From the sequence record SRR20825010_3141: 64,000 nucleotides of DNA; one strand, given 5' to 3'. This document shows positions 1 through 64,000 of the stretch, piece after piece; the stretch's first letter is position 1; the number at the start of each line of letters is the position of its first letter. The notes beneath the pieces are model-generated. The model worked only from the letters and a program-made list of their open reading frames with translations. It did not search any database and was not told the origin of the DNA. Position numbers and translations under genes: made by a program.

Positions 1-55
1 TCGTCAATCTCAGACTCGTAGTGTTCTCGATCAGGGCTGAGGGGAAAGCAGCTCT

Positions 56-448
56 TCATGTCCTGCTTAAACGGCGGTTGGGGTGGCCGGCCAGGCAAAT
101 CGTATGGCAACGCCGATCGGCGATCTTCCCATGCGACGGGGGTTTTGGTCCAACAATAAAGGTCATCGCTCTCGGCCATCCCGAGTCTCTGCTTGGCACC
201 GTGATCTCGTCGGGACAACCCGGTGTAGAACATCCGCCATGATCCAGGCCGATGCGGGTTTGGGCTGACGTGCATTGTCCACAGCATTGAGTCGTCCCAG
301 CTGCCCGGGTCGCCGATGAACAGTGCGTTTTCGACTCGTCGCCAAGAAAAACAGTTGTTGCTGACCGCGTGCGCAATGAAATCGTGGTTTGGAAGAACGA
401 GGTGAAACAGATGGTAAATGCCATCGTGATAGAGAATATCGACGTCAC
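56..448 (-). CDS. Possible small hypothetical protein (hydrophobic N-terminus, Cys-rich)
   Basis: 130-aa ORF filling otherwise empty space; hydrophobic N-terminus and CCxxC motif; no recognisable family, may be spurious. Confidence 0.25.
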
Positions 449-698
449 CGAGAGTCTTTCGGGTGCCGGCTGTTTCTGAATACATGCAGATCGAAGATTT
501 GAGAGTAAGCGGTTTCGTCTGACGAAAATCCGTTTCGCCAGAGCATTAACGGTAGGACGGAGTTGTGGTTAGTTGAATCAGATTGTGGCCGGTTTCTTGA
601 ACTCAATCGATCTGATTCTTGCAACTGAATTCGGGTAGGCGGGACGATTCAGTGTAGATCGCGGCAAATTCATTGAACGTCGTCTGGATTGGTGAACG

Positions 699-2084
699 CT
701 ACAGCTCTGATGCAAACAGCCTTGCGCACAGCCCCAGCGTTGAACGCCATGCCGTGTGCTCGGGCAACCCGAGTTCACAATTTGGCAGGAGCGATTCGTA
801 CCAGTCGCTGAACTTTTGGATGGTGGGTTGATCGTGAATGACCACCGACAGCTCGTAATTGAGGAAGAAGGATCGGACGTCGAAGTTGGCAGAACCAACC
901 ACGGCGGTGAAGTCATCCACGATGCCGAGTTTTGCGTGCACCATGCTGTCTCGATAACGGTAAAGCTTGGCACCGAGGTATTGCAGGTCGTCCATGTAAT
1001 CGATGCGTGCGTAATCAACCGGAGCAAGGTCGCTGTCGTCAGGGACTAGGATGCGGACATCAATGCCACGTCGACATGCGGATTCCAAACACCTCATCGA
1101 TTGCGCGGTCGGAACGAAGTAAGGCGTGCAGATCCACACGCGTTCTTCGGCACGATTGATAACGTAATTCCAAAAGTCTTCCAGGATCTCCTCGGGGCCG
1201 TCAGGGCCGATCGGCATCACCGTCATGCGGGTGTTTTCGGGATGTGTAGGTGCATTGGGACACTCATAGTCGACGGGTGGCAGTTCCTCTTCGGCGACGA
1301 AGTTCCAATCGCTGCAAAAGACCGCTTGCAGCTGAGCCGCCGCAGGGCCTTCGATGAGGATGCTCATGTCGACCCAGCTTTCGTCGTCTTCGTTGATGTC
1401 AAGTTCTTCCTCGACCAAGTTGGCTCCGCCCAAGATTGCACGCCGTCCATCAGCGACCGCAAGTTTGCGGTGGTTGCGGAAATTCAAATAGGCCAGCCGA
1501 CTGAGTTGCGACATCGGCTTGAAACGCATCGCACGACCGCCTGCTTCGCGAATTTGATCGAGTTGTTCGTCGGACATGAGGAACGAGCCAAATCCGTCAC
1601 ACAGTAGTCTCACCTGGACGCCTTCCCGAGCACGGGCGCAGAGACGCTCCACGATTCGCTGGGTGCTTTTTCGTTCATCCATGATGAAGGTCATCACGTA
1701 CAAGACTTCTTTCGCTTCATCGATCAGCTCCAAATAGGCGTCGAGGACATCGGTGGTACGGTGAAGCAGTCGGACTTGGTTTCCAACCGTCGGGGACCGC
1801 AGACCTCGCTTTTCGAGCATGCGTTCCAAGCCGGACCGTGAGCGATCGCTGCCATCCGCCGCTGCCGGCAAATCGACCAATTTGCGCTGTGAATGTTCAG
1901 CGGAGATTTTTCGGCCACCCAGCCATAGGAAGAGCACCAAACCAATCGGTGGTGAAAGCAAGACGAGTCCTAGCCAGCCGAGTCGACCGACGTTGTGGCG
2001 TTCTTCGTGGCGAATTACTGTCATCGCAACGATTGTCAGGAATGCTCCCAGCACGCTGCTGATGTAGGCAACAATCCAAATCAT
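699..2084 (-). CDS. cls: Cardiolipin synthase (phospholipase D family)
   Basis: Two N-terminal TM segments and two HKD motifs (RNHRKLAVAD, VHAKLGIVD), plus GSANFDxRS and NYE. Confidence 0.9.
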   Translation of the reverse strand: MIWIVAYISSVLGAFLTIVAMTVIRHEERHNVGRLGWLGLVLLSPPIGLVLFLWLGGRKISAEHSQRKLVDLPAAADGSDRSRSGLERMLEKRGLRSPTVGNQVRLLHRTTDVLDAYLELIDEAKEVLYVMTFIMDERKSTQRIVERLCARAREGVQVRLLCDGFGSFLMSDEQLDQIREAGGRAMRFKPMSQLSRLAYLNFRNHRKLAVADGRRAILGGANLVEEELDINEDDESWVDMSILIEGPAAAQLQAVFCSDWNFVAEEELPPVDYECPNAPTHPENTRMTVMPIGPDGPEEILEDFWNYVINRAEERVWICTPYFVPTAQSMRCLESACRRGIDVRILVPDDSDLAPVDYARIDYMDDLQYLGAKLYRYRDSMVHAKLGIVDDFTAVVGSANFDVRSFFLNYELSVVIHDQPTIQKFSDWYESLLPNCELGLPEHTAWRSTLGLCARLFASEL

Positions 2085-2147
2085 TCGGAACCTTGGTTGA
2101 GAGGGTAAATCAGGAAAGTATGAGGTGTCCGATCCGCGGCCAATGAG

Positions 2148-2163
2148 GCAGGATTCGTGCCAA
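2148..2163 (-). promoter_or_regulatory. Candidate sigma54 (-24/-12) promoter for cls
   Basis: Minus strand TTGGCACGAATCCTGC: GG-N10-GC with TGGCACG, about 65 bp upstream of the cls ATG. Confidence 0.55.
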
Positions 2164-2383
2164 CCAGCATGGGCAAGCTGAAATGCGGCGAATTACCGGC
2201 TCTGTATAGGGGAATCAATTGAGTTCGCGAATTGATGTTGGTTTGGCAAATTGCCCAGTTCCCCAGGGGAAATGACGTTCAGCTCGCCCTCAGAAGTCGC
2301 TGAGCTGATCTGTCGCCGATCAGCCGATTTTTGCTAATTCCCAGCCTGAAAGAGTTTGCTTCCGCTGTTTTGATACAGAGCCA

Positions 2384-3580
2384 GTGATTCCAACCCGTCT
2401 GACACGCACGATTCTCTTCGAAATCCTTCGGATCTTCGTCGTTGCGCTCGTCGTGTTGACGCTGCTGATTCTGCTGATCGCGGTGGGACGAGAGTTGTTT
2501 CGCAAGGGTTTGGGGGCGATGGCTGTCCTACAGTTATTGCCATTCGCGATTCCGATATCCTTGCAGCACGCGGTTCCTGCGACGGCGTTGTTCTCCGTTT
2601 GCTGCGTTTACGGCCGAATGGCTGCCGACGGCGAGATCTCGACCGTCAAAGCGTCGGGCATCTCGCCGCTGAGATTGCTGCAGCCGGCAATCGTTTTTGC
2701 CGCTTTGCTCAGCCCAGTCGCGGTTTACTGCAGCGACATGGCGGTTTCCTGGGGGAAACCCGGCGTCAAACGAGTCGTGTTGCTCTCGATCGAAGACATC
2801 GCCTACCGGTTGTTGGAACGCGACCACTCCTACACTTCCGATCATGGTTTCTCGATCCACGTTCGCGAAATTGACGGTCGCCGAATGATTTCGCCTCGAG
2901 TGACCGTCCGAGGCAAGGGCGACGACGCGTTCACCGTGACGGCGAGCGAAGGCCAATTGATGATGGATGAGGAGAGTCTGTCCCTCGTCCTGAAATTGGT
3001 TGATAGTCAGGTCATTCGCGGAAAAGGATTGCAAGGCGATTTCTACGGCGAACATCAGTTTGAAATTCCAATCGGAAATGCGTTGGAAGAAACCGACGTC
3101 TCCACGCGAAGCCCAAGTGAGTTGCCGCTGCGACTTATTCGAAATGAACGACTTCGCCAGCGTGAACGCACTCATGCTAAAATCGGTGAGCTCGCGGCGT
3201 TCACCGGTTTCTCTTTGTTGACATCACGACCAGCCGAGATCGGCGGTGAAAAATCTTCGGCAATTCAATCGAGTTTGCAATCCAGTCGACATCGTTTGAC
3301 CCGTTTGCAGACCGAACCGTGGCGTCGTTGGGCAGAAGGTTTCACGTGTTTCTTCTTCGTGCTCGTTGGTGCTCCGCTGGCGATCGTCGCAAAGACCAGT
3401 GATTACTGGACAACGTTCGGCATGTGTTTTCTGCCGACGATCTTGGTTTATTACCCGCTTTACTTGTTGGGTTTGGACCAAGCAAAGGCGGGTGACATGC
3501 CGCCGTATGGGGTCTGGATTGGCAACGTGGTTTTGTCTGGCGTCGGCATGATGTTGATCGCTCGGGTTCGGCGATACTAA
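2384..3580 (+). CDS. LptF/LptG (YjgP/YjgQ) family LPS export permease
   Basis: 3 TM, periplasmic domain, 3 TM; motif YGRMAADGEISTVKASGISP; C-terminal W(I)GN. Confidence 0.85.
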   Translation: MIPTRLTRTILFEILRIFVVALVVLTLLILLIAVGRELFRKGLGAMAVLQLLPFAIPISLQHAVPATALFSVCCVYGRMAADGEISTVKASGISPLRLLQPAIVFAALLSPVAVYCSDMAVSWGKPGVKRVVLLSIEDIAYRLLERDHSYTSDHGFSIHVREIDGRRMISPRVTVRGKGDDAFTVTASEGQLMMDEESLSLVLKLVDSQVIRGKGLQGDFYGEHQFEIPIGNALEETDVSTRSPSELPLRLIRNERLRQRERTHAKIGELAAFTGFSLLTSRPAEIGGEKSSAIQSSLQSSRHRLTRLQTEPWRRWAEGFTCFFFVLVGAPLAIVAKTSDYWTTFGMCFLPTILVYYPLYLLGLDQAKAGDMPPYGVWIGNVVLSGVGMMLIARVRRY

Positions 3581-3690
3581 AAGCCGCCACTTTGGAAACC
3601 GCTCTCACGTTCTTTTCGTTGGGGTGGTTTTGCTTTTACAATCGCAGCGTCGTTTGTATTTGATGCCCATTGCCCGCCCGAGGATCTTTC

Positions 3691-4557
3691 ATGTTGTGCT
3701 GCTGTCTTGATGTCCGTCGCTTCGTTTCTTCGAAGTTGCCGGCGCTGCTCGCCTTTGGTTTGTTTGCTTGTGTGATTGGGTCGGCTTCGGTCGTACAAGC
3801 GGAAGTGCAGACCCAAACCATTGTTTACAACGATGGCGACGTGGTGCTGGAAGGATTCTTGGCGTTTGATACCAGTGTGCGTCCCGCCGGTACGAAAGCC
3901 GAGTCGGGCAAGCCCGGGGTTTTGGTCGTGCATCAATGGATGGGACTGACCGACTACGAACGTCGTCGTTGCCGTCAATTGGCCGAGCTGGGGTACATCG
4001 CTTTCGCTCTGGATATCTATGGTCGCGGTGTTCGTCCCGCAGACACGGGCGAAGCGGCAGAGTTCTCAGGAAAATACAAAAGCGATCGAGAACTCTATCG
4101 TCGCCGATTGAACTTGGGTTTGGAGCAACTTCGCAAGGCGGACAATTTGGCCTCGGATCAGGTGGCAGCGATCGGATACTGCTTTGGCGGAACCGGGGTG
4201 ATTGAGCTGGCACGCAGCGGAGCGGACATCAACGGCATTGTCAGCTTCCACGGCGGTTTGGATTCGCCCACCCCTGAGGACGGAGCGAACATCAAAGCCA
4301 GAATTTTGATTTGCCACGGTGCTGACGATCCTTACGTTCCTAAGGAGGACATCGAAGCAACGATCGCTGAGTTCGATGCGAACGATGTCGATTGGCAAAT
4401 GAATGTTTACGCCAATGCGGTCCATTCATTCACGCAGCCGATGGCCGGCAACGACAACAGCAAAGGCGCGGCGTACAACGAGAAGGCAGACCACCGGTCG
4501 TGGGACGCGATGCGAGTTTTCTTTCACGAACTGTTCGCTGCTCAGTCAACGGAGTAA
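3691..4557 (+). CDS. Dienelactone hydrolase family protein, probably exported
   Basis: GYCFGG nucleophile motif, SFHG, HGADDP, AVHSFT; hydrophobic signal-like segment; start uncertain (ORF track 3670). Confidence 0.88.
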   Translation: MLCCCLDVRRFVSSKLPALLAFGLFACVIGSASVVQAEVQTQTIVYNDGDVVLEGFLAFDTSVRPAGTKAESGKPGVLVVHQWMGLTDYERRRCRQLAELGYIAFALDIYGRGVRPADTGEAAEFSGKYKSDRELYRRRLNLGLEQLRKADNLASDQVAAIGYCFGGTGVIELARSGADINGIVSFHGGLDSPTPEDGANIKARILICHGADDPYVPKEDIEATIAEFDANDVDWQMNVYANAVHSFTQPMAGNDNSKGAAYNEKADHRSWDAMRVFFHELFAAQSTE

Positions 4558-4590
4558 GTGTCGCGGATCCGCTCTGCTGCACATGCGTGT

Positions 4591-4619
4591 GAAGCACACT
4601 ACGAATGATTGTGTGCTTC
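4591..4619. terminator. Hairpin between convergent genes (possible terminator)
   Basis: GAAGCACAC...GTGTGCTTC inverted repeat between the hydrolase gene and rbgA; no strong U-tract. Confidence 0.35.
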
Positions 4620-4693
4620 GCTCGGATGCTCCGCCGATTCGTGAGACTGTTCGGCAACAAACACGTTGCCGAGTGGTTCTTTCAGGGCCACGT

Positions 4694-5674
4694 TTACTGG
4701 CGGCGGTCGCGACGCGAAGCATCCATCTCGCGAGATTTGCGTTGGGCCTTTTGCTTGTTCTTGAATCGCTTCTTGCGTTTCTCGTCTTTCAAGCGGGCGG
4801 CTTCTTCCGCTTCGACCATCGCCTTTTGCGTGAGGATGCGTTCTCGTTGCATCGTCGCGGGTGTCTCGAGCGTGAGCCGGCCCAAGCCGCCGGTTCGGTA
4901 TTCCTGAATCAGGATTCGAGAGGCTCGTTCCAGATCGACTCGGTTGTTCCGGCCCAGGCAGCCCCGGCGGCGGCCGATGTCTTCGATGACCGCCATTTCG
5001 GTGTCAGCAACCGACTCGAGATCAAAACGGCTGGCCAATCGATCGGGATACTGTTCCATGAAATACCGAGCGGCGAAAAAGCCGACGTCGGTGTAGTCCA
5101 TCGCAGTGTCTTTGATGGATCCAATTAATGCCAATCGATAGCCGCTGCTGACGTTGTGGACCTTTGGCCAAAGCATTCCGGGTGTGTCCCACAGGATCAC
5201 TCCATCGCCGATGTCAACACGCTGTTGATGCTGGGTCACCGCGGGCGTGTTGCCGGTTTTGGCGACTTTGCGTCCGGCCAGAAAGTTGATGATGGTTGAT
5301 TTGCCGACATTGGGAATTCCCATCACCATCGCATTGATGGATCGACCTTTTCGATGAGGGCACATGCCGATCAGAGCGGATTTCAATCGGCGAATGGTTG
5401 GCACGTCGTCGGTCGTTACCGAGCGAGCCCGGGTGGAGCTGGAACTGTTCAACGCGTCCAACCATTCTTCAGTCCGGTGTGGATCGGCCAAATCGGATTT
5501 GGTCAGGACTTTCAAGCAGGCTTTGTCACCGCGAATGTCGGCCAACATCGGGTTCTCGCTCGAATAAGGAATCCGAGCGTCGATGATCTCCATCACCACA
5601 TCCACTTTTGGCAACGCGGCCTGGATTTCCAGCCGAGCTTTGTGCATGTGGCCGGGGAACCATTGAATCGACAT
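4694..5674 (-). CDS. rbgA: Ribosome biogenesis GTPase RbgA/YlqF
   Basis: N-terminal IQWFPGHM, DARIP, circularly permuted G motifs TKSD - GIPNVGKS - DTPG. Confidence 0.95.
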   Translation of the reverse strand: MSIQWFPGHMHKARLEIQAALPKVDVVMEIIDARIPYSSENPMLADIRGDKACLKVLTKSDLADPHRTEEWLDALNSSSSTRARSVTTDDVPTIRRLKSALIGMCPHRKGRSINAMVMGIPNVGKSTIINFLAGRKVAKTGNTPAVTQHQQRVDIGDGVILWDTPGMLWPKVHNVSSGYRLALIGSIKDTAMDYTDVGFFAARYFMEQYPDRLASRFDLESVADTEMAVIEDIGRRRGCLGRNNRVDLERASRILIQEYRTGGLGRLTLETPATMQRERILTQKAMVEAEEAARLKDEKRKKRFKNKQKAQRKSREMDASRRDRRQ

Positions 5675-5841
5675 GGTCAGAGTGTTTTGTGTGGAGCGGG
5701 TTGGCGGCCGGCTGAGTCGGTCAATCGAATGAATCGATCATTCCCGACGGCGCAAGTCCGATTTGGAAGCCCCCCCAGTGTCACACACCGGGATGGATTT
5801 TTCTAACCCTGTTTTCAATTCTGGCGTCCGGCGTTTCGCAA

Positions 5842-7167
5842 TCAGGAAGCCGGAACGGCCAGAGGAGCCTGTGGCTTGGAAGTGAATAAGCCGTAAATCG
5901 CGATCACCAAGAAACAAATCAGTGGCAAAACGAAGGAAAAGTTGAGCGACCATGTGTCGATCAAGTAGCCCTGCAGCGGCGGCATGACGGATCCGCCTGC
6001 GATTGCCATCACCAACCCCGCGGCACCCAATTTGGCGTCGTCACCGACTCGATCCAGGGCGATGCCATAGATGGTCGGGAACATCAAAGACATGCAACCC
6101 GAGACGCCGACGAGAGACCACAGGCCCACTTTGCCCCCAATGAAAATGACGGGAACCAGCAATGCCATTGCGCCGAGGGCCAATACCATCAACAACGCGC
6201 CCGGACGAACGTATTTCAGCAGGAACGTGCAGACAAATCGGGAAACGGCGAACAACACCATCGAGTACAGCGTGAAAGAGGATGCCGCCGTCGCACCGTC
6301 TCCAGCGGACATGCCTTCGGCCACGAAGACGTCTTTGCCGTATTGCGCGGTGAACGTCCAACACATGATTTGAGCGCCGACATAGAACGCCTGTGCAATC
6401 ACTCCACCCACATAGCGAGCATTCGCAAACAATCGGCTGAGTGTTCCTCCGATATCGAGTGACCGGTCCGAGTCTTGATTGCGTGGCATCTTCTTGACCA
6501 GGATCAATACGAACATGGTCGCGATCACCAATCCAATTGCCACGTACGGGCCGCGAACAATGGCTAGGTCCGAGAACTTCATCGCTTCGAATTCTTCAAT
6601 TGGCAGTTCCGCTCTTTCGGGACCGTCCAAAGGATTGATGTTCGAAAGGATGGCGTATTTGGCGGTGAGGATGCCAACGATCGATCCAAGTGGATTGAAC
6701 GACTGAGCCAGGTTCAGGCGTTGGGTCGCGGTTGACGCGGGGCCCATCGAAAGGATGTAGGGGTTGGCACTGGTTTCCAGAAAACTCAGGCCACAGGTCA
6801 TCACGAAGAATGCGATCAAAAATGGCATGAACTCGCCGACACTGGCGGCGGGAATGAATGCCAATCCTCCCAGAGCATACAATGCCAGCCCAACGAGCAG
6901 GCCGGTTTTGTACGAGAATCGCTTGATGAACAGTGCGGCGGGCAACGCCATGAAGCAGTAACCACCATAGAAGGCGAACTGCACGAAGGAGCTTGCAAAG
7001 GTGCTTTGATTAAAAATTCGTCCAAACGCTTCCACCAAGGGGTTGGTGATGTCGTTGGCAAATCCCCACAGGGCAAAACAGAACGTCGTCAGAACAAACG
7101 CGACCAAGTAACTCTTGGGAACCACTTCAGCCTCGGATTGTGGTTCAGCGACGATTGGTTCAGCCAT
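5842..7167 (-). CDS. fucP: L-fucose:H+ symporter (MFS, FHS family)
   Basis: FALWGFA, QFAFYGGY, LETSANPY, RLNLAQSFN, FYVGAQ, SLMFPTIY; start moved to ATG 7167 behind AGGA; lies next to a fucosidase. Confidence 0.88.
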   Translation of the reverse strand: MAEPIVAEPQSEAEVVPKSYLVAFVLTTFCFALWGFANDITNPLVEAFGRIFNQSTFASSFVQFAFYGGYCFMALPAALFIKRFSYKTGLLVGLALYALGGLAFIPAASVGEFMPFLIAFFVMTCGLSFLETSANPYILSMGPASTATQRLNLAQSFNPLGSIVGILTAKYAILSNINPLDGPERAELPIEEFEAMKFSDLAIVRGPYVAIGLVIATMFVLILVKKMPRNQDSDRSLDIGGTLSRLFANARYVGGVIAQAFYVGAQIMCWTFTAQYGKDVFVAEGMSAGDGATAASSFTLYSMVLFAVSRFVCTFLLKYVRPGALLMVLALGAMALLVPVIFIGGKVGLWSLVGVSGCMSLMFPTIYGIALDRVGDDAKLGAAGLVMAIAGGSVMPPLQGYLIDTWSLNFSFVLPLICFLVIAIYGLFTSKPQAPLAVPAS

Positions 7168-7257
7168 GAGTTTCCTGGGGAGGAGTTGGAGGAATGAAGG
7201 AAGAAATGTCCACGCCAATGGTCAAGCCGTGGATCACGCAAATCATAACGGCTCGTA

Positions 7258-8325
7258 TCAGACGTATGGGTAAGATGTGTCGATCAAACCGTCTTGTTTC
7301 ATCGATGTCCAAAACTCAGCAGGAGGCTTGGCCGAAACCAGTTGAACATTCTGAGCGATCCGATCTGGTTTGCTGCTGTTTAAAGCGGTCGCCACGACAC
7401 CGGGTGGTGACATGCCGAAGGCGACGCACGCTTCGGCTGGCCGAACGCCATGTCGCTTGCAGTGATCATGGAATCGTTGTCGCCAAGAAATCAGCTCCTG
7501 ATCCTCGACGCTTTCGCCGGTGACTTTTCGATAATCGTAGTAGTCACCACCGGTCAAAAAGCCGGCGTGAAAGACGGCTGAGTTGATCACACTGACACCT
7601 TGAAGACGCATCGCTTCAACGAAGTCCAGCAAGGATTTTGGATGAGTCCGAATCGTGAGGCTGGTCGCGAGCATCACCCAGTCCAAGGGAAAGGCTCGTG
7701 CGAGTTCTTCGGAAACACGCCAGTCCTTTGAACCAACGCCTATCGCCAAGACATCACCGCGATCACGTAGTTCACTCAACGCTTGGTAGGCACCCAGGAT
7801 GTCTTCCCAGCGTCGTTGACGATCGTTTTCGTCGGTTGCGGCGGCCAAGTATTCGTCCGGGTCGTGGACTGATACCAATTGCGGTCGGTAGGGAGCGAGT
7901 AGCTCGCAACCCTGTTCCCAGCATCTCAGAATGCCGTCGTAGCTGATGTCCTGGACCGCATCGTGTTTGAGCCCAACCCAGGCACCGGGTTCGAAGGTTG
8001 GTTCCGGCGTCGTCAAAGCCACCCGCCGCCAACCAAGTTTGTTGCTGATCAGAATTTGATCCGGAGCAACGTTCAATGAATGCAATGCATCCGCCATGCT
8101 TTCCAAAGCCAAACCCGCGCCGTACTTGCCGGCTGAATCTGCGGCAACCACACCGTCGCAATGTTCAAACCATTCCGAAACGATGGACCGCTTGGTATCG
8201 CGGTCGACCGCTTGGTAAAGATTGCCCAATGCACTGGTGCCAAAGATGATTGGCGGCAGCGTATTGCGAATGGTTGGCACGGCGGCTCTCTCGACTCGTT
8301 GAGACGCAATCGACTCTGGCATCAT
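7258..8325 (-). CDS. Aldo/keto reductase, likely L-fucose / D-threo-aldose 1-dehydrogenase-like
   Basis: FGTSALGNLY, DSAGKYG (D..Y), ISNKLG (K), VHDPD (H); ATG 8325 overlaps the fucosidase stop (ATGA). Confidence 0.8.
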   Translation of the reverse strand: MMPESIASQRVERAAVPTIRNTLPPIIFGTSALGNLYQAVDRDTKRSIVSEWFEHCDGVVAADSAGKYGAGLALESMADALHSLNVAPDQILISNKLGWRRVALTTPEPTFEPGAWVGLKHDAVQDISYDGILRCWEQGCELLAPYRPQLVSVHDPDEYLAAATDENDRQRRWEDILGAYQALSELRDRGDVLAIGVGSKDWRVSEELARAFPLDWVMLATSLTIRTHPKSLLDFVEAMRLQGVSVINSAVFHAGFLTGGDYYDYRKVTGESVEDQELISWRQRFHDHCKRHGVRPAEACVAFGMSPPGVVATALNSSKPDRIAQNVQLVSAKPPAEFWTSMKQDGLIDTSYPYV

Positions 8326-9941
8326 TGGGTGACCTTTAGGACGTAAGCAAACTTGGACGCTTTGTCCTTTGGAAGCGAAACGGTCACACCTGACGCGTCT
8401 CGTTCCCAACTCAGTTCCCTGTCGAACCCGAGCAATTGGATGGTTCTGATCTCTTCCCGATACAGATCGCTGCCCTGAGCCAATGTCTTGACCGTGATCT
8501 CGTTGTTTTCGGGCCACTTCAAGCCATGGACGTACAGGACGTTGTCCCGTGTGGTGAACCGAAGGTCTTCCGATGTGAAAGGTTTGTCTTTGGATTCGGA
8601 AACGTGGCCTGTCGAAACCGATGTTGGTCCTTCACCAAAAGTCTTCCAATAGGTTGTGTCGTAGATGGCCTCGCCGTTGACCTTTAACCAATCACCGATT
8701 GCCTTCAGGATGGCTTGGTCTTCTTCGGGAATGGTTCCGTCAGCGCGAGGTCCCACGTTCAATAGCAGGCAACCATTTTTACTAACGATGTCGACGAGGT
8801 CGTTTACCAATCGCTCAGGAGTTTTGTAGCGTTGGTTCTCGGTATAGCCCCATGAACTGGAACTCACCGCCGTATCGGTTTGCCAGAAAGGCTTGCGGAT
8901 TTCCGCCATCTTTGAGCGTTCTTTGTCCAAGACCGCGGCGGATTCGGGGAACGCGTTGAATTTGTAGTTGATGATGCCGAGGTCGGAGTCTTTGGCGGAC
9001 GTCTTGTTGTAGTAGTAGGCTGCGAATTTCTGCAGGTGTTCGGCGTACGTGTTGTTCTCGTGAGTCGAGTCGCCATGTTTCGGGGTGATTCCGAAGTCGA
9101 ACCAAAACACATCTGGTTTGTACTTGTCCACCAATTCGCAGGATCGAGCCAACCAATCGTCTTTGAATTGGTCGTCTTGCGGTGTGAAGTTGTGTTGGTA
9201 ATCCCACGCATTTTCTTCAAACAGGAAAGGCATTGGGCGACCATAGAGGTCAGCGTACTGCGGGTCCGCATTGTCGAACGATTCGTCACGCACGTAGAAC
9301 ATCCAGTTGAATGCACGGTGGCTGCTGACGCCGAATTTCATGCCTTTCGCACGAACAGCTTCGGATAGTTCTTGGATCACATCACGTTTGGGCCCCATCT
9401 CGGATGCGTCCCAGCGGGTGAACGCACAGTCGTACATTGGGAATCCATCGTGGTGCTCGGCAACCGGGATGACGTAGCGAGCCCCGGTGTCTTTGAAAAG
9501 CTGGGCCCACGCTTTCGCGTCAAACTTTTCCGCTTTGAACTGCGGGATGAAGTCTTTGTAGCCAAACGTTTTTTGCGGGCCGTAGGTGTCGATGTGATGC
9601 TGGAAGAAATTGTCGCCTCGGCGGTCACGATCGATGTACATCTGCCGTGGGTACCACTCACTGCCATACGCGGGAACGCTGTAGGCTCCCCAGTGAATGA
9701 AGATGCCGAATTTTGCATCCTTGTACCACTGCGGGATCTCGTACTTCTCCAGCGAATTCCAATCGGCTTCAAATGGACCTTCGGAAATGGTCGCGTGGAT
9801 ATTCTTCAGGGCTGGCTCGACCTGTGGGTGAGGCAATGTCGCCGGGTGAGGATTGGTTTGGTCTTGTGCCACGGCGGTTTGGAGTGTGATACACGCCAAC
9901 ATGGACATCAGTGTCGTCCGGAATTTCATGCTGCAGCTCAT
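8322..9941 (-). CDS. Alpha-L-fucosidase (GH29), secreted
   Basis: WYKDAKFGIFIHWG, EWY, AEHHDGF, FWFD nucleophile, VSKNGCLLLNVGP; signal peptide after ATG 9941 or 9929. Confidence 0.93.
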   Translation of the reverse strand: MSCSMKFRTTLMSMLACITLQTAVAQDQTNPHPATLPHPQVEPALKNIHATISEGPFEADWNSLEKYEIPQWYKDAKFGIFIHWGAYSVPAYGSEWYPRQMYIDRDRRGDNFFQHHIDTYGPQKTFGYKDFIPQFKAEKFDAKAWAQLFKDTGARYVIPVAEHHDGFPMYDCAFTRWDASEMGPKRDVIQELSEAVRAKGMKFGVSSHRAFNWMFYVRDESFDNADPQYADLYGRPMPFLFEENAWDYQHNFTPQDDQFKDDWLARSCELVDKYKPDVFWFDFGITPKHGDSTHENNTYAEHLQKFAAYYYNKTSAKDSDLGIINYKFNAFPESAAVLDKERSKMAEIRKPFWQTDTAVSSSSWGYTENQRYKTPERLVNDLVDIVSKNGCLLLNVGPRADGTIPEEDQAILKAIGDWLKVNGEAIYDTTYWKTFGEGPTSVSTGHVSESKDKPFTSEDLRFTTRDNVLYVHGLKWPENNEITVKTLAQGSDLYREEIRTIQLLGFDRELSWERDASGVTVSLPKDKASKFAYVLKVTQ

Positions 9942-10355
9942 CAAAAGGCGGGGCAACGCGGGGATTGGGAACGGTTGGGAGATGAATGCCAGGAGCCTTT
10001 TACGCGAAACACCCATGGGGCTTTCCGGCGAAGGCTGCGCGGCACTCGTTTCCCGCTCATCACTTAGCGGGGGAGGAAGCGTCTTCAGGAGGCGTTTCAG
10101 TCGGATTAGTTTCCACTGAGCCGGAAGGAATCCCATAGCCGAGTTTGAATTTTCCATGTGGATTTTTAAACTCGGGGTGGCGCCGGACATTCAATTCATG
10201 AATGGCGAAGCAGGCATTGCAAGCTTGCCGTTGGGGCTTGCCCCGTTTCAGGATATCGGCGCAAGCGGTGTGTTAGGTGCACGCAAGAAACGCTTGCTCA
10301 CCATGTCTGGCGATCGACTTTTGCATCGTCAGTGTGAGCCGTCGAGAGACCGTGG

Positions 10356-11771
10356 TTAGGGGCGGGCTTCGTAGAGAAGTTTGCCCTCGTCGTTATAAAA
10401 CTTGATTGACAGATCCTCGCCCGCAGTGACCGATAGGAAGCCTCCGCTGGGTTCCGGCGAGATGAATGCCTGTTCGATCAAAGCTTCAGGGTCGGTGCCT
10501 CGCCGCGACCCAGGTGGCACGCCCATTCGAGAGTTTTCGTCATTCAAGGCGCCGCAAGCAAACTCTTGAATGCCCGACGGATGAATGCTGTGGTACTGCC
10601 AGTGTCGGTCGCCACACATCGTCATGAAGTGATCGATTTCATTGGTGTCCAACCACTCAAAGAACTCATTCGCTTCGTGCCGAAATCCTTTCAAATTGGC
10701 GTGGTTGTCTTTTTTGTAGGCATCGTCAGGGCCGATCAAAGGAGTGGGCGAGATCAACAACTTCCATTTCGCGTCACTTGCTTTCAGTGTGCTCTTGAGC
10801 CATTGCTTTTGCTTGTCGCCCCACAGTGTCTTCTCCGGTCCATCCTTCATGCGATTGGGTGATCGGTAGTCACGACCTTCCGTCAACCAAATTTGAAGGT
10901 GTTTGTTGACGCGAAAAGTTCGATAGGTCGGTGGATTCTGATCGTCCGCGGGAACGATGGGCAGTTGTTCTCGAAAGACTTGAATTCCGGTTTTGGGAAG
11001 CGGCAGACGATCCTTGTCGTGGTCCGAATCGTTGAAGCGAAAGTCATGGTCATCTTTGGACCAATACCCCGGGACTTCTTTCAAGAAATCGATCAGGCGA
11101 GGGAAACGGAACTGTTCGTGCCAGCATTGTCGAAGCTGCGTCAAGGTTTCCGCATTTCGATAGGGATTGTCGTAGTAAACGATGTCGCCGGTACCAACGA
11201 AGAAAGCTGGCGAATGTTTTTTCATATGGACCAACGCCGGATAACCCAGTCGCTTGTCCTCTTCCGTGGCAGTCAGTGGCCCGGATGACTTGGCTTTCTT
11301 GCCGTGCAGGAACTTGTTGTAGTTCATGCAACTGAAAACCAGGAACTCGACATCGGCCTCGGAGTCTTCGGCCGGGAGCGTTTGGAATTGACCGATTGGT
11401 TTGAACGGGCGTTCCTCGGTCGCGACGGAAACCAACGCTCGATAGTAGTAACGCGTTCCAGGAGTGAGCGACGTGACAAGGTGGCGAACGATGAAGTCGT
11501 GGCCAGGTTCCGCGACCAACAGGTCGCTTGTTTGCGACGATCGAAAATCAGAGGCGGTGGACCATTCGAAACGTACTCTTCCTGCGCGACCAGGCAAATC
11601 GCCGAACTCGTCCAACCCTTCTCTCGCGGTCAGTCTTGTTTGCAGCAACACGCTGGTCGAGGTGACTTCACCGGACATCACGCCTTGGCCAAGGAAATAC
11701 CGTTGTGCTTGAACCGCAGATGAGCAGACAAGCGACGCAAGGAAGACCAGAGCAAGACGTGATAGCATCAT
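10356..11771 (-). CDS. phoD: Alkaline phosphatase D family protein
   Basis: GVMSGEV, FSCMNY, GDIVYYD, DDHDF, RDYRS, LWGDKQKQWL, GDRH; signal peptide. Confidence 0.85.
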   Translation of the reverse strand: MMLSRLALVFLASLVCSSAVQAQRYFLGQGVMSGEVTSTSVLLQTRLTAREGLDEFGDLPGRAGRVRFEWSTASDFRSSQTSDLLVAEPGHDFIVRHLVTSLTPGTRYYYRALVSVATEERPFKPIGQFQTLPAEDSEADVEFLVFSCMNYNKFLHGKKAKSSGPLTATEEDKRLGYPALVHMKKHSPAFFVGTGDIVYYDNPYRNAETLTQLRQCWHEQFRFPRLIDFLKEVPGYWSKDDHDFRFNDSDHDKDRLPLPKTGIQVFREQLPIVPADDQNPPTYRTFRVNKHLQIWLTEGRDYRSPNRMKDGPEKTLWGDKQKQWLKSTLKASDAKWKLLISPTPLIGPDDAYKKDNHANLKGFRHEANEFFEWLDTNEIDHFMTMCGDRHWQYHSIHPSGIQEFACGALNDENSRMGVPPGSRRGTDPEALIEQAFISPEPSGGFLSVTAGEDLSIKFYNDEGKLLYEARP

Positions 11772-11821
11772 TTCAACCTAAGAAAGCGGCACCGTAAGTG
11801 AGTGCAGGAACGTCTCGGAGT

Positions 11822-12691
11822 TCACTCGGCTGATGCGGTGGTTTCGTCGAGCTGTCCAGCCGCCCAAAGCACACCGCGTGAAACGAGGTCCATGTAGCGA
11901 GCGTCGGCGACGGTTTCGTTTTGGTGTCCAAGTGAGGTGCTGAAAATTCGCGTTTTGTTGGGACCGTATTCGTTGGTCCAAGCAACGACAGCAGTGGCTT
12001 CTTTTGCTTTTGCGTTGGGATCTTGCTTCAGTTGTTTCTTGTTCGGTGGAGTCTCTTGGACGCCTTGGATCAATGCCGAGGCACCATCAAACACGCGAAT
12101 GTTGTTGTAGAGTTCTTCGTTGATGGTTGTCCAATCTTCCATGCCGGCGGTGATTGGATGTTTGTCCAAGTGTTTGATATCGATTGGAAATTTGGGGCCG
12201 TGACCAGTCGACTGCAAACCAAGCATCTCGTACCAACCCGCATTGTCGGCTCCGTCTTTGACAGGTTGGCGGAAGTCGTCCCAGCGATAGCTGTGCATGG
12301 CGCAGTGGAGATTCACGGCGGGCACGCCATCGAGGTGCTGTTTCAAGATTCGATTCACATACGGCTTTTCGATGACGTCCGCTGAGCACTCATCGTGAAT
12401 CACGACGTCATAGCCATTTGCCCAATCGTCGGACTCGTAAATGTCGAATCGTGCTCGGGTGGTCGTGTTGTCACTCAGCACAACGGTGACCTTGGCATTG
12501 ATTCGCTCTTCCAGTCCCTCCTTCAGAATCTTTGTTTGGCTGGTGTAGTCGTGGCAGCAACCGCCGGCGACGAGTAGCACCTGAAGCGGCTTCTTTTCGG
12601 ATGAAGCTGCGGCGTCTTCTCCATGAGTCGCACTCGCAACGAAGAAGGGAGATAGGATGGCGGCAAACGCGAGAAGGATGAACTTTTGCAT
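11822..12691 (-). CDS. ThuA-like (class I GATase-like fold) exported protein
   Basis: GGCCHDY, NLHCAMH, HPI, EELY, RIFSTSLGH; signal peptide from ATG 12691. Confidence 0.8.
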   Translation of the reverse strand: MQKFILLAFAAILSPFFVASATHGEDAAASSEKKPLQVLLVAGGCCHDYTSQTKILKEGLEERINAKVTVVLSDNTTTRARFDIYESDDWANGYDVVIHDECSADVIEKPYVNRILKQHLDGVPAVNLHCAMHSYRWDDFRQPVKDGADNAGWYEMLGLQSTGHGPKFPIDIKHLDKHPITAGMEDWTTINEELYNNIRVFDGASALIQGVQETPPNKKQLKQDPNAKAKEATAVVAWTNEYGPNKTRIFSTSLGHQNETVADARYMDLVSRGVLWAAGQLDETTASAE

Positions 12692-12848
12692 CGTGATGTG
12701 AGCTTGAGTTGAGTCGAAAGATCGGAAGGTTTCGTATTGTAAACGACCAGTCGGGTATTTGGTTGGGGTAAGGTGTTTTCTGCTGAATTCCAACCCCACA
12801 GGAATGCGTTCCATGAAGCGTTTTCGATTCAATCACTTCCGCGGCGAA

Positions 12849-15800
12849 ATGCGTGCGGATTTTCGTTCTCCAGCGGTCTTCTGCTGTTCGTTGCTGGCTC
12901 TTTTTATTGCCGGAGGGCCTGCTTTGATTGGGCAGGAACGGAATCAATCGGAGAGCGTGTCGGCGGAGATGCCAGTTGGTGCTGCCGAACCCGTGACCGC
13001 GGCGGAAATTTACGGTGAAGGGGTTCGGTCGACAGGGCACCGAACTCCCGCCGAAGAGATGGCTGGGTTCCACCTGCCGCCCGACTTCGAGATAAGGCTT
13101 TTTGCATCTGAGCCCGAAATTGCCAAGCCGTTGAATATGGCGATGGATTCGGAAGGCAGCTTATGGGTGACCGAAAGTGTTGCTTATCCGTATCCGGTGG
13201 CATTGGACGAAGAGGGCCCCGATTCAATCAAGGTGTTGAAAGACACTGACGGTGATGGAAAAGCTGATTCGATCAGGGTGTTTGCGGATGGATTGAACAT
13301 CCCGATGGGAGTGCTGCCTTACGGTGACGGATGCTTGTGTTTCAGCATTCCAAACATTTGGTACCTCCGTGACACCGACGGCGATGGGAAGTGTGATGAG
13401 CGGCAAATCGTCTTGGGGCCGTTTGACACGACCCGAGACACGCACGGCATGATCAATTCCTTGCGAGACGGTGGTGATGGTTGGATCTATGCCTGTCATG
13501 GATTCAGCAATCAAAGCCGAGTTGCGGGAACGGATGGGCACCTTGTCACGATGGTTTCAGGCAACACATTCCGGTTCCGGCCTGATGGAAGTCGGGTGGA
13601 GTTGCATACTCGCGGGCAAGTCAATCCGTTTGGGATGACGAGTGACGAATGGGGGTATTGGTATTCAGCGGACTGCCACAGCAAACCGATCAGCCAGTTG
13701 GTCGCTGGTGCTTGCTACCCGAGTTTTGGTCTGCCACATGATGGGTTGGGTTTTCTGCCGCCGATGATGGACCATTTGCATGGCAGCACCGCGATTTCTG
13801 GTATTCATTTTTTTCCACCCGACTCGATGGTCGTTCCACTTCGTAACTGTTTTATCAGCGGCAACGTGATGACTTCACGTTTGAATTGGAACCAACGAGA
13901 GTTCGTTGGGGCGACGGCGAAAGGGCGGGCGTTGCCCGATTTTTTGACCAGCGATGACCCTTGGTTTCGGCCAGTGGATATTCAGGTCGACAAACAAGGG
14001 AATATTTACGTCGCCGATTTCTACAACAAAATCATTGGCCACTACGAAGTGCCGCTGGAGCATCCAGGGCGAGATCGAACGAGTGGCCGTATCTGGCAAG
14101 TTCGTTATACGGGCACCGCAATCGATGGGGATGAATCGACCAGTGAAGAACAGCGGATGGTCGCTAAAATTCGAACGAGTCATGATGGCAATGCAGACAC
14201 CATGTCATTGGAGCAAATTCGTGGGTTGTTGATGCATGACAACGCCCACATCGCGCGGATGTCCGCTGAGTGCATCGGCCGACGTGGGGACGCGACGGAC
14301 GTGGCAGGATTGGTGGCAACGTTGAGCGAGGTCGATGAGGCGGACGTTGTCTTGCGGCAAACAATCCGCATTGCCATTCGCAATTTGTTACAGCTCGCCT
14401 CTGACGATGATCCGTTTTGGGATTCTGCACCTGACGCAGAGACGGCCTCGATCATGCTAGGGCTGAAGCGAAATGAAGTCGTCGAGCCGATCTTGGCCTA
14501 TTTGACGACAGCGATGCAAGTCAAAGGCGAGCAAGCAGCGAACAGGGCCTTGTTCGGTCACGCGGTATCGTTGGCGAAACCGCATCAGTTGGGTGCCTGC
14601 GTCGCGTTGGCCAAGCAATTGGCAGGTTCCAACACAGAGCAGGCATTCGATTGGTTGCATCTGATTAGCGACGCGGCCGGTTTTCAATCGGCGAGTGTCC
14701 CGACATCCATTCGAAGTTGGGCAATGGAGTTGATCGAAGCCGAATGGAACGAGTTGACCGTCGCTGATGATATTCCGGTCGCATGGTTCGGTTCCGACGA
14801 AAAGAATTGGTCCACCGAACGGCGTTTGACTCATGTGGCGGCATCGGCTGAGGAACGCGATGTGTTTGCGGAGCTAGTGAGCAGCTTTCCGCTCGGCGAG
14901 ACATATACGGGAACGATCGCGAGTGATTGGTTTGAGGCCCCCGAGCAAATCCGATTTCGCGTTGCCGGCCACAATGCTCGGCCAGGACAAATCAATCCAG
15001 AATCGAACTTCGTTCGTCTGGTTTCAGCGAAAACGGGAGAGGTGCTTCGACAAGTGTTGCCTCCTCGCTCGGACGTCGCGCAATTGGTCGTTTGGGAGAC
15101 CCATGACGTGGTTGGCCAATTGGTTCGAATCGAAGCTGTCGACGGTGACTCGGGCACTGCCTACGCGTGGTTGGCGATCGGTGACTTCATGCCGGGAAGG
15201 CTCAGTCCAACTGGACCGTCTCGTCGGTGGGCGAGAGCATTGGAATGGATTGAACGACTCGAGTTGTTTGAATTCGAGGGTCGCTTGAAGGGACTGCTCG
15301 TCGATGAACAATTTGGTCCGCTGACGCGATTGAGTGTCGCCGGCACGGTGGCAAATTTGAAAGGGCAAGCTGGATTGTCGACGCTGGCTCAATTCGTGTC
15401 GGCGGAAATCGGACAAGTGGATTTGGCTGAGTCGATCGTTGATGCAATTGCGAGTGAGCGATGGGAGGCAGTTGAGCAGCTGAAGCAACTGGGGCCGCAT
15501 CTGAATGCATCGCAGCAACGGAAGCTGGCGCTGAATTGGATCGCTAGTGGTGCGGACCCGGCGGTTTTGTTTTCCGTGATCGAGTCGGGGTCGTACGCCG
15601 CGCAAGTATTGGTTGATCCAGATGTTCAGCAGGCGATGGAACCGAAACTGGATGAAGCCTCACGAAATCAGGTGAGGGAGTTGACCGAAGGAATCGTTGT
15701 TGACTCTGGACGCATTGAGAAGTTGAGCCAATTGCTTGCGTCGATTCGAAACGTTGATGGCGACACGGTGAATGGCAAAGCTGTGTTCACCAAACACTGC

Positions 15801-16169
15801 CAAACTTGTCATCAGCTTCATGGTGAAGGGAGTTTGGTCGGTCCGCAGTTGGACGGAGCGATTTCACGAAGTGTGGAGCGGTTGCTAGAGGACGTCGTGC
15901 TGCCGGATCGCAACATTGACCAAGCATTTCGAACGCAGAGTCTGCTGTTGGATGACGGTCGTGTTCTGGTTGGTTTGATCGCCAGTCAGGATGACGAGGT
16001 GATTCGATTGACCACTTCGGATGGGAAGACCCAAGACGTCCGCGTTGACAACGTGGAGGCTCAGCAAGCATCCCAGCGATCATTGATGCCCGCCAATCTT
16101 TCCGAGTTGATGACCGAGCGAGAACTGGTGGACTTGATGGCCTACCTGAAATCGTCGTCCGGAAACTGA
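12849..16169 (+). CDS. PVC-type membrane-bound dehydrogenase-like, heme-binding CxxCH protein
   Basis: N-terminal beta-propeller motifs (LFASEP, DTDGDGKAD, FRFRPDG, WFRPVD, GRIW), HEAT-like middle region, C-terminal GKAVFTKHCQTCH...GPQL...SLMP; start uncertain. Confidence 0.85.
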   Translation: MRADFRSPAVFCCSLLALFIAGGPALIGQERNQSESVSAEMPVGAAEPVTAAEIYGEGVRSTGHRTPAEEMAGFHLPPDFEIRLFASEPEIAKPLNMAMDSEGSLWVTESVAYPYPVALDEEGPDSIKVLKDTDGDGKADSIRVFADGLNIPMGVLPYGDGCLCFSIPNIWYLRDTDGDGKCDERQIVLGPFDTTRDTHGMINSLRDGGDGWIYACHGFSNQSRVAGTDGHLVTMVSGNTFRFRPDGSRVELHTRGQVNPFGMTSDEWGYWYSADCHSKPISQLVAGACYPSFGLPHDGLGFLPPMMDHLHGSTAISGIHFFPPDSMVVPLRNCFISGNVMTSRLNWNQREFVGATAKGRALPDFLTSDDPWFRPVDIQVDKQGNIYVADFYNKIIGHYEVPLEHPGRDRTSGRIWQVRYTGTAIDGDESTSEEQRMVAKIRTSHDGNADTMSLEQIRGLLMHDNAHIARMSAECIGRRGDATDVAGLVATLSEVDEADVVLRQTIRIAIRNLLQLASDDDPFWDSAPDAETASIMLGLKRNEVVEPILAYLTTAMQVKGEQAANRALFGHAVSLAKPHQLGACVALAKQLAGSNTEQAFDWLHLISDAAGFQSASVPTSIRSWAMELIEAEWNELTVADDIPVAWFGSDEKNWSTERRLTHVAASAEERDVFAELVSSFPLGETYTGTIASDWFEAPEQIRFRVAGHNARPGQINPESNFVRLVSAKTGEVLRQVLPPRSDVAQLVVWETHDVVGQLVRIEAVDGDSGTAYAWLAIGDFMPGRLSPTGPSRRWARALEWIERLELFEFEGRLKGLLVDEQFGPLTRLSVAGTVANLKGQAGLSTLAQFVSAEIGQVDLAESIVDAIASERWEAVEQLKQLGPHLNASQQRKLALNWIASGADPAVLFSVIESGSYAAQVLVDPDVQQAMEPKLDEASRNQVRELTEGIVVDSGRIEKLSQLLASIRNVDGDTVNGKAVFTKHCQTCHQLHGEGSLVGPQLDGAISRSVERLLEDVVLPDRNIDQAFRTQSLLLDDGRVLVGLIASQDDEVIRLTTSDGKTQDVRVDNVEAQQASQRSLMPANLSELMTERELVDLMAYLKSSSGN

Positions 16170-16262
16170 ACGGACGTTGTGCGAGGATGCTGCGGGACGC
16201 GACTGCGCTCCGGCTGATTTGGTTTCCCGGAAAGCAACAGGTGACCCGCACATTGGCGCATG

Positions 16263-16295
16263 AAAAACCCCGGCATCAAATCAGATGCCGGGGTT
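16263..16295 (-). terminator. Intrinsic terminator downstream of pnp
   Basis: 12-bp perfect stem AACCCCGGCATC/GATGCCGGGGTT ending in a U-tract on the minus strand. Confidence 0.8.
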
Positions 16296-16331
16296 GAATG
16301 ATCATTCAGTGGTACTTCGGTTGAGAAGCGA

Positions 16332-18596
16332 TCAGTCGCGATCGCGTCCGCCACCGCTTCGACGTGGGCCGCGTCCGCGACCTCCGCCTCCACCACCACC
16401 GCCGCTGCCGCCGCGTCGACGACGTGGACGATCTTCACCGTCGCCACCGCCTTCGCTGTCGCCGCCACCTTCGCCTTCAACGGCCAAAGGATCTTCTTCG
16501 CCGAGCTCTTCGAGAGCTTTGCGACGGCTGAGCTTCACGCGATCGTGCTCGTCGACATCGATGACCAAGACCTTCATGGCGTCGCCAACGGCGATCACTT
16601 GGTCCAGGCTGCTAATGTATCCGCCACTCATTTCGCTGATGTGAACCAGTCCATCGCGACCGGGAAGGATTTCAACGAAGGCACCAAACTCTTTGATGCT
16701 GCTGACGGTGCCGTCGTAGATCTTGCCAATCTGAACGGTTGCCGTGCAAGCTTCGACCTGACGCATGGCTTCTTGAGCCGACTCTTTGTTGCTGCTGGCA
16801 ACCAAGACGGTGCCTTCATCATCAACTTCGATGACCGCACCGGTCGTTTCTTGAATTCCACGGATGTTCTTTCCGCCAGGACCGATCAGGGCACCGATCT
16901 TGTCGGGCGAGATCTTCGTGCGAAGCAAGCGAGGAGCGGTAGGCGAGATTTCGCGACGAGGACGTGGGATCGTCGTCAGCATCTTTTTCAGGATCTCGAT
17001 CCGAGCTTCACGCGATTGTTTCAGCGTGGCGCGGATGATGTCGTTGGTGACACCGGTGACTTTGAGGTCCAACTGGATACCGGTGATACCGTTTTGAGTA
17101 CCAGCGATCTTGAAGTCCATGTCGCCGAAGTGGTCTTCGGTTCCGAGGATGTCAGTGATCAAGCACCAGTTGTCAGGGCCGTCTTGGACGAGGCCGACCG
17201 AGATACCAGCGACTGGGTTGCTGATTGGAACACCCGAAGCCATCAGGCCGAGGGTAGCACCACAAACGGAAGCCATGGAGGAGCTACCGTTCGATTCGGT
17301 GATGTCGCTGATCACGCGAATTGTGTAGGGGAAGTCGTCGGCGGAAGGAAGCACGGGAGCGACGCTACGCTCAGCCAAGCAACCGTGTCCGATTTCACGA
17401 CGTCCAGGTCCACGAATCGGACGGCATTCGCCAACCGAGTACGAAGGGAAGTTGTAGTCCAGCATGAACTTCTTGCTGTACTCGTCCTGCAGGCCGTCGA
17501 CGCGTTGTTCGTCGCGGCTGGTTCCCAATGCGATCGTGATGAGGGCTTGGGTTTCGCCACGTTGGAACAAAGCCGAGCCGTGAACGCGTGGCAACAAGTC
17601 CGTTTCGCAGTGAATAGCGCGAAGCGAGTTGTGGTCGCGGCCATCGGGGCGGGTGCCGGCGAGGATCAGGTCGCGAACGACCTTTTCTTCCAGGTCGTGC
17701 CAGACCGATTTGAAGCGGTTGACGCAAACGGCGTCGGCTGCGTTGGGATCAGGAATGACGTCGGCCATCGCACGATCGCGAACGGCACGGACGGCTTCCG
17801 CACGAGCTTGCTTGCCCGAAGTTTGTTGAGCGGTTTTGAAGTCGCTGTAGTAGGCGTCGGTCAAACGCTGAAGCAACCCGTCGTCTTCAGGTGACTGGTA
17901 AGGAGTCTTCTCTGGGTTGACCTTTTTGTAGAACTCTTCTTGAAGGTCGATGACTTCGCGGATGGCGTCATGGGCGAAGCCAATCGCTTCCATCATCTCG
18001 TCTTCGGGCATTTCGTTGGCAAAGCCTTCGATCATGGCAACCATGTCACGGCTGCCGCTGACGATCATGTCCAACTCGCTTTGTTCGAGTTGATCGGCGG
18101 TTGGGAAGGCGACCAATTTGCCATCAACCTTACCGACTCGAACGCTGCCCAGAGGGCCTTTGAATGGCAGTGGGCTGATGTGCAACGCGGTAGCGCCACC
18201 GATCATTGCCAATACGTCGCCGTCGTTTTGCAAGTCGCTGGCGATCACGCAAGCTTGGACTTGAACTTCATCTTTGTAACCGGCTGGCCAAAGTGGGCGG
18301 ATCGGGCGATCCATCAAACGCGAGCTGAGGATTTCTTTTGTGCTGGGACGACCTTCGCGTTTTAGGAAGCCACCAGGGAATTTACCAGCCGCAGCCAATC
18401 GCTCGCGATAATCACACATCAAAGGGAAGAAATCGATTCCCGGACGTGGCGTACCCGATGCGGCCGCGACCAGCACAACGGTTTCGCCGTATTGAACCAG
18501 CACGCTGCCGGCTGCTTGTTTAGCGATGTGTCCTGTCTCAAACGACAGCACCGAATCACCAATTTTTCGCTCCACGCGAACTTTTTGAACACTCAC
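16332..18596 (-). CDS. pnp: Polyribonucleotide nucleotidyltransferase (PNPase)
   Basis: FFPLxCDYRE, RLMDRPIRP, RGETQ, RREIGHG, SNGSSSMASVC, GDMDFKIAG, then KH and S1 domains; GTG 18596 behind GAGGT. Confidence 0.98.
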   Translation of the reverse strand: MSVQKVRVERKIGDSVLSFETGHIAKQAAGSVLVQYGETVVLVAAASGTPRPGIDFFPLMCDYRERLAAAGKFPGGFLKREGRPSTKEILSSRLMDRPIRPLWPAGYKDEVQVQACVIASDLQNDGDVLAMIGGATALHISPLPFKGPLGSVRVGKVDGKLVAFPTADQLEQSELDMIVSGSRDMVAMIEGFANEMPEDEMMEAIGFAHDAIREVIDLQEEFYKKVNPEKTPYQSPEDDGLLQRLTDAYYSDFKTAQQTSGKQARAEAVRAVRDRAMADVIPDPNAADAVCVNRFKSVWHDLEEKVVRDLILAGTRPDGRDHNSLRAIHCETDLLPRVHGSALFQRGETQALITIALGTSRDEQRVDGLQDEYSKKFMLDYNFPSYSVGECRPIRGPGRREIGHGCLAERSVAPVLPSADDFPYTIRVISDITESNGSSSMASVCGATLGLMASGVPISNPVAGISVGLVQDGPDNWCLITDILGTEDHFGDMDFKIAGTQNGITGIQLDLKVTGVTNDIIRATLKQSREARIEILKKMLTTIPRPRREISPTAPRLLRTKISPDKIGALIGPGGKNIRGIQETTGAVIEVDDEGTVLVASSNKESAQEAMRQVEACTATVQIGKIYDGTVSSIKEFGAFVEILPGRDGLVHISEMSGGYISSLDQVIAVGDAMKVLVIDVDEHDRVKLSRRKALEELGEEDPLAVEGEGGGDSEGGGDGEDRPRRRRGGSGGGGGGGGRGRGPRRSGGGRDRD

Positions 18597-18605
18597 AACA
18601 ACCTC

Positions 18606-19095
18606 TTTTCCTGCATCTACACAACAAACAACAATTTGAACGGCTTTTCCGAAGCCGGCCCGATTTTCATCCCTGGCCAACAAGGCCTTGTCAGCCACAA
18701 CGGCTGATGGGAAAGAGCGGCGAACTGGGTCGCCACGCAACAACGTGAAGAATCGCGAAAATCGCCAAGCGACATTCCCGATTCGTGACAATCAAACGTG
18801 GGCTTGTTTTGATTGGATCGCAATGGGTACCGAAAGGTGCCACAAACGAACTGCTCTGACGAGGCGACAAGACGCAGCCGGACCGGCTGCAGTACATGGA
18901 CAAGGCAAAGTAGAGCCAGCGAAACGGCGATCACGTTCGCTGAGATGGATGGGAAGGATTTGAGTCCAGAGAAGGACATTCCCGATAGCGATGCTGAGCC
19001 GCAGTCAAGCTGCGACTCCATCCCGCCCCGGGACCAGAGAGCCCGGGGGGACATACGCCACGTGGCCGCGGCCACGCCGTCGACCACCCGGTCAC
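18606..19095 (-). promoter_or_regulatory. Long structured rpsO-pnp intercistronic leader
   Basis: At least nine hairpins and a 12-bp direct repeat in about 490 nt with no convincing ORF. Confidence 0.5.
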
Positions 19096-19098
19096 AAA

Positions 19099-19368
19099 CT
19101 ATTTGCGGATACCAAGTTTTCCAATGATATCCAAGTAACGTTGTGGGTCTTGCCCACGAACGTAATCCAGCAGACGGCGACGGCGACTCACCAAACCCAG
19201 CAAACCGCGACGCGAGGCATAATCCTTGCGGTGGGTTCGCATGTGTTCGGTCAATCCGTTGATTCGTTCCGTCAAAATTGCGATCTGCACTTCAGGAGAA
19301 CCAGTGTCTCCAGCTGCGGCGCCGTGCTCGCTGATTACTTCTTCTTTCCGTTCTTTCGAAATCGTCAT
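19099..19368 (-). CDS. rpsO: 30S ribosomal protein S15
   Basis: 89 aa, [24 protein letters not shown]; canonical rpsO-pnp synteny. Confidence 0.99.
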
Positions 19369-19429
19369 ACCGACTGATGCTTTCCTGATCGTTTGTGATC
19401 GCGGTGGACCAATGTTTCTGAATCGCAGA

Positions 19430-19457
19430 AGTTTAGCGTGCCCCCCTGCGAACGCAA
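19430..19457 (-). promoter_or_regulatory. Candidate sigma70 promoter for rpsO
   Basis: TTGCGT-N16-TAAACT about 60 nt upstream of the ATG. Confidence 0.4.
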
Positions 19458-19487
19458 CGTCAAATTCGCTGCCGTGGGAAAATCGGC

Positions 19488-21203
19488 TCAGTAGCCAATT
19501 CCCGCTCTTAGAATAAACGCTTCTTCCAAGCTTGTGTTGCCCGAGACCGATTGTTCGTAGTGCAATTCTCGGTCAAACGAGATGCCGGCTTCGATGAATC
19601 CGGAACGTTGGCCGGTTCGCAGCAATTGCGAGTTACCCCATTCGAATCCAAACATCGCGTTGATCTGGTTGATATCGACGCGTTCGCCGTCTGGCGCGAG
19701 CAAAGTATCGCTGAGCGTCCAAGAATCACCGCCGTATTCGCCGGCCAGGTACCACCAAACGTCACGGGTCCCGATCGTTCGCCAATATTTTGCCATTTTT
19801 GGCTCAGGGAAGAAAATGTCGAACCGGGTGTAAGGATTTGGCTGCCACAGCAATCCCCCCGCAGGAAGGAGCTTCGTGTCGAGTCGGTCCAGGTAATAGA
19901 CGCCGCCCTTCAACGTCGACGTGGGGGTCAAACGAAAGGAGGCGAGCCCTTTTCCGAGCACGCGGATGCTGTCGCTGTTGAAAGTGTCAAAATCGGTGTA
20001 CGCCCCAACTCGGACTCCGAGCTCAGCACCAACAATTTGATTGGGGTCGGTTTGCCAGCCGAAATCGATCGACGCCGCGTAGGCATTGCTGGGCAGCATG
20101 CGTGTCGGGGCTGCAGCAGGCGTGGCTGGTCCATCGAACAGGTACAGCGAAAACGACGGAACGACGAACAAAGGCCGTGTGCTGAACAGAAAGTTGGGGA
20201 ACGCGAATCCGATCGATGCGTCGGTTTGGTTGTATCCGACATCGGTTGCTCCATCGCCACCACCGATGAATGTGTGGCGAATCCTCGGTCCGTTTAGCAT
20301 TCGATATGCGCTGACGGCCTCCGGGGAACTGAAACCACCCGGGAACAGGCTCGACGGAGAACCTGAGAATCCACCGGGGAACAGCGTGGACGGGGACCCG
20401 GATGGATAGGCCGCCGACGGATAAGGATCTAAACCCGGCGGAGGAATCGCGGTGCCCGGATAGCCGGTTCCGCCTTGGTAAGGCATGCCGGTTCCGGGGT
20501 AAGTCGGAGGTGCACCGGTGTAAATGGATCCTGCGTCGTACGGGACGGCAGTTCCTCCACCGAACCCGGTCGCGAATCCATTGCCCTGATAAGTGGCCCC
20601 TTGATAGGGCGCCGAGGTTGAACCTTGTGTGAACATACTGCCGGAGAAAAGTCCGTTCAGCAAACCGCCGTTGGGATAAGCGGCGTTTCCCGTTGCGGGA
20701 GGGTATGCTCCGGCGGCGGAATTCAACGGAACGGGTGATCCGAGCGGCGTTGGCGTGTACTGGGGCACCGCGAAAGAGTTTGGAGCCGCGGACGCCGATG
20801 CGTAAGGATCAAACAGCGATCCCGACACCGGAGCGGTGTTGGGGCGTGGCGGAGTGGCAAAGTTTGGGCTGGCGTAAATCGAACTGCCGTAACTGCCATT
20901 TGGCGCACCATTCGCAACGCCGGGGGGAGGGGCAATTGTCGATTGTCCGTACGGTGAGACGCCAGTGGCGGGCGATTGGATCGGAGCAAGATTTGTTTGT
21001 GGAGTTTCGCCGTAGTTCGACTGCGCGACCAAGGGAGCCGGATTCATCACGATCACGACGCAGACCAACGAAGCCGCCATCAAGGTGAGGACGATTCGAA
21101 CGAATCCACCTATGATGGCGCTCGACTGCGGAGCGACGAAGTGATGAAAATGGTTCGGCAAAAGATTGCACTTTGGAGTCGGCGGGCGCGGTCGAGACAA
21201 CAA
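19488..21203 (-). CDS. Hypothetical exported protein: Pro/Gly-rich N-half plus probable outer-membrane beta-barrel
   Basis: Signal-like hydrophobic stretch, about 250 aa of low-complexity P/G/S/Y sequence, then amphipathic beta segments ending ...ILRAGIGY (terminal aromatic); true start probably downstream of 21203. Confidence 0.7.
20331..20402 (-). repeat. Degenerate 36-bp tandem duplication within the CDS
   Basis: Encodes [12 protein letters not shown] / [12 protein letters not shown]. Confidence 0.75.
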
Positions 21204-21307
21204 CTTGAGTCGATTTAGCGATTTTCATGAACTTTCGTCAAGATAAATCTGAGCGGCGATTGGCTCGTGATCACCACAATTCATTGAAAACTAGGCAAGC
21301 TTGAGCG

Positions 21308-22015
21308 ATGGAAGACTTAGATATCCCGCAGTTGGCTGAATACCTGCACATCACTCCCGACCAAGTTCGAAAAATGGTTTCGCGAGGAAACTTGCCGGGC
21401 CGGCGAGTCGGAGGTGACTGGAAATTCAACGAGGCCGAGATCCATCACTGGCTCGAGGAACGAATCGGGTTGAGCGATCAAGGTGAACTCGATCAAGTTC
21501 GAGCGGTATTGCATCGTCGATCAGAGGCCCCGCCGCATACTTTGGCAGAGATCTGTCCTGTGGAGTTGGTTTCCAACCCGTTTGTTGCCAGGACTCGTGG
21601 CAGCGTGATTCGTAATATGTGCGAACTAGCCAGTCGAACGGGCATGCTATGGGACGCACCCGCGATGGCCGAAGCGGTCGCGACTCGCGAAAAACTGCAT
21701 CCAACGGCATTGGATTGCGGTGTTGCATTGCTTCACCCGCGTCGTCCGCAAACGTCCATTTTGGCGGAATCAGTGTTGGCGATGGGAATCTGCCCAACGC
21801 CGGTTGCTTTCTCTGACACCGGGCAATTGACCGACATTTTCTTTTTGATCTGCTCTTATGACGACAGTTCGCACTTGCGTATTTTGGCGAAACTGAGCCG
21901 GATCGTCTCCGATGAAGCCTTCCTGGAAGGTGTGCGTGCAAGTGACACGCCGGCAGACGCTTGGGCGATCTTGAACGAAGCCGAGATGTCGCTGGATGAG
22001 AATCACGCTTTCTAA
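21308..22015 (+). CDS. PTS EIIA (Ntr/Fru-type) with N-terminal excisionase-like HTH domain
   Basis: LAEYLHI...LPGRRVGGDWKF HTH, then REKLHPTALDCGVALLHPR (phospho-His) and HLRILAKLSR. Confidence 0.85.
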   Translation: MEDLDIPQLAEYLHITPDQVRKMVSRGNLPGRRVGGDWKFNEAEIHHWLEERIGLSDQGELDQVRAVLHRRSEAPPHTLAEICPVELVSNPFVARTRGSVIRNMCELASRTGMLWDAPAMAEAVATREKLHPTALDCGVALLHPRRPQTSILAESVLAMGICPTPVAFSDTGQLTDIFFLICSYDDSSHLRILAKLSRIVSDEAFLEGVRASDTPADAWAILNEAEMSLDENHAF

Positions 22016-22862
22016 GTCGAACGAATCCTTCAGAGACAATGTCTCCGCTGAGGCGATAGGGAATCAGGCCATTGAAATTCAGGCCGTTGAGAATTCCGAA
22101 TTCGAGCCAGACATCAGTCCGCCATGCATCGTCGCATGGGTGGGCGACTCTTCCAATTCATTGGCATTGCACGCCAAGGCACTTTGCGAGCAGAACGCGG
22201 ATGCGGTCGCGACCTATTCCAGTGTCGCGTCCATGCTGGCTTCGCCGCCGCGACTACCGTTGTCACACGTGTTACTGGCTCAAACCGATCGTTCGCACTT
22301 CATTGGTTCCGATCAAGTCCGTGAGCTGAATCGTGTCGCTCCGAACGCGAAAGTGTTGCGGTGGTTGGGACCGTTGGTGGCTCCTTCGGTTGGATTGCCA
22401 GGGCAAGAAGGTTGGGTTGAGTCGATCGGTTGGCGAGACAGTACGCAAACGCTTCCGTTTTGGTTGGGCGGAGTGGACCGTTCGGCTGACGCGTCGAATT
22501 CGACCCAGGGTTTGATCATCGTTTCTCAATCTTGGGCTATCGCTGATGCCCTGTTCGGGACCGTCGAAGCAATCGCGGGTGAATTGAGCCAGCCAGTCCC
22601 CGTCATGACGTGGCGTCGAGATGGATTGACTCGAGCGGATCGATTTTCCTCCGCACATGTGGTGTGGGACGATTCGGTATGGCGATGTTCAGATGAGAAG
22701 CCTTGCGAGTTGGCGTCCGCTGTGGAAGGTCGCCAATACCGTCACATTTGGATGACTGGAATGGCATCGCCAACGCAAATTGAAAACGCGTATCGATCGG
22801 GAGTGACCGCAGTTTGGAACAAACCAACTCGTCGCGAGTCGATCGAAGCCTTGTGGCGCTGA
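21996..22862 (+). CDS. Hypothetical protein with degenerate receiver-like C-terminal domain
   Basis: VVWDD...IWMTG...AYRSGVTAVWNKP resembles the end of a receiver domain; overlaps or abuts the EIIA gene. Confidence 0.55.
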   Translation: MRITLSKSNESFRDNVSAEAIGNQAIEIQAVENSEFEPDISPPCIVAWVGDSSNSLALHAKALCEQNADAVATYSSVASMLASPPRLPLSHVLLAQTDRSHFIGSDQVRELNRVAPNAKVLRWLGPLVAPSVGLPGQEGWVESIGWRDSTQTLPFWLGGVDRSADASNSTQGLIIVSQSWAIADALFGTVEAIAGELSQPVPVMTWRRDGLTRADRFSSAHVVWDDSVWRCSDEKPCELASAVEGRQYRHIWMTGMASPTQIENAYRSGVTAVWNKPTRRESIEALWR

Positions 22863-22955
22863 GAGAGTTTTCGCTGAGTCGTATTTTGCCACTGCCACCG
22901 CCAGCGTCCATCTGAATCCTCCAGCGTCCGTTTGAAATCATCCAGCACTGCGCAT

Positions 22956-22989
22956 AAAAAACCCGCCCGCGAAAAATCGCGGACGGGTT
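22956..22989 (-). terminator. Intrinsic terminator downstream of the YTV gene
   Basis: Minus strand AACCCGTCCGCGA-TTTT-TCGCGGGCGGGTT followed by further Ts. Confidence 0.75.
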
Positions 22990-23154
22990 CGTCGCCGACC
23001 GAGTGGAGTATCTCGGTCTAGCGTTTTGGAGTCGAGTTGTCGTTGACGGATCGTTTTGAATCAGACTTTCTCATTCAACATGCTTTTGTTGCGACAAAGA
23101 ACGTTCCGTCAACGCATTGCCCACTTCAATGTAGACGAAAATTCGAGCTGCTGA

Positions 23155-24909
23155 TTAGCAACCGGTGCAAGGCGATGCACTGACCGTTGCGCCACAGCTT
23201 CCGCAGCCACTGCCGATCGACGGAGCCGATTGGTAATGGATTGGGGTGCTGCATCCGCTTGCTCCGCTACCGCCCATGATGACCGATGGTCCCACGTTGA
23301 TGGCTGGTCCGGATTGATAACCGCCCATAGCAGCTGGTTCAGCACAAGGCGTGAAGGATTCTTCCACCAAGGTCGGGACCATCTTGCAGACTTGGACCTT
23401 CTTTTCCTTTGTCACGGTGACAGGAACACTGACGGTGTACTCCTCAACCACTTGCTCGGCGACTTGGTCGTAACGAGTGGTTGTGTAAGGTTCGACGGTG
23501 TATTCAGGAACGTTGTAAGTGAAGCTGACTTCCTTTGTACGTTCTTCTGTCTTGTAGGTGACGTAGGGAATCGTTTCCGTTTTGGTGACCGAGGTGTAGG
23601 TCAGTTGTTTGCGAATGCGAGTCCGAGTTTCTTCGTTGTACTGAACTTCCTTGCGAGTACGTGTGCGAGTTTCGTCCACGTACTGGACAACCTGCTTTGA
23701 TCCGGTGCGGGTTTCAGGTTGGTAAACGATGGTCGTGCACTCGTAGGGGACCTGGGTCGCTTGTTGTTCGTACACGGTGTAATTCACCACTTGCGACTCG
23801 GTCGTGCTGGTTGTGACAGGCACTTCTTCGGTCACAACGTTGGGGACCCAAACGCGTTTGGTGATGGTGCTGGTTGTCGATCCGCAAGCGGTCGATGCAG
23901 GGGCTGAGTACGAGACTCCGCCACCGCAACCGGCGTAGGTTTGTCCGTACACGGTGCCGCATCCGCCACACTTGGAAACGCAACCGCCACATGAGCGGCA
24001 TCCGCAAGCACGACGTCCGCAAGATCCACCACAAGCAGAGCCGACCGACGAAGTCGATCCGCATCCGCCAACGTAAGTGACATTGGTCGCAACGGGTGCT
24101 GAAGCAACTTCAACGACTTGTTCTTCCCAGTGACCGTAATCTTTGGTGACTGTTTGCATGGTCGTCTTTGGCACAGCGACTTCGATCGTGCGACTCTTGG
24201 TGACTGGAACAGCGTTGACGACTGTTCGAGTCTTTTGAGTCGTCACGGCTTGTGGCACGTTGACGGTGTAAGTGAAAGTCTCGTCGACCAACTTTGGCAC
24301 CTTAACCGTGTACGTTTCAGGAACGTCGACCAGGGTTGGGACACGAACGGTGTACTCTTCCGGAATTTCGGACCACTGAGGCACCGACTCGGTGACTTCG
24401 ACTTGCTTCTCTTCCTTCACGGGAACCAAAACCGAGTAGGTGATCGTCTTCGTGTCCGTCTTCGGCACGTTGACCACTTTGGTGCGGTACTTTTCTTCGG
24501 TCACTGGAACCGTCTTGTAGACCGTCTTGGTGCGGAAGCGAGTTTCCGGTTGGCTTTCGGTCACGTTGACCATGCGGGATTCGGTCACATAGGTCGGCTT
24601 CATGACGACGCGATAACCGACGACAGGTTCGCAAATGGTTTCGCGAGCAGGAACCGACGAGGTGACAACCGAACCGCCCATCACCGATGGGCCGCTGCTG
24701 TAAACCACGCCCGTCGAATAGGTTTGGCTGGGGACGACGTAGCCTTGGCCGCAACCAATTGCGCCGCCGCAACCGCTGCTGACGACGGGTGCTGAAACGC
24801 CGCACGGATCGGAGCATCCGCCGCACGGAACGCATTGTGCCATGGCGGTAGCCACCATGGAGGCGAAGCATGCCGCGGCAATGCTCGCAAAAGTGGATCC
24901 AAACTTCAC
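23155..24909 (-). CDS. Secreted YTV-repeat, Cys-rich planctomycete envelope/structural protein
   Basis: GTG 24909 behind GAGGA; signal peptide ending AMA|Q; YTVxVP repeats with a 14-aa period; Cys/Gly-rich N-terminal, central and C-terminal blocks. Confidence 0.8.
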   Translation of the reverse strand: MKFGSTFASIAAACFASMVATAMAQCVPCGGCSDPCGVSAPVVSSGCGGAIGCGQGYVVPSQTYSTGVVYSSGPSVMGGSVVTSSVPARETICEPVVGYRVVMKPTYVTESRMVNVTESQPETRFRTKTVYKTVPVTEEKYRTKVVNVPKTDTKTITYSVLVPVKEEKQVEVTESVPQWSEIPEEYTVRVPTLVDVPETYTVKVPKLVDETFTYTVNVPQAVTTQKTRTVVNAVPVTKSRTIEVAVPKTTMQTVTKDYGHWEEQVVEVASAPVATNVTYVGGCGSTSSVGSACGGSCGRRACGCRSCGGCVSKCGGCGTVYGQTYAGCGGGVSYSAPASTACGSTTSTITKRVWVPNVVTEEVPVTTSTTESQVVNYTVYEQQATQVPYECTTIVYQPETRTGSKQVVQYVDETRTRTRKEVQYNEETRTRIRKQLTYTSVTKTETIPYVTYKTEERTKEVSFTYNVPEYTVEPYTTTRYDQVAEQVVEEYTVSVPVTVTKEKKVQVCKMVPTLVEESFTPCAEPAAMGGYQSGPAINVGPSVIMGGSGASGCSTPIHYQSAPSIGSGCGSCGATVSASPCTGC

Positions 24910-25155
24910 TGGTGAAATCCTCAAAGAGTCATAAACAACGATGGAAACGGATGCCAATCGAAGTCCGACGGCACACGTGAAGGGTGTGAATCATTTCAGT
25001 GCGAGCAGCGCCAAACCGGACAGTTGTCGTTCAAAAGACATTGCTCGGAGCATTCACGCAGCACCCCAGGGGGGGCGAGGCTGCTACTCTGTCGCACCAG
25101 ATTAGATCGGGTCTAGAAGGTTACAATCGTTCAGGTGGTAAAAAAGTGCCTATTT

Positions 25156-25189
25156 GTTGCAATGGGCACAATCGTTGCAATCTGCACAA
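25156..25189 (+). promoter_or_regulatory. Direct repeat overlapping a candidate sigma54 promoter
   Basis: GTTGCAATnnGCACAA twice with an 18-bp period; the junction reads GGGCACAATCGTTGCA (GG-N10-GC). Confidence 0.45.
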
Positions 25190-25449
25190 ATATCCTACAG
25201 CACGTAAGTTTTTGCCGGTCAACCACCCGAGGCGTCTGAATCGCCCGAACAAAACAAACCCGCTTCGGAAATCTCGGGAAGATTCCCATTTCACGGGCGG
25301 CGTCCCTCGTGAGGGGAGTTTCTGGTTGATAAATTTCTTCTTTGCACACCCGATCCCCGACTGTGTCAAACAGCTCGAGGCTTCCGTTTTGAGACCGTTG
25401 GCATCGAGGCCACGTTTTCAACCGATCTCAGCACCTTCCGAAGAAATCT

Positions 25450-26835
25450 ATGAACGCCGTGTTTGATTCTCGCCCTTGGGCCGTCCGAGTTGGAATTTCT
25501 GCTTTTGCCGCGTTTTGCTGGATCAACGCCTCGGCAACATTCGCGGCAAAGCCCGGACAACCCGTGGTCGCTCGCGTTGAAATGCAATTCGCGAAGGAGG
25601 ACAAAGTCGTTGACGTCATCGCGAAAGGTGATTTGTTGACGGTGGTGGAAGATCGCGGAGAAGACTACGTGATCGTGACGCACGATGGGACTCGCGGTGC
25701 CGTCGACAAGGTCAACGCGGTCGAATTGGCGGAATCGACCGGCATCTACACCGATCTGATCGAGGAGTTTCCTGAAGAAGGCCGCTACCACACGCTTCGA
25801 GCGTCAGCCTGGTGGGCTTTGGGAGAGCAGGAAAAGGCGATGGCGGACTTCAACGAAGCCATTGAAAAGGGCTACGAAGAAGCCCACGCGTACAGCAGCC
25901 GAGGACTTTTCTATGCCGCTCGCGGAGAACATGACGCCGCAATCAAAGACTACGAGCGAGCGTTGAAGCTCGATCCCGAAGACATCACTCCGATCATCAA
26001 CCGGGCAGCCGTTCGAATGGCTCAGCGTGAATTCGAAGCGGCAATCGGCGACTACACCGAGGCATTGGAAGTTCGCGAAGGCAACGCAGGGCTGCTTCGC
26101 CAGCGGGCTTTAGCGTACAAGTCCGCGGGTGAAATGGAAAAAGCGATTCAGGATTACGATGCGATCGTGGACGACAATCCCGAGGACGTCGCCGCGATCA
26201 TGGGCCGCGGTTACATCCGTTTTCAGCAACACGAGTACGCGGCCGCTGCTGCCGATTTCTCCGCAGCTTTGGAGCTGAATGAGAAAGACCCGGTGGCTTG
26301 GAACAACCGGGGCTACAACCGTTATCAGCTCGGCAAAGCCAAGGAAGCATTGTCGGACTACGAAAAAGCCATAGAACTGGCGCCCGAATACGGTTTGGCC
26401 CACCAAAATCGAGCTTGGTTGTTAGCGACCACCGACGATGAATCGCTGCGGGATGCGGATGCCGCTCTGGAAGCCGCCAAGAAGGCGTGCGAACTGAATG
26501 GCTACGGAAACGTCAGTGACCTTTCAGCTCTCGCGGCTGCACTGGCCGCGCAGGGTGAATTTAAGGAAGCGGTTGGCTGGCAAGAGAAAGTGGTCGAGTC
26601 GGCTCCCGAGGATGCGAAGGAATTTGCTGGCAAAATCCTCGATCGTTACCGCGCCGGGAAGCCCTATATCGCTGATCCCGCCGCGGCAGAGAAGGCTGAG
26701 CGTGCGGCGGCCGAGTTCGAGGCCAAGAAGAAGGTGGAGAAAGAAAACGCAGCCGCAAAGAAGGCTGCGGCCAAACAATTGGCAGAGGAAGCCGAAAAGG
26801 ACGCCAAGGCAACCGGCCTGGAAAAGGCAGAGTAG
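25450..26835 (+). CDS. Exported tetratricopeptide repeat protein with N-terminal SH3-like domain
   Basis: Signal peptide; multiple TPR units (AYSSRG, AWNNRG, AIxDYxxAL); NRAWLLAT motif; Ala/Glu/Lys-rich tail. Confidence 0.88.
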   Translation: MNAVFDSRPWAVRVGISAFAAFCWINASATFAAKPGQPVVARVEMQFAKEDKVVDVIAKGDLLTVVEDRGEDYVIVTHDGTRGAVDKVNAVELAESTGIYTDLIEEFPEEGRYHTLRASAWWALGEQEKAMADFNEAIEKGYEEAHAYSSRGLFYAARGEHDAAIKDYERALKLDPEDITPIINRAAVRMAQREFEAAIGDYTEALEVREGNAGLLRQRALAYKSAGEMEKAIQDYDAIVDDNPEDVAAIMGRGYIRFQQHEYAAAAADFSAALELNEKDPVAWNNRGYNRYQLGKAKEALSDYEKAIELAPEYGLAHQNRAWLLATTDDESLRDADAALEAAKKACELNGYGNVSDLSALAAALAAQGEFKEAVGWQEKVVESAPEDAKEFAGKILDRYRAGKPYIADPAAAEKAERAAAEFEAKKKVEKENAAAKKAAAKQLAEEAEKDAKATGLEKAE

Positions 26836-27136
26836 CTGCCGAACGTCGCAGACGTGACTTCTCCCGCACGACCTCCGATTTGTGGGGAAAGCACACTGCG
26901 TTAGTGCTGAAGCCGGTTTCGAAATTTGCGTGCTTGCAACTTTTTTCGATTTTCTCGTCAGAAACGCTCAAGTTTTGGCGGATGGCCGATTCAATTGGGG
27001 TTGCCGTGGTTCGGGAGGATGTCCGACCATCGCGCGACGGACACGAAGTGGTTTCGTCGTTGCCAAGGATGGTGATGGGGAGCTCAGGGACACTTTGTGC
27101 TGATTGAACTATTCCATCGTCCAAGGAGGGACGAGA

Positions 27137-28657
27137 GTGCAAACGACTCATCAACTGGCTGGCGTTCTCGACCGATCACGGCAAATTCGTTGGTTTGCCC
27201 GGCACCTCATGATTCAGTTCATGACGGTCTGCTTTGCCGTCTCCGCTCTCGCGTTCTCCGCTTCGGCGAACGATGCCGTGTTGCTGGAGTTCTCATCGTC
27301 TCAGTGCGGACCATGTTTGGCGATGAAGCCGATCGTGTCCGAGTTGATTGCTCGAGGCGTTCCTGTTCGCCAAGTCAACGTTGACAACGAAGCACACCTG
27401 ACTCGCCGCTTTGGAATTCGCAGCACCCCGACCTATGTGGTGCTTCGCGAAGGCAAAGAAGTCACGCGATTGTTGGGAGTTCAAACGGTCAGCGAACTCA
27501 CTGCCGCACTGAACCAATCTGCCGCCGGTCCCCTGATCCCCACACGAAGTGCGTCGTCCGAGCAAGCGTGGAACGAACCACAAACCCGGTTGGCCCCTCT
27601 GACCTCCGGACAAAACGCAGTCGACCGCAGCCCACGTCGTGCCATTCGAAAAGAACGTGCCGACCGAGATTCAGAATTTGCCGGTGGTTGGCAATCGATG
27701 AACAACCAAGCGGCCGGATCATCCGGGCAATTGGTGAGTTCGCAAGACGCGGCGATGGAGCCGATGCCCAGCATGTCGCTGGCCGATGCAATTGAAAACG
27801 CGAAAGCAGCGACGGTGCGTTTGCGAGTGTTTGACGGTCGTGGATATGGGGCTGGTACAGGGACGATCATTGATACCAACGGCGACGAAGCCCTGGTGCT
27901 GACATGCGGTCACTTGTTCCGCGATGGCGAAGGCAAAGATCGAATCGAAGTGGACTTGTTCGTCGCTGGCGAAGTCCGAACCGTTCCGGGACAAGTCGTC
28001 GACTATGACGCGGGCGATCGAGACATCGGATTGGTTGCGATACGACCTGGTTTCGCAGTCACTCCCGTGAAGGTGATTCAAGAAGGCGAAAAGGTCAAAG
28101 TGGGTCAAACTGCGTTTAGCTTTGGATGTGACCGCGGCGACGATCCGAGTCGCCGGGACACCCGCATCACCGGTGTCGACAAATACAATCAAAACCTCGG
28201 TATGTCCAACTTGGAAATCGATGGTGCTCCGATCGATGGCCGCAGCGGCGGTGGTTTGTTCGACGACCGCGGTGTCTTGATCGGCGTCTGCAACGCAGCG
28301 GATTACAAGTCCGACTTGGGAATCTACACCGGGCCTGGATCTGTCCATTGGCAATTGGAACGCATTCAACTGGGGCGTTTGTATCAAGGAACCCCCGTCG
28401 CTCCTGTCGCCAACCAGTTGGCCACAACTCAGCCCGCATCGAACGGATTTGCCAGCGGACCAGCACTCAACGCTTCTGACCAGCACGGAGCCAGTGCTGC
28501 ATTGGCTGGTCCAGCCACGCCGTCGGCTGGAACCGCGACTGAAATGATCGTGATCTTGCGAAATCCTGACGGGCAACAGCGGGAACAAGTGATGACGTTG
28601 AACAGTCCCGATGCGGATCTGGTAAGACAGATTCGCCAAGCCGCGTTGAGCCGGTAG
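27137..28657 (+). CDS. Thioredoxin-domain plus trypsin-like serine protease fusion
   Basis: CGPC thioredoxin motif with TPT; protease triad LTCGH / DIGL / GRSGGG; GTG behind GGAGG. Confidence 0.82.
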   Translation: MQTTHQLAGVLDRSRQIRWFARHLMIQFMTVCFAVSALAFSASANDAVLLEFSSSQCGPCLAMKPIVSELIARGVPVRQVNVDNEAHLTRRFGIRSTPTYVVLREGKEVTRLLGVQTVSELTAALNQSAAGPLIPTRSASSEQAWNEPQTRLAPLTSGQNAVDRSPRRAIRKERADRDSEFAGGWQSMNNQAAGSSGQLVSSQDAAMEPMPSMSLADAIENAKAATVRLRVFDGRGYGAGTGTIIDTNGDEALVLTCGHLFRDGEGKDRIEVDLFVAGEVRTVPGQVVDYDAGDRDIGLVAIRPGFAVTPVKVIQEGEKVKVGQTAFSFGCDRGDDPSRRDTRITGVDKYNQNLGMSNLEIDGAPIDGRSGGGLFDDRGVLIGVCNAADYKSDLGIYTGPGSVHWQLERIQLGRLYQGTPVAPVANQLATTQPASNGFASGPALNASDQHGASAALAGPATPSAGTATEMIVILRNPDGQQREQVMTLNSPDADLVRQIRQAALSR

Positions 28658-28659
28658 TT

Positions 28660-29487
28660 ATGACAGGTCGAGGCCTGCAGTACACGCTCGGCATCTTCTG
28701 GTGCCGCGTGGTTCCAGCGTGGTGCTTTCGGTACCGGTGCATGGAAATCGTGAGGCTGGGACCGTCATCGGCCGAAGGTGAATCAAACGATCGAAACGCG
28801 ACCGATGCCTATCAAGCTCGCAAAGTTGTATCGACCGAAGAGCTAGAACGCGTCCAGATGGCGACGCTGTACAGCGGGGATTCGTCAACGCAATCGTCTT
28901 TGCAATCCAAAGACGTAGCAGCAAACGAACCAACCGAAATCGCCTATGCCGTCTTCCGCAGGGGCGCGACAGTGCGAAGTTCTCAATCGGAAAATCAAAA
29001 CGAGTCGGCCGCTCAGATTGTCGGTGGTGTTTGGATCGCGACCCGATCCTTCACCGAGCGAGATCTTCATTTGCAGATCGATTTGGCCGAGCACCAACGC
29101 TGGCTCTTTGCTGCCAGGATGATACCGGAGGAACGAAATCGCGGTGCCTACTCGGTATTGCTTCGGAAGTTGTTGTGGGCAGAAACTTCGTCTGATCCAT
29201 CGAATGGTCGCGGAGCGGAGGCTGGTGAAGTCACGCAAGTCTGGGCGGCGATCAATCCAGCGAACCACCGAAGTGTTCGAGCCCACGCTGTTTTCAAGAA
29301 TTCGTCCGCCGGGCGGATTCATCTGGTCCGGGTAGGGCCCCTTGCCGTTGCTTGGCGTGGTCGATCATCGGCGGACATTGCAGTGACGATGCGTCCCAAG
29401 TGGACGTGGCGTGGAAGCGAATCGCCCCTACGCATGACGGTTGAGCCTATAACCAGTCAGAGAGATTCGACCGCGAATTCCGTTTAA
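28660..29487 (+). CDS. Hypothetical protein, GNAT-like
   Basis: PEERNRG (motif A-like) and INPANHRS (motif B-like); 2 bp downstream of the previous stop. Confidence 0.5.
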   Translation: MTGRGLQYTLGIFWCRVVPAWCFRYRCMEIVRLGPSSAEGESNDRNATDAYQARKVVSTEELERVQMATLYSGDSSTQSSLQSKDVAANEPTEIAYAVFRRGATVRSSQSENQNESAAQIVGGVWIATRSFTERDLHLQIDLAEHQRWLFAARMIPEERNRGAYSVLLRKLLWAETSSDPSNGRGAEAGEVTQVWAAINPANHRSVRAHAVFKNSSAGRIHLVRVGPLAVAWRGRSSADIAVTMRPKWTWRGSESPLRMTVEPITSQRDSTANSV

Positions 29488-29981
29488 GCTCGCAGCGATC
29501 CCGATGGCGAAGGGCTGTGATTGCCTGCCGCGGCGGACACAGCAGCCTGCTGCAAGTGAATCATCAATTTCTTGTGATCACGAACGACTCGCAAAAACTC
29601 ATCTTCGCTGACTGGTTTTTGAATGTAGTCGTACACTCCCAACTCATCACAACGCGTTCGATAGGATGCATCTTCGCAGGCGGTTAGGACCACGGTCGTG
29701 ACGCGAGACGAATCGGGTTGCAGTTCGCTCATTTCTTCTAGGACATCGATTCCGGTGCCATCAGGCAGAATCATGTCCAGCAGCAAAAGGTCCAAACGCG
29801 GGGCTCGTGCAAAGATGCCTGTCCGTTTCATAAAGAGAATTGCTTCGTGAACGCTGCGAACCAGCGTCAGTCGGTGATGCAAGCCGCTGCGTCGAAGAGC
29901 ATGAATTGTCACTCTCGCGTCGACCAAGCCATCTTCCACCAACAGAATTTCCATCGGTTTGGTGCGTGAATCACCTAGCAT
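29484..29981 (-). CDS. Single-domain response regulator (Rcp1-like)
   Basis: ILLVED, APRLDLLLLDMILPDGTG, VVLT, YIQKP. Confidence 0.88.
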   Translation of the reverse strand: MLGDSRTKPMEILLVEDGLVDARVTIHALRRSGLHHRLTLVRSVHEAILFMKRTGIFARAPRLDLLLLDMILPDGTGIDVLEEMSELQPDSSRVTTVVLTACEDASYRTRCDELGVYDYIQKPVSEDEFLRVVRDHKKLMIHLQQAAVSAAAGNHSPSPSGSLRA

Positions 29982-29982
29982 T

Positions 29983-30546
29983 CTACAACTCCCTTTCGAT
30001 CAGTTCGGCTTCGAGACGTTCATGTCGGGTCATCTCACGAGAGAATTGGGCAACTTGTTCGGCGAAAGCCAGCAAAGCGGAACGATCGCATCCACGATAT
30101 TGTAATTCCTCGGACTGCTCGACGAGGTCACAAAGGTCCAGATACAGCCTGCAGTGCTGTTCGAGTGCCTGACGCAGCTGCTTTTGCACGTCCTCGAAAT
30201 CTGGTTGCAACGGTGCCAATTGGGGGGGAGGTCCCGAGGCATGCAGATACCCGTATGACTCTTCCAAACCAAATTGCAGTGAGATCAGATCTCGCAGCTC
30301 ACCAAGTGCGCGAACGAATTGTTTGATGTGATCTCGGGTGGTCGTGTCGGCATCCCACTCGTCGCTCTCGCACATCGCCCTCAATTCGCTGGCGGCGTGC
30401 CAAAGGTTCGGGTTGCTATCTTTGATCTCCTGCAGAAAGGCTGCGTTGATCAAGATCGTTTGCGAGGCGTTTTCACCATCGCGGACCAAAGCGTCAGGTG
30501 CACCCATTGATGCGTTCCGTTGAAGATTGGGTCTTGCGCTCGTCAT
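29983..30546 (-). CDS. Hemerythrin-like four-helix protein (degenerate)
   Basis: Helical; LQFGLEE (HFxxEE-like), EQH, HERLE (HxxxE). Confidence 0.55.
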   Translation of the reverse strand: MTSARPNLQRNASMGAPDALVRDGENASQTILINAAFLQEIKDSNPNLWHAASELRAMCESDEWDADTTTRDHIKQFVRALGELRDLISLQFGLEESYGYLHASGPPPQLAPLQPDFEDVQKQLRQALEQHCRLYLDLCDLVEQSEELQYRGCDRSALLAFAEQVAQFSREMTRHERLEAELIEREL

Positions 30547-30614
30547 ACAAATGCAATTCCTCCATGCTTTGATGGCCCGTTTTCTGCCAGATCATGTCTG
30601 GAGCAGTGACAGTG

Positions 30615-30643
30615 AGAGTACGATTGCCTGAACCGGTCGTCAA
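30615..30643 (-). promoter_or_regulatory. Candidate sigma70 promoter for the hemerythrin-like / response regulator operon
   Basis: TTGACG-N17-TACTCT on the minus strand, about 70 bp upstream of ATG 30546. Confidence 0.55.
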
Positions 30644-30921
30644 GGAATTTTGCCAGGGGGGTGGCGTAGAATGTCACCTCATTGCTGGCTGTCGAGGATC
30701 AGAGTTCCTCTAATCGTCGCCGTTTAACTCACGTGCGGCGCCAACTCAGGTAGACGCCGGCATCGGTTACAGCACTTCGGTTGAATTTTGAGGACACTTC
30801 TGAGTCGGTTCTTACTACGATCTTCATCATTGCCCCGTTTGACGAGTGGTATTTTGAAGACATGATGTCACTCAATACTTTTGTCCCGCCTCGCGTCCCG
30901 CCTCCACAAAACCGTAAATCA

Positions 30922-32679
30922 ATGATCTCGTTGCGATTGCAGTTCGCTGCTTGTTTGCTCGTTTCTTTGTCCGCTGTGCCCGCTACCGGTGAGGAAACCG
31001 TTGGGAAGCTTCTCGAGAAAGCCAAGAGTTTGGTCGACATCGACGATGCGAGAGCACCAGGTACGACCGAGTCCGGTGAACTGGTGATTGATCCGATGCG
31101 TGAGATGCAATCCAACGCGATCAAAGAACAATCCGCCCCGTGGGGGCATTGGGGCAGCAACCCAAAGAAGTACAGCACATGGACCAATCACAGCAATCGA
31201 TTGGTACCGCTGTACACGTTTGGCTACACGCTGAACGACTTGCGTGAAAAAGGCAGCCTGTATGGCGATCCGGAACGACTGAAGGAACACTTCGGACGCG
31301 TGGATGAAAAGTCATTCAATCCAAACGCGAATTATCACGATCAAATTGACGTTTATGACTTGCAGATGGCCGCGGTGAAGGCGGGCAAGCGTCACGTCAT
31401 CTTGATGGTTTATGACGGGATGGATTGGCCGACCACTCGTGCGGCCGCGCTGTATCACAACCAAAGCAATCGCTATGACAGTGGTCGTGGAACGGGGCTG
31501 CTTTTCCAAGACTATCGGGGAACGAAAACGGACTTCACATTCCTGGTCACGACACCGTTTTCGTCCGGCGCGAAACTTGACGTGAACTCGCAAACTGTCA
31601 CAGCACCCAGCAAAGAGTCCACGGGCGGATACTCACCCGATCATGGTGGACGAGCACCTTGGCATGAACAGTCACGCCGTGATTATGTGATCGGGCAAGA
31701 CCGATTGGTCCCGCACACGGTTGCTGATTCCGCTGCGACGGCAACCAGCCTGATGTCGGGAGTCAAGACTTACAACGGTTCGATCAATGTGATGCCCGAT
31801 GGATCGCATGCGATTCCCATCGCGCGGACGTTGCAAAAGGATGGTTTCAAAGTTGGAACCGTGACCAGTGTCCCCGTCAGCCACGCAACACCCGCGGCGT
31901 CCTATGCAAACAATGTCGTGCGTCAGGACTACCAAGACATCACTCGTGATTTGGTTGGGTTGCCGTCGTCTTCTCACCGCCAAGATCCATTGCCCGGATT
32001 GGACCTTTTGATCGGAGGCGGTTTGGGAGAAGGCACCGGTGCGGACAAATCACAAGGCGAGAACTTCATGGAAGGCAACAAGTATTTCCATGAATCGGAT
32101 CGCGACGCTCTGAAGAAAAAGTACGAAGCAGGCGAGCCGAACTCATACCTCGTCGTGGAACGAACCAAAGGACGACCCGGTGCGGAAGTGTTGAAGGAGG
32201 CAACTAAAAAAGCCATTCAAGAAAACGCACGGTTGGTGGGTTTCTTCGGTACCAAGGGCGGCCACATGCCCTTTCAAACCGCCGATGGAAACTTCAACCC
32301 AACCTTTGATGTCAAAGGCACGGAACGCTACACCCACGCCGATGTCATTGAGAATCCAACGATCTCCGACATGACTCAGTCCGCGTTGGAATTTTTGTCT
32401 GCACCGCAGAAGGGTTCCGACCAACGATCTGATTTTTGGTTGTTAGTAGAAGCTGGCGATGTTGATTGGGCCAACCATGCAAACAATTTGGACAGCAGCA
32501 TTGGTGCTGTCTTCAGTGGCGACAAAGCGTTTGCGACCATCGTCAATTGGGTCGAAGAGAATGCGGCATGGGATGATACCGCCGTCTTCGTCACCAGTGA
32601 CCATGGTCACTTCTTGGTGATCGAAAACGTTGACGCGATCGGGAAGGCTGCTCAAAAAGCCGCCGCCGCGAATCGCTGA
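30922..32679 (+). CDS. Alkaline phosphatase (PhoA family), apparently circularly permuted
   Basis: ILMVYDGM, ADSAATAT (catalytic Ser), SHATPAA, LVEAGDVDWANH, TSDHGH; signal peptide; start at 30922 or 30862. Confidence 0.88.
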   Translation: MISLRLQFAACLLVSLSAVPATGEETVGKLLEKAKSLVDIDDARAPGTTESGELVIDPMREMQSNAIKEQSAPWGHWGSNPKKYSTWTNHSNRLVPLYTFGYTLNDLREKGSLYGDPERLKEHFGRVDEKSFNPNANYHDQIDVYDLQMAAVKAGKRHVILMVYDGMDWPTTRAAALYHNQSNRYDSGRGTGLLFQDYRGTKTDFTFLVTTPFSSGAKLDVNSQTVTAPSKESTGGYSPDHGGRAPWHEQSRRDYVIGQDRLVPHTVADSAATATSLMSGVKTYNGSINVMPDGSHAIPIARTLQKDGFKVGTVTSVPVSHATPAASYANNVVRQDYQDITRDLVGLPSSSHRQDPLPGLDLLIGGGLGEGTGADKSQGENFMEGNKYFHESDRDALKKKYEAGEPNSYLVVERTKGRPGAEVLKEATKKAIQENARLVGFFGTKGGHMPFQTADGNFNPTFDVKGTERYTHADVIENPTISDMTQSALEFLSAPQKGSDQRSDFWLLVEAGDVDWANHANNLDSSIGAVFSGDKAFATIVNWVEENAAWDDTAVFVTSDHGHFLVIENVDAIGKAAQKAAAANR

Positions 32680-32804
32680 TTCAAACTGTCGACCCGGGAC
32701 AGCATTTGTCTTGGGATGCTTTGGGTCTTCCATTACGCATCCCGATTGCAAGTGACGCGTTGATGTCGTGACACACGTTGATTTTTAAAACGGAGCGAAT
32801 CCGA

Positions 32805-33761
32805 ATGACTGTTCGTTGGGGGCTGATTGGCACAGGCGACATCGCTCACAAACGTGTCGCTGGTGCGATCCAAGACGATCCGCGTTCGGAGTTGGTCGCA
32901 GTTTGTCGTCGCAGTGAACGGGAGTTGAACCTTTTCGCTGATCAGAACGGCGTTCCGCATCGATTCACCGATGCGGAACAGTTGATCGCGCTATCGGAGG
33001 TGGACGCGGTTTACATTGCCACTCCGGTTGGTTGCCACTGCTCGCAAACGATTGCTGCGGCCAACGCAGGAAAGCATGTCATGGTCGAGAAACCGATGGC
33101 GATCGATCCGGAACAATGTCAACGGATGATTGAGGCATGTCAGAACTCCAGAGTGACTCTTGGAGTCGCATACTACCGGCGGTTTTATCCGGCCGTTGAA
33201 CGCGTCAAGAATCTGATCGACTCCGGTTCGCTGGGGCGTCTCTTGTCGATCGCTTGTGTGACAGGTAACCCCAATCGGTTTCCTGCCGATGATTGGCGAG
33301 TGGTGCTCGCTCAAGGAGGAGGTGGACCTTTGATGGACATCGGCAGTCACCGCTTGGATTTGTTTCTGCATTTGTTTGGCGAAGTCCAATCCGTTCAAGC
33401 AAGTCGGATCGATTCACCTGATTTCGAAGCGGAGCAGGTGGCGACATTGTTGATGCAGTTCAAGGGCGGCGTTCACGGCGTGTTGCAATGCTATTTCGGT
33501 ACCGTCAATACTCCGGATCGGTTGGAAGTCATCGGCACTGATGGAAGGGTGACCATCGAAGATCTTAACGGTGACGAGGTGTTGTTGTTCACGGGTGAGG
33601 GGGTGTCGCGAGAATCTCATCCGCCGGCGGAGAATTTTCACTCGCCGTTGATCGCCGACTTCACACTGGCGTTGCAGGAAAAACGTCCGCCGATGATCAG
33701 TGGCCATCAAGGCAAGCAAACCAACGACATCATCAAACTGGCCTACGCAAACGCTCTTTGA
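32805..33761 (+). CDS. Gfo/Idh/MocA family oxidoreductase
   Basis: WGLIGTGDIA, YIATP, HVMVEKPMA, GGGPLMDIGSH. Confidence 0.92.
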   Translation: MTVRWGLIGTGDIAHKRVAGAIQDDPRSELVAVCRRSERELNLFADQNGVPHRFTDAEQLIALSEVDAVYIATPVGCHCSQTIAAANAGKHVMVEKPMAIDPEQCQRMIEACQNSRVTLGVAYYRRFYPAVERVKNLIDSGSLGRLLSIACVTGNPNRFPADDWRVVLAQGGGGPLMDIGSHRLDLFLHLFGEVQSVQASRIDSPDFEAEQVATLLMQFKGGVHGVLQCYFGTVNTPDRLEVIGTDGRVTIEDLNGDEVLLFTGEGVSRESHPPAENFHSPLIADFTLALQEKRPPMISGHQGKQTNDIIKLAYANAL

Positions 33762-33801
33762 AACTTGATGAGCGATTCAGGACACCGTGTCACGTCTCGA
33801 T

Positions 33802-35298
33802 TCAATCGTCGGCGGGGGCACCGTCTTTCAAGACGAACTTGGCTTTTAACCGTGCCACCTCATCAGCCAACCCAGCTTTGGTAACGCTTTTCAGGACTTC
33901 GGCGAAGTCCTTGTATGCATCCGGAGCCTCGTCCCGCGGGTAAACGCGGCAGTTGCTGATGACGTCGTGATCAAGCAAGTTTTGATCGATGACCGTTTGA
34001 TTCAAATTCTTCTTGGCTTTGGTTCGGCTGAGTTGTCGTCCCGCACCATGGTTCACGCTGAAAGCCGAAACGGACGCTCCCCGTTGAGCGACCATGATGC
34101 TTGATCCATCACGTGGATTGCCTGGTAACAGGATCGGGTGGCCAGTCGATTCGAACTCGGTGCCCGCCAGTTGTTCGTGTCCTTTGGGTAACGCTCGCGT
34201 GGCACCCTTTCGATGAACCCATTGCAGTCGTCCATCCACGGGTTCTTGGCGTGCAATGTTGTGGCTGATGAAGTAGATCAGCTCACCCCGGATACCGGGA
34301 AACACTTCGCGGAAAGACTCGAGAACCAACTGATTGATCAGCAAGTGATTGACCGTCGCGAAATTGGCTCCCATGGCCATGTCGCAGAGATATCGCTGAC
34401 CTTCGGGCGAGTCCGCTTCGGCATAACAAAGTTGTGGGTCACCAGCGGGGAACGCCAAACCACTGGACTGGAAGTGAGTTTTCATCGCACGGAACTGACT
34501 CATCGCCAAATCATGGCCAAAACCGCGCGAGCCACAGTGCGACAAGAACGCCACGCAACCGTCCCGCAGCCCCCATTGTTCGCCAAGCGAACGGAAGTAC
34601 TGTTTCTCTGACAGTGATACGACTTCGGCTTCGCCAAAATGATTGCCGCCACCGTAGCTTCCCAGTTGGCGAAACTTGCTTTCCAGGCGATCACGTTTGT
34701 CTCGTTCGCGTCCCATCCATTCCAACCGTGCCGCCAATGTATCTACTGAACCGTCCGGAGCGGTATGCGATGCGTCTTCGCAGCGGTTGGCCCAAGATTT
34801 GGGGATGCCTAGTTTTTTCAGAACAGATTTCGAAGCTCCCTCCGTTGCAACTTGAAATCCGAGAGGCCCGTCCACGCTTCGGCTTTTGGGCACATGTCGT
34901 TGCCCGCGTCCGGCACCGGTAGGCACGCGTTTCGCGATCGCTTGGATCACGCGACGACGCATCTTCCAATCGGTAATTTCGCTTTCCGGCAAATCGGTTT
35001 GCAACAGACTCATGCTGCATTTGATATCGACGCCAACGGGACCCGGATAAACATGCGTCGGCGAAACCATCACGCAACCGACCGGTGCACCATATCCAAC
35101 GTGCGCGTCCGGATTCAGCACGACTTGCGATACGCCAGGTGCCAAACGACTGTTGATCGCTTGTTGAAACGTTTGGCTACCAAACGATTGTCGGATCGGA
35201 TCGGTGCCGATCACGGTAATGGGTGAGCATCCATCGCCGACGGGCAAAGTCGCCGTCGCGGGGCCAGTGATTTCCAACATCTCGTGCATCGTATCCAT
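33802..35298 (-). CDS. rtcB: RtcB family RNA ligase
   Basis: PDAHVGYG, GVDIKC, GGGNHF, HCGSRG, SHN, HRKGAT, HGAGR, DEAPDAYK. Confidence 0.92.
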   Translation of the reverse strand: MDTMHEMLEITGPATATLPVGDGCSPITVIGTDPIRQSFGSQTFQQAINSRLAPGVSQVVLNPDAHVGYGAPVGCVMVSPTHVYPGPVGVDIKCSMSLLQTDLPESEITDWKMRRRVIQAIAKRVPTGAGRGQRHVPKSRSVDGPLGFQVATEGASKSVLKKLGIPKSWANRCEDASHTAPDGSVDTLAARLEWMGRERDKRDRLESKFRQLGSYGGGNHFGEAEVVSLSEKQYFRSLGEQWGLRDGCVAFLSHCGSRGFGHDLAMSQFRAMKTHFQSSGLAFPAGDPQLCYAEADSPEGQRYLCDMAMGANFATVNHLLINQLVLESFREVFPGIRGELIYFISHNIARQEPVDGRLQWVHRKGATRALPKGHEQLAGTEFESTGHPILLPGNPRDGSSIMVAQRGASVSAFSVNHGAGRQLSRTKAKKNLNQTVIDQNLLDHDVISNCRVYPRDEAPDAYKDFAEVLKSVTKAGLADEVARLKAKFVLKDGAPADD

Positions 35299-35411
35299 TG
35301 CACTTGTCCGCCTGAGTTCTTTCTGTGATTGATTGAACAACAAGAGAACACAAAATGTCAGAGGTTCGCTTTGAATCAGCAAAACCGATGCTTCTTAGAT
35401 CACAACTCGCT

Positions 35412-36794
35412 TCACTTTGGGGGGGAACGCAGCGTTCCACGGAAAAGTTCGATCAACTCCGTTTGACGATTGAAGAGATCCTTTGAAAGAGGTTGTTCCA
35501 CTTTCGGCAATCGCTTTGGTCGAGCGGGATCTCGCTGGTCGTTATCCTTCGATCGCGGGTTTGCCGTTTGCGAATGAGTTGATTCGCTGGCGTCTGTAGC
35601 TGGCCACTGGGACGATGAGGGTGTCTTGTCGCCCGAGAAATCAGCATCGGCTGCCTCGTCGATGAATGACGCTTGAGCCACCCCGTTAGGGTCGATTCCA
35701 CGTGGTGTTTCGGCAAGGATCGGATCAACCTCAACGACCTGCAACTCACTTGGAAGCGGAAGCTGGTCGACGAAGCTTTCAAGCGTTCGCAGCAATACGG
35801 AGCCGGGTGGCAGGCTGGTCGATTCGTTGCGAGGAGACGCTTTCGCACCGTGGTCGGACTTGGCCATCTGAATCAATGAGCTCGCGTCAGGATTTCCTGG
35901 CTCGCAGAGTTTCAGGATCGCTCGCAAGTTGGATTCGGTGATGCGGCGACCAGGGCGACTGGAGTGCACCGGGCGATGCAGTGCGAAGTCACTTGTGAGG
36001 TCGCTCGAGTTTTGGTCGTGACATTGAGCGCATTTTGCCAAAAGGATTGGCTGTACCCGAGCGGTGAAAGCGTGCAGCAACCAGGAATTCATGACCGCGT
36101 CGTGCAGATGATCCGTGGGTTCGTCGCTTGATGACGGAGCATTTTTGGGTGCAACGTTGGTTTGCTCCGTTTCATTGGCGGTTTCGACAAAGCTGGCCTG
36201 CTGAACTTCGCTCGTGTTGGGCTCAGGGTCACTGGGACGCGTCAGATTGCGAAGTCGTGATTCCAAATGCTGTGCTTCGGAGTTTTGCGGGTCATTGCGG
36301 TAAACGACCATGAGCTGTTCCACCGCTTGCCGATGCAGACCTTGGTCGACACACCAACGTGCTGCGGATAATGCTCGTTGGGTTGGTCGCGTTGATGTTC
36401 GGGCGGAACGCCATTTCTCTCGAAGTTCAAATAGAGCGTCCAAATTGTCTCGGGAACCGATGACTTCTCCCGCGGAGAGTCGGAGTTCGGATCCACCGCG
36501 TCGCACGATGACGGATTCTCCTGAGCTCTGAACATCGCCTCGGAGAACGCGATCGTTTCGAAGCAATACAAACTCGCCCTCATCCTTCTCGGTTGAATTC
36601 GAAGAAGAATTCGTAGAGCTGCTGATTGCCGCTTCGTTGGCTCGGACAGTCGCGGTCGTTGTGGGACCACACCACCCGGTCAAGAACCACCCAATGATGA
36701 GGCCGCTGACCAAACGCCTAGCCGGACTTAGCACCGCGAAAAAATTTCGCGATGAGGCGGGGGGGACTGCGGTTCGTGGGATTGTCTCGTTCAT
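35412..36794 (-). CDS. Hypothetical exported protein with a planctomycete cytochrome c-like CxxCH motif
   Basis: N-terminal hydrophobic segment; FTARVQPILLAKCAQCH; disordered tail. Confidence 0.65.
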   Translation of the reverse strand: MNETIPRTAVPPASSRNFFAVLSPARRLVSGLIIGWFLTGWCGPTTTATVRANEAAISSSTNSSSNSTEKDEGEFVLLRNDRVLRGDVQSSGESVIVRRGGSELRLSAGEVIGSRDNLDALFELREKWRSARTSTRPTQRALSAARWCVDQGLHRQAVEQLMVVYRNDPQNSEAQHLESRLRNLTRPSDPEPNTSEVQQASFVETANETEQTNVAPKNAPSSSDEPTDHLHDAVMNSWLLHAFTARVQPILLAKCAQCHDQNSSDLTSDFALHRPVHSSRPGRRITESNLRAILKLCEPGNPDASSLIQMAKSDHGAKASPRNESTSLPPGSVLLRTLESFVDQLPLPSELQVVEVDPILAETPRGIDPNGVAQASFIDEAADADFSGDKTPSSSQWPATDASESTHSQTANPRSKDNDQRDPARPKRLPKVEQPLSKDLFNRQTELIELFRGTLRSPPK

Positions 36795-37129
36795 GTTCGA
36801 TGCAGCTACCAAAAAAGCGGTGCCAAAGTCAACGTACAACTCGGAACGCCGCTCGAATTTTGAGTTTCAAAGACAAAACGGCACGCGATTTGACGCGGCC
36901 GGCTGTCGCATTACAGGTGAATTCGTTGAGAGCATTTGACCGGTAATCAGTTGCAGTTCCGGGTTTGGGCTTTCGGTCGCCAACGCCTTTTCGAGACACT
37001 TCAACGACTTGGTTTCCTGTATTCCTAATGATCATCACCGACATCTTGCATCGACGATTTACCATGCTCCTTGACGGACCATCCATGCGTCCCGGCTCTT
37101 TACGAAACACTCGTCACGCAGCGACTTTA

Positions 37130-40100
37130 ATGCGGCTAAGCTTGATACTGTTCGGCTGCGTTTGCGCTTCGATTGCCAGCAATTCGTTTGCTCAGACGGT
37201 TTCGCCAATTCCGGCTTCGCTGAACGCTCAGACACAACGATCGCCGGCGCAAACGATTGTCCAAGTCGCGGCATACACGCCATTTCAAGCCGACGATGCG
37301 ACCGGAACTGCGGCGAGCGGTGGTGGAACCGCCGATGCGAAGCCAAAGGCAACCAATGACCTGAACAGTGTCGAGGCCGTCGCGGCGGAAATCGAGTCGG
37401 TCACCAACGACGCGAACATGGATCCGATGCTGAAGAATCGGTTGTTGGAGTCGCTAAAAAGCCTGCAAGCGGTCCTCACCGCTCGACAGGAAGCCGTCAA
37501 TCGAATCGCGTCGTATGAAAAGTCGTTGCTGTCGATCGCGGAAGAAAAGAAGCGATTCAAAGCCCTCGCCAATCAAGAAGTTTCGATTCAAGCAATTGAT
37601 GTGGATCGCTACATGGCGATCGAACAAATTCAGCAAAAGCAAGCAGAAGCTAGTCTCAGTCTCGACGCCGCTCGGAGCAAGTTGCAGAAGATTGAGTCGG
37701 ACATCACGGCTCGGAAAGAAACTCTGGAAAAGCTTCCTGAGCAAATCGTCCAAACTCGGAAGGAAATCGAGTCGTTAACAGGCGAAACGATCGGCGAAAT
37801 CAAAGATGACCCGGACGGGCGTCTGCGTCATGTTCGCGAAATCGAAACTAAAGCAAAACTCGACGAAGCACGTCAGCGACTCGCCGCTTATCAGCAGCAA
37901 CAGACACTGTTGGAATCACAAGGCGATCTGCTGCCGTTGATGAAAACCGCGACTGAAAAAGAAGTCGCCGAAGCGGAAGCAAAAGCACGAGCTTGGTCGG
38001 CAACGCTTGCGAAGAAGCGACAAAGCGAAATCGCCAAGGACTTGAAAGAATTCCGACGCACGATGGAAGCCGACGGTGGCGATCCCAGTGAGTCGTTGAT
38101 CCTATCGCTCGAAGAACGGTGGATGCGAATTGCCGGCGAAAAGGATCGTATCAGCCGATCGCTCAACGACGAACGTGCGGAGTTGGACAGTTTGTCCGAT
38201 CGACGCACGAAGATCACAACAAATTTGGAAGAGAACATCACGGCGTCCGGTGGTTTGACCAGTACGCTCGGGGTGGAACTGCTGTTGCTCAAGAACAAGC
38301 TTCCCGCTCTTGCTCCGATCAATTCTCGAATTGCAGAACTCAGGAAAAGCATCGAGACCAATCGGGCTCTGCAAACGCAGTTGGAACTGACTCTCGAAGG
38401 AATCTTGGACAACTCGTCGATCGGGCTGTCGCTGGAGAACATCGAAGGCGTGTCGATTCCTCAGGGGAAACTGTCTGAGAGTGAGATTCGTTTGGTCAAC
38501 AAGTTCATCGCTGACTTGAGTGACTACATCGTTCAAATGGTCAGCTTGCAAAGCCAGCTCGAGCAGAAGCAGCGGTTGGTGATGGAGCTGACTTCGATCA
38601 TCGACACCAAGATCGTTTGGATCAAAAGTCAGCCCTCGTTTCGTTTGAACGATTTGGTCGTCTCCTGGCAGGTCTTCCGTGCGATCGTCCACCCTGACAA
38701 TCTGATTCTTTTGGGTCGCAGTTTGCTGAAAGGTTTGCTTAACCGTCCAGAACTGATAGCGATCGCGTTGATGGCAATTTTTACAATCATTTACGCGGGA
38801 GCTAGATTGCGGCGGCGAATCGCAACCCACGGCGAACGTGCTCGAAGTCGCCAAAGCGTCTCGTTGAAACCCACCTTGGCGGCGACGCTGCTTTCTTGGG
38901 CGTTGGTACTGCCGCTGGTTGGATTGCTATGGATTATCGGCGACGCATTGTTGGCGTCTGGCGCGAGCGAAGCGATTGTACGAGCCACCGCCAAGGCGTT
39001 TCATTTGGCTGCCGTTGCAGTGACTCCGGTCGAACTGCTGCGTCAATGCTTGCGTCGTGACGGTTTGGCCGCGGCTCACTTCGGTGCGGATGAAAGTTCG
39101 ATTGCAACGCTTCGGAAATGGTTGCGGTTGCTGATTGATATCGGCGTGCCGATTTTGATCTTTTATGGGATCGCCGAAAATTTGGGACGCTGGCAAGCCG
39201 CCGCGGCGCTAAGCCGCGTCATGTTGGTGATCGGCATGATTTTAATCAGTGTTGTTCTTTGGCGATCGTTTTCTCCCACCTCGGGAGTCTTCTCAAAACA
39301 CATCCAACTCAATCCAAACGGATGGACATCGCGATTGCGATTCCTTTGGTTCGGATTCATCCTGATCGTGCCACTCGCACTCGCCTTTATCGCTTTGATC
39401 GGGCTGAGCAGTGGTGCTCGAGTTTTGGTTGAACAACTCTATCTAACCCTATGGCTTTGTTTGCTGACGTATTACGTCAGCGGTTTTGTGAACCGATGGT
39501 TGCTCACCAATCGTCGCCGATTGACGATGGCGGTTCACCGCGAACGATTGGAAGAATCGGAGCGTCTGGGAGCGGGGGGCGTTGAGATTGAACCGAGTAC
39601 TTCGATGGAAGCCTCTGAGATCAATGCCCAGACCACACGCTTGTTGCAGACAATCCTGTTCATTGTTGCCCTGGTTGGAATTTCGTTGGTGTGGTCGCCG
39701 GTATTGCCCGCTGTTGAGTATTTGGATCAAGTCAAACTGGGGTGGTCCACCACAGACGGCGACGGAAATGTTACGCCAGTCACTCTGAAGAACATCGTCT
39801 TCGCAATTCCGATCATCGTGTTGACTTGGGTGTCGGTGCGGAACTTGCCTGGTTTGTTGGAAGGCGTGTTGCTGGAACGTTTGCCGCTCGACAAACCCGC
39901 ACGTTACGCGATCACGACTCTTGGCACATACGTGCTGATCACGATCGGAATTCTGATGACGGCGAAGGCCCTCGGGCTGCACTGGCAGAACATTCAGTGG
40001 CTGGTCGCCGCGTTGGGCGTCGGACTTGGTTTCGGATTGCAAGAAATCTTCGCGAACTTCATCAGCGGTTTGATTTTGTTGTTCGAGCAACCCATTCGCG

Positions 40101-40597
40101 TCGGAGATGTTGTCACGCTGGGTGACACGACCGGAGTGGTGGCACGGATTCGAATTCGCGCAACCACAGTGACGAATTGGGACCGGCAAGAACTCATTAT
40201 CCCGAACAAAGATTTGATCACTGGGCGGTTGGTGAACTGGACGCTGACCGATAGTACCAACCGGATCGTCGTCAACGTGGGCGTCGCCTATGGAAGCGAC
40301 ACGGAGTTTGCATGCGACTTGCTGCGGAAGATTTGTGAGGAACATCCAAAGATTTCGAAAGATCCCGAACCCGTCGTCACGTTTGAGAGCTTTGGTGATT
40401 CGACATTGAATTTGGTTTTGAGGTGTTACCTGTCGACTTTGGATGAGCGACTGAAATCAATCCACCAACTGCACACCGAAATCAACAAGCGATTCAACGA
40501 ATCTGGGTTGGAAATTGCCTTCCCGCAACGCGATTTGCATTTGCGTTCATTGCCGCCTGAGTTGATGGACCGATTGTGTCCTCCACCAAAGGACTAA
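37130..40597 (+). CDS. MscK/KefA-like large mechanosensitive channel (MscS family)
   Basis: Signal peptide, long periplasmic coiled coil, multiple TM segments, ALGVGLGFGLQEIFANFISG, IRVGD, IIPNK, IAFPQRDLH; start uncertain. Confidence 0.92.
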   Translation: MRLSLILFGCVCASIASNSFAQTVSPIPASLNAQTQRSPAQTIVQVAAYTPFQADDATGTAASGGGTADAKPKATNDLNSVEAVAAEIESVTNDANMDPMLKNRLLESLKSLQAVLTARQEAVNRIASYEKSLLSIAEEKKRFKALANQEVSIQAIDVDRYMAIEQIQQKQAEASLSLDAARSKLQKIESDITARKETLEKLPEQIVQTRKEIESLTGETIGEIKDDPDGRLRHVREIETKAKLDEARQRLAAYQQQQTLLESQGDLLPLMKTATEKEVAEAEAKARAWSATLAKKRQSEIAKDLKEFRRTMEADGGDPSESLILSLEERWMRIAGEKDRISRSLNDERAELDSLSDRRTKITTNLEENITASGGLTSTLGVELLLLKNKLPALAPINSRIAELRKSIETNRALQTQLELTLEGILDNSSIGLSLENIEGVSIPQGKLSESEIRLVNKFIADLSDYIVQMVSLQSQLEQKQRLVMELTSIIDTKIVWIKSQPSFRLNDLVVSWQVFRAIVHPDNLILLGRSLLKGLLNRPELIAIALMAIFTIIYAGARLRRRIATHGERARSRQSVSLKPTLAATLLSWALVLPLVGLLWIIGDALLASGASEAIVRATAKAFHLAAVAVTPVELLRQCLRRDGLAAAHFGADESSIATLRKWLRLLIDIGVPILIFYGIAENLGRWQAAAALSRVMLVIGMILISVVLWRSFSPTSGVFSKHIQLNPNGWTSRLRFLWFGFILIVPLALAFIALIGLSSGARVLVEQLYLTLWLCLLTYYVSGFVNRWLLTNRRRLTMAVHRERLEESERLGAGGVEIEPSTSMEASEINAQTTRLLQTILFIVALVGISLVWSPVLPAVEYLDQVKLGWSTTDGDGNVTPVTLKNIVFAIPIIVLTWVSVRNLPGLLEGVLLERLPLDKPARYAITTLGTYVLITIGILMTAKALGLHWQNIQWLVAALGVGLGFGLQEIFANFISGLILLFEQPIRVGDVVTLGDTTGVVARIRIRATTVTNWDRQELIIPNKDLITGRLVNWTLTDSTNRIVVNVGVAYGSDTEFACDLLRKICEEHPKISKDPEPVVTFESFGDSTLNLVLRCYLSTLDERLKSIHQLHTEINKRFNESGLEIAFPQRDLHLRSLPPELMDRLCPPPKD

Positions 40598-40702
40598 TTT
40601 GGTGTCAACTGGAACAACCTGCGAAGCGATCGGTTGAGTACGGACGAAATCGATCTCGCTCGACGAAGGGTGTTCTGAACGTTGTGAAGAGAGAAATTGG
40701 AT

Positions 40703-42100
40703 ATGAGCAACGCAACTAAACAGCGTCCTCACGTTGTCGTGGTTGGCGGCGGTTTCGCTGGTTTGCAAGCGACGCGAGACCTGCGGAAGGTCGACGTCTC
40801 GGTAACGCTTCTTGATCGTCGCAATTTTCACCTTTTTCAGCCGTTGCTGTATCAAGTCGCTACCGGCGAACTTTCACCCGCAAACATTGCGACGCCACTG
40901 CGTGGGATTCTGCGAAAGCAAAAAAACGCTCGCGTGGTTTTGGAAGAGGTGACATCGATTTCGCTGGATTCGAATGAGGTGTACACCACGGATTCAGTGA
41001 TTGCGTTCGACTATCTGATTGTCGCGACGGGAGCGATCCACCATTACTTTGGTCGTGAAGAATGGCGTCCGCTGGCTCCTGGGCTAAAGACGATTGAAAA
41101 CGCGACGGAAATTCGTCGGCAAATCTTGGGGGCGTTTGAGGCTGCTGAACGCAGCAGCGATCCCGATGAAATTCATGACCTTCTGACGTTTGTCATCGTT
41201 GGAGGTGGTCCGACCGGTTGTGAACTGGCCGGTGCGCTGGCCGAGATTTCGCGTCACACCCTTCAGAATGATTTTCGCTCGATCCAACCTGCAGACGCAC
41301 GGATCGTGTTGGTCGAATCGGGAGATGCTCCGCTGGACGTATATCCTGAACCATTGCCGCAGCGTGCCGCGCTTGATTTGAAAAAGCTGGGTGTTGAAAT
41401 CCAAACGCAATGTCGCGTGGTGGAGATTGAACCGACGCATGTGATGATTCGCAATAAGACGACCGAAGAAGTCAGTCGTTTGAACACGCGAACGGTGTTG
41501 TGGGCCGCAGGGGTCAAAGCAAGTCCGTTGGGTGCGATTTTGTGTGGAGCCGCTGGGATCGAATCAGACCGTGGCGGCCGAGTGCCAGTCAGTCCGGATC
41601 TTTCAATCGCCGGTCATGGCACGGTCTTCGTTTGTGGCGACTTAGCCCAAGTGAAGATGGAGGATGGTGGCGAGGTGCCGGGGTTGGCTCCCGCAGCGAT
41701 GCAGATGGGGACACAAGCGGCGAAGTGCATCCGCGCCGACTTGCAATCCAAGCCTCGCCCCGAATTTCGATATCGGGACAAAGGCAGTTTGGCCGTGATT
41801 GGTCGCTGCACCGCCGTTGGACAAATTGGAAGCTACAAGGCGAAAGGCTTTGTCGCTTGGTTCATTTGGCTGTTCATTCACCTGATGTACATCACCTTGT
41901 TTCGGAACCGGTTGTTGGTGTTGATGCAGTGGGGGTGGACCTTTGTCACACACGACCGATCGGCCCGATTGATCACCGATGGCGCCAACACAGATATCTC
42001 GACGATGGAACAAGCGACCGGATGGAATGCGGACCCTGCAATGCCATCGACCCGCCGTTCGGAGCCGACATCACAAACCGGCGTTGGTGGATCGGATTGA
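40703..42100 (+). CDS. ndh: Type II NADH dehydrogenase
   Basis: VVVGGGFAG, HLFQPLLYQVATG, IVGGGPTGCELAG, WAAGV, APAAMQMG, YRDKGSLA. Confidence 0.9.
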   Translation: MSNATKQRPHVVVVGGGFAGLQATRDLRKVDVSVTLLDRRNFHLFQPLLYQVATGELSPANIATPLRGILRKQKNARVVLEEVTSISLDSNEVYTTDSVIAFDYLIVATGAIHHYFGREEWRPLAPGLKTIENATEIRRQILGAFEAAERSSDPDEIHDLLTFVIVGGGPTGCELAGALAEISRHTLQNDFRSIQPADARIVLVESGDAPLDVYPEPLPQRAALDLKKLGVEIQTQCRVVEIEPTHVMIRNKTTEEVSRLNTRTVLWAAGVKASPLGAILCGAAGIESDRGGRVPVSPDLSIAGHGTVFVCGDLAQVKMEDGGEVPGLAPAAMQMGTQAAKCIRADLQSKPRPEFRYRDKGSLAVIGRCTAVGQIGSYKAKGFVAWFIWLFIHLMYITLFRNRLLVLMQWGWTFVTHDRSARLITDGANTDISTMEQATGWNADPAMPSTRRSEPTSQTGVGGSD

Positions 42101-42174
42101 CCCCGCCAGCTGGCTTCCGGTTTGAACTACAATGACCGCGAAAAGTGGCGTCCTTCTTCTGGAGTGGTTGTTTG

Positions 42175-43359
42175 ATGCGGTTCCGTACGTTTTCTGCCGT
42201 TTGTTTCTTGCTTGGTTCTCTGTCGGCTCAGGTTACCGAGGTGTCAGCGGATGAGCCGGTTTCGTTTGAGATTCGTTTGTTGACCGTGGATGCAAACGAA
42301 GGAATCGCGGCGGGTGACGTTGACGGGGATGGAAAAACGGACCTGGTCGCCGGGCGCAATTGGTTCCGAAATGGCGATTGGGCACCGCGGCCCCTGCGAG
42401 CAATCGAAGATTGGAATGGTTACGTTCAGAGCAACGGAGACTACCTCTTCGACGTTGATTCGGATGGTCGTTTGGATGTGATCGCGGGATCGTTCTTGCC
42501 GACGGAAGTGAAGTGGTTTCGCAACCCAGGCGAAGAAGATTTGCGTTTGGGGAAAATGTGGCCCGAATCCACCTTGGTTGATACGGGAGCGACGGCAAAC
42601 GAGGGGCAGCTGTTCGAAGACATCGATGGCGACGGACGTCCCGAATGGATTGTGAATAGTTGGAAGAATGAAGTTCCGACGGTGATCTGGCGATTGGAAC
42701 CCAACGAATCAACGGAAGATGGCAAACCGGCCTATGAACTGAAGCGGCACGTGTTGGGCGAGGAGTTCAACGGCCATGGAATCGGTGTTGGCGATATCAA
42801 TGGCGATGGTCGGAATGACATTTTGGTTGGTTGGGGATGGTATGAACAACCTGCCGAGAATCCTTGGGGCCAACCCTGGATCGCTCACCGTGATTGGAAG
42901 TTGCACGCCAGTTTGCCGATGTTGATCGAAGACATCGATCAAGACGGTGATCAGGACCTGATTTATGGCGAAGGTCACAACTATGGGCTGCAGTGGTGGG
43001 AAAACACCGGTGTCAATGATTCCGGATCCATCGAATGGAAAGAGCACGAGATCGATCGACGTTTCAGCCAGCCTCACTCGATGGTTTGGGTGGACTTGGA
43101 TGGTGATGGCAACAAAGATCTCGTGACCGGGAAACGGTATTACGCCCACAACGGAAATGACCCAGGTGGAAAAGAAGTTCCGTGTCTCTACTGGTACTCA
43201 TTCGATGTTGCGTCAAAATCGTTCCAGCGACATGTCATTGATGAAGGTCGCGTGGGAACCGGTTTGCAAATCGTCGCCGAGGACTTCAACGGTGACGGAA
43301 AAACCGACTTGGCGGTCGCCGGGAAAAGTGGCACCTACCTGCTATTAGCAAAACCTTGA
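42175..43359 (+). CDS. FG-GAP/VCBS repeat beta-propeller protein, exported
   Basis: Signal peptide; seven DxDGDGxxD-type repeats. Confidence 0.85.
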   Translation: MRFRTFSAVCFLLGSLSAQVTEVSADEPVSFEIRLLTVDANEGIAAGDVDGDGKTDLVAGRNWFRNGDWAPRPLRAIEDWNGYVQSNGDYLFDVDSDGRLDVIAGSFLPTEVKWFRNPGEEDLRLGKMWPESTLVDTGATANEGQLFEDIDGDGRPEWIVNSWKNEVPTVIWRLEPNESTEDGKPAYELKRHVLGEEFNGHGIGVGDINGDGRNDILVGWGWYEQPAENPWGQPWIAHRDWKLHASLPMLIEDIDQDGDQDLIYGEGHNYGLQWWENTGVNDSGSIEWKEHEIDRRFSQPHSMVWVDLDGDGNKDLVTGKRYYAHNGNDPGGKEVPCLYWYSFDVASKSFQRHVIDEGRVGTGLQIVAEDFNGDGKTDLAVAGKSGTYLLLAKP

Positions 43360-43370
43360 CGAAAGACTTG

Positions 43371-43769
43371 ATGTCGCAATCATCTTCGGACTCCGCAAAG
43401 CAAACGCCTTCGTCCATGTCGATTGCGGATGCTCAAACGCAGGTTGACCAATGGATTCAAACCATCGGCGTGCGCTACTTCGATGAGATGACCAATCTGG
43501 CTCAATTGGTCGAGGAAGTCGGCGAGGTTGCACGGATTCTCTCACGCACCAAGGGCGAGCAGTCCACCAAGTCGGGTGTGGTCTTGGGCGAATTGTCGGA
43601 CGAATTGGCCGACGTGATGTTCGTGGTCATTTGTTTGGCAAACCAATCCGGGATTGATCTGACGGATGCCTTGCGGCGAAACCTGGACAAGAAAACGAAA
43701 CGCGATGCAACGCGACATCGCGAAAATTCGAAGTTGATCGGTACTGATGAATCATCGGAATCCGCGTGA
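43371..43769 (+). CDS. MazG-like nucleotide pyrophosphohydrolase (YpjD-like)
   Basis: LVEEVGEVAR, ELADVMFV, LANQ. Confidence 0.88.
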   Translation: MSQSSSDSAKQTPSSMSIADAQTQVDQWIQTIGVRYFDEMTNLAQLVEEVGEVARILSRTKGEQSTKSGVVLGELSDELADVMFVVICLANQSGIDLTDALRRNLDKKTKRDATRHRENSKLIGTDESSESA

Positions 43770-44542
43770 GCTTCTTAGACATCCTGGCTCAACCGGAGAC
43801 GTGGCGATTGGTGGGGGTGCTTTGCCTGGGCATCTTCGTTCAAGCCGCTGCTGGATTCGCGGGCGGGTTGGTGATTGTGCCGTTGCTACTGTGGGCAGGA
43901 TATTCCATCCCGGAAGCTCAAACGTCTTTGCTGGTTGCAACCATTCCTCAAAACTTGTGGGGCGTGGTGTCTTTCCGCGACGCTCTGGATTCGAAACGCC
44001 TGGTGTGGCCGGGGGCGGCGCGTTTGCTGTTCTTGCCGCTTGGCGTGCTGACGTTGCAGTGGATGGAGTCGTTCTCAATGGTGACGCTTCGGCAGATCGT
44101 CGGGGTGGCGGTCTTGTTGGCGACGCTGGCAACGATGTTGTTTCGACCAAAGCCACGTGATCAGGTGGCACCGTTTTGGAGCTATTTAGTATTTCCGCTG
44201 TCCGGATTTCTTCAGGGTTTGGTCGGGATGGGCGGGCCGCCGATGGTGCTTTGGGTGCAAGCCCACGATTGGGACACGCGGCGGATGCGTGGGTTTCTGT
44301 TTTCGATGTACCTGATCAGCTTGGCACCCGGGATTGCTGTGTTGGTATGGTTCTTTGGATCTCGCGTGATTCCCCCGGCATTGATTGCTGCCGCCGCGAT
44401 TCCTATTTTGCTGGCGGTGACTTGGGTCGGTCTGAAAGTCGGAACGGCTTTGGGGACGCAGCGTCTGCGACGGATCACGATGGCACTGTTATTGCTGATG
44501 GGGTTGGCCGGTTTGGCTGCACCGTGGCTGTCTCCCGCCTGA
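43766..44542 (+). CDS. Sulfite exporter TauE/SafE family membrane protein
   Basis: About 8 TM; GFAGG and GMGGPP repeats; GTGA overlap with the previous gene. Confidence 0.8.
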   Translation: MSFLDILAQPETWRLVGVLCLGIFVQAAAGFAGGLVIVPLLLWAGYSIPEAQTSLLVATIPQNLWGVVSFRDALDSKRLVWPGAARLLFLPLGVLTLQWMESFSMVTLRQIVGVAVLLATLATMLFRPKPRDQVAPFWSYLVFPLSGFLQGLVGMGGPPMVLWVQAHDWDTRRMRGFLFSMYLISLAPGIAVLVWFFGSRVIPPALIAAAAIPILLAVTWVGLKVGTALGTQRLRRITMALLLLMGLAGLAAPWLSPA

Positions 44543-44636
44543 ATCGAACCACGATCTCTCGTCGCTGCGAACGGTGCGTTGATTTGGTTTGCGTGTTGTC
44601 TGTGTTGCGAGTTTGGAATTTCTTCCTGTGGGTCCC

Positions 44637-45491
44637 ATGATGGATTTGATTGCGTCGTCGGTTGAAGTTGCTGCGGATGTACCGCTGTGGTCGGTTCCGT
44701 CACTGATCGCTTTGTTCGCGTTGACTTTGATGGAGATCGTTCTCGGCATCGACAACATCGTTTTCATTGCGATTCTGACCGGGAAATTGCCTGCTGAGAA
44801 ACGCTCCTTTGCTCGGCGATTCGGATTGTTCGTCGCGATGGGGATGCGAATCCTATTGCTGATGATGATCGGATGGTTGATGAGCCTGCAGTCGCCAATC
44901 ATTGAACTGTCGTCGCTGGCACCAATCGAATCGTTGAGAGAGCATCTGGCTGCCGACGTCGAAGTCAACGAAATCAGCGGGCGGGATTTGATTTTGTTAT
45001 TCGGTGGCCTGTTCTTGATGTTCACCGCGGTTCGAGAGATCCATCATAAAATCGAAGGCGAGCACGATGATGATCCACAGATGGACATGGATTTGCCCGA
45101 AGCCGATGCAGCGGTGAAATCGCGAAAACCGGTGACGGTCGGATCCGTTTTGTTTCAGATCGCTGTGATGGATGTCATTTTCTCGCTCGACAGCGTGATC
45201 ACAGCGGTCGGCATGGCGTCTCACCTGCCAATCATGATCGCCGCGGTGGTGATTAGCGTCGGTGTGATGATCACGTTCGCCAACCAAATTAGCGACTTCG
45301 TGCAGGAGCACCCAACTGTCAAAATGTTGGCTTTGTCGTTCCTGATTTTGATTTCAGTGGTATTGCTCAGCGAAGCCGTCGGAACGCCAATCAACAAAGG
45401 CTATGTTTACTTTGCGATGGCGTTCTCTTTGATCGTAGAGTTCCTGAACCTACGGATGACGAAAAAGGCGAAGTTGCAGCACGCTCATTGA
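44637..45491 (+). CDS. TerC family membrane protein
   Basis: LMEIVLGIDNIVFI, GGLFL, DVIFSLDSVITAVGM, KGYVYFAM. Confidence 0.92.
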   Translation: MMDLIASSVEVAADVPLWSVPSLIALFALTLMEIVLGIDNIVFIAILTGKLPAEKRSFARRFGLFVAMGMRILLLMMIGWLMSLQSPIIELSSLAPIESLREHLAADVEVNEISGRDLILLFGGLFLMFTAVREIHHKIEGEHDDDPQMDMDLPEADAAVKSRKPVTVGSVLFQIAVMDVIFSLDSVITAVGMASHLPIMIAAVVISVGVMITFANQISDFVQEHPTVKMLALSFLILISVVLLSEAVGTPINKGYVYFAMAFSLIVEFLNLRMTKKAKLQHAH

Positions 45492-48400
45492 ACAGGCCTT
45501 TCGCTTGAATCGTTCCGGGGCGACGCACCTCGCGACCAAAATTTGCGAAAGGGTTGCTCGCGTGAGAGGTGAACCGCGTTGGTTTCGCGAGACTTGGTTG
45601 CTTCTTCTTTTTGGGATGCGGTTGGTGGGTACTTGCTCATCGATTGGAATGGGAGCGGCAAAGTTGATTGGCCAGCCAGTGTGTTGAGGTCGGCGTCTTT
45701 GTCCCATCCCACTCCGTGCAATACGAAGTCGCGTTGCTCGGAATCCGAGAGCTCCTTTTTCGGAACCTCAAAACGCAATCGGATTTCATCGCCACCACTG
45801 ATGACAACCATTGAGTCGTCCCAGTCCGAAATCAGATCTTCGGCCGGACCGTAATTGGTGAGTGGCCCATCGAGAGGTGGCCATCGAGGTGAATCCTGAA
45901 CGCTTTGGTAGTCGTAAGTTTCGGCCTGTTTCGGTCCAGGATGACTTCGTCCGGAGAAGCCGTGCCAAGCCACTTCGGCAGATTGCAAAGTCAGCGGTTG
46001 GACTACGACGAGTGAGCGAAGACGCTCGATTTCCTGGTTCGTTCGAACGGATACCGCTGCGGAATCCCAATAAATTTGGTTGGTCGTTCGGATCCTCACT
46101 CGGGCGTCTTTGCGATTTACCCAGTCGGTAATGTCGACCACGATCGTTTTGTTCTTGCCACCGGGGAATCCAATGAACGGGGAGGCCATTTTCCAACCGG
46201 ATTCTGATGATCCATCGGGAACCCAAAGCGATGGTGGTTCAGGTGATGACAGTTCGGGGTTCTGATCGATTTGAATGTTTAGCGACGTGTCCGTCGGCAA
46301 AATCCATCCGTTGAGGACCAAGTGAATGTTGGCGTCCTCGGATGTGGTTTCAGAAACACGGTCGCTGAGGTCCAAGTCGATCCAGTGTGGCGGGCAGAGT
46401 CCCTGGCGATATCGATGTGCAAACCCCTGGACATGCTCGCCGTCCGTTTCGCGAAGGAGCGATGTCACGTCTGTTCCCGCGGTGTCGGTTGCTTTGGAAA
46501 CTGATTGAAGTTCGGATTGATCAAATGCGTGAATGGTTGGTTCTGCTACCGAAGGCGGGCCGACTTTTTCATTGGTGAAGACGACCACATCTTTGGGGTG
46601 ATCAATTGCCGCCAAGTCCAGTTGATCGAAGTAAGCGACTTCCCAAAGTTCCTCGGTGATTCGAAGTTCGTAGGCTCCGTCGTTGGGAGCCAGGAACTTC
46701 CCGTCGACCAACAAGTGTTCCCACGGTCGATCAGGAACCACAACTCCGGGAGAGGTTTGCAATCCCAGTGGGGCTGCCCACAAACAGTCCGTGACGAACT
46801 CAAACCGTTCCCCGTTGAACGCATACAGGTATGGGCAGGATCCTTTGAGTGTTTGTTCTTCTTCGATCATGACTCCCGGTTCAATCTTGGGAACCGATTG
46901 GGTCAAGCCGTTTGGGAAGATGACTCGTAAGTTGCCGGGGCCGATCAATCCATCCAGTCCAAAGTGGGTGGTCGGATCGGTGACGATACGAGAGCGGTAG
47001 TGTGGTCCGAAACGCAGTTCCAATACCGATCCGACGGCATAGTGATTGACTCGGCCGCTGTTTGCGTTGTTGTCGTCGATGCCTTTGAAGCGAACTGAGA
47101 TCGCCTTGCCGCTCAGATCCGTTGTGTTGGAAGCAACGGAGATGGTCGGTGAGCTTGCGTCACCGGAAGCCGACCACCCGACCAAGTCGACGCGTAGGTC
47201 GGCATCGAAATCAGTCGCCGCGTAAACGAAGATCTCGGATGTTTGGTCGGAAGCTTTCCACTGCAAATCCTGTTGAGGCCCAAACTTCTGTGGTTTTTCA
47301 TCCGCCGATGAGGCAGGCGATAGTTCCAAAACGGATGAAGCCATTCCACCACGAAGGCATTCATAGAAACTGTCATTGTCGAGGTCAGCAACGATAAGTG
47401 AACCTCGGTGGGTTCGCGATGGTTGCTGATCCGTTCCGGTCGTTGGCCAAGAGAATGGCGTGACCGCATCGACTCGCCACATGCCAATGTCGCCGGTGTG
47501 AGACAGAACCAATTGTCCTTGATCGGGCGAGCCCAAAATGATGTCCCAGGACACGTTTCCATCGACGTCTTCGATCGCTAGTGAATCCACGCCCGGTAGG
47601 ACGGGGATGTCATCGCGATAGGAAAAACGAAACTGCAGGTGCAGCAAGTTTTCGATCCATCCGACGCGGCCCGATTGAGGGTGAACGGTCACGACGTCCA
47701 GGTCCAAGTCGCGATCTAAGTCTGCGATTGCGAAAGCAACGGGTGGATCAGACTCGTCCCACGACGTGGCTTGATTCTCATTTGTTGGAAGCGGAAAGAA
47801 CGTTCGGTTGCCGCGATTGACCAGGAGTTCCCATCCTCGATCGGTGGCCGCCATCAAATCCAAGTCCCCGTCTCCTTCAAAATCGCCACTGATCATCGCG
47901 TGAACTTGTGGAAGCAATTCCAGTCCGTCGGCGGCTTCGGTCTTCAACGAGTCTTCATCGGTCGCGTCGGTCTGGCCAAAGTCTCGTCCATCGACGACGA
48001 CCAATTGAGCACCTGATTCACCAAACAGGATGATGCTGCGAAGTGTGTTGTGACTGCGTGACGTCGCGTCCTGACGAAGCCGGCCTGGTGAACTGGAGTC
48101 GACCATGAATAAATCCGCGACCATCATGCCAGTCCACTGGCCGTCCACTTTCAAGGTGCCGTGCTTCTGCCAGCCTTTGTCACCTTGCATCCATAGAAAC
48201 AAAGTTGCAGAGTCGTTACCGGGATGTAGCGACACCAAATCCATTTTGAAGTCGAGGTTGGCATCAATGGCAATCAGATCGTTGGCTGATATCCCTTCAT
48301 CGTTGTCACTAGCAATCGTCAACGATTGAATGTCGAACGACAAAGGATCCGAGGCCGACGCAATTCGCGATTGTTTCGAAACTTCCGCTGAAAGTCGACG

Positions 48401-49474
48401 CAGCGATTCAAACTGAATCAAATCCAACGGGTGAGGTGACGCGCGGCGTCGGTCGGTCTTGATCAGTTCCGTTGAGTTCAAAAGATTGAACCACAGCATC
48501 ATTTGGTTGTCAGCCTCGTCGAACTCGCCGGCTTCGACCGAGGAAACTATTCCATCGACCAATTCAGCCGGAGTTTTTCCGATCGGGGCGGTTTGTTGGC
48601 GAAGGGTGGGCTCGATCGATGCCGCAAGGGTTTGGGTTCGCCGAATCGCATCGACGGCCGCTTTGGATTCGTTCGCGATTCCAAGTCGTGCCGCTCGGAC
48701 GGCCAAATACAGGTTGTTGGGTTGTTGGTTGGACAGCTGAGTCAGAGCGGTCGCGGCCGGTTCGAGAATGGTTGGTGGAATCCCGCGAATGGGATCCTCC
48801 AGCACATCCACCACCTGAGTCAACGTGCCCGCCAACAGAATGGAATTGCTTTTGTCGCCTTTCGCATCAGCGGTTTTTTGAATGGATTCAATCAGCCGGC
48901 CAAAGACTTCTTTGCGGATCGATTGCATCACCGATCGCGGCAGCAAGTTGGCTTCATTCAGGTCGACTCGTGCGTTCATCCAAGTCGCCAGGTTGGGATC
49001 GCCACCAAGCTCAACATACTTCTGAATCAAACCGCGAGTTTCTGAAAGCAGCGATGCGAGTCGTTGTCGAGCGGCTTGCTTTTCTTCTGGTTTGGCGGAA
49101 GCATCGGTGGCGACGGCAGACAACTCGTCGATCGTCAATGCTCGGTTCAGTGCGCGGTTCAGCGCGATCGAACGATCTTCTGGTCGGGACTTTGACAGTG
49201 CAGACCAAGCCGTTTCCGCATCGTCGGTATCGAGATTTTCCATCGACGCTAGGGCGACCCGGTTCAGGTCGAGGTTTTGCGACGCGAGCTGCTCGGTTTG
49301 GTTGTTACTACCATCACCGGGAACGTCGTCTGGAGGAACCGCTGGGCCGCGACTGAACCAATAGCCGGCTGCTGCGAGCAACCCAATCGCGACAACAGCG
49401 ACCAGCCAGATGCTGGTCGCGGGTTGTTTACCGGAAGGAGACTGTTTGCTGGTTGGGGATTGAGACGAAGTCAC
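45485..49474 (-). CDS. Membrane-anchored CRTAC1/ASPIC-UnbV-type FG-GAP repeat protein
   Basis: N-terminal TM anchor, helical region, DxDxDxDLD repeats, N..AVG...HFGL (UnbV-like), KGSCPYLY, GWDKDAD. Confidence 0.8.
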   Translation of the reverse strand: MTSSQSPTSKQSPSGKQPATSIWLVAVVAIGLLAAAGYWFSRGPAVPPDDVPGDGSNNQTEQLASQNLDLNRVALASMENLDTDDAETAWSALSKSRPEDRSIALNRALNRALTIDELSAVATDASAKPEEKQAARQRLASLLSETRGLIQKYVELGGDPNLATWMNARVDLNEANLLPRSVMQSIRKEVFGRLIESIQKTADAKGDKSNSILLAGTLTQVVDVLEDPIRGIPPTILEPAATALTQLSNQQPNNLYLAVRAARLGIANESKAAVDAIRRTQTLAASIEPTLRQQTAPIGKTPAELVDGIVSSVEAGEFDEADNQMMLWFNLLNSTELIKTDRRRASPHPLDLIQFESLRRLSAEVSKQSRIASASDPLSFDIQSLTIASDNDEGISANDLIAIDANLDFKMDLVSLHPGNDSATLFLWMQGDKGWQKHGTLKVDGQWTGMMVADLFMVDSSSPGRLRQDATSRSHNTLRSIILFGESGAQLVVVDGRDFGQTDATDEDSLKTEAADGLELLPQVHAMISGDFEGDGDLDLMAATDRGWELLVNRGNRTFFPLPTNENQATSWDESDPPVAFAIADLDRDLDLDVVTVHPQSGRVGWIENLLHLQFRFSYRDDIPVLPGVDSLAIEDVDGNVSWDIILGSPDQGQLVLSHTGDIGMWRVDAVTPFSWPTTGTDQQPSRTHRGSLIVADLDNDSFYECLRGGMASSVLELSPASSADEKPQKFGPQQDLQWKASDQTSEIFVYAATDFDADLRVDLVGWSASGDASSPTISVASNTTDLSGKAISVRFKGIDDNNANSGRVNHYAVGSVLELRFGPHYRSRIVTDPTTHFGLDGLIGPGNLRVIFPNGLTQSVPKIEPGVMIEEEQTLKGSCPYLYAFNGERFEFVTDCLWAAPLGLQTSPGVVVPDRPWEHLLVDGKFLAPNDGAYELRITEELWEVAYFDQLDLAAIDHPKDVVVFTNEKVGPPSVAEPTIHAFDQSELQSVSKATDTAGTDVTSLLRETDGEHVQGFAHRYRQGLCPPHWIDLDLSDRVSETTSEDANIHLVLNGWILPTDTSLNIQIDQNPELSSPEPPSLWVPDGSSESGWKMASPFIGFPGGKNKTIVVDITDWVNRKDARVRIRTTNQIYWDSAAVSVRTNQEIERLRSLVVVQPLTLQSAEVAWHGFSGRSHPGPKQAETYDYQSVQDSPRWPPLDGPLTNYGPAEDLISDWDDSMVVISGGDEIRLRFEVPKKELSDSEQRDFVLHGVGWDKDADLNTLAGQSTLPLPFQSMSKYPPTASQKEEATKSRETNAVHLSREQPFRKFWSRGASPRNDSSERPVQ

Positions 49475-49574
49475 CGATTAGCATCCTTGGAGAACAAACT
49501 GACACGAGGTCGAGAGCGGATGCAGTCTATCAAATGCGAGCGAATTCGATGCGGCACTTCGGTGCCTACCGAAC

Positions 49575-52445
49575 TCAGCCTCGCAGTTCGATCCCCAGCG
49601 GCAGCGTGTCACCGAAAACAGCTTGTTGTTCTTCGTGGTCGAGTTGGCCACCGTTCTTGACCAATTCAATCCAGTGGTCGGGTGCGCCGAGTCGATCCAG
49701 CAAGCTCAAAGCTCGATCTCGCGTGGGTGGGGCAACGTCACGAAATCGGTCATCGCAACGACGAGTCATTTGAGTGATCGTGAAGGCGGCCAATCGCTTG
49801 GTTGCTTCGTCTGAGGTATTTAGCGACGGCGAATGCGAAAGCTTTTGCAGCCAATGTGAAACGTCCGTCGCCGGAACGATCAAATTCAATGGCCCATACG
49901 CAAGGACGCGAGACGCGAGGCGGCCGAGCGTCCAAAACAGACTCGGGTACAGCGGGGAAGCCTTTTTGCGGTCGAGCGATTCCGTGACGGCGGTCGCGAA
50001 AGATCGTTTTTGGTCGATTGGCAGTCGCTCCAGCGAACCGATCGTCCGCCACGCCTCGTTGGCTTCGGCCATGTCCTGGTTTGATGTTCCCGCGAGTAGC
50101 CATCTGCCCAGCGAGGTCGCCAACTGACTTTGTTGACCCGCCGTCATTCCACCTGCGATGCGTCGCCACATCACGTAAGACTCAGCGCGGACCTGGTGAT
50201 CGGGATGCGAAATCTTTCCGTAGATCATTCGCCAAGTTTGCGAGGTTCGCCAATCATCCACCGCGACACCGTAACCGGGTCGCAGGGCGAAGCCAGCTAA
50301 GTTCAACCAACGGGATTCATGAGCGGGCGACCGGCGACGATTCTCTTGAACTTCCATCAACGATTCCCACAACTGACGAAGCAATGCCGGTGGCCATTGA
50401 TCGCGGGAGGTGCCGATGGTGGTTTGAAGCCGCTTGATTAGCAGCGAAGGTTTGAGCGTGCCTTCAACGAAAACCCGCGAAATCAATTGGCGACATTCGT
50501 CGAGGGTTTCTTCGTCAACAATTCCAGCAGATTCACCGGCGTAGTCATGAGATTCGCGGTCGGTTTCGAGGGTTCCACGAATATCAAATTCCAAACGCCA
50601 ACGTTTGGCGTCAGAGACGCAAAACAGCCCAACTGTGCCGATTTCCGAAAGCTCCGATTCGATCACGATTTGCATCGTGGATTGGTCACGCCGTTTACGA
50701 TCTTTGAGCGCCGTTTGAATGGGCGGCAACGGCGTCATCGTATTTGGGTCAATGTCGACCACCTCGCCCGGTCGGTCAGCCAGACGAGTGCTACTGACCC
50801 AAAGTGGAAAACTAACCGGCACACCAACTCGCAAATCCATCGGAACTTGGTCGATACGGAAGGATTGGCCGGCTTGCGCATTAGCGGGAATCACACAAAC
50901 CGCTCGCGGCGGGTTTTGTTCGATCTGCATGAAGTAGGTCCGAGCCAAGTTCGCGGCGATGCGAACCCCATGGCCCCGCCGGACCATCGCGTAGTGAGCG
51001 GCACCTTGAGCGACCGCCAAATCCAAGCGTGCGGATTCCAGGACGGCGGGTTCCGAAAACCACTTTGTCAGTGAGCCGATGACTCGCTCGCGAATCGCGG
51101 GTGCCGTCAGCACGCCTCCATTGAAAAGTACCAAGTTGACCTGGTCGCTTTCTTTGAGTTTTGACGGATCGGCCGCGGTGCCATCGGCCGTTGCGTCGTC
51201 CAAGCCGGTGCGGCGATGTTCGCGAAGGAATTCGGCCAGGTGTTTGGTGACGGCGGGGTCAGCAGCGTATGGCAGACCGACTTCTTGAAAACCGCTTTGT
51301 TGCGAATCGACTTCGCATTCCATCTCCACATCGGGAAAGAATCCGTCGAGCAACAATGAGTCGACTTCTTCGGCGGTCATTTCGACACTGAGCCCGCCAC
51401 CGATCAGCGACGATCCTTCACCGGGTAAGTGGATTGTGGTGCGTTCAGGACGCGGTTCTGAGAGAAATGTCTCTTTGGTTTGTCTTGCCGCTGCCAATAG
51501 TTGTTGCCATTGCCGCGGGGACAACGTCCGGCCAAGCTTGGCTTCCGCCGCTTTGGCGACCGCCAAATCAAGGTTGTCTCCACCGAGAATCAAGTGTTTT
51601 CCAACGGCAACGCGATGGAACTGAACGACATTCGATTGGTCGGTCGAGTCAGCCGGACGCACGCGAATGAGTGTCAGGTCGGTCGTTCCGCCGCCGATGT
51701 CGCATACCAGAATCAGTTGGCCGACTTGAACCAAGTCTTGCCACTCGTTTCGGTGGCGATCCAGCCAAGCGTAGAATGCTGCCTGTGGTTCTTCGATCAA
51801 CTGGATGCGAGGCAGTCCCGCCATCTTGGCCGCCCGAATTGTCAATTCGCGAGCGACCTCGTCAAACGATGCGGGTAACGTGATGACGATGTCTTGTTGT
51901 GACATCGGATGATCGGGGTGTTCGGCATCCCATGCGTCGGCCAAATGTTTTAAATAGCTTGACGAGGCGTCCGCCGGCGATCGTCGTGGAACATCATGGT
52001 CGCCATGCCAAGGCAACAAGTCCGCGGTCCGGTCCACTCCCTCATGAGACAGCCAGCTTTTTGCCGACGCGATTTGCCTGCCAGGATGCAGCAGCCCAGC
52101 GATCCGGGCGTACTCGCCCACGCAGGAAGCCAGGGCATCATCCGTTGGGTTTAGCCAATCGTGAGCGTCACTGCGCGGGAGCTTCTCAGAAGGATGAAGT
52201 GTGTAGTGAAACGACGGAAGCGTTGAGCGAGATTCCGCCACGCCCAGATCGACCCATTGTGGCACCAAAAAAGTGCGGACGGTGAACTCAGCGTTTGCGT
52301 TGGCTGAGGACGCACCGGTATCCGTGGCGGAGGCTTCCGTATCGACATAGGCCAACACACAGTTGGTTGTGCCTAAGTCGATTCCGATGCAATAACGCGG
52401 TGGAAGTGGATCGTCTTGTTCATCCGAAGGATTGCGAGAATTCAT
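49575..52445 (-). CDS. Atypical Hsp70-family ATPase with long C-terminal extension (DUF3731-like)
   Basis: GIDLGTTN, SAKSWL, LPASFD, EEPQAAFY, DIGGGTTD, GGDNLD; C-terminal WLNLAGFALRPGYG ... FGDTLPLG. Confidence 0.85.
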   Translation of the reverse strand: MNSRNPSDEQDDPLPPRYCIGIDLGTTNCVLAYVDTEASATDTGASSANANAEFTVRTFLVPQWVDLGVAESRSTLPSFHYTLHPSEKLPRSDAHDWLNPTDDALASCVGEYARIAGLLHPGRQIASAKSWLSHEGVDRTADLLPWHGDHDVPRRSPADASSSYLKHLADAWDAEHPDHPMSQQDIVITLPASFDEVARELTIRAAKMAGLPRIQLIEEPQAAFYAWLDRHRNEWQDLVQVGQLILVCDIGGGTTDLTLIRVRPADSTDQSNVVQFHRVAVGKHLILGGDNLDLAVAKAAEAKLGRTLSPRQWQQLLAAARQTKETFLSEPRPERTTIHLPGEGSSLIGGGLSVEMTAEEVDSLLLDGFFPDVEMECEVDSQQSGFQEVGLPYAADPAVTKHLAEFLREHRRTGLDDATADGTAADPSKLKESDQVNLVLFNGGVLTAPAIRERVIGSLTKWFSEPAVLESARLDLAVAQGAAHYAMVRRGHGVRIAANLARTYFMQIEQNPPRAVCVIPANAQAGQSFRIDQVPMDLRVGVPVSFPLWVSSTRLADRPGEVVDIDPNTMTPLPPIQTALKDRKRRDQSTMQIVIESELSEIGTVGLFCVSDAKRWRLEFDIRGTLETDRESHDYAGESAGIVDEETLDECRQLISRVFVEGTLKPSLLIKRLQTTIGTSRDQWPPALLRQLWESLMEVQENRRRSPAHESRWLNLAGFALRPGYGVAVDDWRTSQTWRMIYGKISHPDHQVRAESYVMWRRIAGGMTAGQQSQLATSLGRWLLAGTSNQDMAEANEAWRTIGSLERLPIDQKRSFATAVTESLDRKKASPLYPSLFWTLGRLASRVLAYGPLNLIVPATDVSHWLQKLSHSPSLNTSDEATKRLAAFTITQMTRRCDDRFRDVAPPTRDRALSLLDRLGAPDHWIELVKNGGQLDHEEQQAVFGDTLPLGIELRG

Positions 52446-52452
52446 GTCGAGA

Positions 52453-54318
52453 TTACGACTCGTCTTCTTGGCGAGCGTTGAATTCAAGTTTCCAGTGGCG
52501 ATCGCCCCGTTTGTCATGACACCAAAGCTCAAACATTCCAAGCTCGGTCACACGTGATTCAAACTGCACCGGAACGAAGCTCTGGGCTGGTTCGTTGTCG
52601 GCCGCGCCGGATGCGGAGTCTTCGCCCCGGTTTTGGTCCAACGTCAATTCAATCGGTTCACTTTCTTGAAGCTCGGTAGGGCTCCAGCGATCCAAACGGT
52701 CGCCGGGTTGGTCGCCTGCACGAGTTGTTGACGAGAAGAATCGAAAACGGGCTGGCGTACCGACAACGACGCCGACTTCCTGTCCAGGAACTTCGGCCTG
52801 GGTACCTTCTTCCATTCCCTGAGCGGCGACGCAGACGGCGCGCAAGGGACGAGGGGCTCCGGGGATCGCCATGCCCGCGGTTTCGATTCCGATGTAGAAG
52901 GCTTTGGCCGTGCCGCCACGAATTCGGATTCCGCCATGAGTTTTGGTCCAACCGTAGTAGGCGGCACCAATCGCGACGGCGTGATCCAAATCGTCTTCCG
53001 ACGACAAAGTATTGACGCTGGAATCGGTCCAAGAAGAAAGCGTTGATTCCAACCGTTGTCGCATCACCGGACTTCGGAAAACACCGCCATTGAGCAGCAA
53101 GTGAGTCACCGGGCCGATGCCTTCATTGTCGCTGTTCAGTGCGGATTGATCCGTTAGGAAGGCGGCAATGTGTTTCGTGATGGCAGGATCTGATTCGTAA
53201 GGCAAACCGACGTCTTGGAAACCGCTGACCACATTGGCTTGAGGCCGATCCTGTGGTGCACATTGTGGGAAGAAACCATCCAGTAAAAGTGTTGCCGCAT
53301 CGGTGCGCTGGATTTCCGTGGTGATGGTTCCGCCGATCAGCGAACTTCCTCGACCAAGTACCGAAATGGATTGCGAGTCGGGACCATCGTGACTGAGCAA
53401 TCGTTCTTTTGCGTCACGGCAAGCGTGCCAAAGTGAGGTGCTTTGCCAAGGATCCAGGTCGTGACCGGACTGGCGAAATTGCTCGGCGGCTTGATAGGCC
53501 AATGCGAGGTCCATGTTGTCACCGCCGACCAACAGATGATTGCCAACCGCAACGCGTTTCAACATCAGTTCGCCGGCTTCTTCTTCGACACCGACCAATG
53601 TCAGGTCGGTGGTGCCGCCGCCGACGTCGACCACCAACATGGTGTCTCCGTCGGATAACGATTTGCGCCACTTGCCATCGGTCGATGCGAGGTAGCGATA
53701 GACCGCTGCTTGAGGCTCTTCCAGAAGAACAAAGTTCTCGTTCAATCCAGCTCGAATGGCAGCACGCCGAGTCAGTTCGCGGGCTGCTGGATCAAACGAA
53801 GCCGGAACGGTCAGTACGACTTGTTGTTGATCGATCGGAGCGTTGGGGAATTGGGCATGCCACGCCGCCACCAGATGACGCAAAAAGATGCCGGTGCATT
53901 CCACCGCGGAAACTCGCGGGATTTCATCAGGCGATTGCCAAGGAAGCACCGGGGAATCCGGATCCACCTTACGCTGACACAACCAACTTTTCGCGGCGAC
54001 GATGACACGTTGTGGGTTGTCGGCGGCCTGCTGCCTTGCGTACACGCCTGCGACCCCTTCGGTCGAGGACGGGAACCGGGCGTGTTCGCTGGTCACTTCC
54101 AACGCGTCAACTTCCTGATCGCGAGGCAAGTATAGGAACGACGGCAATGAGGTACGCGACTCGATTTGGCCGGATGCGACGACCTGCGGGATCGGTAGCA
54201 ACTGAATCTCAGGGGCTTGGTCAGCCGTTTTGACTTCCGCGTTGGATTGAGGAGCGTACGCAACGACGCTGTTGGTCGTCCCGAGGTCGATTCCGATGCA
54301 ATATTTTTGCTCACTCAT
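52453..54318 (-). CDS. Atypical Hsp70-family ATPase
   Basis: GIDLGTTN, AAKSWL, VPASFD, EEPQAA, DVGGGTTD, GGDNMD; ends WKLEFNAR; 4 bp downstream of the bcp stop. Confidence 0.87.
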   Translation of the reverse strand: MSEQKYCIGIDLGTTNSVVAYAPQSNAEVKTADQAPEIQLLPIPQVVASGQIESRTSLPSFLYLPRDQEVDALEVTSEHARFPSSTEGVAGVYARQQAADNPQRVIVAAKSWLCQRKVDPDSPVLPWQSPDEIPRVSAVECTGIFLRHLVAAWHAQFPNAPIDQQQVVLTVPASFDPAARELTRRAAIRAGLNENFVLLEEPQAAVYRYLASTDGKWRKSLSDGDTMLVVDVGGGTTDLTLVGVEEEAGELMLKRVAVGNHLLVGGDNMDLALAYQAAEQFRQSGHDLDPWQSTSLWHACRDAKERLLSHDGPDSQSISVLGRGSSLIGGTITTEIQRTDAATLLLDGFFPQCAPQDRPQANVVSGFQDVGLPYESDPAITKHIAAFLTDQSALNSDNEGIGPVTHLLLNGGVFRSPVMRQRLESTLSSWTDSSVNTLSSEDDLDHAVAIGAAYYGWTKTHGGIRIRGGTAKAFYIGIETAGMAIPGAPRPLRAVCVAAQGMEEGTQAEVPGQEVGVVVGTPARFRFFSSTTRAGDQPGDRLDRWSPTELQESEPIELTLDQNRGEDSASGAADNEPAQSFVPVQFESRVTELGMFELWCHDKRGDRHWKLEFNARQEDES

Positions 54319-54322
54319 AGGA

Positions 54323-54805
54323 TCAATTTTGCTCTGCGAGTAAAGCGAGTGCATCGAGAACCTGTTGGTCGTGGCCGTCGACTCGAACACGTTTCCAAAC
54401 CTTGACCACTTTGCCTGCGGCGTCGATCAAATAGGTCGAACGTTGGATGCCCATCGACTTCTTGCCGTACAGGTTCTTCTCCCGGTATGCCCCATATTTC
54501 TCACTCATGGCGTGGTTTTCATCGACGAGCAGAGGGAACGGCAATTCAAACTTGTCACGAAATTGGATGTGACTTTCGGCTGAATCGGTGCTGATGCCGA
54601 ACAATTGTGCTCCCGCGGATTGCAGTTCAGCGTATCGATCGCGAAACGCACAGGCCTCTTTGGTGCATCCAGGTGTGTTGTCTTTGGGATAGAAAAACAA
54701 AACGACCGGGGCACCAGCCAAATCTTTCAATTTGACGGTCTGGCCGTCCTGGTCTTTGAGCGTGAAGGCGGGAGCCTTTTTGCCTGGTTCGATAAAATCA
54801 GCCAT
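54323..54805 (-). CDS. bcp: Thioredoxin-dependent thiol peroxidase (BCP/PrxQ)
   Basis: FFYPKDNTPGCTKEACAFRD, GIQRSTYLID; start at ATG 54805. Confidence 0.93.
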   Translation of the reverse strand: MADFIEPGKKAPAFTLKDQDGQTVKLKDLAGAPVVLFFYPKDNTPGCTKEACAFRDRYAELQSAGAQLFGISTDSAESHIQFRDKFELPFPLLVDENHAMSEKYGAYREKNLYGKKSMGIQRSTYLIDAAGKVVKVWKRVRVDGHDQQVLDALALLAEQN

Positions 54806-55126
54806 GATGAAACGCCCCATTTGGGGGCATATGGATTGAAAGGAGGCGGATGGGACAGGGCATTGTTTTCGATCGGCCAAGTTGTCGCCAGCGGGGGCGG
54901 ATCGACCGAGACCAGCGATTGGATCCGAGGCGGGAAAACACGACAGAAACACGCATCTGTATGGTGTTTGACGGGTGCCCCCAAAAAACAAACGCGTTAC
55001 ACTACGGGGCAACTCCGAGACGTGGGATTGCTCCACCCTCCATTCTTTCCCCATTCGCTTGAAAGTTGTTTGAACTTGTCTGATCAACCGCCTTCTTCCT
55101 CCAACGACACCCCATCTGCTGATCCT

Positions 55127-55531
55127 ATGGCTCATCCCAGTCGGGCAATTCGTCCGCATGGATTGGAAGATGCCCGCAAATTGGCGACTGAGGCCGCTCG
55201 GGTCGCGTTGGACAACAACGGTCAAGATGTGATGGTGTTAAACGTCAGCGAGCAATCGGCTGAGTTTGATTTCTTCGTCATCGCCACTGGAACCAGCCGT
55301 CGTCAATTGCACGCGATCAGCGAGCAAACCGATGATGCACTCGAAAAAGGTTTGGGCGATCGGCGTCAAGGAATCGAAGGCTATCAAGAGAGCAGCTGGA
55401 TCGTGCTTGATTACGGCAGCGTCGTTGTTCATCTGTTCGATGAAGAGACCCGTGAGTACTACGACCTGGAATCTTTGTGGGCCGATGCCACCCCCATTCC
55501 GCTGTCGGATCTTGGTTTGACGCAACGCTGA
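55127..55531 (+). CDS. rsfS: Ribosome silencing factor RsfS (Iojap)
   Basis: DFFVIATGTSRRQ, WIVLDYGSVVVHLF, REYYDLESLW; start may lie up to about 60 bp upstream. Confidence 0.93.
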   Translation: MAHPSRAIRPHGLEDARKLATEAARVALDNNGQDVMVLNVSEQSAEFDFFVIATGTSRRQLHAISEQTDDALEKGLGDRRQGIEGYQESSWIVLDYGSVVVHLFDEETREYYDLESLWADATPIPLSDLGLTQR

Positions 55532-55593
55532 ACCGCGTTTGGACGTCCCATTTCTTTTTCTTCCCCACCTTTTCTTCAGGTGTGTAGGTTTCG

Positions 55594-57609
55594 ATGCATC
55601 TACCCAATGTTCTTCAAGCACGATTTGTTCAAGCCCTCGAGCCTTTGACGGACTCACCCAGCGATTACGCGGGAATGATCCGGCCCGCGGCTGACCCAAA
55701 GTTTGGTGACTACCAATCCAACGCCGCCATGCCTTTGGCGAAACGGGTGGGCAAGACATCTCGAGATGTTGCGGCCGAACTGGTGCAAAACCTTAATGTC
55801 ACCGATCTATTTGAAGAACCCGAGGTCGCCGGACCCGGATTTATCAATTTGCGTCTGAAGGATTCGGTCCTTTTTGATTCGATTCAACAGATGCTGTTGG
55901 ACGAACGAGTTGGTGTCTCGAAAACCACCGACCCGAAGAAAGTCATCGTCGACTTCTCTTCGCCCAATGTGGCGAAGCCCATGCACGTAGGGCACATTCG
56001 CAGCACCGTGATCGGTGATTGTCTGGCCCGGACGCTGCGTTTCTATGGCGAAGATGTTGTCACCGACAATCATTTGGGTGATTGGGGCACTCAGTTTGGA
56101 ATCATCATTTATGGTTATCGAAACTTTGGCGATCCTGCAAAAGTAGCTGCCAACCCAGTCCCAGAATTATCCGCTCTGTATCGGTTGACCAACCAACTGA
56201 TCGAATATCAAAAAGCCAAACAGTCGCTCGCAACGATGGCGGACAAGCTCGCCACGGCGAAAAGCGATGCTGAGACGGCGAAAGAGGTGTCTGACCAATC
56301 GGAATCGGACGAGAACCTCAAGCCAAAAGATAAAAAGAAGCTCCGGAAAAACGCTGAAGCTGCGACTCGCCGAGTTGCCTCGATCGAGGCAGATATGAAG
56401 TCACTGAAGGCCAAGATCGATGCGGTTGATAGTGATGCCGAGTTGTCGAAATTAGCTTCAGAACACTCTGACGTGGATGTCGCGGTTCTTCGAGAAACGG
56501 CCAAGCTGCATGAAGGCGACCCCGAGAACTTGGCATTGTGGAAAGAGTTCTTGCCTCACTGCCAAGACGAAATCAACCGAATCTATGACCGCTTGAATGT
56601 TCAATTTGATCATACGCTCGGCGAAAGCTTCTATCACGATCGATTGGCAGGTGTTGTCGATCACCTCACCACGCTTGGACTGACGACCAAAAGTGATGGG
56701 GCGATATGCGTCTTTCTAGAAGGGTTTGATAGCCCCATGATCATTCAGAAACGCGATGGCGCGTTTTTGTACGCGACGACGGACTTGGCCACGCTTCAGT
56801 ATCGTCGAGATGAGTTCCAACCTGACGAGATCTTGTATGTAGTGGATTCGCGTCAAGGCGAACACTTCAAGAAGTTTTTCGCGATGGCTGAGCCTCTGGG
56901 CATGGGCGAAGTCCAATTGGTGCATGTCAATTTCGGGACGGTATTGGGGCCTGATGGTCGCCCTATGAAGACTCGTAGCGGTTCGCTCATTGGTCTGGAA
57001 AGCTTATTGAATGATGCCGTGAGTCGTGCCAAAGAGGTGGTTTGTAATCCGGACCGTTTGGCGACGATGGATCCCCCAATGGGCGGAGAGGAACAGCAGC
57101 AAATAGCAGAAATCGTTGGCATTGGCGCCATTAAGTACGCGGATTTGTCGCACCATCGAACGAGTGACTACAAGTTTGATGTCGACAAAATGGTCGCTTT
57201 GGAAGGCAACACTGCGACCTATGTGCAGTACTCATACGCTCGGACCCAAAGCATTTTGCGGCGTGCGTCCGATGGTGAAGGCCTTCCCGCATTTGAACAG
57301 GCCATTGAACAAGCCGCCGCGACACAACCGATGACTTTTACCCACCCCAACGAGCGATCTCTCGCGTTGATGTTGATGCGTTTTGAAGAAGCGATTGAAC
57401 AGGTCCGTTTGAATTACGCACCCAACGCGTTGTGTGATTACCTGTTTGAAACCGCAAAAACATACTCTTCGTTCAATGAGAGTTGCCGCGTACTGGGCAA
57501 TGATGATCCCGCGGTAATGCAAACCCGCTTGGCTTTGGTTGTGTTGACCGGTCGAGTCCTCAAGAAAGGGTTGTCATTGTTGGGAATCGATGTCGCGGAG
57601 CGCATGTAG
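55594..57609 (+). CDS. argS: Arginine--tRNA ligase
   Basis: FGDYQ, GPGFIN, FSSPNVAKPMHVGH, GDWGTQFG, GESFY, MKTRSG, GNTATYVQYSYAR, ends ERM. Confidence 0.98.
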   Translation: MHLPNVLQARFVQALEPLTDSPSDYAGMIRPAADPKFGDYQSNAAMPLAKRVGKTSRDVAAELVQNLNVTDLFEEPEVAGPGFINLRLKDSVLFDSIQQMLLDERVGVSKTTDPKKVIVDFSSPNVAKPMHVGHIRSTVIGDCLARTLRFYGEDVVTDNHLGDWGTQFGIIIYGYRNFGDPAKVAANPVPELSALYRLTNQLIEYQKAKQSLATMADKLATAKSDAETAKEVSDQSESDENLKPKDKKKLRKNAEAATRRVASIEADMKSLKAKIDAVDSDAELSKLASEHSDVDVAVLRETAKLHEGDPENLALWKEFLPHCQDEINRIYDRLNVQFDHTLGESFYHDRLAGVVDHLTTLGLTTKSDGAICVFLEGFDSPMIIQKRDGAFLYATTDLATLQYRRDEFQPDEILYVVDSRQGEHFKKFFAMAEPLGMGEVQLVHVNFGTVLGPDGRPMKTRSGSLIGLESLLNDAVSRAKEVVCNPDRLATMDPPMGGEEQQQIAEIVGIGAIKYADLSHHRTSDYKFDVDKMVALEGNTATYVQYSYARTQSILRRASDGEGLPAFEQAIEQAAATQPMTFTHPNERSLALMLMRFEEAIEQVRLNYAPNALCDYLFETAKTYSSFNESCRVLGNDDPAVMQTRLALVVLTGRVLKKGLSLLGIDVAERM

Positions 57610-57663
57610 GTCAACTTCTATGACAATGTCATCTATTTTATGACTGTTGTTCCCTTTGAAGTA

Positions 57664-57691
57664 TTGACAGTAACTCTACTTTTTATAACGT
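57664..57691 (+). promoter_or_regulatory. Candidate sigma70 promoter for the small basic protein gene
   Basis: Perfect TTGACA, 16-bp spacer, TAACGT in AT-rich DNA; GGAG SD at 57724. Confidence 0.55.
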
Positions 57692-57733
57692 GTTGCGGAA
57701 TTAAGTTTTCTAAACACACTTATGGAGTAAAAC

Positions 57734-58126
57734 GTGGCCAAAAAATCTGGTGGACCGAACAAGTCACAAGCGATTCGTGATTACTACGGAGCGAACCCCG
57801 ACGCCAAGCCAATGGAAGTTGCGGCTGAACTGAGCAAGAAGGGAATCGTCGTCACGCCTGCTTTCGTTAGCACCGTGAAGTCCACCACCATGGGCAAGTC
57901 TGCTAAGAAGTCCGCTCGCAAGTCGGCTAAGAAGTCGGCTCCAAGCGTGAAAAAGAGCAGCACAGGGGCCAAACGCGGTCGTCCAGTTGGTAGCACCAAC
58001 AAGGCAACAGCAAGCAACGAAGTTTCGTTGGACTCACTGTTGCAAGTGAAGCGCATCGTGGAAGAAATGGGCAGCGTCCAAGATGCAAAGAATGCTTTGA
58101 CCGCACTCGAAAAATTGATGGGCTAA
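57734..58126 (+). CDS. Small basic protein, candidate nucleoid-associated DNA-binding protein
   Basis: GTG with GGAG SD; HTH-like N-terminus, KSA(K/R) repeats, KRGRP AT-hook-like motif, amphipathic C-terminal helices. Confidence 0.8.
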   Translation: MAKKSGGPNKSQAIRDYYGANPDAKPMEVAAELSKKGIVVTPAFVSTVKSTTMGKSAKKSARKSAKKSAPSVKKSSTGAKRGRPVGSTNKATASNEVSLDSLLQVKRIVEEMGSVQDAKNALTALEKLMG

Positions 58127-58179
58127 GACTCGTTCAAGCGAGTCATTTGTCCTTCCGATCAAAATCATTGATCGAGTCA

Positions 58180-58215
58180 GCAGCGAACCATGACAATTTG
58201 GTTCGCTGTTTTTTT
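58180..58215 (+). terminator. Intrinsic terminator
   Basis: CAGCGAACCA-N8-TGGTTCGCTG followed by T7. Confidence 0.85.
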
Positions 58216-58327
58216 ATGCGCCCGGAGAAGTGGTCAATGCTTTGTCCGCTTGAGTTCGGCCGTCCAACGGACGAGAAGTCCATAGACGAATCGTCAAACG
58301 GTATCGAACCTTCGCATCGCCGGTGGG

Positions 58328-60436
58328 CTATTTGGGGAAATCGAGAACACCATCCCATCCCGGGGGGGCAATTCGATGATGTTGCAAAATCAGGCGTAGC
58401 AACACGTCCTTGGGACGGTCCCATGCTGGTAGTTCCAATAGTCGTTGGTAGGCCGAATCCCAATCACCACTGGCAAACTCTTCCCACCCCTTCTCATAAG
58501 CCTTGATCTGCGAATCCGTGAGGTCTTGGGGGCCACCGCTTGGAACGACCAATTGATAGACGTCGACCGGGATTTTCATGCCGGCAACTCGGACGCGACC
58601 TAATTTGCGAAGCCGAAACGGTGAGGGCTCATCGGTGGTTGGTATGTGTTTGAGCCAAGCTTGCAATGCACTCGCTGAGGCGTGGTCCATGAGGACCTCG
58701 ACTCCGAAGTGCTTGGTTAGGCCTTCTAATCGACTCGCCAGATTCACGACCGGGCCAAACGCCGTGACTTTGACCTGATCGACCGTTCCGATTCGACCCG
58801 CGACGGCAGGGCCAGATGCGATGCCAATTCCGCAACGAAATTCCGTTTGCCCCGTCGCATAATCCTTTCGGATTCCTGCCGCGGCTTTGGCGGCCGCGAG
58901 AACACTGGCAACGACGTGGGCCGATGCTGAGAGGTCTGAATGCGGATCGGACAATTGCAGCTCAATGGGCCAGCCCCAGAATCCCATGGCAGCGTCACCG
59001 TGGAAGTCTCCGATCACGCCACCGTTGTCGAGGATGTGACGGGTCATCACACCCAACGCCGCACTGACCTGTTCGAGTAATAGGAGTAATTGGTCACTCT
59101 GCATCTCCGAAGTTCGTGAAAAACCGCGAAGGTCGCAGAACATCACCGATAAATCGCATTGTCGAGGTTGCAACCAGCTTTGTGGGTCCTGGCCTGACAA
59201 CGCGTCGAGAACGACGGGTGCGAAGAAGCGTCTCATTGCCAAGTGACGTTGTTGAAAGTGAGACGTTTGTCGGATACCTGAGATCAGAGATCCCACCACC
59301 TCCGCAAACTTCACGTCGTCACCCAATCGATCTGCCAGTGTGGCGGAGTCGTCAGAGAGTTCTTTCCAGTTGGATCCCAGTGCGCGTGACCCCGCGACAT
59401 AGATGGCCCACCCCGAGCACGCTTCGCTTGTTAGAGGTACGCAAAAAGCCCAGTCAACATTCTCAGCCGCAGTGAACTCGATGCCACCATTGCGTTCGGT
59501 TTCCCATAAATGCAGAACACTTTCGCGGCGGTGAAGTGCTGTTGTGACCAAGCGAGCACTGACTGCGTGTTGTTGCGATCCATTGTCGCGGCAATCGTAG
59601 TGCAACACCTTCATGTCCGAAGGCGTTTCATTCTTAGGGGCATCGATATCGGAACCGACACGATCGGGAACATTTGCACGGACGATGGCCACCGCGGATG
59701 CCGATGGAGTCGCGCGTAGCAATGTGTCGGAAACGCGAACCAATAGTTCTTCATCGTCGACACTGCCGGCGACGATGTCGGGAAGGCGAGCAAGCAGTTG
59801 AATGCGACGTCGAGTGTCACGAAAGTCTCTTTCGCGCAATACCGATGCGTCGAATGCCATCTCCGTGACACCCTCGGCACTGCCGATCATGGCAGAGCGT
59901 TGCGACGGAGGGATCGGGCCTTCGCGTGGCGTCGACGCATCAATGGCACGCTCTTGAATGGACTGGCCTCGCATCACATGGCTGACGTCGTCCGTGAATC
60001 CGGGACGGCGTGCGAGCGTGAAGGTGGTTTCACCAATCACGAAGTGTTCGCCAGGCACAACCACAAATCTGTCTCGGGGGCGACCGCGAAAGAAAATGGG
60101 GTTGCGTGCTCGAGCGTCTCGATGAACCTGAATGCGATCGTTTTCCATGATGGTTAGAATCGCGTGGCAGCGTGAGATCGATTGATCCCAAGCGACTTGC
60201 CAATGAATTGTGCGTGTCCGCCGACGGTCTCGCTGAAGGTTGATTTCTCGTTCGGTTGGTTCTGAATCCGCTGTGTCGGTGTCGGACAGTTCGCCACCGG
60301 AAGACTGCAGAGCGATTGGATCCGGCGAACCGGATGGTTGGCGGCCTAACAATACGTCCACGCCGGCGACCAATTCGGGAAGACCTTTGCGCCAACGGAA
60401 TCCGTCCCCGGCACCTTGAGCAATCAAATCAGGCAT
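58328..60436 (-). CDS. Class III adenylate/guanylate cyclase with N-terminal FHA and central GAF-like domains
   Basis: FHA residues LLGR / SISRCH / RNP; cyclase motifs MFCDLRGFS, GDAAM, GIGIASG, VNLASRLEG. Confidence 0.88.
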   Translation of the reverse strand: MPDLIAQGAGDGFRWRKGLPELVAGVDVLLGRQPSGSPDPIALQSSGGELSDTDTADSEPTEREINLQRDRRRTRTIHWQVAWDQSISRCHAILTIMENDRIQVHRDARARNPIFFRGRPRDRFVVVPGEHFVIGETTFTLARRPGFTDDVSHVMRGQSIQERAIDASTPREGPIPPSQRSAMIGSAEGVTEMAFDASVLRERDFRDTRRRIQLLARLPDIVAGSVDDEELLVRVSDTLLRATPSASAVAIVRANVPDRVGSDIDAPKNETPSDMKVLHYDCRDNGSQQHAVSARLVTTALHRRESVLHLWETERNGGIEFTAAENVDWAFCVPLTSEACSGWAIYVAGSRALGSNWKELSDDSATLADRLGDDVKFAEVVGSLISGIRQTSHFQQRHLAMRRFFAPVVLDALSGQDPQSWLQPRQCDLSVMFCDLRGFSRTSEMQSDQLLLLLEQVSAALGVMTRHILDNGGVIGDFHGDAAMGFWGWPIELQLSDPHSDLSASAHVVASVLAAAKAAAGIRKDYATGQTEFRCGIGIASGPAVAGRIGTVDQVKVTAFGPVVNLASRLEGLTKHFGVEVLMDHASASALQAWLKHIPTTDEPSPFRLRKLGRVRVAGMKIPVDVYQLVVPSGGPQDLTDSQIKAYEKGWEEFASGDWDSAYQRLLELPAWDRPKDVLLRLILQHHRIAPPGWDGVLDFPK

Positions 60437-60507
60437 GCGGTGGTGTCGTCCGTGAGTGGAGGGTGGCGAATCGCAAGTTTTGATTTTCTATGATCGAGTC
60501 GTGTGTC

Positions 60508-61812
60508 TCAAGCATCTTCTGTTTGTACCGCGGCCAGTCCGGCGGCGCGGCCCGTGCTGAAGGCGGCTTGGAAGTTGTACCCTCCAATCCAGCCGTCAAC
60601 GTCCAAAATTTCGCCGGCGATAAAGAGGCCTTTTGCCAATCGACTTTGCATCGTTCGCGGATCAACTTCACTCAGTTTGACACCGCCGGCAGTGACTTCT
60701 GCTTTCGCGAATCCACGGGTTCCATTGACTGGTAGGTGCCAACGTTTGAGTTTTTCGATCATCAAATTGGCGTCTTTGTTCGGCAACTCGGCGAGCTTGC
60801 AGTTTGCATTGGTCGGATGGCTTCCTTCGCAGATCGCGAGTGCTAAGCGAGATGGCACCCATTGTTGCAAAACGTTCGCCACCGTCCGTTTGCCAGCTTC
60901 GCCCGACCGGCGGCCAAGGACTTCACGGAGTTCGGCTTCACTGAGTTCAGGAACCAAATCCAATCGCATAACCGAATCTTGGATCCGCTCGTAAGCAGTC
61001 ATGACACCACTGACATCCATCGCAGCCGGGCCCGAGAAACCAAAATGGGTGAATAGCCAGGAGGACCGTCGTTGAACTTTAGGCTTCTTGCCTGATCGAT
61101 GGTCAGGAGTGAAGACTGAGACGTTGACGTCAGGCAGCGTTAGGCCGGATAGAGCTTGGGTTGCATCCGTGCCGCCCACCAAAGGAACCAGTGCGGGACG
61201 CGTCGTCACGATTGTGTGCCCGAGGGCTCGCAACCAATCGTACCCGTCGCCTGTCGTTCCGCACCCTGGCCAACTTCGTCCGCCGGATGTCACGATGACT
61301 CGGTCGGCGAAGATCTCGTCGGCACAACCGTTTTGCTCGAAACTGATTCGCCACTGGCTGGATGAGTCCGACGGCGGAAGAATGCTTTGGACCGCGCAAC
61401 GCAGTTCCAAACGGACTCCGGCATCCAGCATGGATTGATGCAAAGCGTCTCGGACGTCGATGGCTCGGTTGCTAACAGGAAACATTTTGCCCGTCTCTTC
61501 GCGTTTGGTTTCCACGCCCAATTCGTGAAACATCGCGATGACATCAGAGGGGCCAAACTTGCCAATGCTCGGTTGCAAAAAACGTTTCGCGTGACCGAAC
61601 GCTTCGGTGATGCCCTTGGAGTCGGTGTCGTGAGTGATGTTGCAGCGAGTGCCGCCAGACATCAGGATTTTCACGCCCGTTTTGGTGTTTTTTTCGAGCA
61701 ACGTGACGCGTGCGCCCGATTGAGCGGCCACGGCAGCGGCCATCATTCCCGCCGCCCCGGCTCCCACGACGACGATGTGGAGACCGGTTGATTGGGTGGC
61801 CACTTGGGTCAA
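60508..61812 (-). CDS. HI0933/YhiN-family flavoprotein
   Basis: GAGAAG, KILMSGGTRCNIT, TGDGY, LFTHFGFSGPA, TAGGV, GEILDVDGWIGGYN. Confidence 0.92.
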   Translation of the reverse strand: MTQVATQSTGLHIVVVGAGAAGMMAAAVAAQSGARVTLLEKNTKTGVKILMSGGTRCNITHDTDSKGITEAFGHAKRFLQPSIGKFGPSDVIAMFHELGVETKREETGKMFPVSNRAIDVRDALHQSMLDAGVRLELRCAVQSILPPSDSSSQWRISFEQNGCADEIFADRVIVTSGGRSWPGCGTTGDGYDWLRALGHTIVTTRPALVPLVGGTDATQALSGLTLPDVNVSVFTPDHRSGKKPKVQRRSSWLFTHFGFSGPAAMDVSGVMTAYERIQDSVMRLDLVPELSEAELREVLGRRSGEAGKRTVANVLQQWVPSRLALAICEGSHPTNANCKLAELPNKDANLMIEKLKRWHLPVNGTRGFAKAEVTAGGVKLSEVDPRTMQSRLAKGLFIAGEILDVDGWIGGYNFQAAFSTGRAAGLAAVQTEDA

Positions 61813-62024
61813 AACGTTGGCGTCCTATTCGTCTTCAAGAAGGTGGTTGGCTTCGCTCGGGTACCGTCGGCAACCATCTTGGCGAGGGGGAATCATTCGA
61901 CGGCAACCGCTGATTGGCGGATTGGGATCACAAATCTGAATTGCATTTTGTTATCTCATTGACTAACTCTGATCTTACATCACAAGCGAAGACTCGTTCA
62001 CACCCCCTTTTTTTCCATAGTGAA

Positions 62025-63152
62025 ATGAGCGGCACCACTCCAAACGCCTCCTGTCACGGATTTCGGTTCTCAGAGGCGCGAGCTCTTATCTCCGATTTGC
62101 AGCGTCCCAATCAAGCCATCTACTGGATTGACTTTTTGGGCTCGATTTTGGCGGGGCACGTGTTCCTCCACGGTATCTTTTTGTTGCCCTGGTTTTACGG
62201 ATTCACACCGCAGGTTTGGGCTGGGATGGCCGTGTGCTATGTGTTGACACTCATCCTCTACATGCGGGCGTTGATGTTCATCCATGAACTGGTGCATTTA
62301 CCAGAGAAAGGGTTCACCGCTTTTCGCATCGCATGGAACGCTCTTTGTGGAATTTTCTTCTTTGTGCCTTCGTTCCTTTACTATCCGCACGTCGACCACC
62401 ATCGAAGAAAGCACTACGGGACTGAGCACGACGGTGAATATTTGCCTTTGAGCAACCGTGGGCCGTGGTTGATCGCAGTCTTCATCGGGCAAGCGTTGTT
62501 TCTGCCCCTTCTGGCGATCTTTCGTTTTCTGGTCGTCAGCCCGGTGTGCTGGATCGTGCCGAGTTTGCGACCGCTCGTTCATCGTCACCTTTCGACCATG
62601 GTCGTTGATCCCTTTTATGAACGTCCCGATGCATCTCCCAAGGTGATGCGAATCGTGTTGTTACAAGAAGCTTTGTGTTTTGCCTGGTGTGTGTGGTTCC
62701 TGATTCGCGGCGGAATTTTGCGAGATCAATGGCTCGATCCGTTTTGGTTGATTGCTTATGCGGTTGGCGTCGGGATTCTCGTGCTGAACGAGGTTCGTAC
62801 GCTGGGGGCTCATCGATGGACGAATGACGGTGGCGAGATGAGCTTTTCGGAACAGTTGCTGGACTCTGTGAACTATCCCAATCACGCTTGGGCCAGTGAA
62901 CTATGGGGGCCAATTGGAACCCGTTTTCATGCCTTGCATCACTTGTTTCCAAGGCTGCCGTATCACAACTTGGGCAAAGCTCACCGGCGACTCACTGAAG
63001 GGTTGCCTGCTGATTCGATTTATCATCAGACTTCTGCGGAATCATTGTTCTCAGAGATCGCGGCGCTTTGGCGACGTTCGAGAGCCTCTGAACACGGCAA
63101 TGTCGTCCCGGCGGAGACGTCTGATTCCAACCATGTGGTTCCGTCAACTTGA
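62025..63152 (+). CDS. Membrane fatty acid desaturase family protein
   Basis: His boxes HELVH, HVDHH and HALHH; TM segments; start ATG 62025. Confidence 0.85.
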   Translation: MSGTTPNASCHGFRFSEARALISDLQRPNQAIYWIDFLGSILAGHVFLHGIFLLPWFYGFTPQVWAGMAVCYVLTLILYMRALMFIHELVHLPEKGFTAFRIAWNALCGIFFFVPSFLYYPHVDHHRRKHYGTEHDGEYLPLSNRGPWLIAVFIGQALFLPLLAIFRFLVVSPVCWIVPSLRPLVHRHLSTMVVDPFYERPDASPKVMRIVLLQEALCFAWCVWFLIRGGILRDQWLDPFWLIAYAVGVGILVLNEVRTLGAHRWTNDGGEMSFSEQLLDSVNYPNHAWASELWGPIGTRFHALHHLFPRLPYHNLGKAHRRLTEGLPADSIYHQTSAESLFSEIAALWRRSRASEHGNVVPAETSDSNHVVPST

Positions 63153-64000
63153 GCGACCGTTCGCATACGCTCGGAGAAGCGAACATCGAATCGTTTGCTA
63201 CCCACACCGCCTACTTTTGTTGTCCCGCATGGGGCGTCAGAGAATGGCGATCGTTTGATCAGATCTCATTGCCCATCAGCGATCTGGGTTTTCGCCAGGG
63301 TGTGACCGCAGTCGAACGGCTTCGGACCTATGGCGGAATGGTATTCTGTGCCGAGCAGCATTTGCTGAGACTGCGTGAGACGCTTCGATTGTTGAAGATC
63401 GAAAATGGACCTTCCACCGGTCAGCTCGAGGGGTTGATTGAGGAATGTTTGAAATTGAACGCTGAGTTGGTCCGGCAGGTTGATGTGGGGATGACCATTT
63501 GGGTGACCGCGGGATCATCCAAGTTTGATCCCACCTGGGCTGTGCACCTCAACGCGATCGACCACGAGGCGGTGGCAATTCGTCAAATGCATGGTCAGCC
63601 CATCGTCATCACCAGTGTGGTCCAGCCACCGATGGAGTCGTGGCCTCGCCAGGCGAAAGTTCGAAATCGCTTGCACTACTATCTTGCTGATCTCGAAGCA
63701 AAGCAGGTCGATCCCGACGCGACGGGGATGCTGCTGGATTTGGACGGCAGTGTGACGGAGTCGAGTGTGGCGAACGTCGCGATTGTCCGCGAAGGTCGAT
63801 TGGTCGTCCCACCGGAAAAAAAAGTGTTAAAAGGAGTGACGATTGGCCTCCTTCGGGGGTGGGCGAATGTGCAGGGGATCTCGTGTCTGGAGTCGCCTTT
63901 AATGCCGGATGACCTTCATGCAGCTGATGAGATTTTGCTTGCAGGGACGGATACGGGCGTCTGGTTTGCCAGCAGGTGCGGGCAAGGGGAGGCACCGCGT
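63149..64000 (+). CDS. Class IV PLP-dependent aminotransferase / aminodeoxychorismate lyase-like (runs off the window)
   Basis: Absent from the ORF track because it has no stop in the window; TTG overlaps the desaturase TGA; translates to SDLGFRQGVTAVERLRT, HLLRL, AKVRNRLHY, VTESSVANV, LKGVT, DEILLAGT. Confidence 0.85.
   Translation, partial: MSDRSHTLGEANIESFATHTAYFCCPAWGVREWRSFDQISLPISDLGFRQGVTAVERLRTYGGMVFCAEQHLLRLRETLRLLKIENGPSTGQLEGLIEECLKLNAELVRQVDVGMTIWVTAGSSKFDPTWAVHLNAIDHEAVAIRQMHGQPIVITSVVQPPMESWPRQAKVRNRLHYYLADLEAKQVDPDATGMLLDLDGSVTESSVANVAIVREGRLVVPPEKKVLKGVTIGLLRGWANVQGISCLESPLMPDDLHAADEILLAGTDTGVWFASRCGQGEAPR

Follow-up and report, generated by a model that had tools for sequence, protein, structure and literature searches.

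An open reading frame on the minus strand of the 64,000-nucleotide stretch analyzed here (sequence record SRR20825010_3141, the window) encodes a YTV-repeat protein, hereafter the query, whose two halves mirror each other in sequence, which raises the question of what fold this symmetry reflects and what such a fold would do in the cell. A first-pass annotation had proposed that the chain folds back on itself as one two-stranded antiparallel ribbon in which the indices of facing residues sum to 647 (i + j = 647), and the covariation among homologs, the balance of arm lengths among relatives, and the AF2 models all agree with that proposal. Taken as a whole, we consider it likely that this secreted protein of a Rhodopirellula-type planctomycete is a giant two-stranded beta-hairpin that serves as a disulfide-linked envelope strut. 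The parts of this explanation carry different weights: the paired-arm fold is highly probable, the pairing of the two arms within one chain rather than between chains is quite probable, and we lean toward the disulfide-linked strut role.

The gene and the layout of its product

The whole ORF occupies 23155..24957 on the minus strand, as do all parts of the gene described below, and encodes 600 aa from a TTG, with its stop codon at 23155..23157. Translation probably begins not at this TTG but at the GTG of codon 17 (window position 24909), which would correct the 600-aa TTG ORF to a gene at 23155..24909 that encodes 584 aa. This GTG is preceded, 8 nt upstream, by a GAGGA motif, and P0002, which is 97% identical to the query, begins at the same codon and is also 584 aa long. 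Given that the start is probably this GTG, the true numbering would be that of the first-pass annotation minus 16, with a mirror constant of S = 615; residue numbers throughout are those of the 600-aa ORF. The signal peptide noticed in the first pass is present as a probable Sec signal peptide at residues 17-40 (24838..24909), ending in AMA before Q41, as judged by eye from the hydrophobicity profile and the N termini of orthologs. Once it is removed, the secreted product would serve as a structural component of the planctomycete cell envelope.

The N-terminal Cys/Gly-rich tail (residues 41-108; 24634..24837; 6 Cys, 13 Gly) is of low confidence and unstructured in the AF2 model, and together with the C-terminal Cys/Gly-rich tail (residues 539-600; 23158..23343; 5 Cys, 13 Gly) it is predicted to form the base end of the rod. 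The N arm (residues 109-285; 24103..24633) starts with C109 and continues as a beta-strand over residues 112-285, and the C arm (residues 362-538; 23344..23874) is a continuous beta-strand over residues 362-535 followed by C538; both were delimited by DSSP of the AF2 model, proline parity, and covariation. The N arm is composed of 14-aa YTV-type repeats and holds 14 prolines, every one at an odd position, and the C arm is composed of 14-aa ETRTR/Y-type repeats, with prolines at even positions and with the orphan cysteines C407 and C524. The span originally given for the symmetric region, 23344..24633, has the codons of C538 and C109 as its exact ends. Between the arms lies a Cys/Gly-rich linker at the hairpin tip (residues 286-361; 23875..24102), which is modeled with low confidence. 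The description of the center and both tails as Cys/Gly rich was borne out, given that the 76-aa linker contains 11 Cys and 19 Gly and that family medians agree; the two 177-aa arms hold only 1 and 3 Cys. Two motifs flank the tip. In DYGHWE (residues 273-278; 24124..24141), G275 is invariant and W277 nearly so, and in VWVPN (residues 369-373; 23839..23853), W370 and P372 are invariant. W370 partners W277, and P372 stands opposite G275 at the strand break; the sole break in the modeled N strand, at 274-275, lies inside DYGHWE, and the equivalent motif of the short relative P0237 breaks likewise.

Membership in the YTV family was confirmed by a match to Pfam PF07639 (33.6 bits against a cut-off of 21; E 4e-8) in two stretches, the best of which is at residues 174-211. 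The Pfam model, with 43 positions, covers a few of the N-arm repeats and misses the two-arm layout, the C-arm repeat type, and the tip motifs. NCBIfam has no family for the query or for P0237 (E <= 0.01).

Mirror symmetry in the query and its relatives

All 16 of the 16 residue pairs on which the proposed symmetry was originally based have the residues given for them and sum to 647. Among the 180 registers scanned (S = 560-739), S = 647 scored highest, with 8 Pro/Tyr pairs, 10 opposite-charge pairs, 1 like-charge pair, one C/C pair, and one W/W pair. Side lobes at 633, 661, and 675, which arise because of the 14-aa period, contain 6, 5, and 7 Pro/Tyr pairs, with 5-8 like-charge clashes. When the C arm was shuffled, the probability of at least 8 Pro/Tyr pairs was 1e-4, falling to 0/20,000 with parity kept, and the probability of the charge excess was 0.006. 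Over 114 homologs, the register S = 647 brought together 1180 opposite-charge versus 68 like-charge pairs, and like-charge pairs numbered 123-881 at registers 633, 643, 645, 649, 651, and 661. The 14-aa spacing and its mirrored 16-aa irregularity (P235-P251 and Y396-Y412), both recognized in the first pass, are kept in 110/114 aligned homologs; of the other four, three have one extra residue in one segment and one is truncated.

The prolines and the two faces of the arms follow the same register. Across the 114 sequences, prolines fall at 1309 odd versus 2 even positions in the N arm and at 1129 even versus 99 odd positions in the C arm, a parity that is complementary between the arms. Face compositions match on both arms, one face being rich in Thr/Pro/Tyr and the other in Val plus Glu/Arg/Lys, and nearly invariant prolines line both outer edges at ~12% of outward-facing positions. 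With hydrogen-bond parity deduced from stereochemistry, not measured, prolines would occur only where the backbone NH faces away from the partner strand, and they would be tolerated because the NH at those positions points off that strand. The prolines probably cap both edges against side-by-side aggregation.

The single antidiagonal predicted for the contact map was recovered by mean-field DCA, the depth of which was small overall (Meff 56-150). On 114 orthologs (Meff 56), S = 647 had a mean z of 8.2 among 167 antidiagonals, the neighboring antidiagonals 649 and 645 had z values of 4.7 and 2.6, and every other was below 1.6. Ten of the top 100 inter-arm pairs lay on S = 647 versus ~0.5 expected (hypergeometric 2e-10). 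A replicate run in landmark coordinates on 119 non-orthologous relatives of other arm lengths (Meff 99) gave z values at offset 0 of 14.7 measured from the base and 12.8 from the tip, values of ~9-10 at offsets +-2, and nothing at odd offsets; the +-2 side bands are the pattern of antiparallel strands.

Insertions and deletions are compensated between the arms, as had been suggested as a check of the hairpin. The N-arm span equaled the C-arm span exactly in 236/240 proteins, a count that left out the 112/352 proteins without all four landmarks at >=12 bits, and in the remaining 4/240 the arms differed by one residue. The landmarks (VMxP..TE at the base and DxGHW at the tip of the N arm, VWVPN at the tip and VxVC[KR]MVP at the base of the C arm) were chosen independently per arm by position-weight matrices, which were trained on rows already found balanced, with each landmark scored separately. 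A cruder regex landmarking gave 84/88 and 147/177 balanced proteins, and the matrices replaced it because the regex misses that were inspected proved to be mis-picked motifs. The query has arm spans of 156/156, and the relatives fall into nine arm-span classes: 102 (51 proteins), 112 (2), 116 (26), 130 (28), 144 (4), 156 (120), 158 (3), 172 (1), and 210 (1). The linker between the tip tryptophans (the equivalents of W277 and W370) ranges from 18 to 170 across relatives. Two paralogs in the nearest genome (G001) are balanced too, with constants of 901 and 654. As read from these sequences, an insertion in one arm is matched by one in the other when arm length changes, and the steps are mostly of 14 aa. 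The length of the rod would then be set genetically, one 14-aa step corresponding to ~4.6 nm.

Predicted structure and alternative arrangements

The AF2 model built from the 114-sequence alignment has DSSP strands at 112-273, 276-285, 362-371, and 374-535, and all of their paired ends sum to 647, in a model of low confidence (mean pLDDT 54.8, pTM 0.35). The fold was reproduced in P0237 (297 aa; arm-span class 102), the alignment of which contained no member of the query's arm-length class, with a mean pLDDT of 85.3 (83-85 across five models and 93-98 in the arms) and a pTM of only 0.39. Its strands at 48-157, 160-167, 173-180, and 183-292 all sum to 340, which is the landmark sum of P0237; register in the AF2 models was read from DSSP strand ends. 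In the proposed fold, residues 112-285 and 362-535 would pair over their whole length as a single antiparallel beta-hairpin. An extended beta-strand rises 3.3-3.4 A per residue, and 174 residues per strand would give a rod of ~57-59 nm. The conserved G/P kink and the W277-W370 pair would close the tip, which would bear a variable Cys/Gly-rich knob, and the base would bear the two Cys/Gly-rich tails.

Searches for a known counterpart returned little. With the query model, Foldseek gave no match at E <= 0.001 and the best hit of a VIA wide search had a Z of 2.6, and a PDB sequence profile search gave 0 matches at E <= 1. With the P0237 model, Foldseek gave 7 matches at E <= 0.001, each a local match (TM of 0.14 or less) to a long hairpin in a pore or tail protein. 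Taken together, the Foldseek and VIA searches turned up only such hairpins as structural neighbors, in the phi29 tail, lysenin, aerolysin, epsilon toxin, iota Ib, and the anthrax PA pore. Across the Foldseek, VIA, and PDB profile searches, there is no solved counterpart for a 57-nm core-less two-stranded ribbon.

The proposed disulfide staple at the base, C109-C538, was upheld in its geometry and not in its evolutionary support. The two cysteines are in register, and their parity permits a cross-strand disulfide. The pair is present in 90/121 members of the query's arm-length class, and the exact pair is found in only 5/115 members of other classes. Its co-loss appears strong by a Fisher test that ignores kinship (93 both, 13 neither, 7 single; 2e-12) but loses significance when phylogenetically independent pairs are compared (median p 0.25; 3.3 of 7 pairs the same way), and the control 109/407 gives a similar outcome. 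Following the independent-pairs test, we rejected the co-variation of C109 and C538 as proof of a clamp. Some arm cysteines are conserved without a cysteine opposite, namely, the equivalents of C524 (215/240) and C407 (131/240). The cysteine pair 131/261, with positions symmetric about the rod midpoint, co-varies repeatedly, which hints at rod-to-rod disulfides. Given that the orphan arm cysteines are conserved and that 131/261 co-vary, an isolated hairpin would not be the whole story.

We considered whether each 14-aa repeat could instead be a local unit, such as a beta-solenoid rung or a short hairpin, with the i + j symmetry a by-product of two periodic arrays. Both arms are indeed 14-periodic, and the registers 633, 661, and 675 give 5-7 Pro/Tyr pairs, as such arrays would. 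This reading is nevertheless barely credible, given that 14 residues are too short for a solenoid rung and that intra-arm coupling at |i-j| = 14 is near nil (0.03 and 0.004 versus 0.295 on the antidiagonal). The DCA therefore contains no i+-14 solenoid signal, and the local-solenoid contact map that the first-pass annotation had named as speaking against its own proposal was not observed. In addition, the irregular 16-aa unit is mirrored in the other arm, balance also holds for arm lengths whose differences do not fit the 14-aa step (112, 156, and 158), and the AF2 strands are uninterrupted. Covariation and arm balance do not decide which chain supplies the partner, given that both would be equally expected if the N arm of one chain paired with the C arm of another in a swapped dimer or run-on polymer, for which the 76-aa linker of the query is long enough. 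What makes such pairing improbable is the tip: the tip tryptophans of relatives can be separated by a linker of only 18 residues, a 5-residue loop closes the hairpin of P0237 with high confidence in the AF2 model, and the conserved G/P kink and W/W pair beside the tip resemble a built-in turn module.

A further possibility concerns what the closed hairpins do with each other, given that two-stranded ribbons are rarely stable alone. Hairpins could join along their edges to build either an extended sheet resembling a fibril or S-layer or a large beta-barrel tube; the sole structural neighbors are long hairpins within oligomeric barrels, and intermolecular contacts are suggested by the conserved orphan cysteines and by the 131/261 pair. 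We regard this arrangement as unlikely, in that the barrel matches are local (TM 0.14 or less; best VIA Z 2.6), neither face has the hydrophobic character of a membrane-facing stem, and the prolines occupy the outward positions needed for hydrogen bonds to an adjoining hairpin. The ortholog DCA map likewise had no second contact diagonal, whether from a fold-back or a rod-rod interface, above z 3.8 (best z 3-3.8 among the many diagonals tested). The Cys-rich ends could also be metal or iron-sulfur sites instead of disulfide cross-linkers, a reading under which the hairpin could still hold and which is suggested by the name "ferredoxin" that NCBI gives several orthologs and by the CxxC-like spacing common in the linker and tails. 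It is very improbable, however, given that Cys number and linker length vary widely among orthologs (2-16 linker Cys), unlike a fixed cluster site, and that the protein carries a signal peptide and its family has been detected in wall preparations. A ferredoxin identity was dropped, as no ferredoxin or other iron-sulfur family matched in Pfam (E <= 1; YTV alone) or NCBIfam (E <= 0.01). The arrangement we favor remains a hairpin closed within one chain, with cysteines that would link it to others.

Wall context, known systems, and significance

The YTV family was found in 20/301 genomes sampled across the phylum and in 0/14 control genomes; by family code, it was present in 2/2 genomes of f1 and 16/16 of f4 (18/18 together), with 2 weak matches in f51. 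Among named genomes, the 80 best loci all bear Pirellulales- or Planctomycetia-type names, and an ESM Atlas search with P0237, YTV clusters excluded, matched only planctomycete clusters. In this genome sample, the family is restricted to Planctomycetia-type planctomycetes. A divergently transcribed TPR protein (25450..26835, plus strand; 461 aa; Pfam TPR families) neighbors the query, and a homolog of it, likewise divergently oriented, lies <=1500 nt upstream of the YTV ortholog in 58/73 loci with enough flank, a conserved placement by which it may be functionally linked to the YTV gene. A thioredoxin/trypsin-like neighbor was dropped as a candidate folding partner, given that it adjoins the ortholog in only 1/80 loci.

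YTV proteins are reported as major constituents of Gemmata walls isolated by boiling in 10% SDS (PMC5287468), and wall preparations from R. baltica and Tuwongella also contained them (PMC8567305; PMC12673574). In P. limnophila, one of the essential genes restricted to Planctomycetia codes for a YTV protein (PMC10632474). The literature searched, with partial coverage, describes YTV only by its motif, cysteine content, and wall location and gives no fold. We propose an envelope-mesh role because these papers place YTV proteins in walls that resist boiling SDS (PMC5287468; PMC8567305). The Cys-rich ends and some of the orphan arm cysteines would form intermolecular disulfides, and these would join the rods into the covalent, SDS-resistant protein layer of planctomycete walls.

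The SasG/Aap E-G5 repeat rods of staphylococci are, like the predicted YTV rod, elongated and mechanically relevant surface rods of tens of nanometers with a beta-sheet one layer thick. SasG is monomeric and extended; its small domains (50 and 78 residues) are strung together in a chain and comprise triple-stranded sheets and collagen-like segments, without covalent cross-links (PMC4458895). Unlike SasG, the YTV protein would be a single hairpin of two uninterrupted strands (100-300 residues in the family) with Cys-rich ends. SasG is absent from the Foldseek and VIA matches, no PDB sequence relative was found at E <= 1, and the likeness is one of principle only. The YTV rod can also be likened to the single-layer sheet of Borrelia OspA, which is stable without a hydrophobic core, rich in Thr/Val/Lys/Glu, and solvent exposed on both faces, although the single-layer part of OspA consists of a few short strands between two globular domains, in contrast to a free-standing hairpin of 57 nm. 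The longest hairpins among solved structures are the stems of pore-forming toxins and phage tails (lysenin, aerolysin, the anthrax PA pore, and the phi29 tail), which are 3-5 times shorter than the predicted YTV hairpin and occur only inside oligomeric barrels, with one side facing the membrane or lumen. A beta-pore-forming toxin stem was rejected as an identity for the query, as its faces are not hydrophobic, prolines line both edges, and the matches are local (TM 0.14 or less). Within the PVC superphylum, a functional parallel is offered by OmcA, OmcB, and MOMP of Chlamydia, whose disulfide-linked envelope layer gives rigidity; to our knowledge, these families are unrelated to YTV, and we know of no giant hairpin among them.

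A broader proposal, which we offer tentatively and regard as rather doubtful, is that YTV proteins represent a new class of wall polymer. They would be length-quantized two-stranded beta-ribbon rulers (~40-100 nm in ~4.6-nm steps), with several fixed lengths per cell, welded by end-knob disulfides and by specific antiparallel rod-to-rod disulfides, of which the repeatedly co-gained C131/C261 may be one, into a covalent sacculus of protein, which in Planctomycetia would complement peptidoglycan or take its place. If the hairpin is correct, no known protein would have longer beta-strands than its continuous ones of 100-300 residues. It would then stand as an extreme form of beta-structure, with apparently proline-protected edges and no hydrophobic core, and protein designers could take it as a natural model for rigid nanoscale rods whose length can be programmed. 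The source of planctomycete wall strength has been debated for decades, and YTV proteins are signature components of these walls. The proposed architecture, a core-less ribbon with its length coded by matched repeat numbers, would turn the question of wall strength into a testable one.

Two arms mirrored about a single register

The YTV gene (window 23155..24957, minus strand; 600 aa from a TTG) encodes a protein whose sole Pfam match is YTV (PF07639; 33.6 bits, cut-off 21). Translation probably begins not at the ORF-track TTG at 24957 but at the GTG of ORF codon 17 (window 24909), giving a protein of 584 aa, because this GTG has a GAGGA motif 8 nt ahead of it and is where P0002, a 97% identical relative of 584 aa, begins. 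From the GTG, the signal peptide proposed in the first-pass annotation is present in typical, clean form and ends AMA|Q. We keep the ORF numbering; true protein numbering is ORF minus 16.

The first-pass annotation had noted complementary residues whose indices sum to 647, over a stretch that spans exactly the C538 codon to the C109 codon, and had read the chain as one two-stranded antiparallel ribbon. All 16 pairs that it named have the residues given, with indices adding up to 647. This register scored highest among 180, with 8 Pro/Tyr, 10 opposite-charge, and 1 like-charge pair in addition to the C/C (C109/C538, at the base) and W/W (W277/W370, at the tip) pairs. Since both arms are 14-periodic, registers 14 apart from 647 still hold 5 to 7 Pro/Tyr pairs, yet they carry 5 to 8 like-charge clashes. 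Eight Pro/Tyr pairs were reached at a frequency of 1e-4 when the C arm was shuffled and in 0 of 20,000 shuffles with parity preserved, and the charge excess had a p of ~0.006 by shuffle test. Over 114 aligned homologs, the register holds 1180 opposite-charge versus 68 like-charge pairs, and six other tested registers hold 123 to 881 like-charge pairs. The pair sums, the register scan, the shuffles, and the homolog charge counts together therefore establish that the mirror symmetry is real, well beyond chance.

The two arms are also strictly matched in length. A word-indexed search with residues 100-547 matched 148 proteins (E <= 0.001). For most of them, coverage of the query exceeded 94% and identity was 42-97%; 114 of the 148 formed the homolog alignment. 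The 14-aa period with its mirrored 16-aa irregularity, described from this one protein, extends to the aligned homologs: 110 of the 114 keep the query lengths in all sixteen arm segments between Pro/Tyr/Trp/Cys landmarks, the mirrored 16-residue units included. The distance between W277 and W370 ranges from 46 to 170 in the same 114. Searching cluster representatives exhaustively with HMMER gave 290 matches at E <= 0.001, and a search seeded with P0175 (a 388-aa relative) gave 248, adding shorter and longer relatives. The query and these relatives have a common tail-to-tail plan: signal peptide, Cys-rich tail, N arm to DxGHW, Cys-rich linker, VWVPN, C arm to VxVC[KR]MVP, and Cys-rich tail.

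With a first regex landmarking, the C arm equaled the N arm minus 2 in 84/88 proteins; three of the four exceptions were mis-picked motifs, and P0115 has a genuine one-residue difference. A looser regex found 147/177 balanced. The final landmarking used a position-weight matrix per landmark, trained on already balanced rows, with each landmark located on its own arm independently of the other; of 352 proteins, the 240 with all four landmarks at >= 12 bits were counted and the other 112 left out. The arms were exactly equal in 236 of the 240, and the remaining four were off by one residue. The equal-arm classes (proteins in parentheses) are 102 (51), 112 (2), 116 (26), 130 (28), 144 (4), 156 (120), 158 (3), 172 (1), and 210 (1) residues, so the compensating arm indels that the first-pass annotation had suggested looking for are found across nine length classes. 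The nearest genome, G001, which shares 65% of words with the window, carries an ortholog at 99% identity and two paralogs balanced with constants of their own (123+778 = 407+494 = 901; 91+563 = 303+351 = 654). In a fourth, more divergent Cys-rich paralog, the tips sum to 747 and the arms are ~190 residues, with a base landmark ambiguous by ~6 residues.

Strand pairing from residue patterns, covariation, and models

N-arm prolines in the 114 sequences occupy 1309 odd and 2 even positions; C-arm prolines occupy 1129 even and 99 odd positions, and the query's odd-position C-arm proline, P537, lies past the strand end. Because the sum 647 is odd, odd N positions lie opposite even C positions, and therefore all prolines fall in one cross-strand pair class. 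An antiparallel ribbon of two strands can hold proline only in the non-hydrogen-bonded class, where the NH points outward, and such prolines also stop further strands from docking on the edges, an idea known as negative design. One face of both arms is made up of Thr (31/27%), Pro (12/11%), Tyr, and Ser, with T-T and P-Y as frequent cross-strand pairs; the other is made up of Val (35/28%), Glu, Arg, and Lys, with V-E, V-R, V-K, and V-V. Both the proline parity and the composition of the faces agree with a ribbon of two strands.

The arms co-evolve residue by residue in antiparallel register. Mean-field direct coupling analysis (DCA) was applied to those arm columns of the 114 orthologs that are free of indels (Meff 56). 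With inter-arm pairs ranked by coupling, i+j = 647 accounted for 6 among the first 50, 10 among the first 100 (hypergeometric 2e-10), and 16 among the first 200, against 183 among all 33,489 that are possible. The single antidiagonal near 647 anticipated by the first-pass annotation thus appeared, with antidiagonal means of z = 8.2 at 647, 4.7 at 649, and 2.6 at 645 and <1.6 at the other 164. An independent replicate drew only on the 119 proteins whose arms have other lengths (Meff 99), with positions counted from the landmarks. Coupling peaked at the predicted partner (offset 0), with z = 14.7 on the base side and 12.8 on the tip side; z was ~9-10 at offsets of +-2 and ~3-4 at +-4, and odd offsets gave nothing, which is the expectation for two antiparallel strands in fixed register.

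AF2 likewise predicts a ribbon, paired in the register that the first-pass annotation had proposed. Folded on the homolog alignment, the query had a mean pLDDT of 54.8 and a pTM of 0.35 (arms 52-79, tails and linker <50); DSSP assigned strands 112-273, 276-285, 362-371, and 374-535, with every paired end summing to 647. Because confidence in this model was low, we also folded P0237, a 297-aa relative with 102-residue arms and 18 residues between its tip tryptophans, on an alignment of 114 relatives that lacks the query's class. The mean pLDDT was 85.3 (83.4-85.3 over five models; arms 93-98) and the pTM 0.39. Its strands (48-157, 160-167, 173-180, and 183-292, with a 5-residue loop) have ends that all sum to 340, which is its landmark sum (59+281 = 161+179). 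In both models, the lone strand break lies at the invariant G of DxGHW opposite the invariant P of VWVPN, beside the W/W pair, and this looks like a conserved tip module.

The rival folds can be weighed against these data. A solenoid of 14-residue rungs would have the period seen in both arms, but it is unsupported because within-arm coupling at |i-j| = 14 is 0.03 and 0.004 versus 0.295 on the antidiagonal; within the arms, only |i-j| = 2 is raised (0.18-0.21). Assembly of the hairpins into a barrel or sheet is a rival that touches on the structural matches: Foldseek and VIA-align returned only long hairpins, each part of the stem of an oligomeric barrel (phi29 and Andhra phage tails, lysenin, aerolysin, epsilon toxin, iota Ib, and the anthrax PA pore), with TM-scores <= 0.14 and a best Z of 2.6, and the edge prolines are of the kind that stops strands from docking. 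The family profile matched nothing among PDB sequences at E <= 1. With only such local matches, a free-standing analogue is, as judged by comparing models and profiles, absent among the solved structures searched. Pairing of the arms in trans would place the same register between two chains; we consider pairing within one chain probable. That the arms pair with each other in this fold at all we regard as very probable, and arm balance, covariation, proline parity, and AF2 all support the one-ribbon reading.

Cysteines at the ends and along the arms

As first described, the centre and C terminus are rich in Cys and Gly (linker 11% Cys and 22% Gly; C tail 13% and 19%), and the arms are Cys poor in the 156-residue class (0.7% and 1.5%). 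The mature query chain has 6 Cys in the N tail, 1 in the N arm, 11 in the linker, 3 in the C arm, and 5 in the C tail. C109/C538, proposed earlier as a disulfide staple at the base, is the only in-register Cys/Cys pair of the arm region and lies three residues outside the strands at proline parity, a site type that allows cross-strand disulfides. The pair is present in 90/121 members of the 156/157 class, and the same exact pair is present in 5/115 of other classes. Its joint state (93 both, 13 neither, 7 single) gives a Fisher value of 2e-12 that ignores kinship; a phylogeny-aware test gave 7 independent pairs, 3.3 changing the same way, and a median p of 0.25, and the control pair C109/C407 behaved alike. 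The geometry of the staple thus stood and its covariation did not, and a putative C109-C538 clamp is plausible. Orphan arm cysteines are conserved without a Cys opposite, the C524 equivalent in 215/240 proteins and the C407 equivalent in 131/240.

Separately, N-arm positions 131 and 261 (codons at window 24565..24567 and 24175..24177, minus strand), both at proline parity, are cysteines in orthologs and N and A in the query. They are 130 residues apart (~43 nm) and form the strongest DCA pair; C261 occurs in all 32 sequences bearing C131, and the two gain or lose Cys together on the tree (14 independent pairs, 11.6 the same way, 0 opposite, median p 5e-4). Residues 131 and 261 of one straight hairpin cannot meet. 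Their midpoint, 196, is near the rod midpoint of 198.5, which would be compatible with a pair of antiparallel rods; the ortholog DCA showed no second, continuous interface.

Gene neighborhood, distribution, and a proposed role in the wall

The YTV gene is monocistronic, between convergent and divergent neighbors. Upstream and divergent lies a gene for a TPR protein with an N-terminal hydrophobic segment (window 25450..26835, plus strand). In 58 of the 73 loci with sufficient flanking sequence, a divergent TPR homolog (44-94% identity) lies upstream of the YTV ortholog within 1500 nt, at a median gap of 475 nt, so on gene order the two are a conserved pair; the TPR protein may help in assembly or be a partner under shared regulation. 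A thioredoxin domain fused to a trypsin-like peptidase domain (window 27104..28657, plus strand) is encoded ~2 kb from the YTV gene; its adjacency to a disulfide-rich wall protein is probably coincidental, since it recurs in 1/80 ortholog loci. A 235-aa helix-turn-helix and PTS EIIA-2 fusion (window 21308..22015, plus strand) and a 288-aa ORF that matches no family and overlaps it by 20 nt (window 21996..22862, plus strand) are kept only in the two closest Rhodopirellula loci (2/80).

Of 301 genomes drawn from across the phylum, 20 carry the family; none of 14 control genomes does. Named genomes contain 242 related loci, and the best 80 of them are all Pirellulales-type and include Rhodopirellula europaea 6C (97%), Aporhodopirellula, Novipirellula, Rubripirellula, Roseimaritima, Aureliella, and Pirellula. 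Two further G001 loci were observed. L089 (G001:C1:5558500-5562500) has a 591-aa frame matching the YTV model, Thr/Gln/Val/Pro-rich with 4 Cys and repeat arrays flanking a Gly/Pro-rich centre, which may be a cysteine-poor version of the two-arm plan. L090 (G001:C1:3742000-3745000) has a YTV-like 240-aa frame with ~47 residues of N-arm-type repeats, a short turn-like stretch, and ~49 residues of C-arm type without Cys-rich ends, which could represent either a miniature hairpin or a remnant.

NCBI names several orthologs (P0003, P0004, P0005, P0008, P0016, and others) "ferredoxin"; the query has no match to a ferredoxin model in Pfam or NCBIfam, and the label seems to be an artefact of ends rich in CxxC. 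A rival use of those ends is metal binding, to be set beside the disulfides of the reading that we favor. In that reading, the mature protein would be a rod of ~57-59 nm (174 residues at 3.3-3.4 Å), and by the same arithmetic the G001 paralogs would form rods of ~76 and ~100 nm and the short relatives rods of ~40 nm. Edge prolines would keep the rods from side-by-side aggregation, and the Cys/Gly-rich knobs at tip and base, perhaps with the orphan arm cysteines, would link rods by disulfides into an SDS-resistant wall layer. We put forward the disulfide clamp and the cross-linked mesh as hypotheses, and we lean only lightly toward the strut-and-mesh role in the wall.

YTV proteins are known as cysteine-rich, Planctomycetia-restricted wall components of R. 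baltica, Gemmata, and Tuwongella, and no fold is given in the available portions of these four sources (PMC8567305, PMC12673574, PMC5287468, PMC3343278). A literature search on planctomycete YTV or wall-protein hairpins or AlphaFold models found nothing relevant, with Hieu et al. 2008, Mahajan et al. 2020, supplements, and AlphaFold DB outside its scope. The nearest parallel in principle is SasG, a single-layer beta-sheet rod described as monomeric and extended, with triple-stranded sheets in 50- and 78-residue domains and without covalent cross-links (PMC4458895). The YTV family and its wall location were thus known already; what appears new is the predicted two-arm hairpin architecture, undescribed in the literature searched and without a solved counterpart, that we group with the core-less beta rods of bacterial envelopes.
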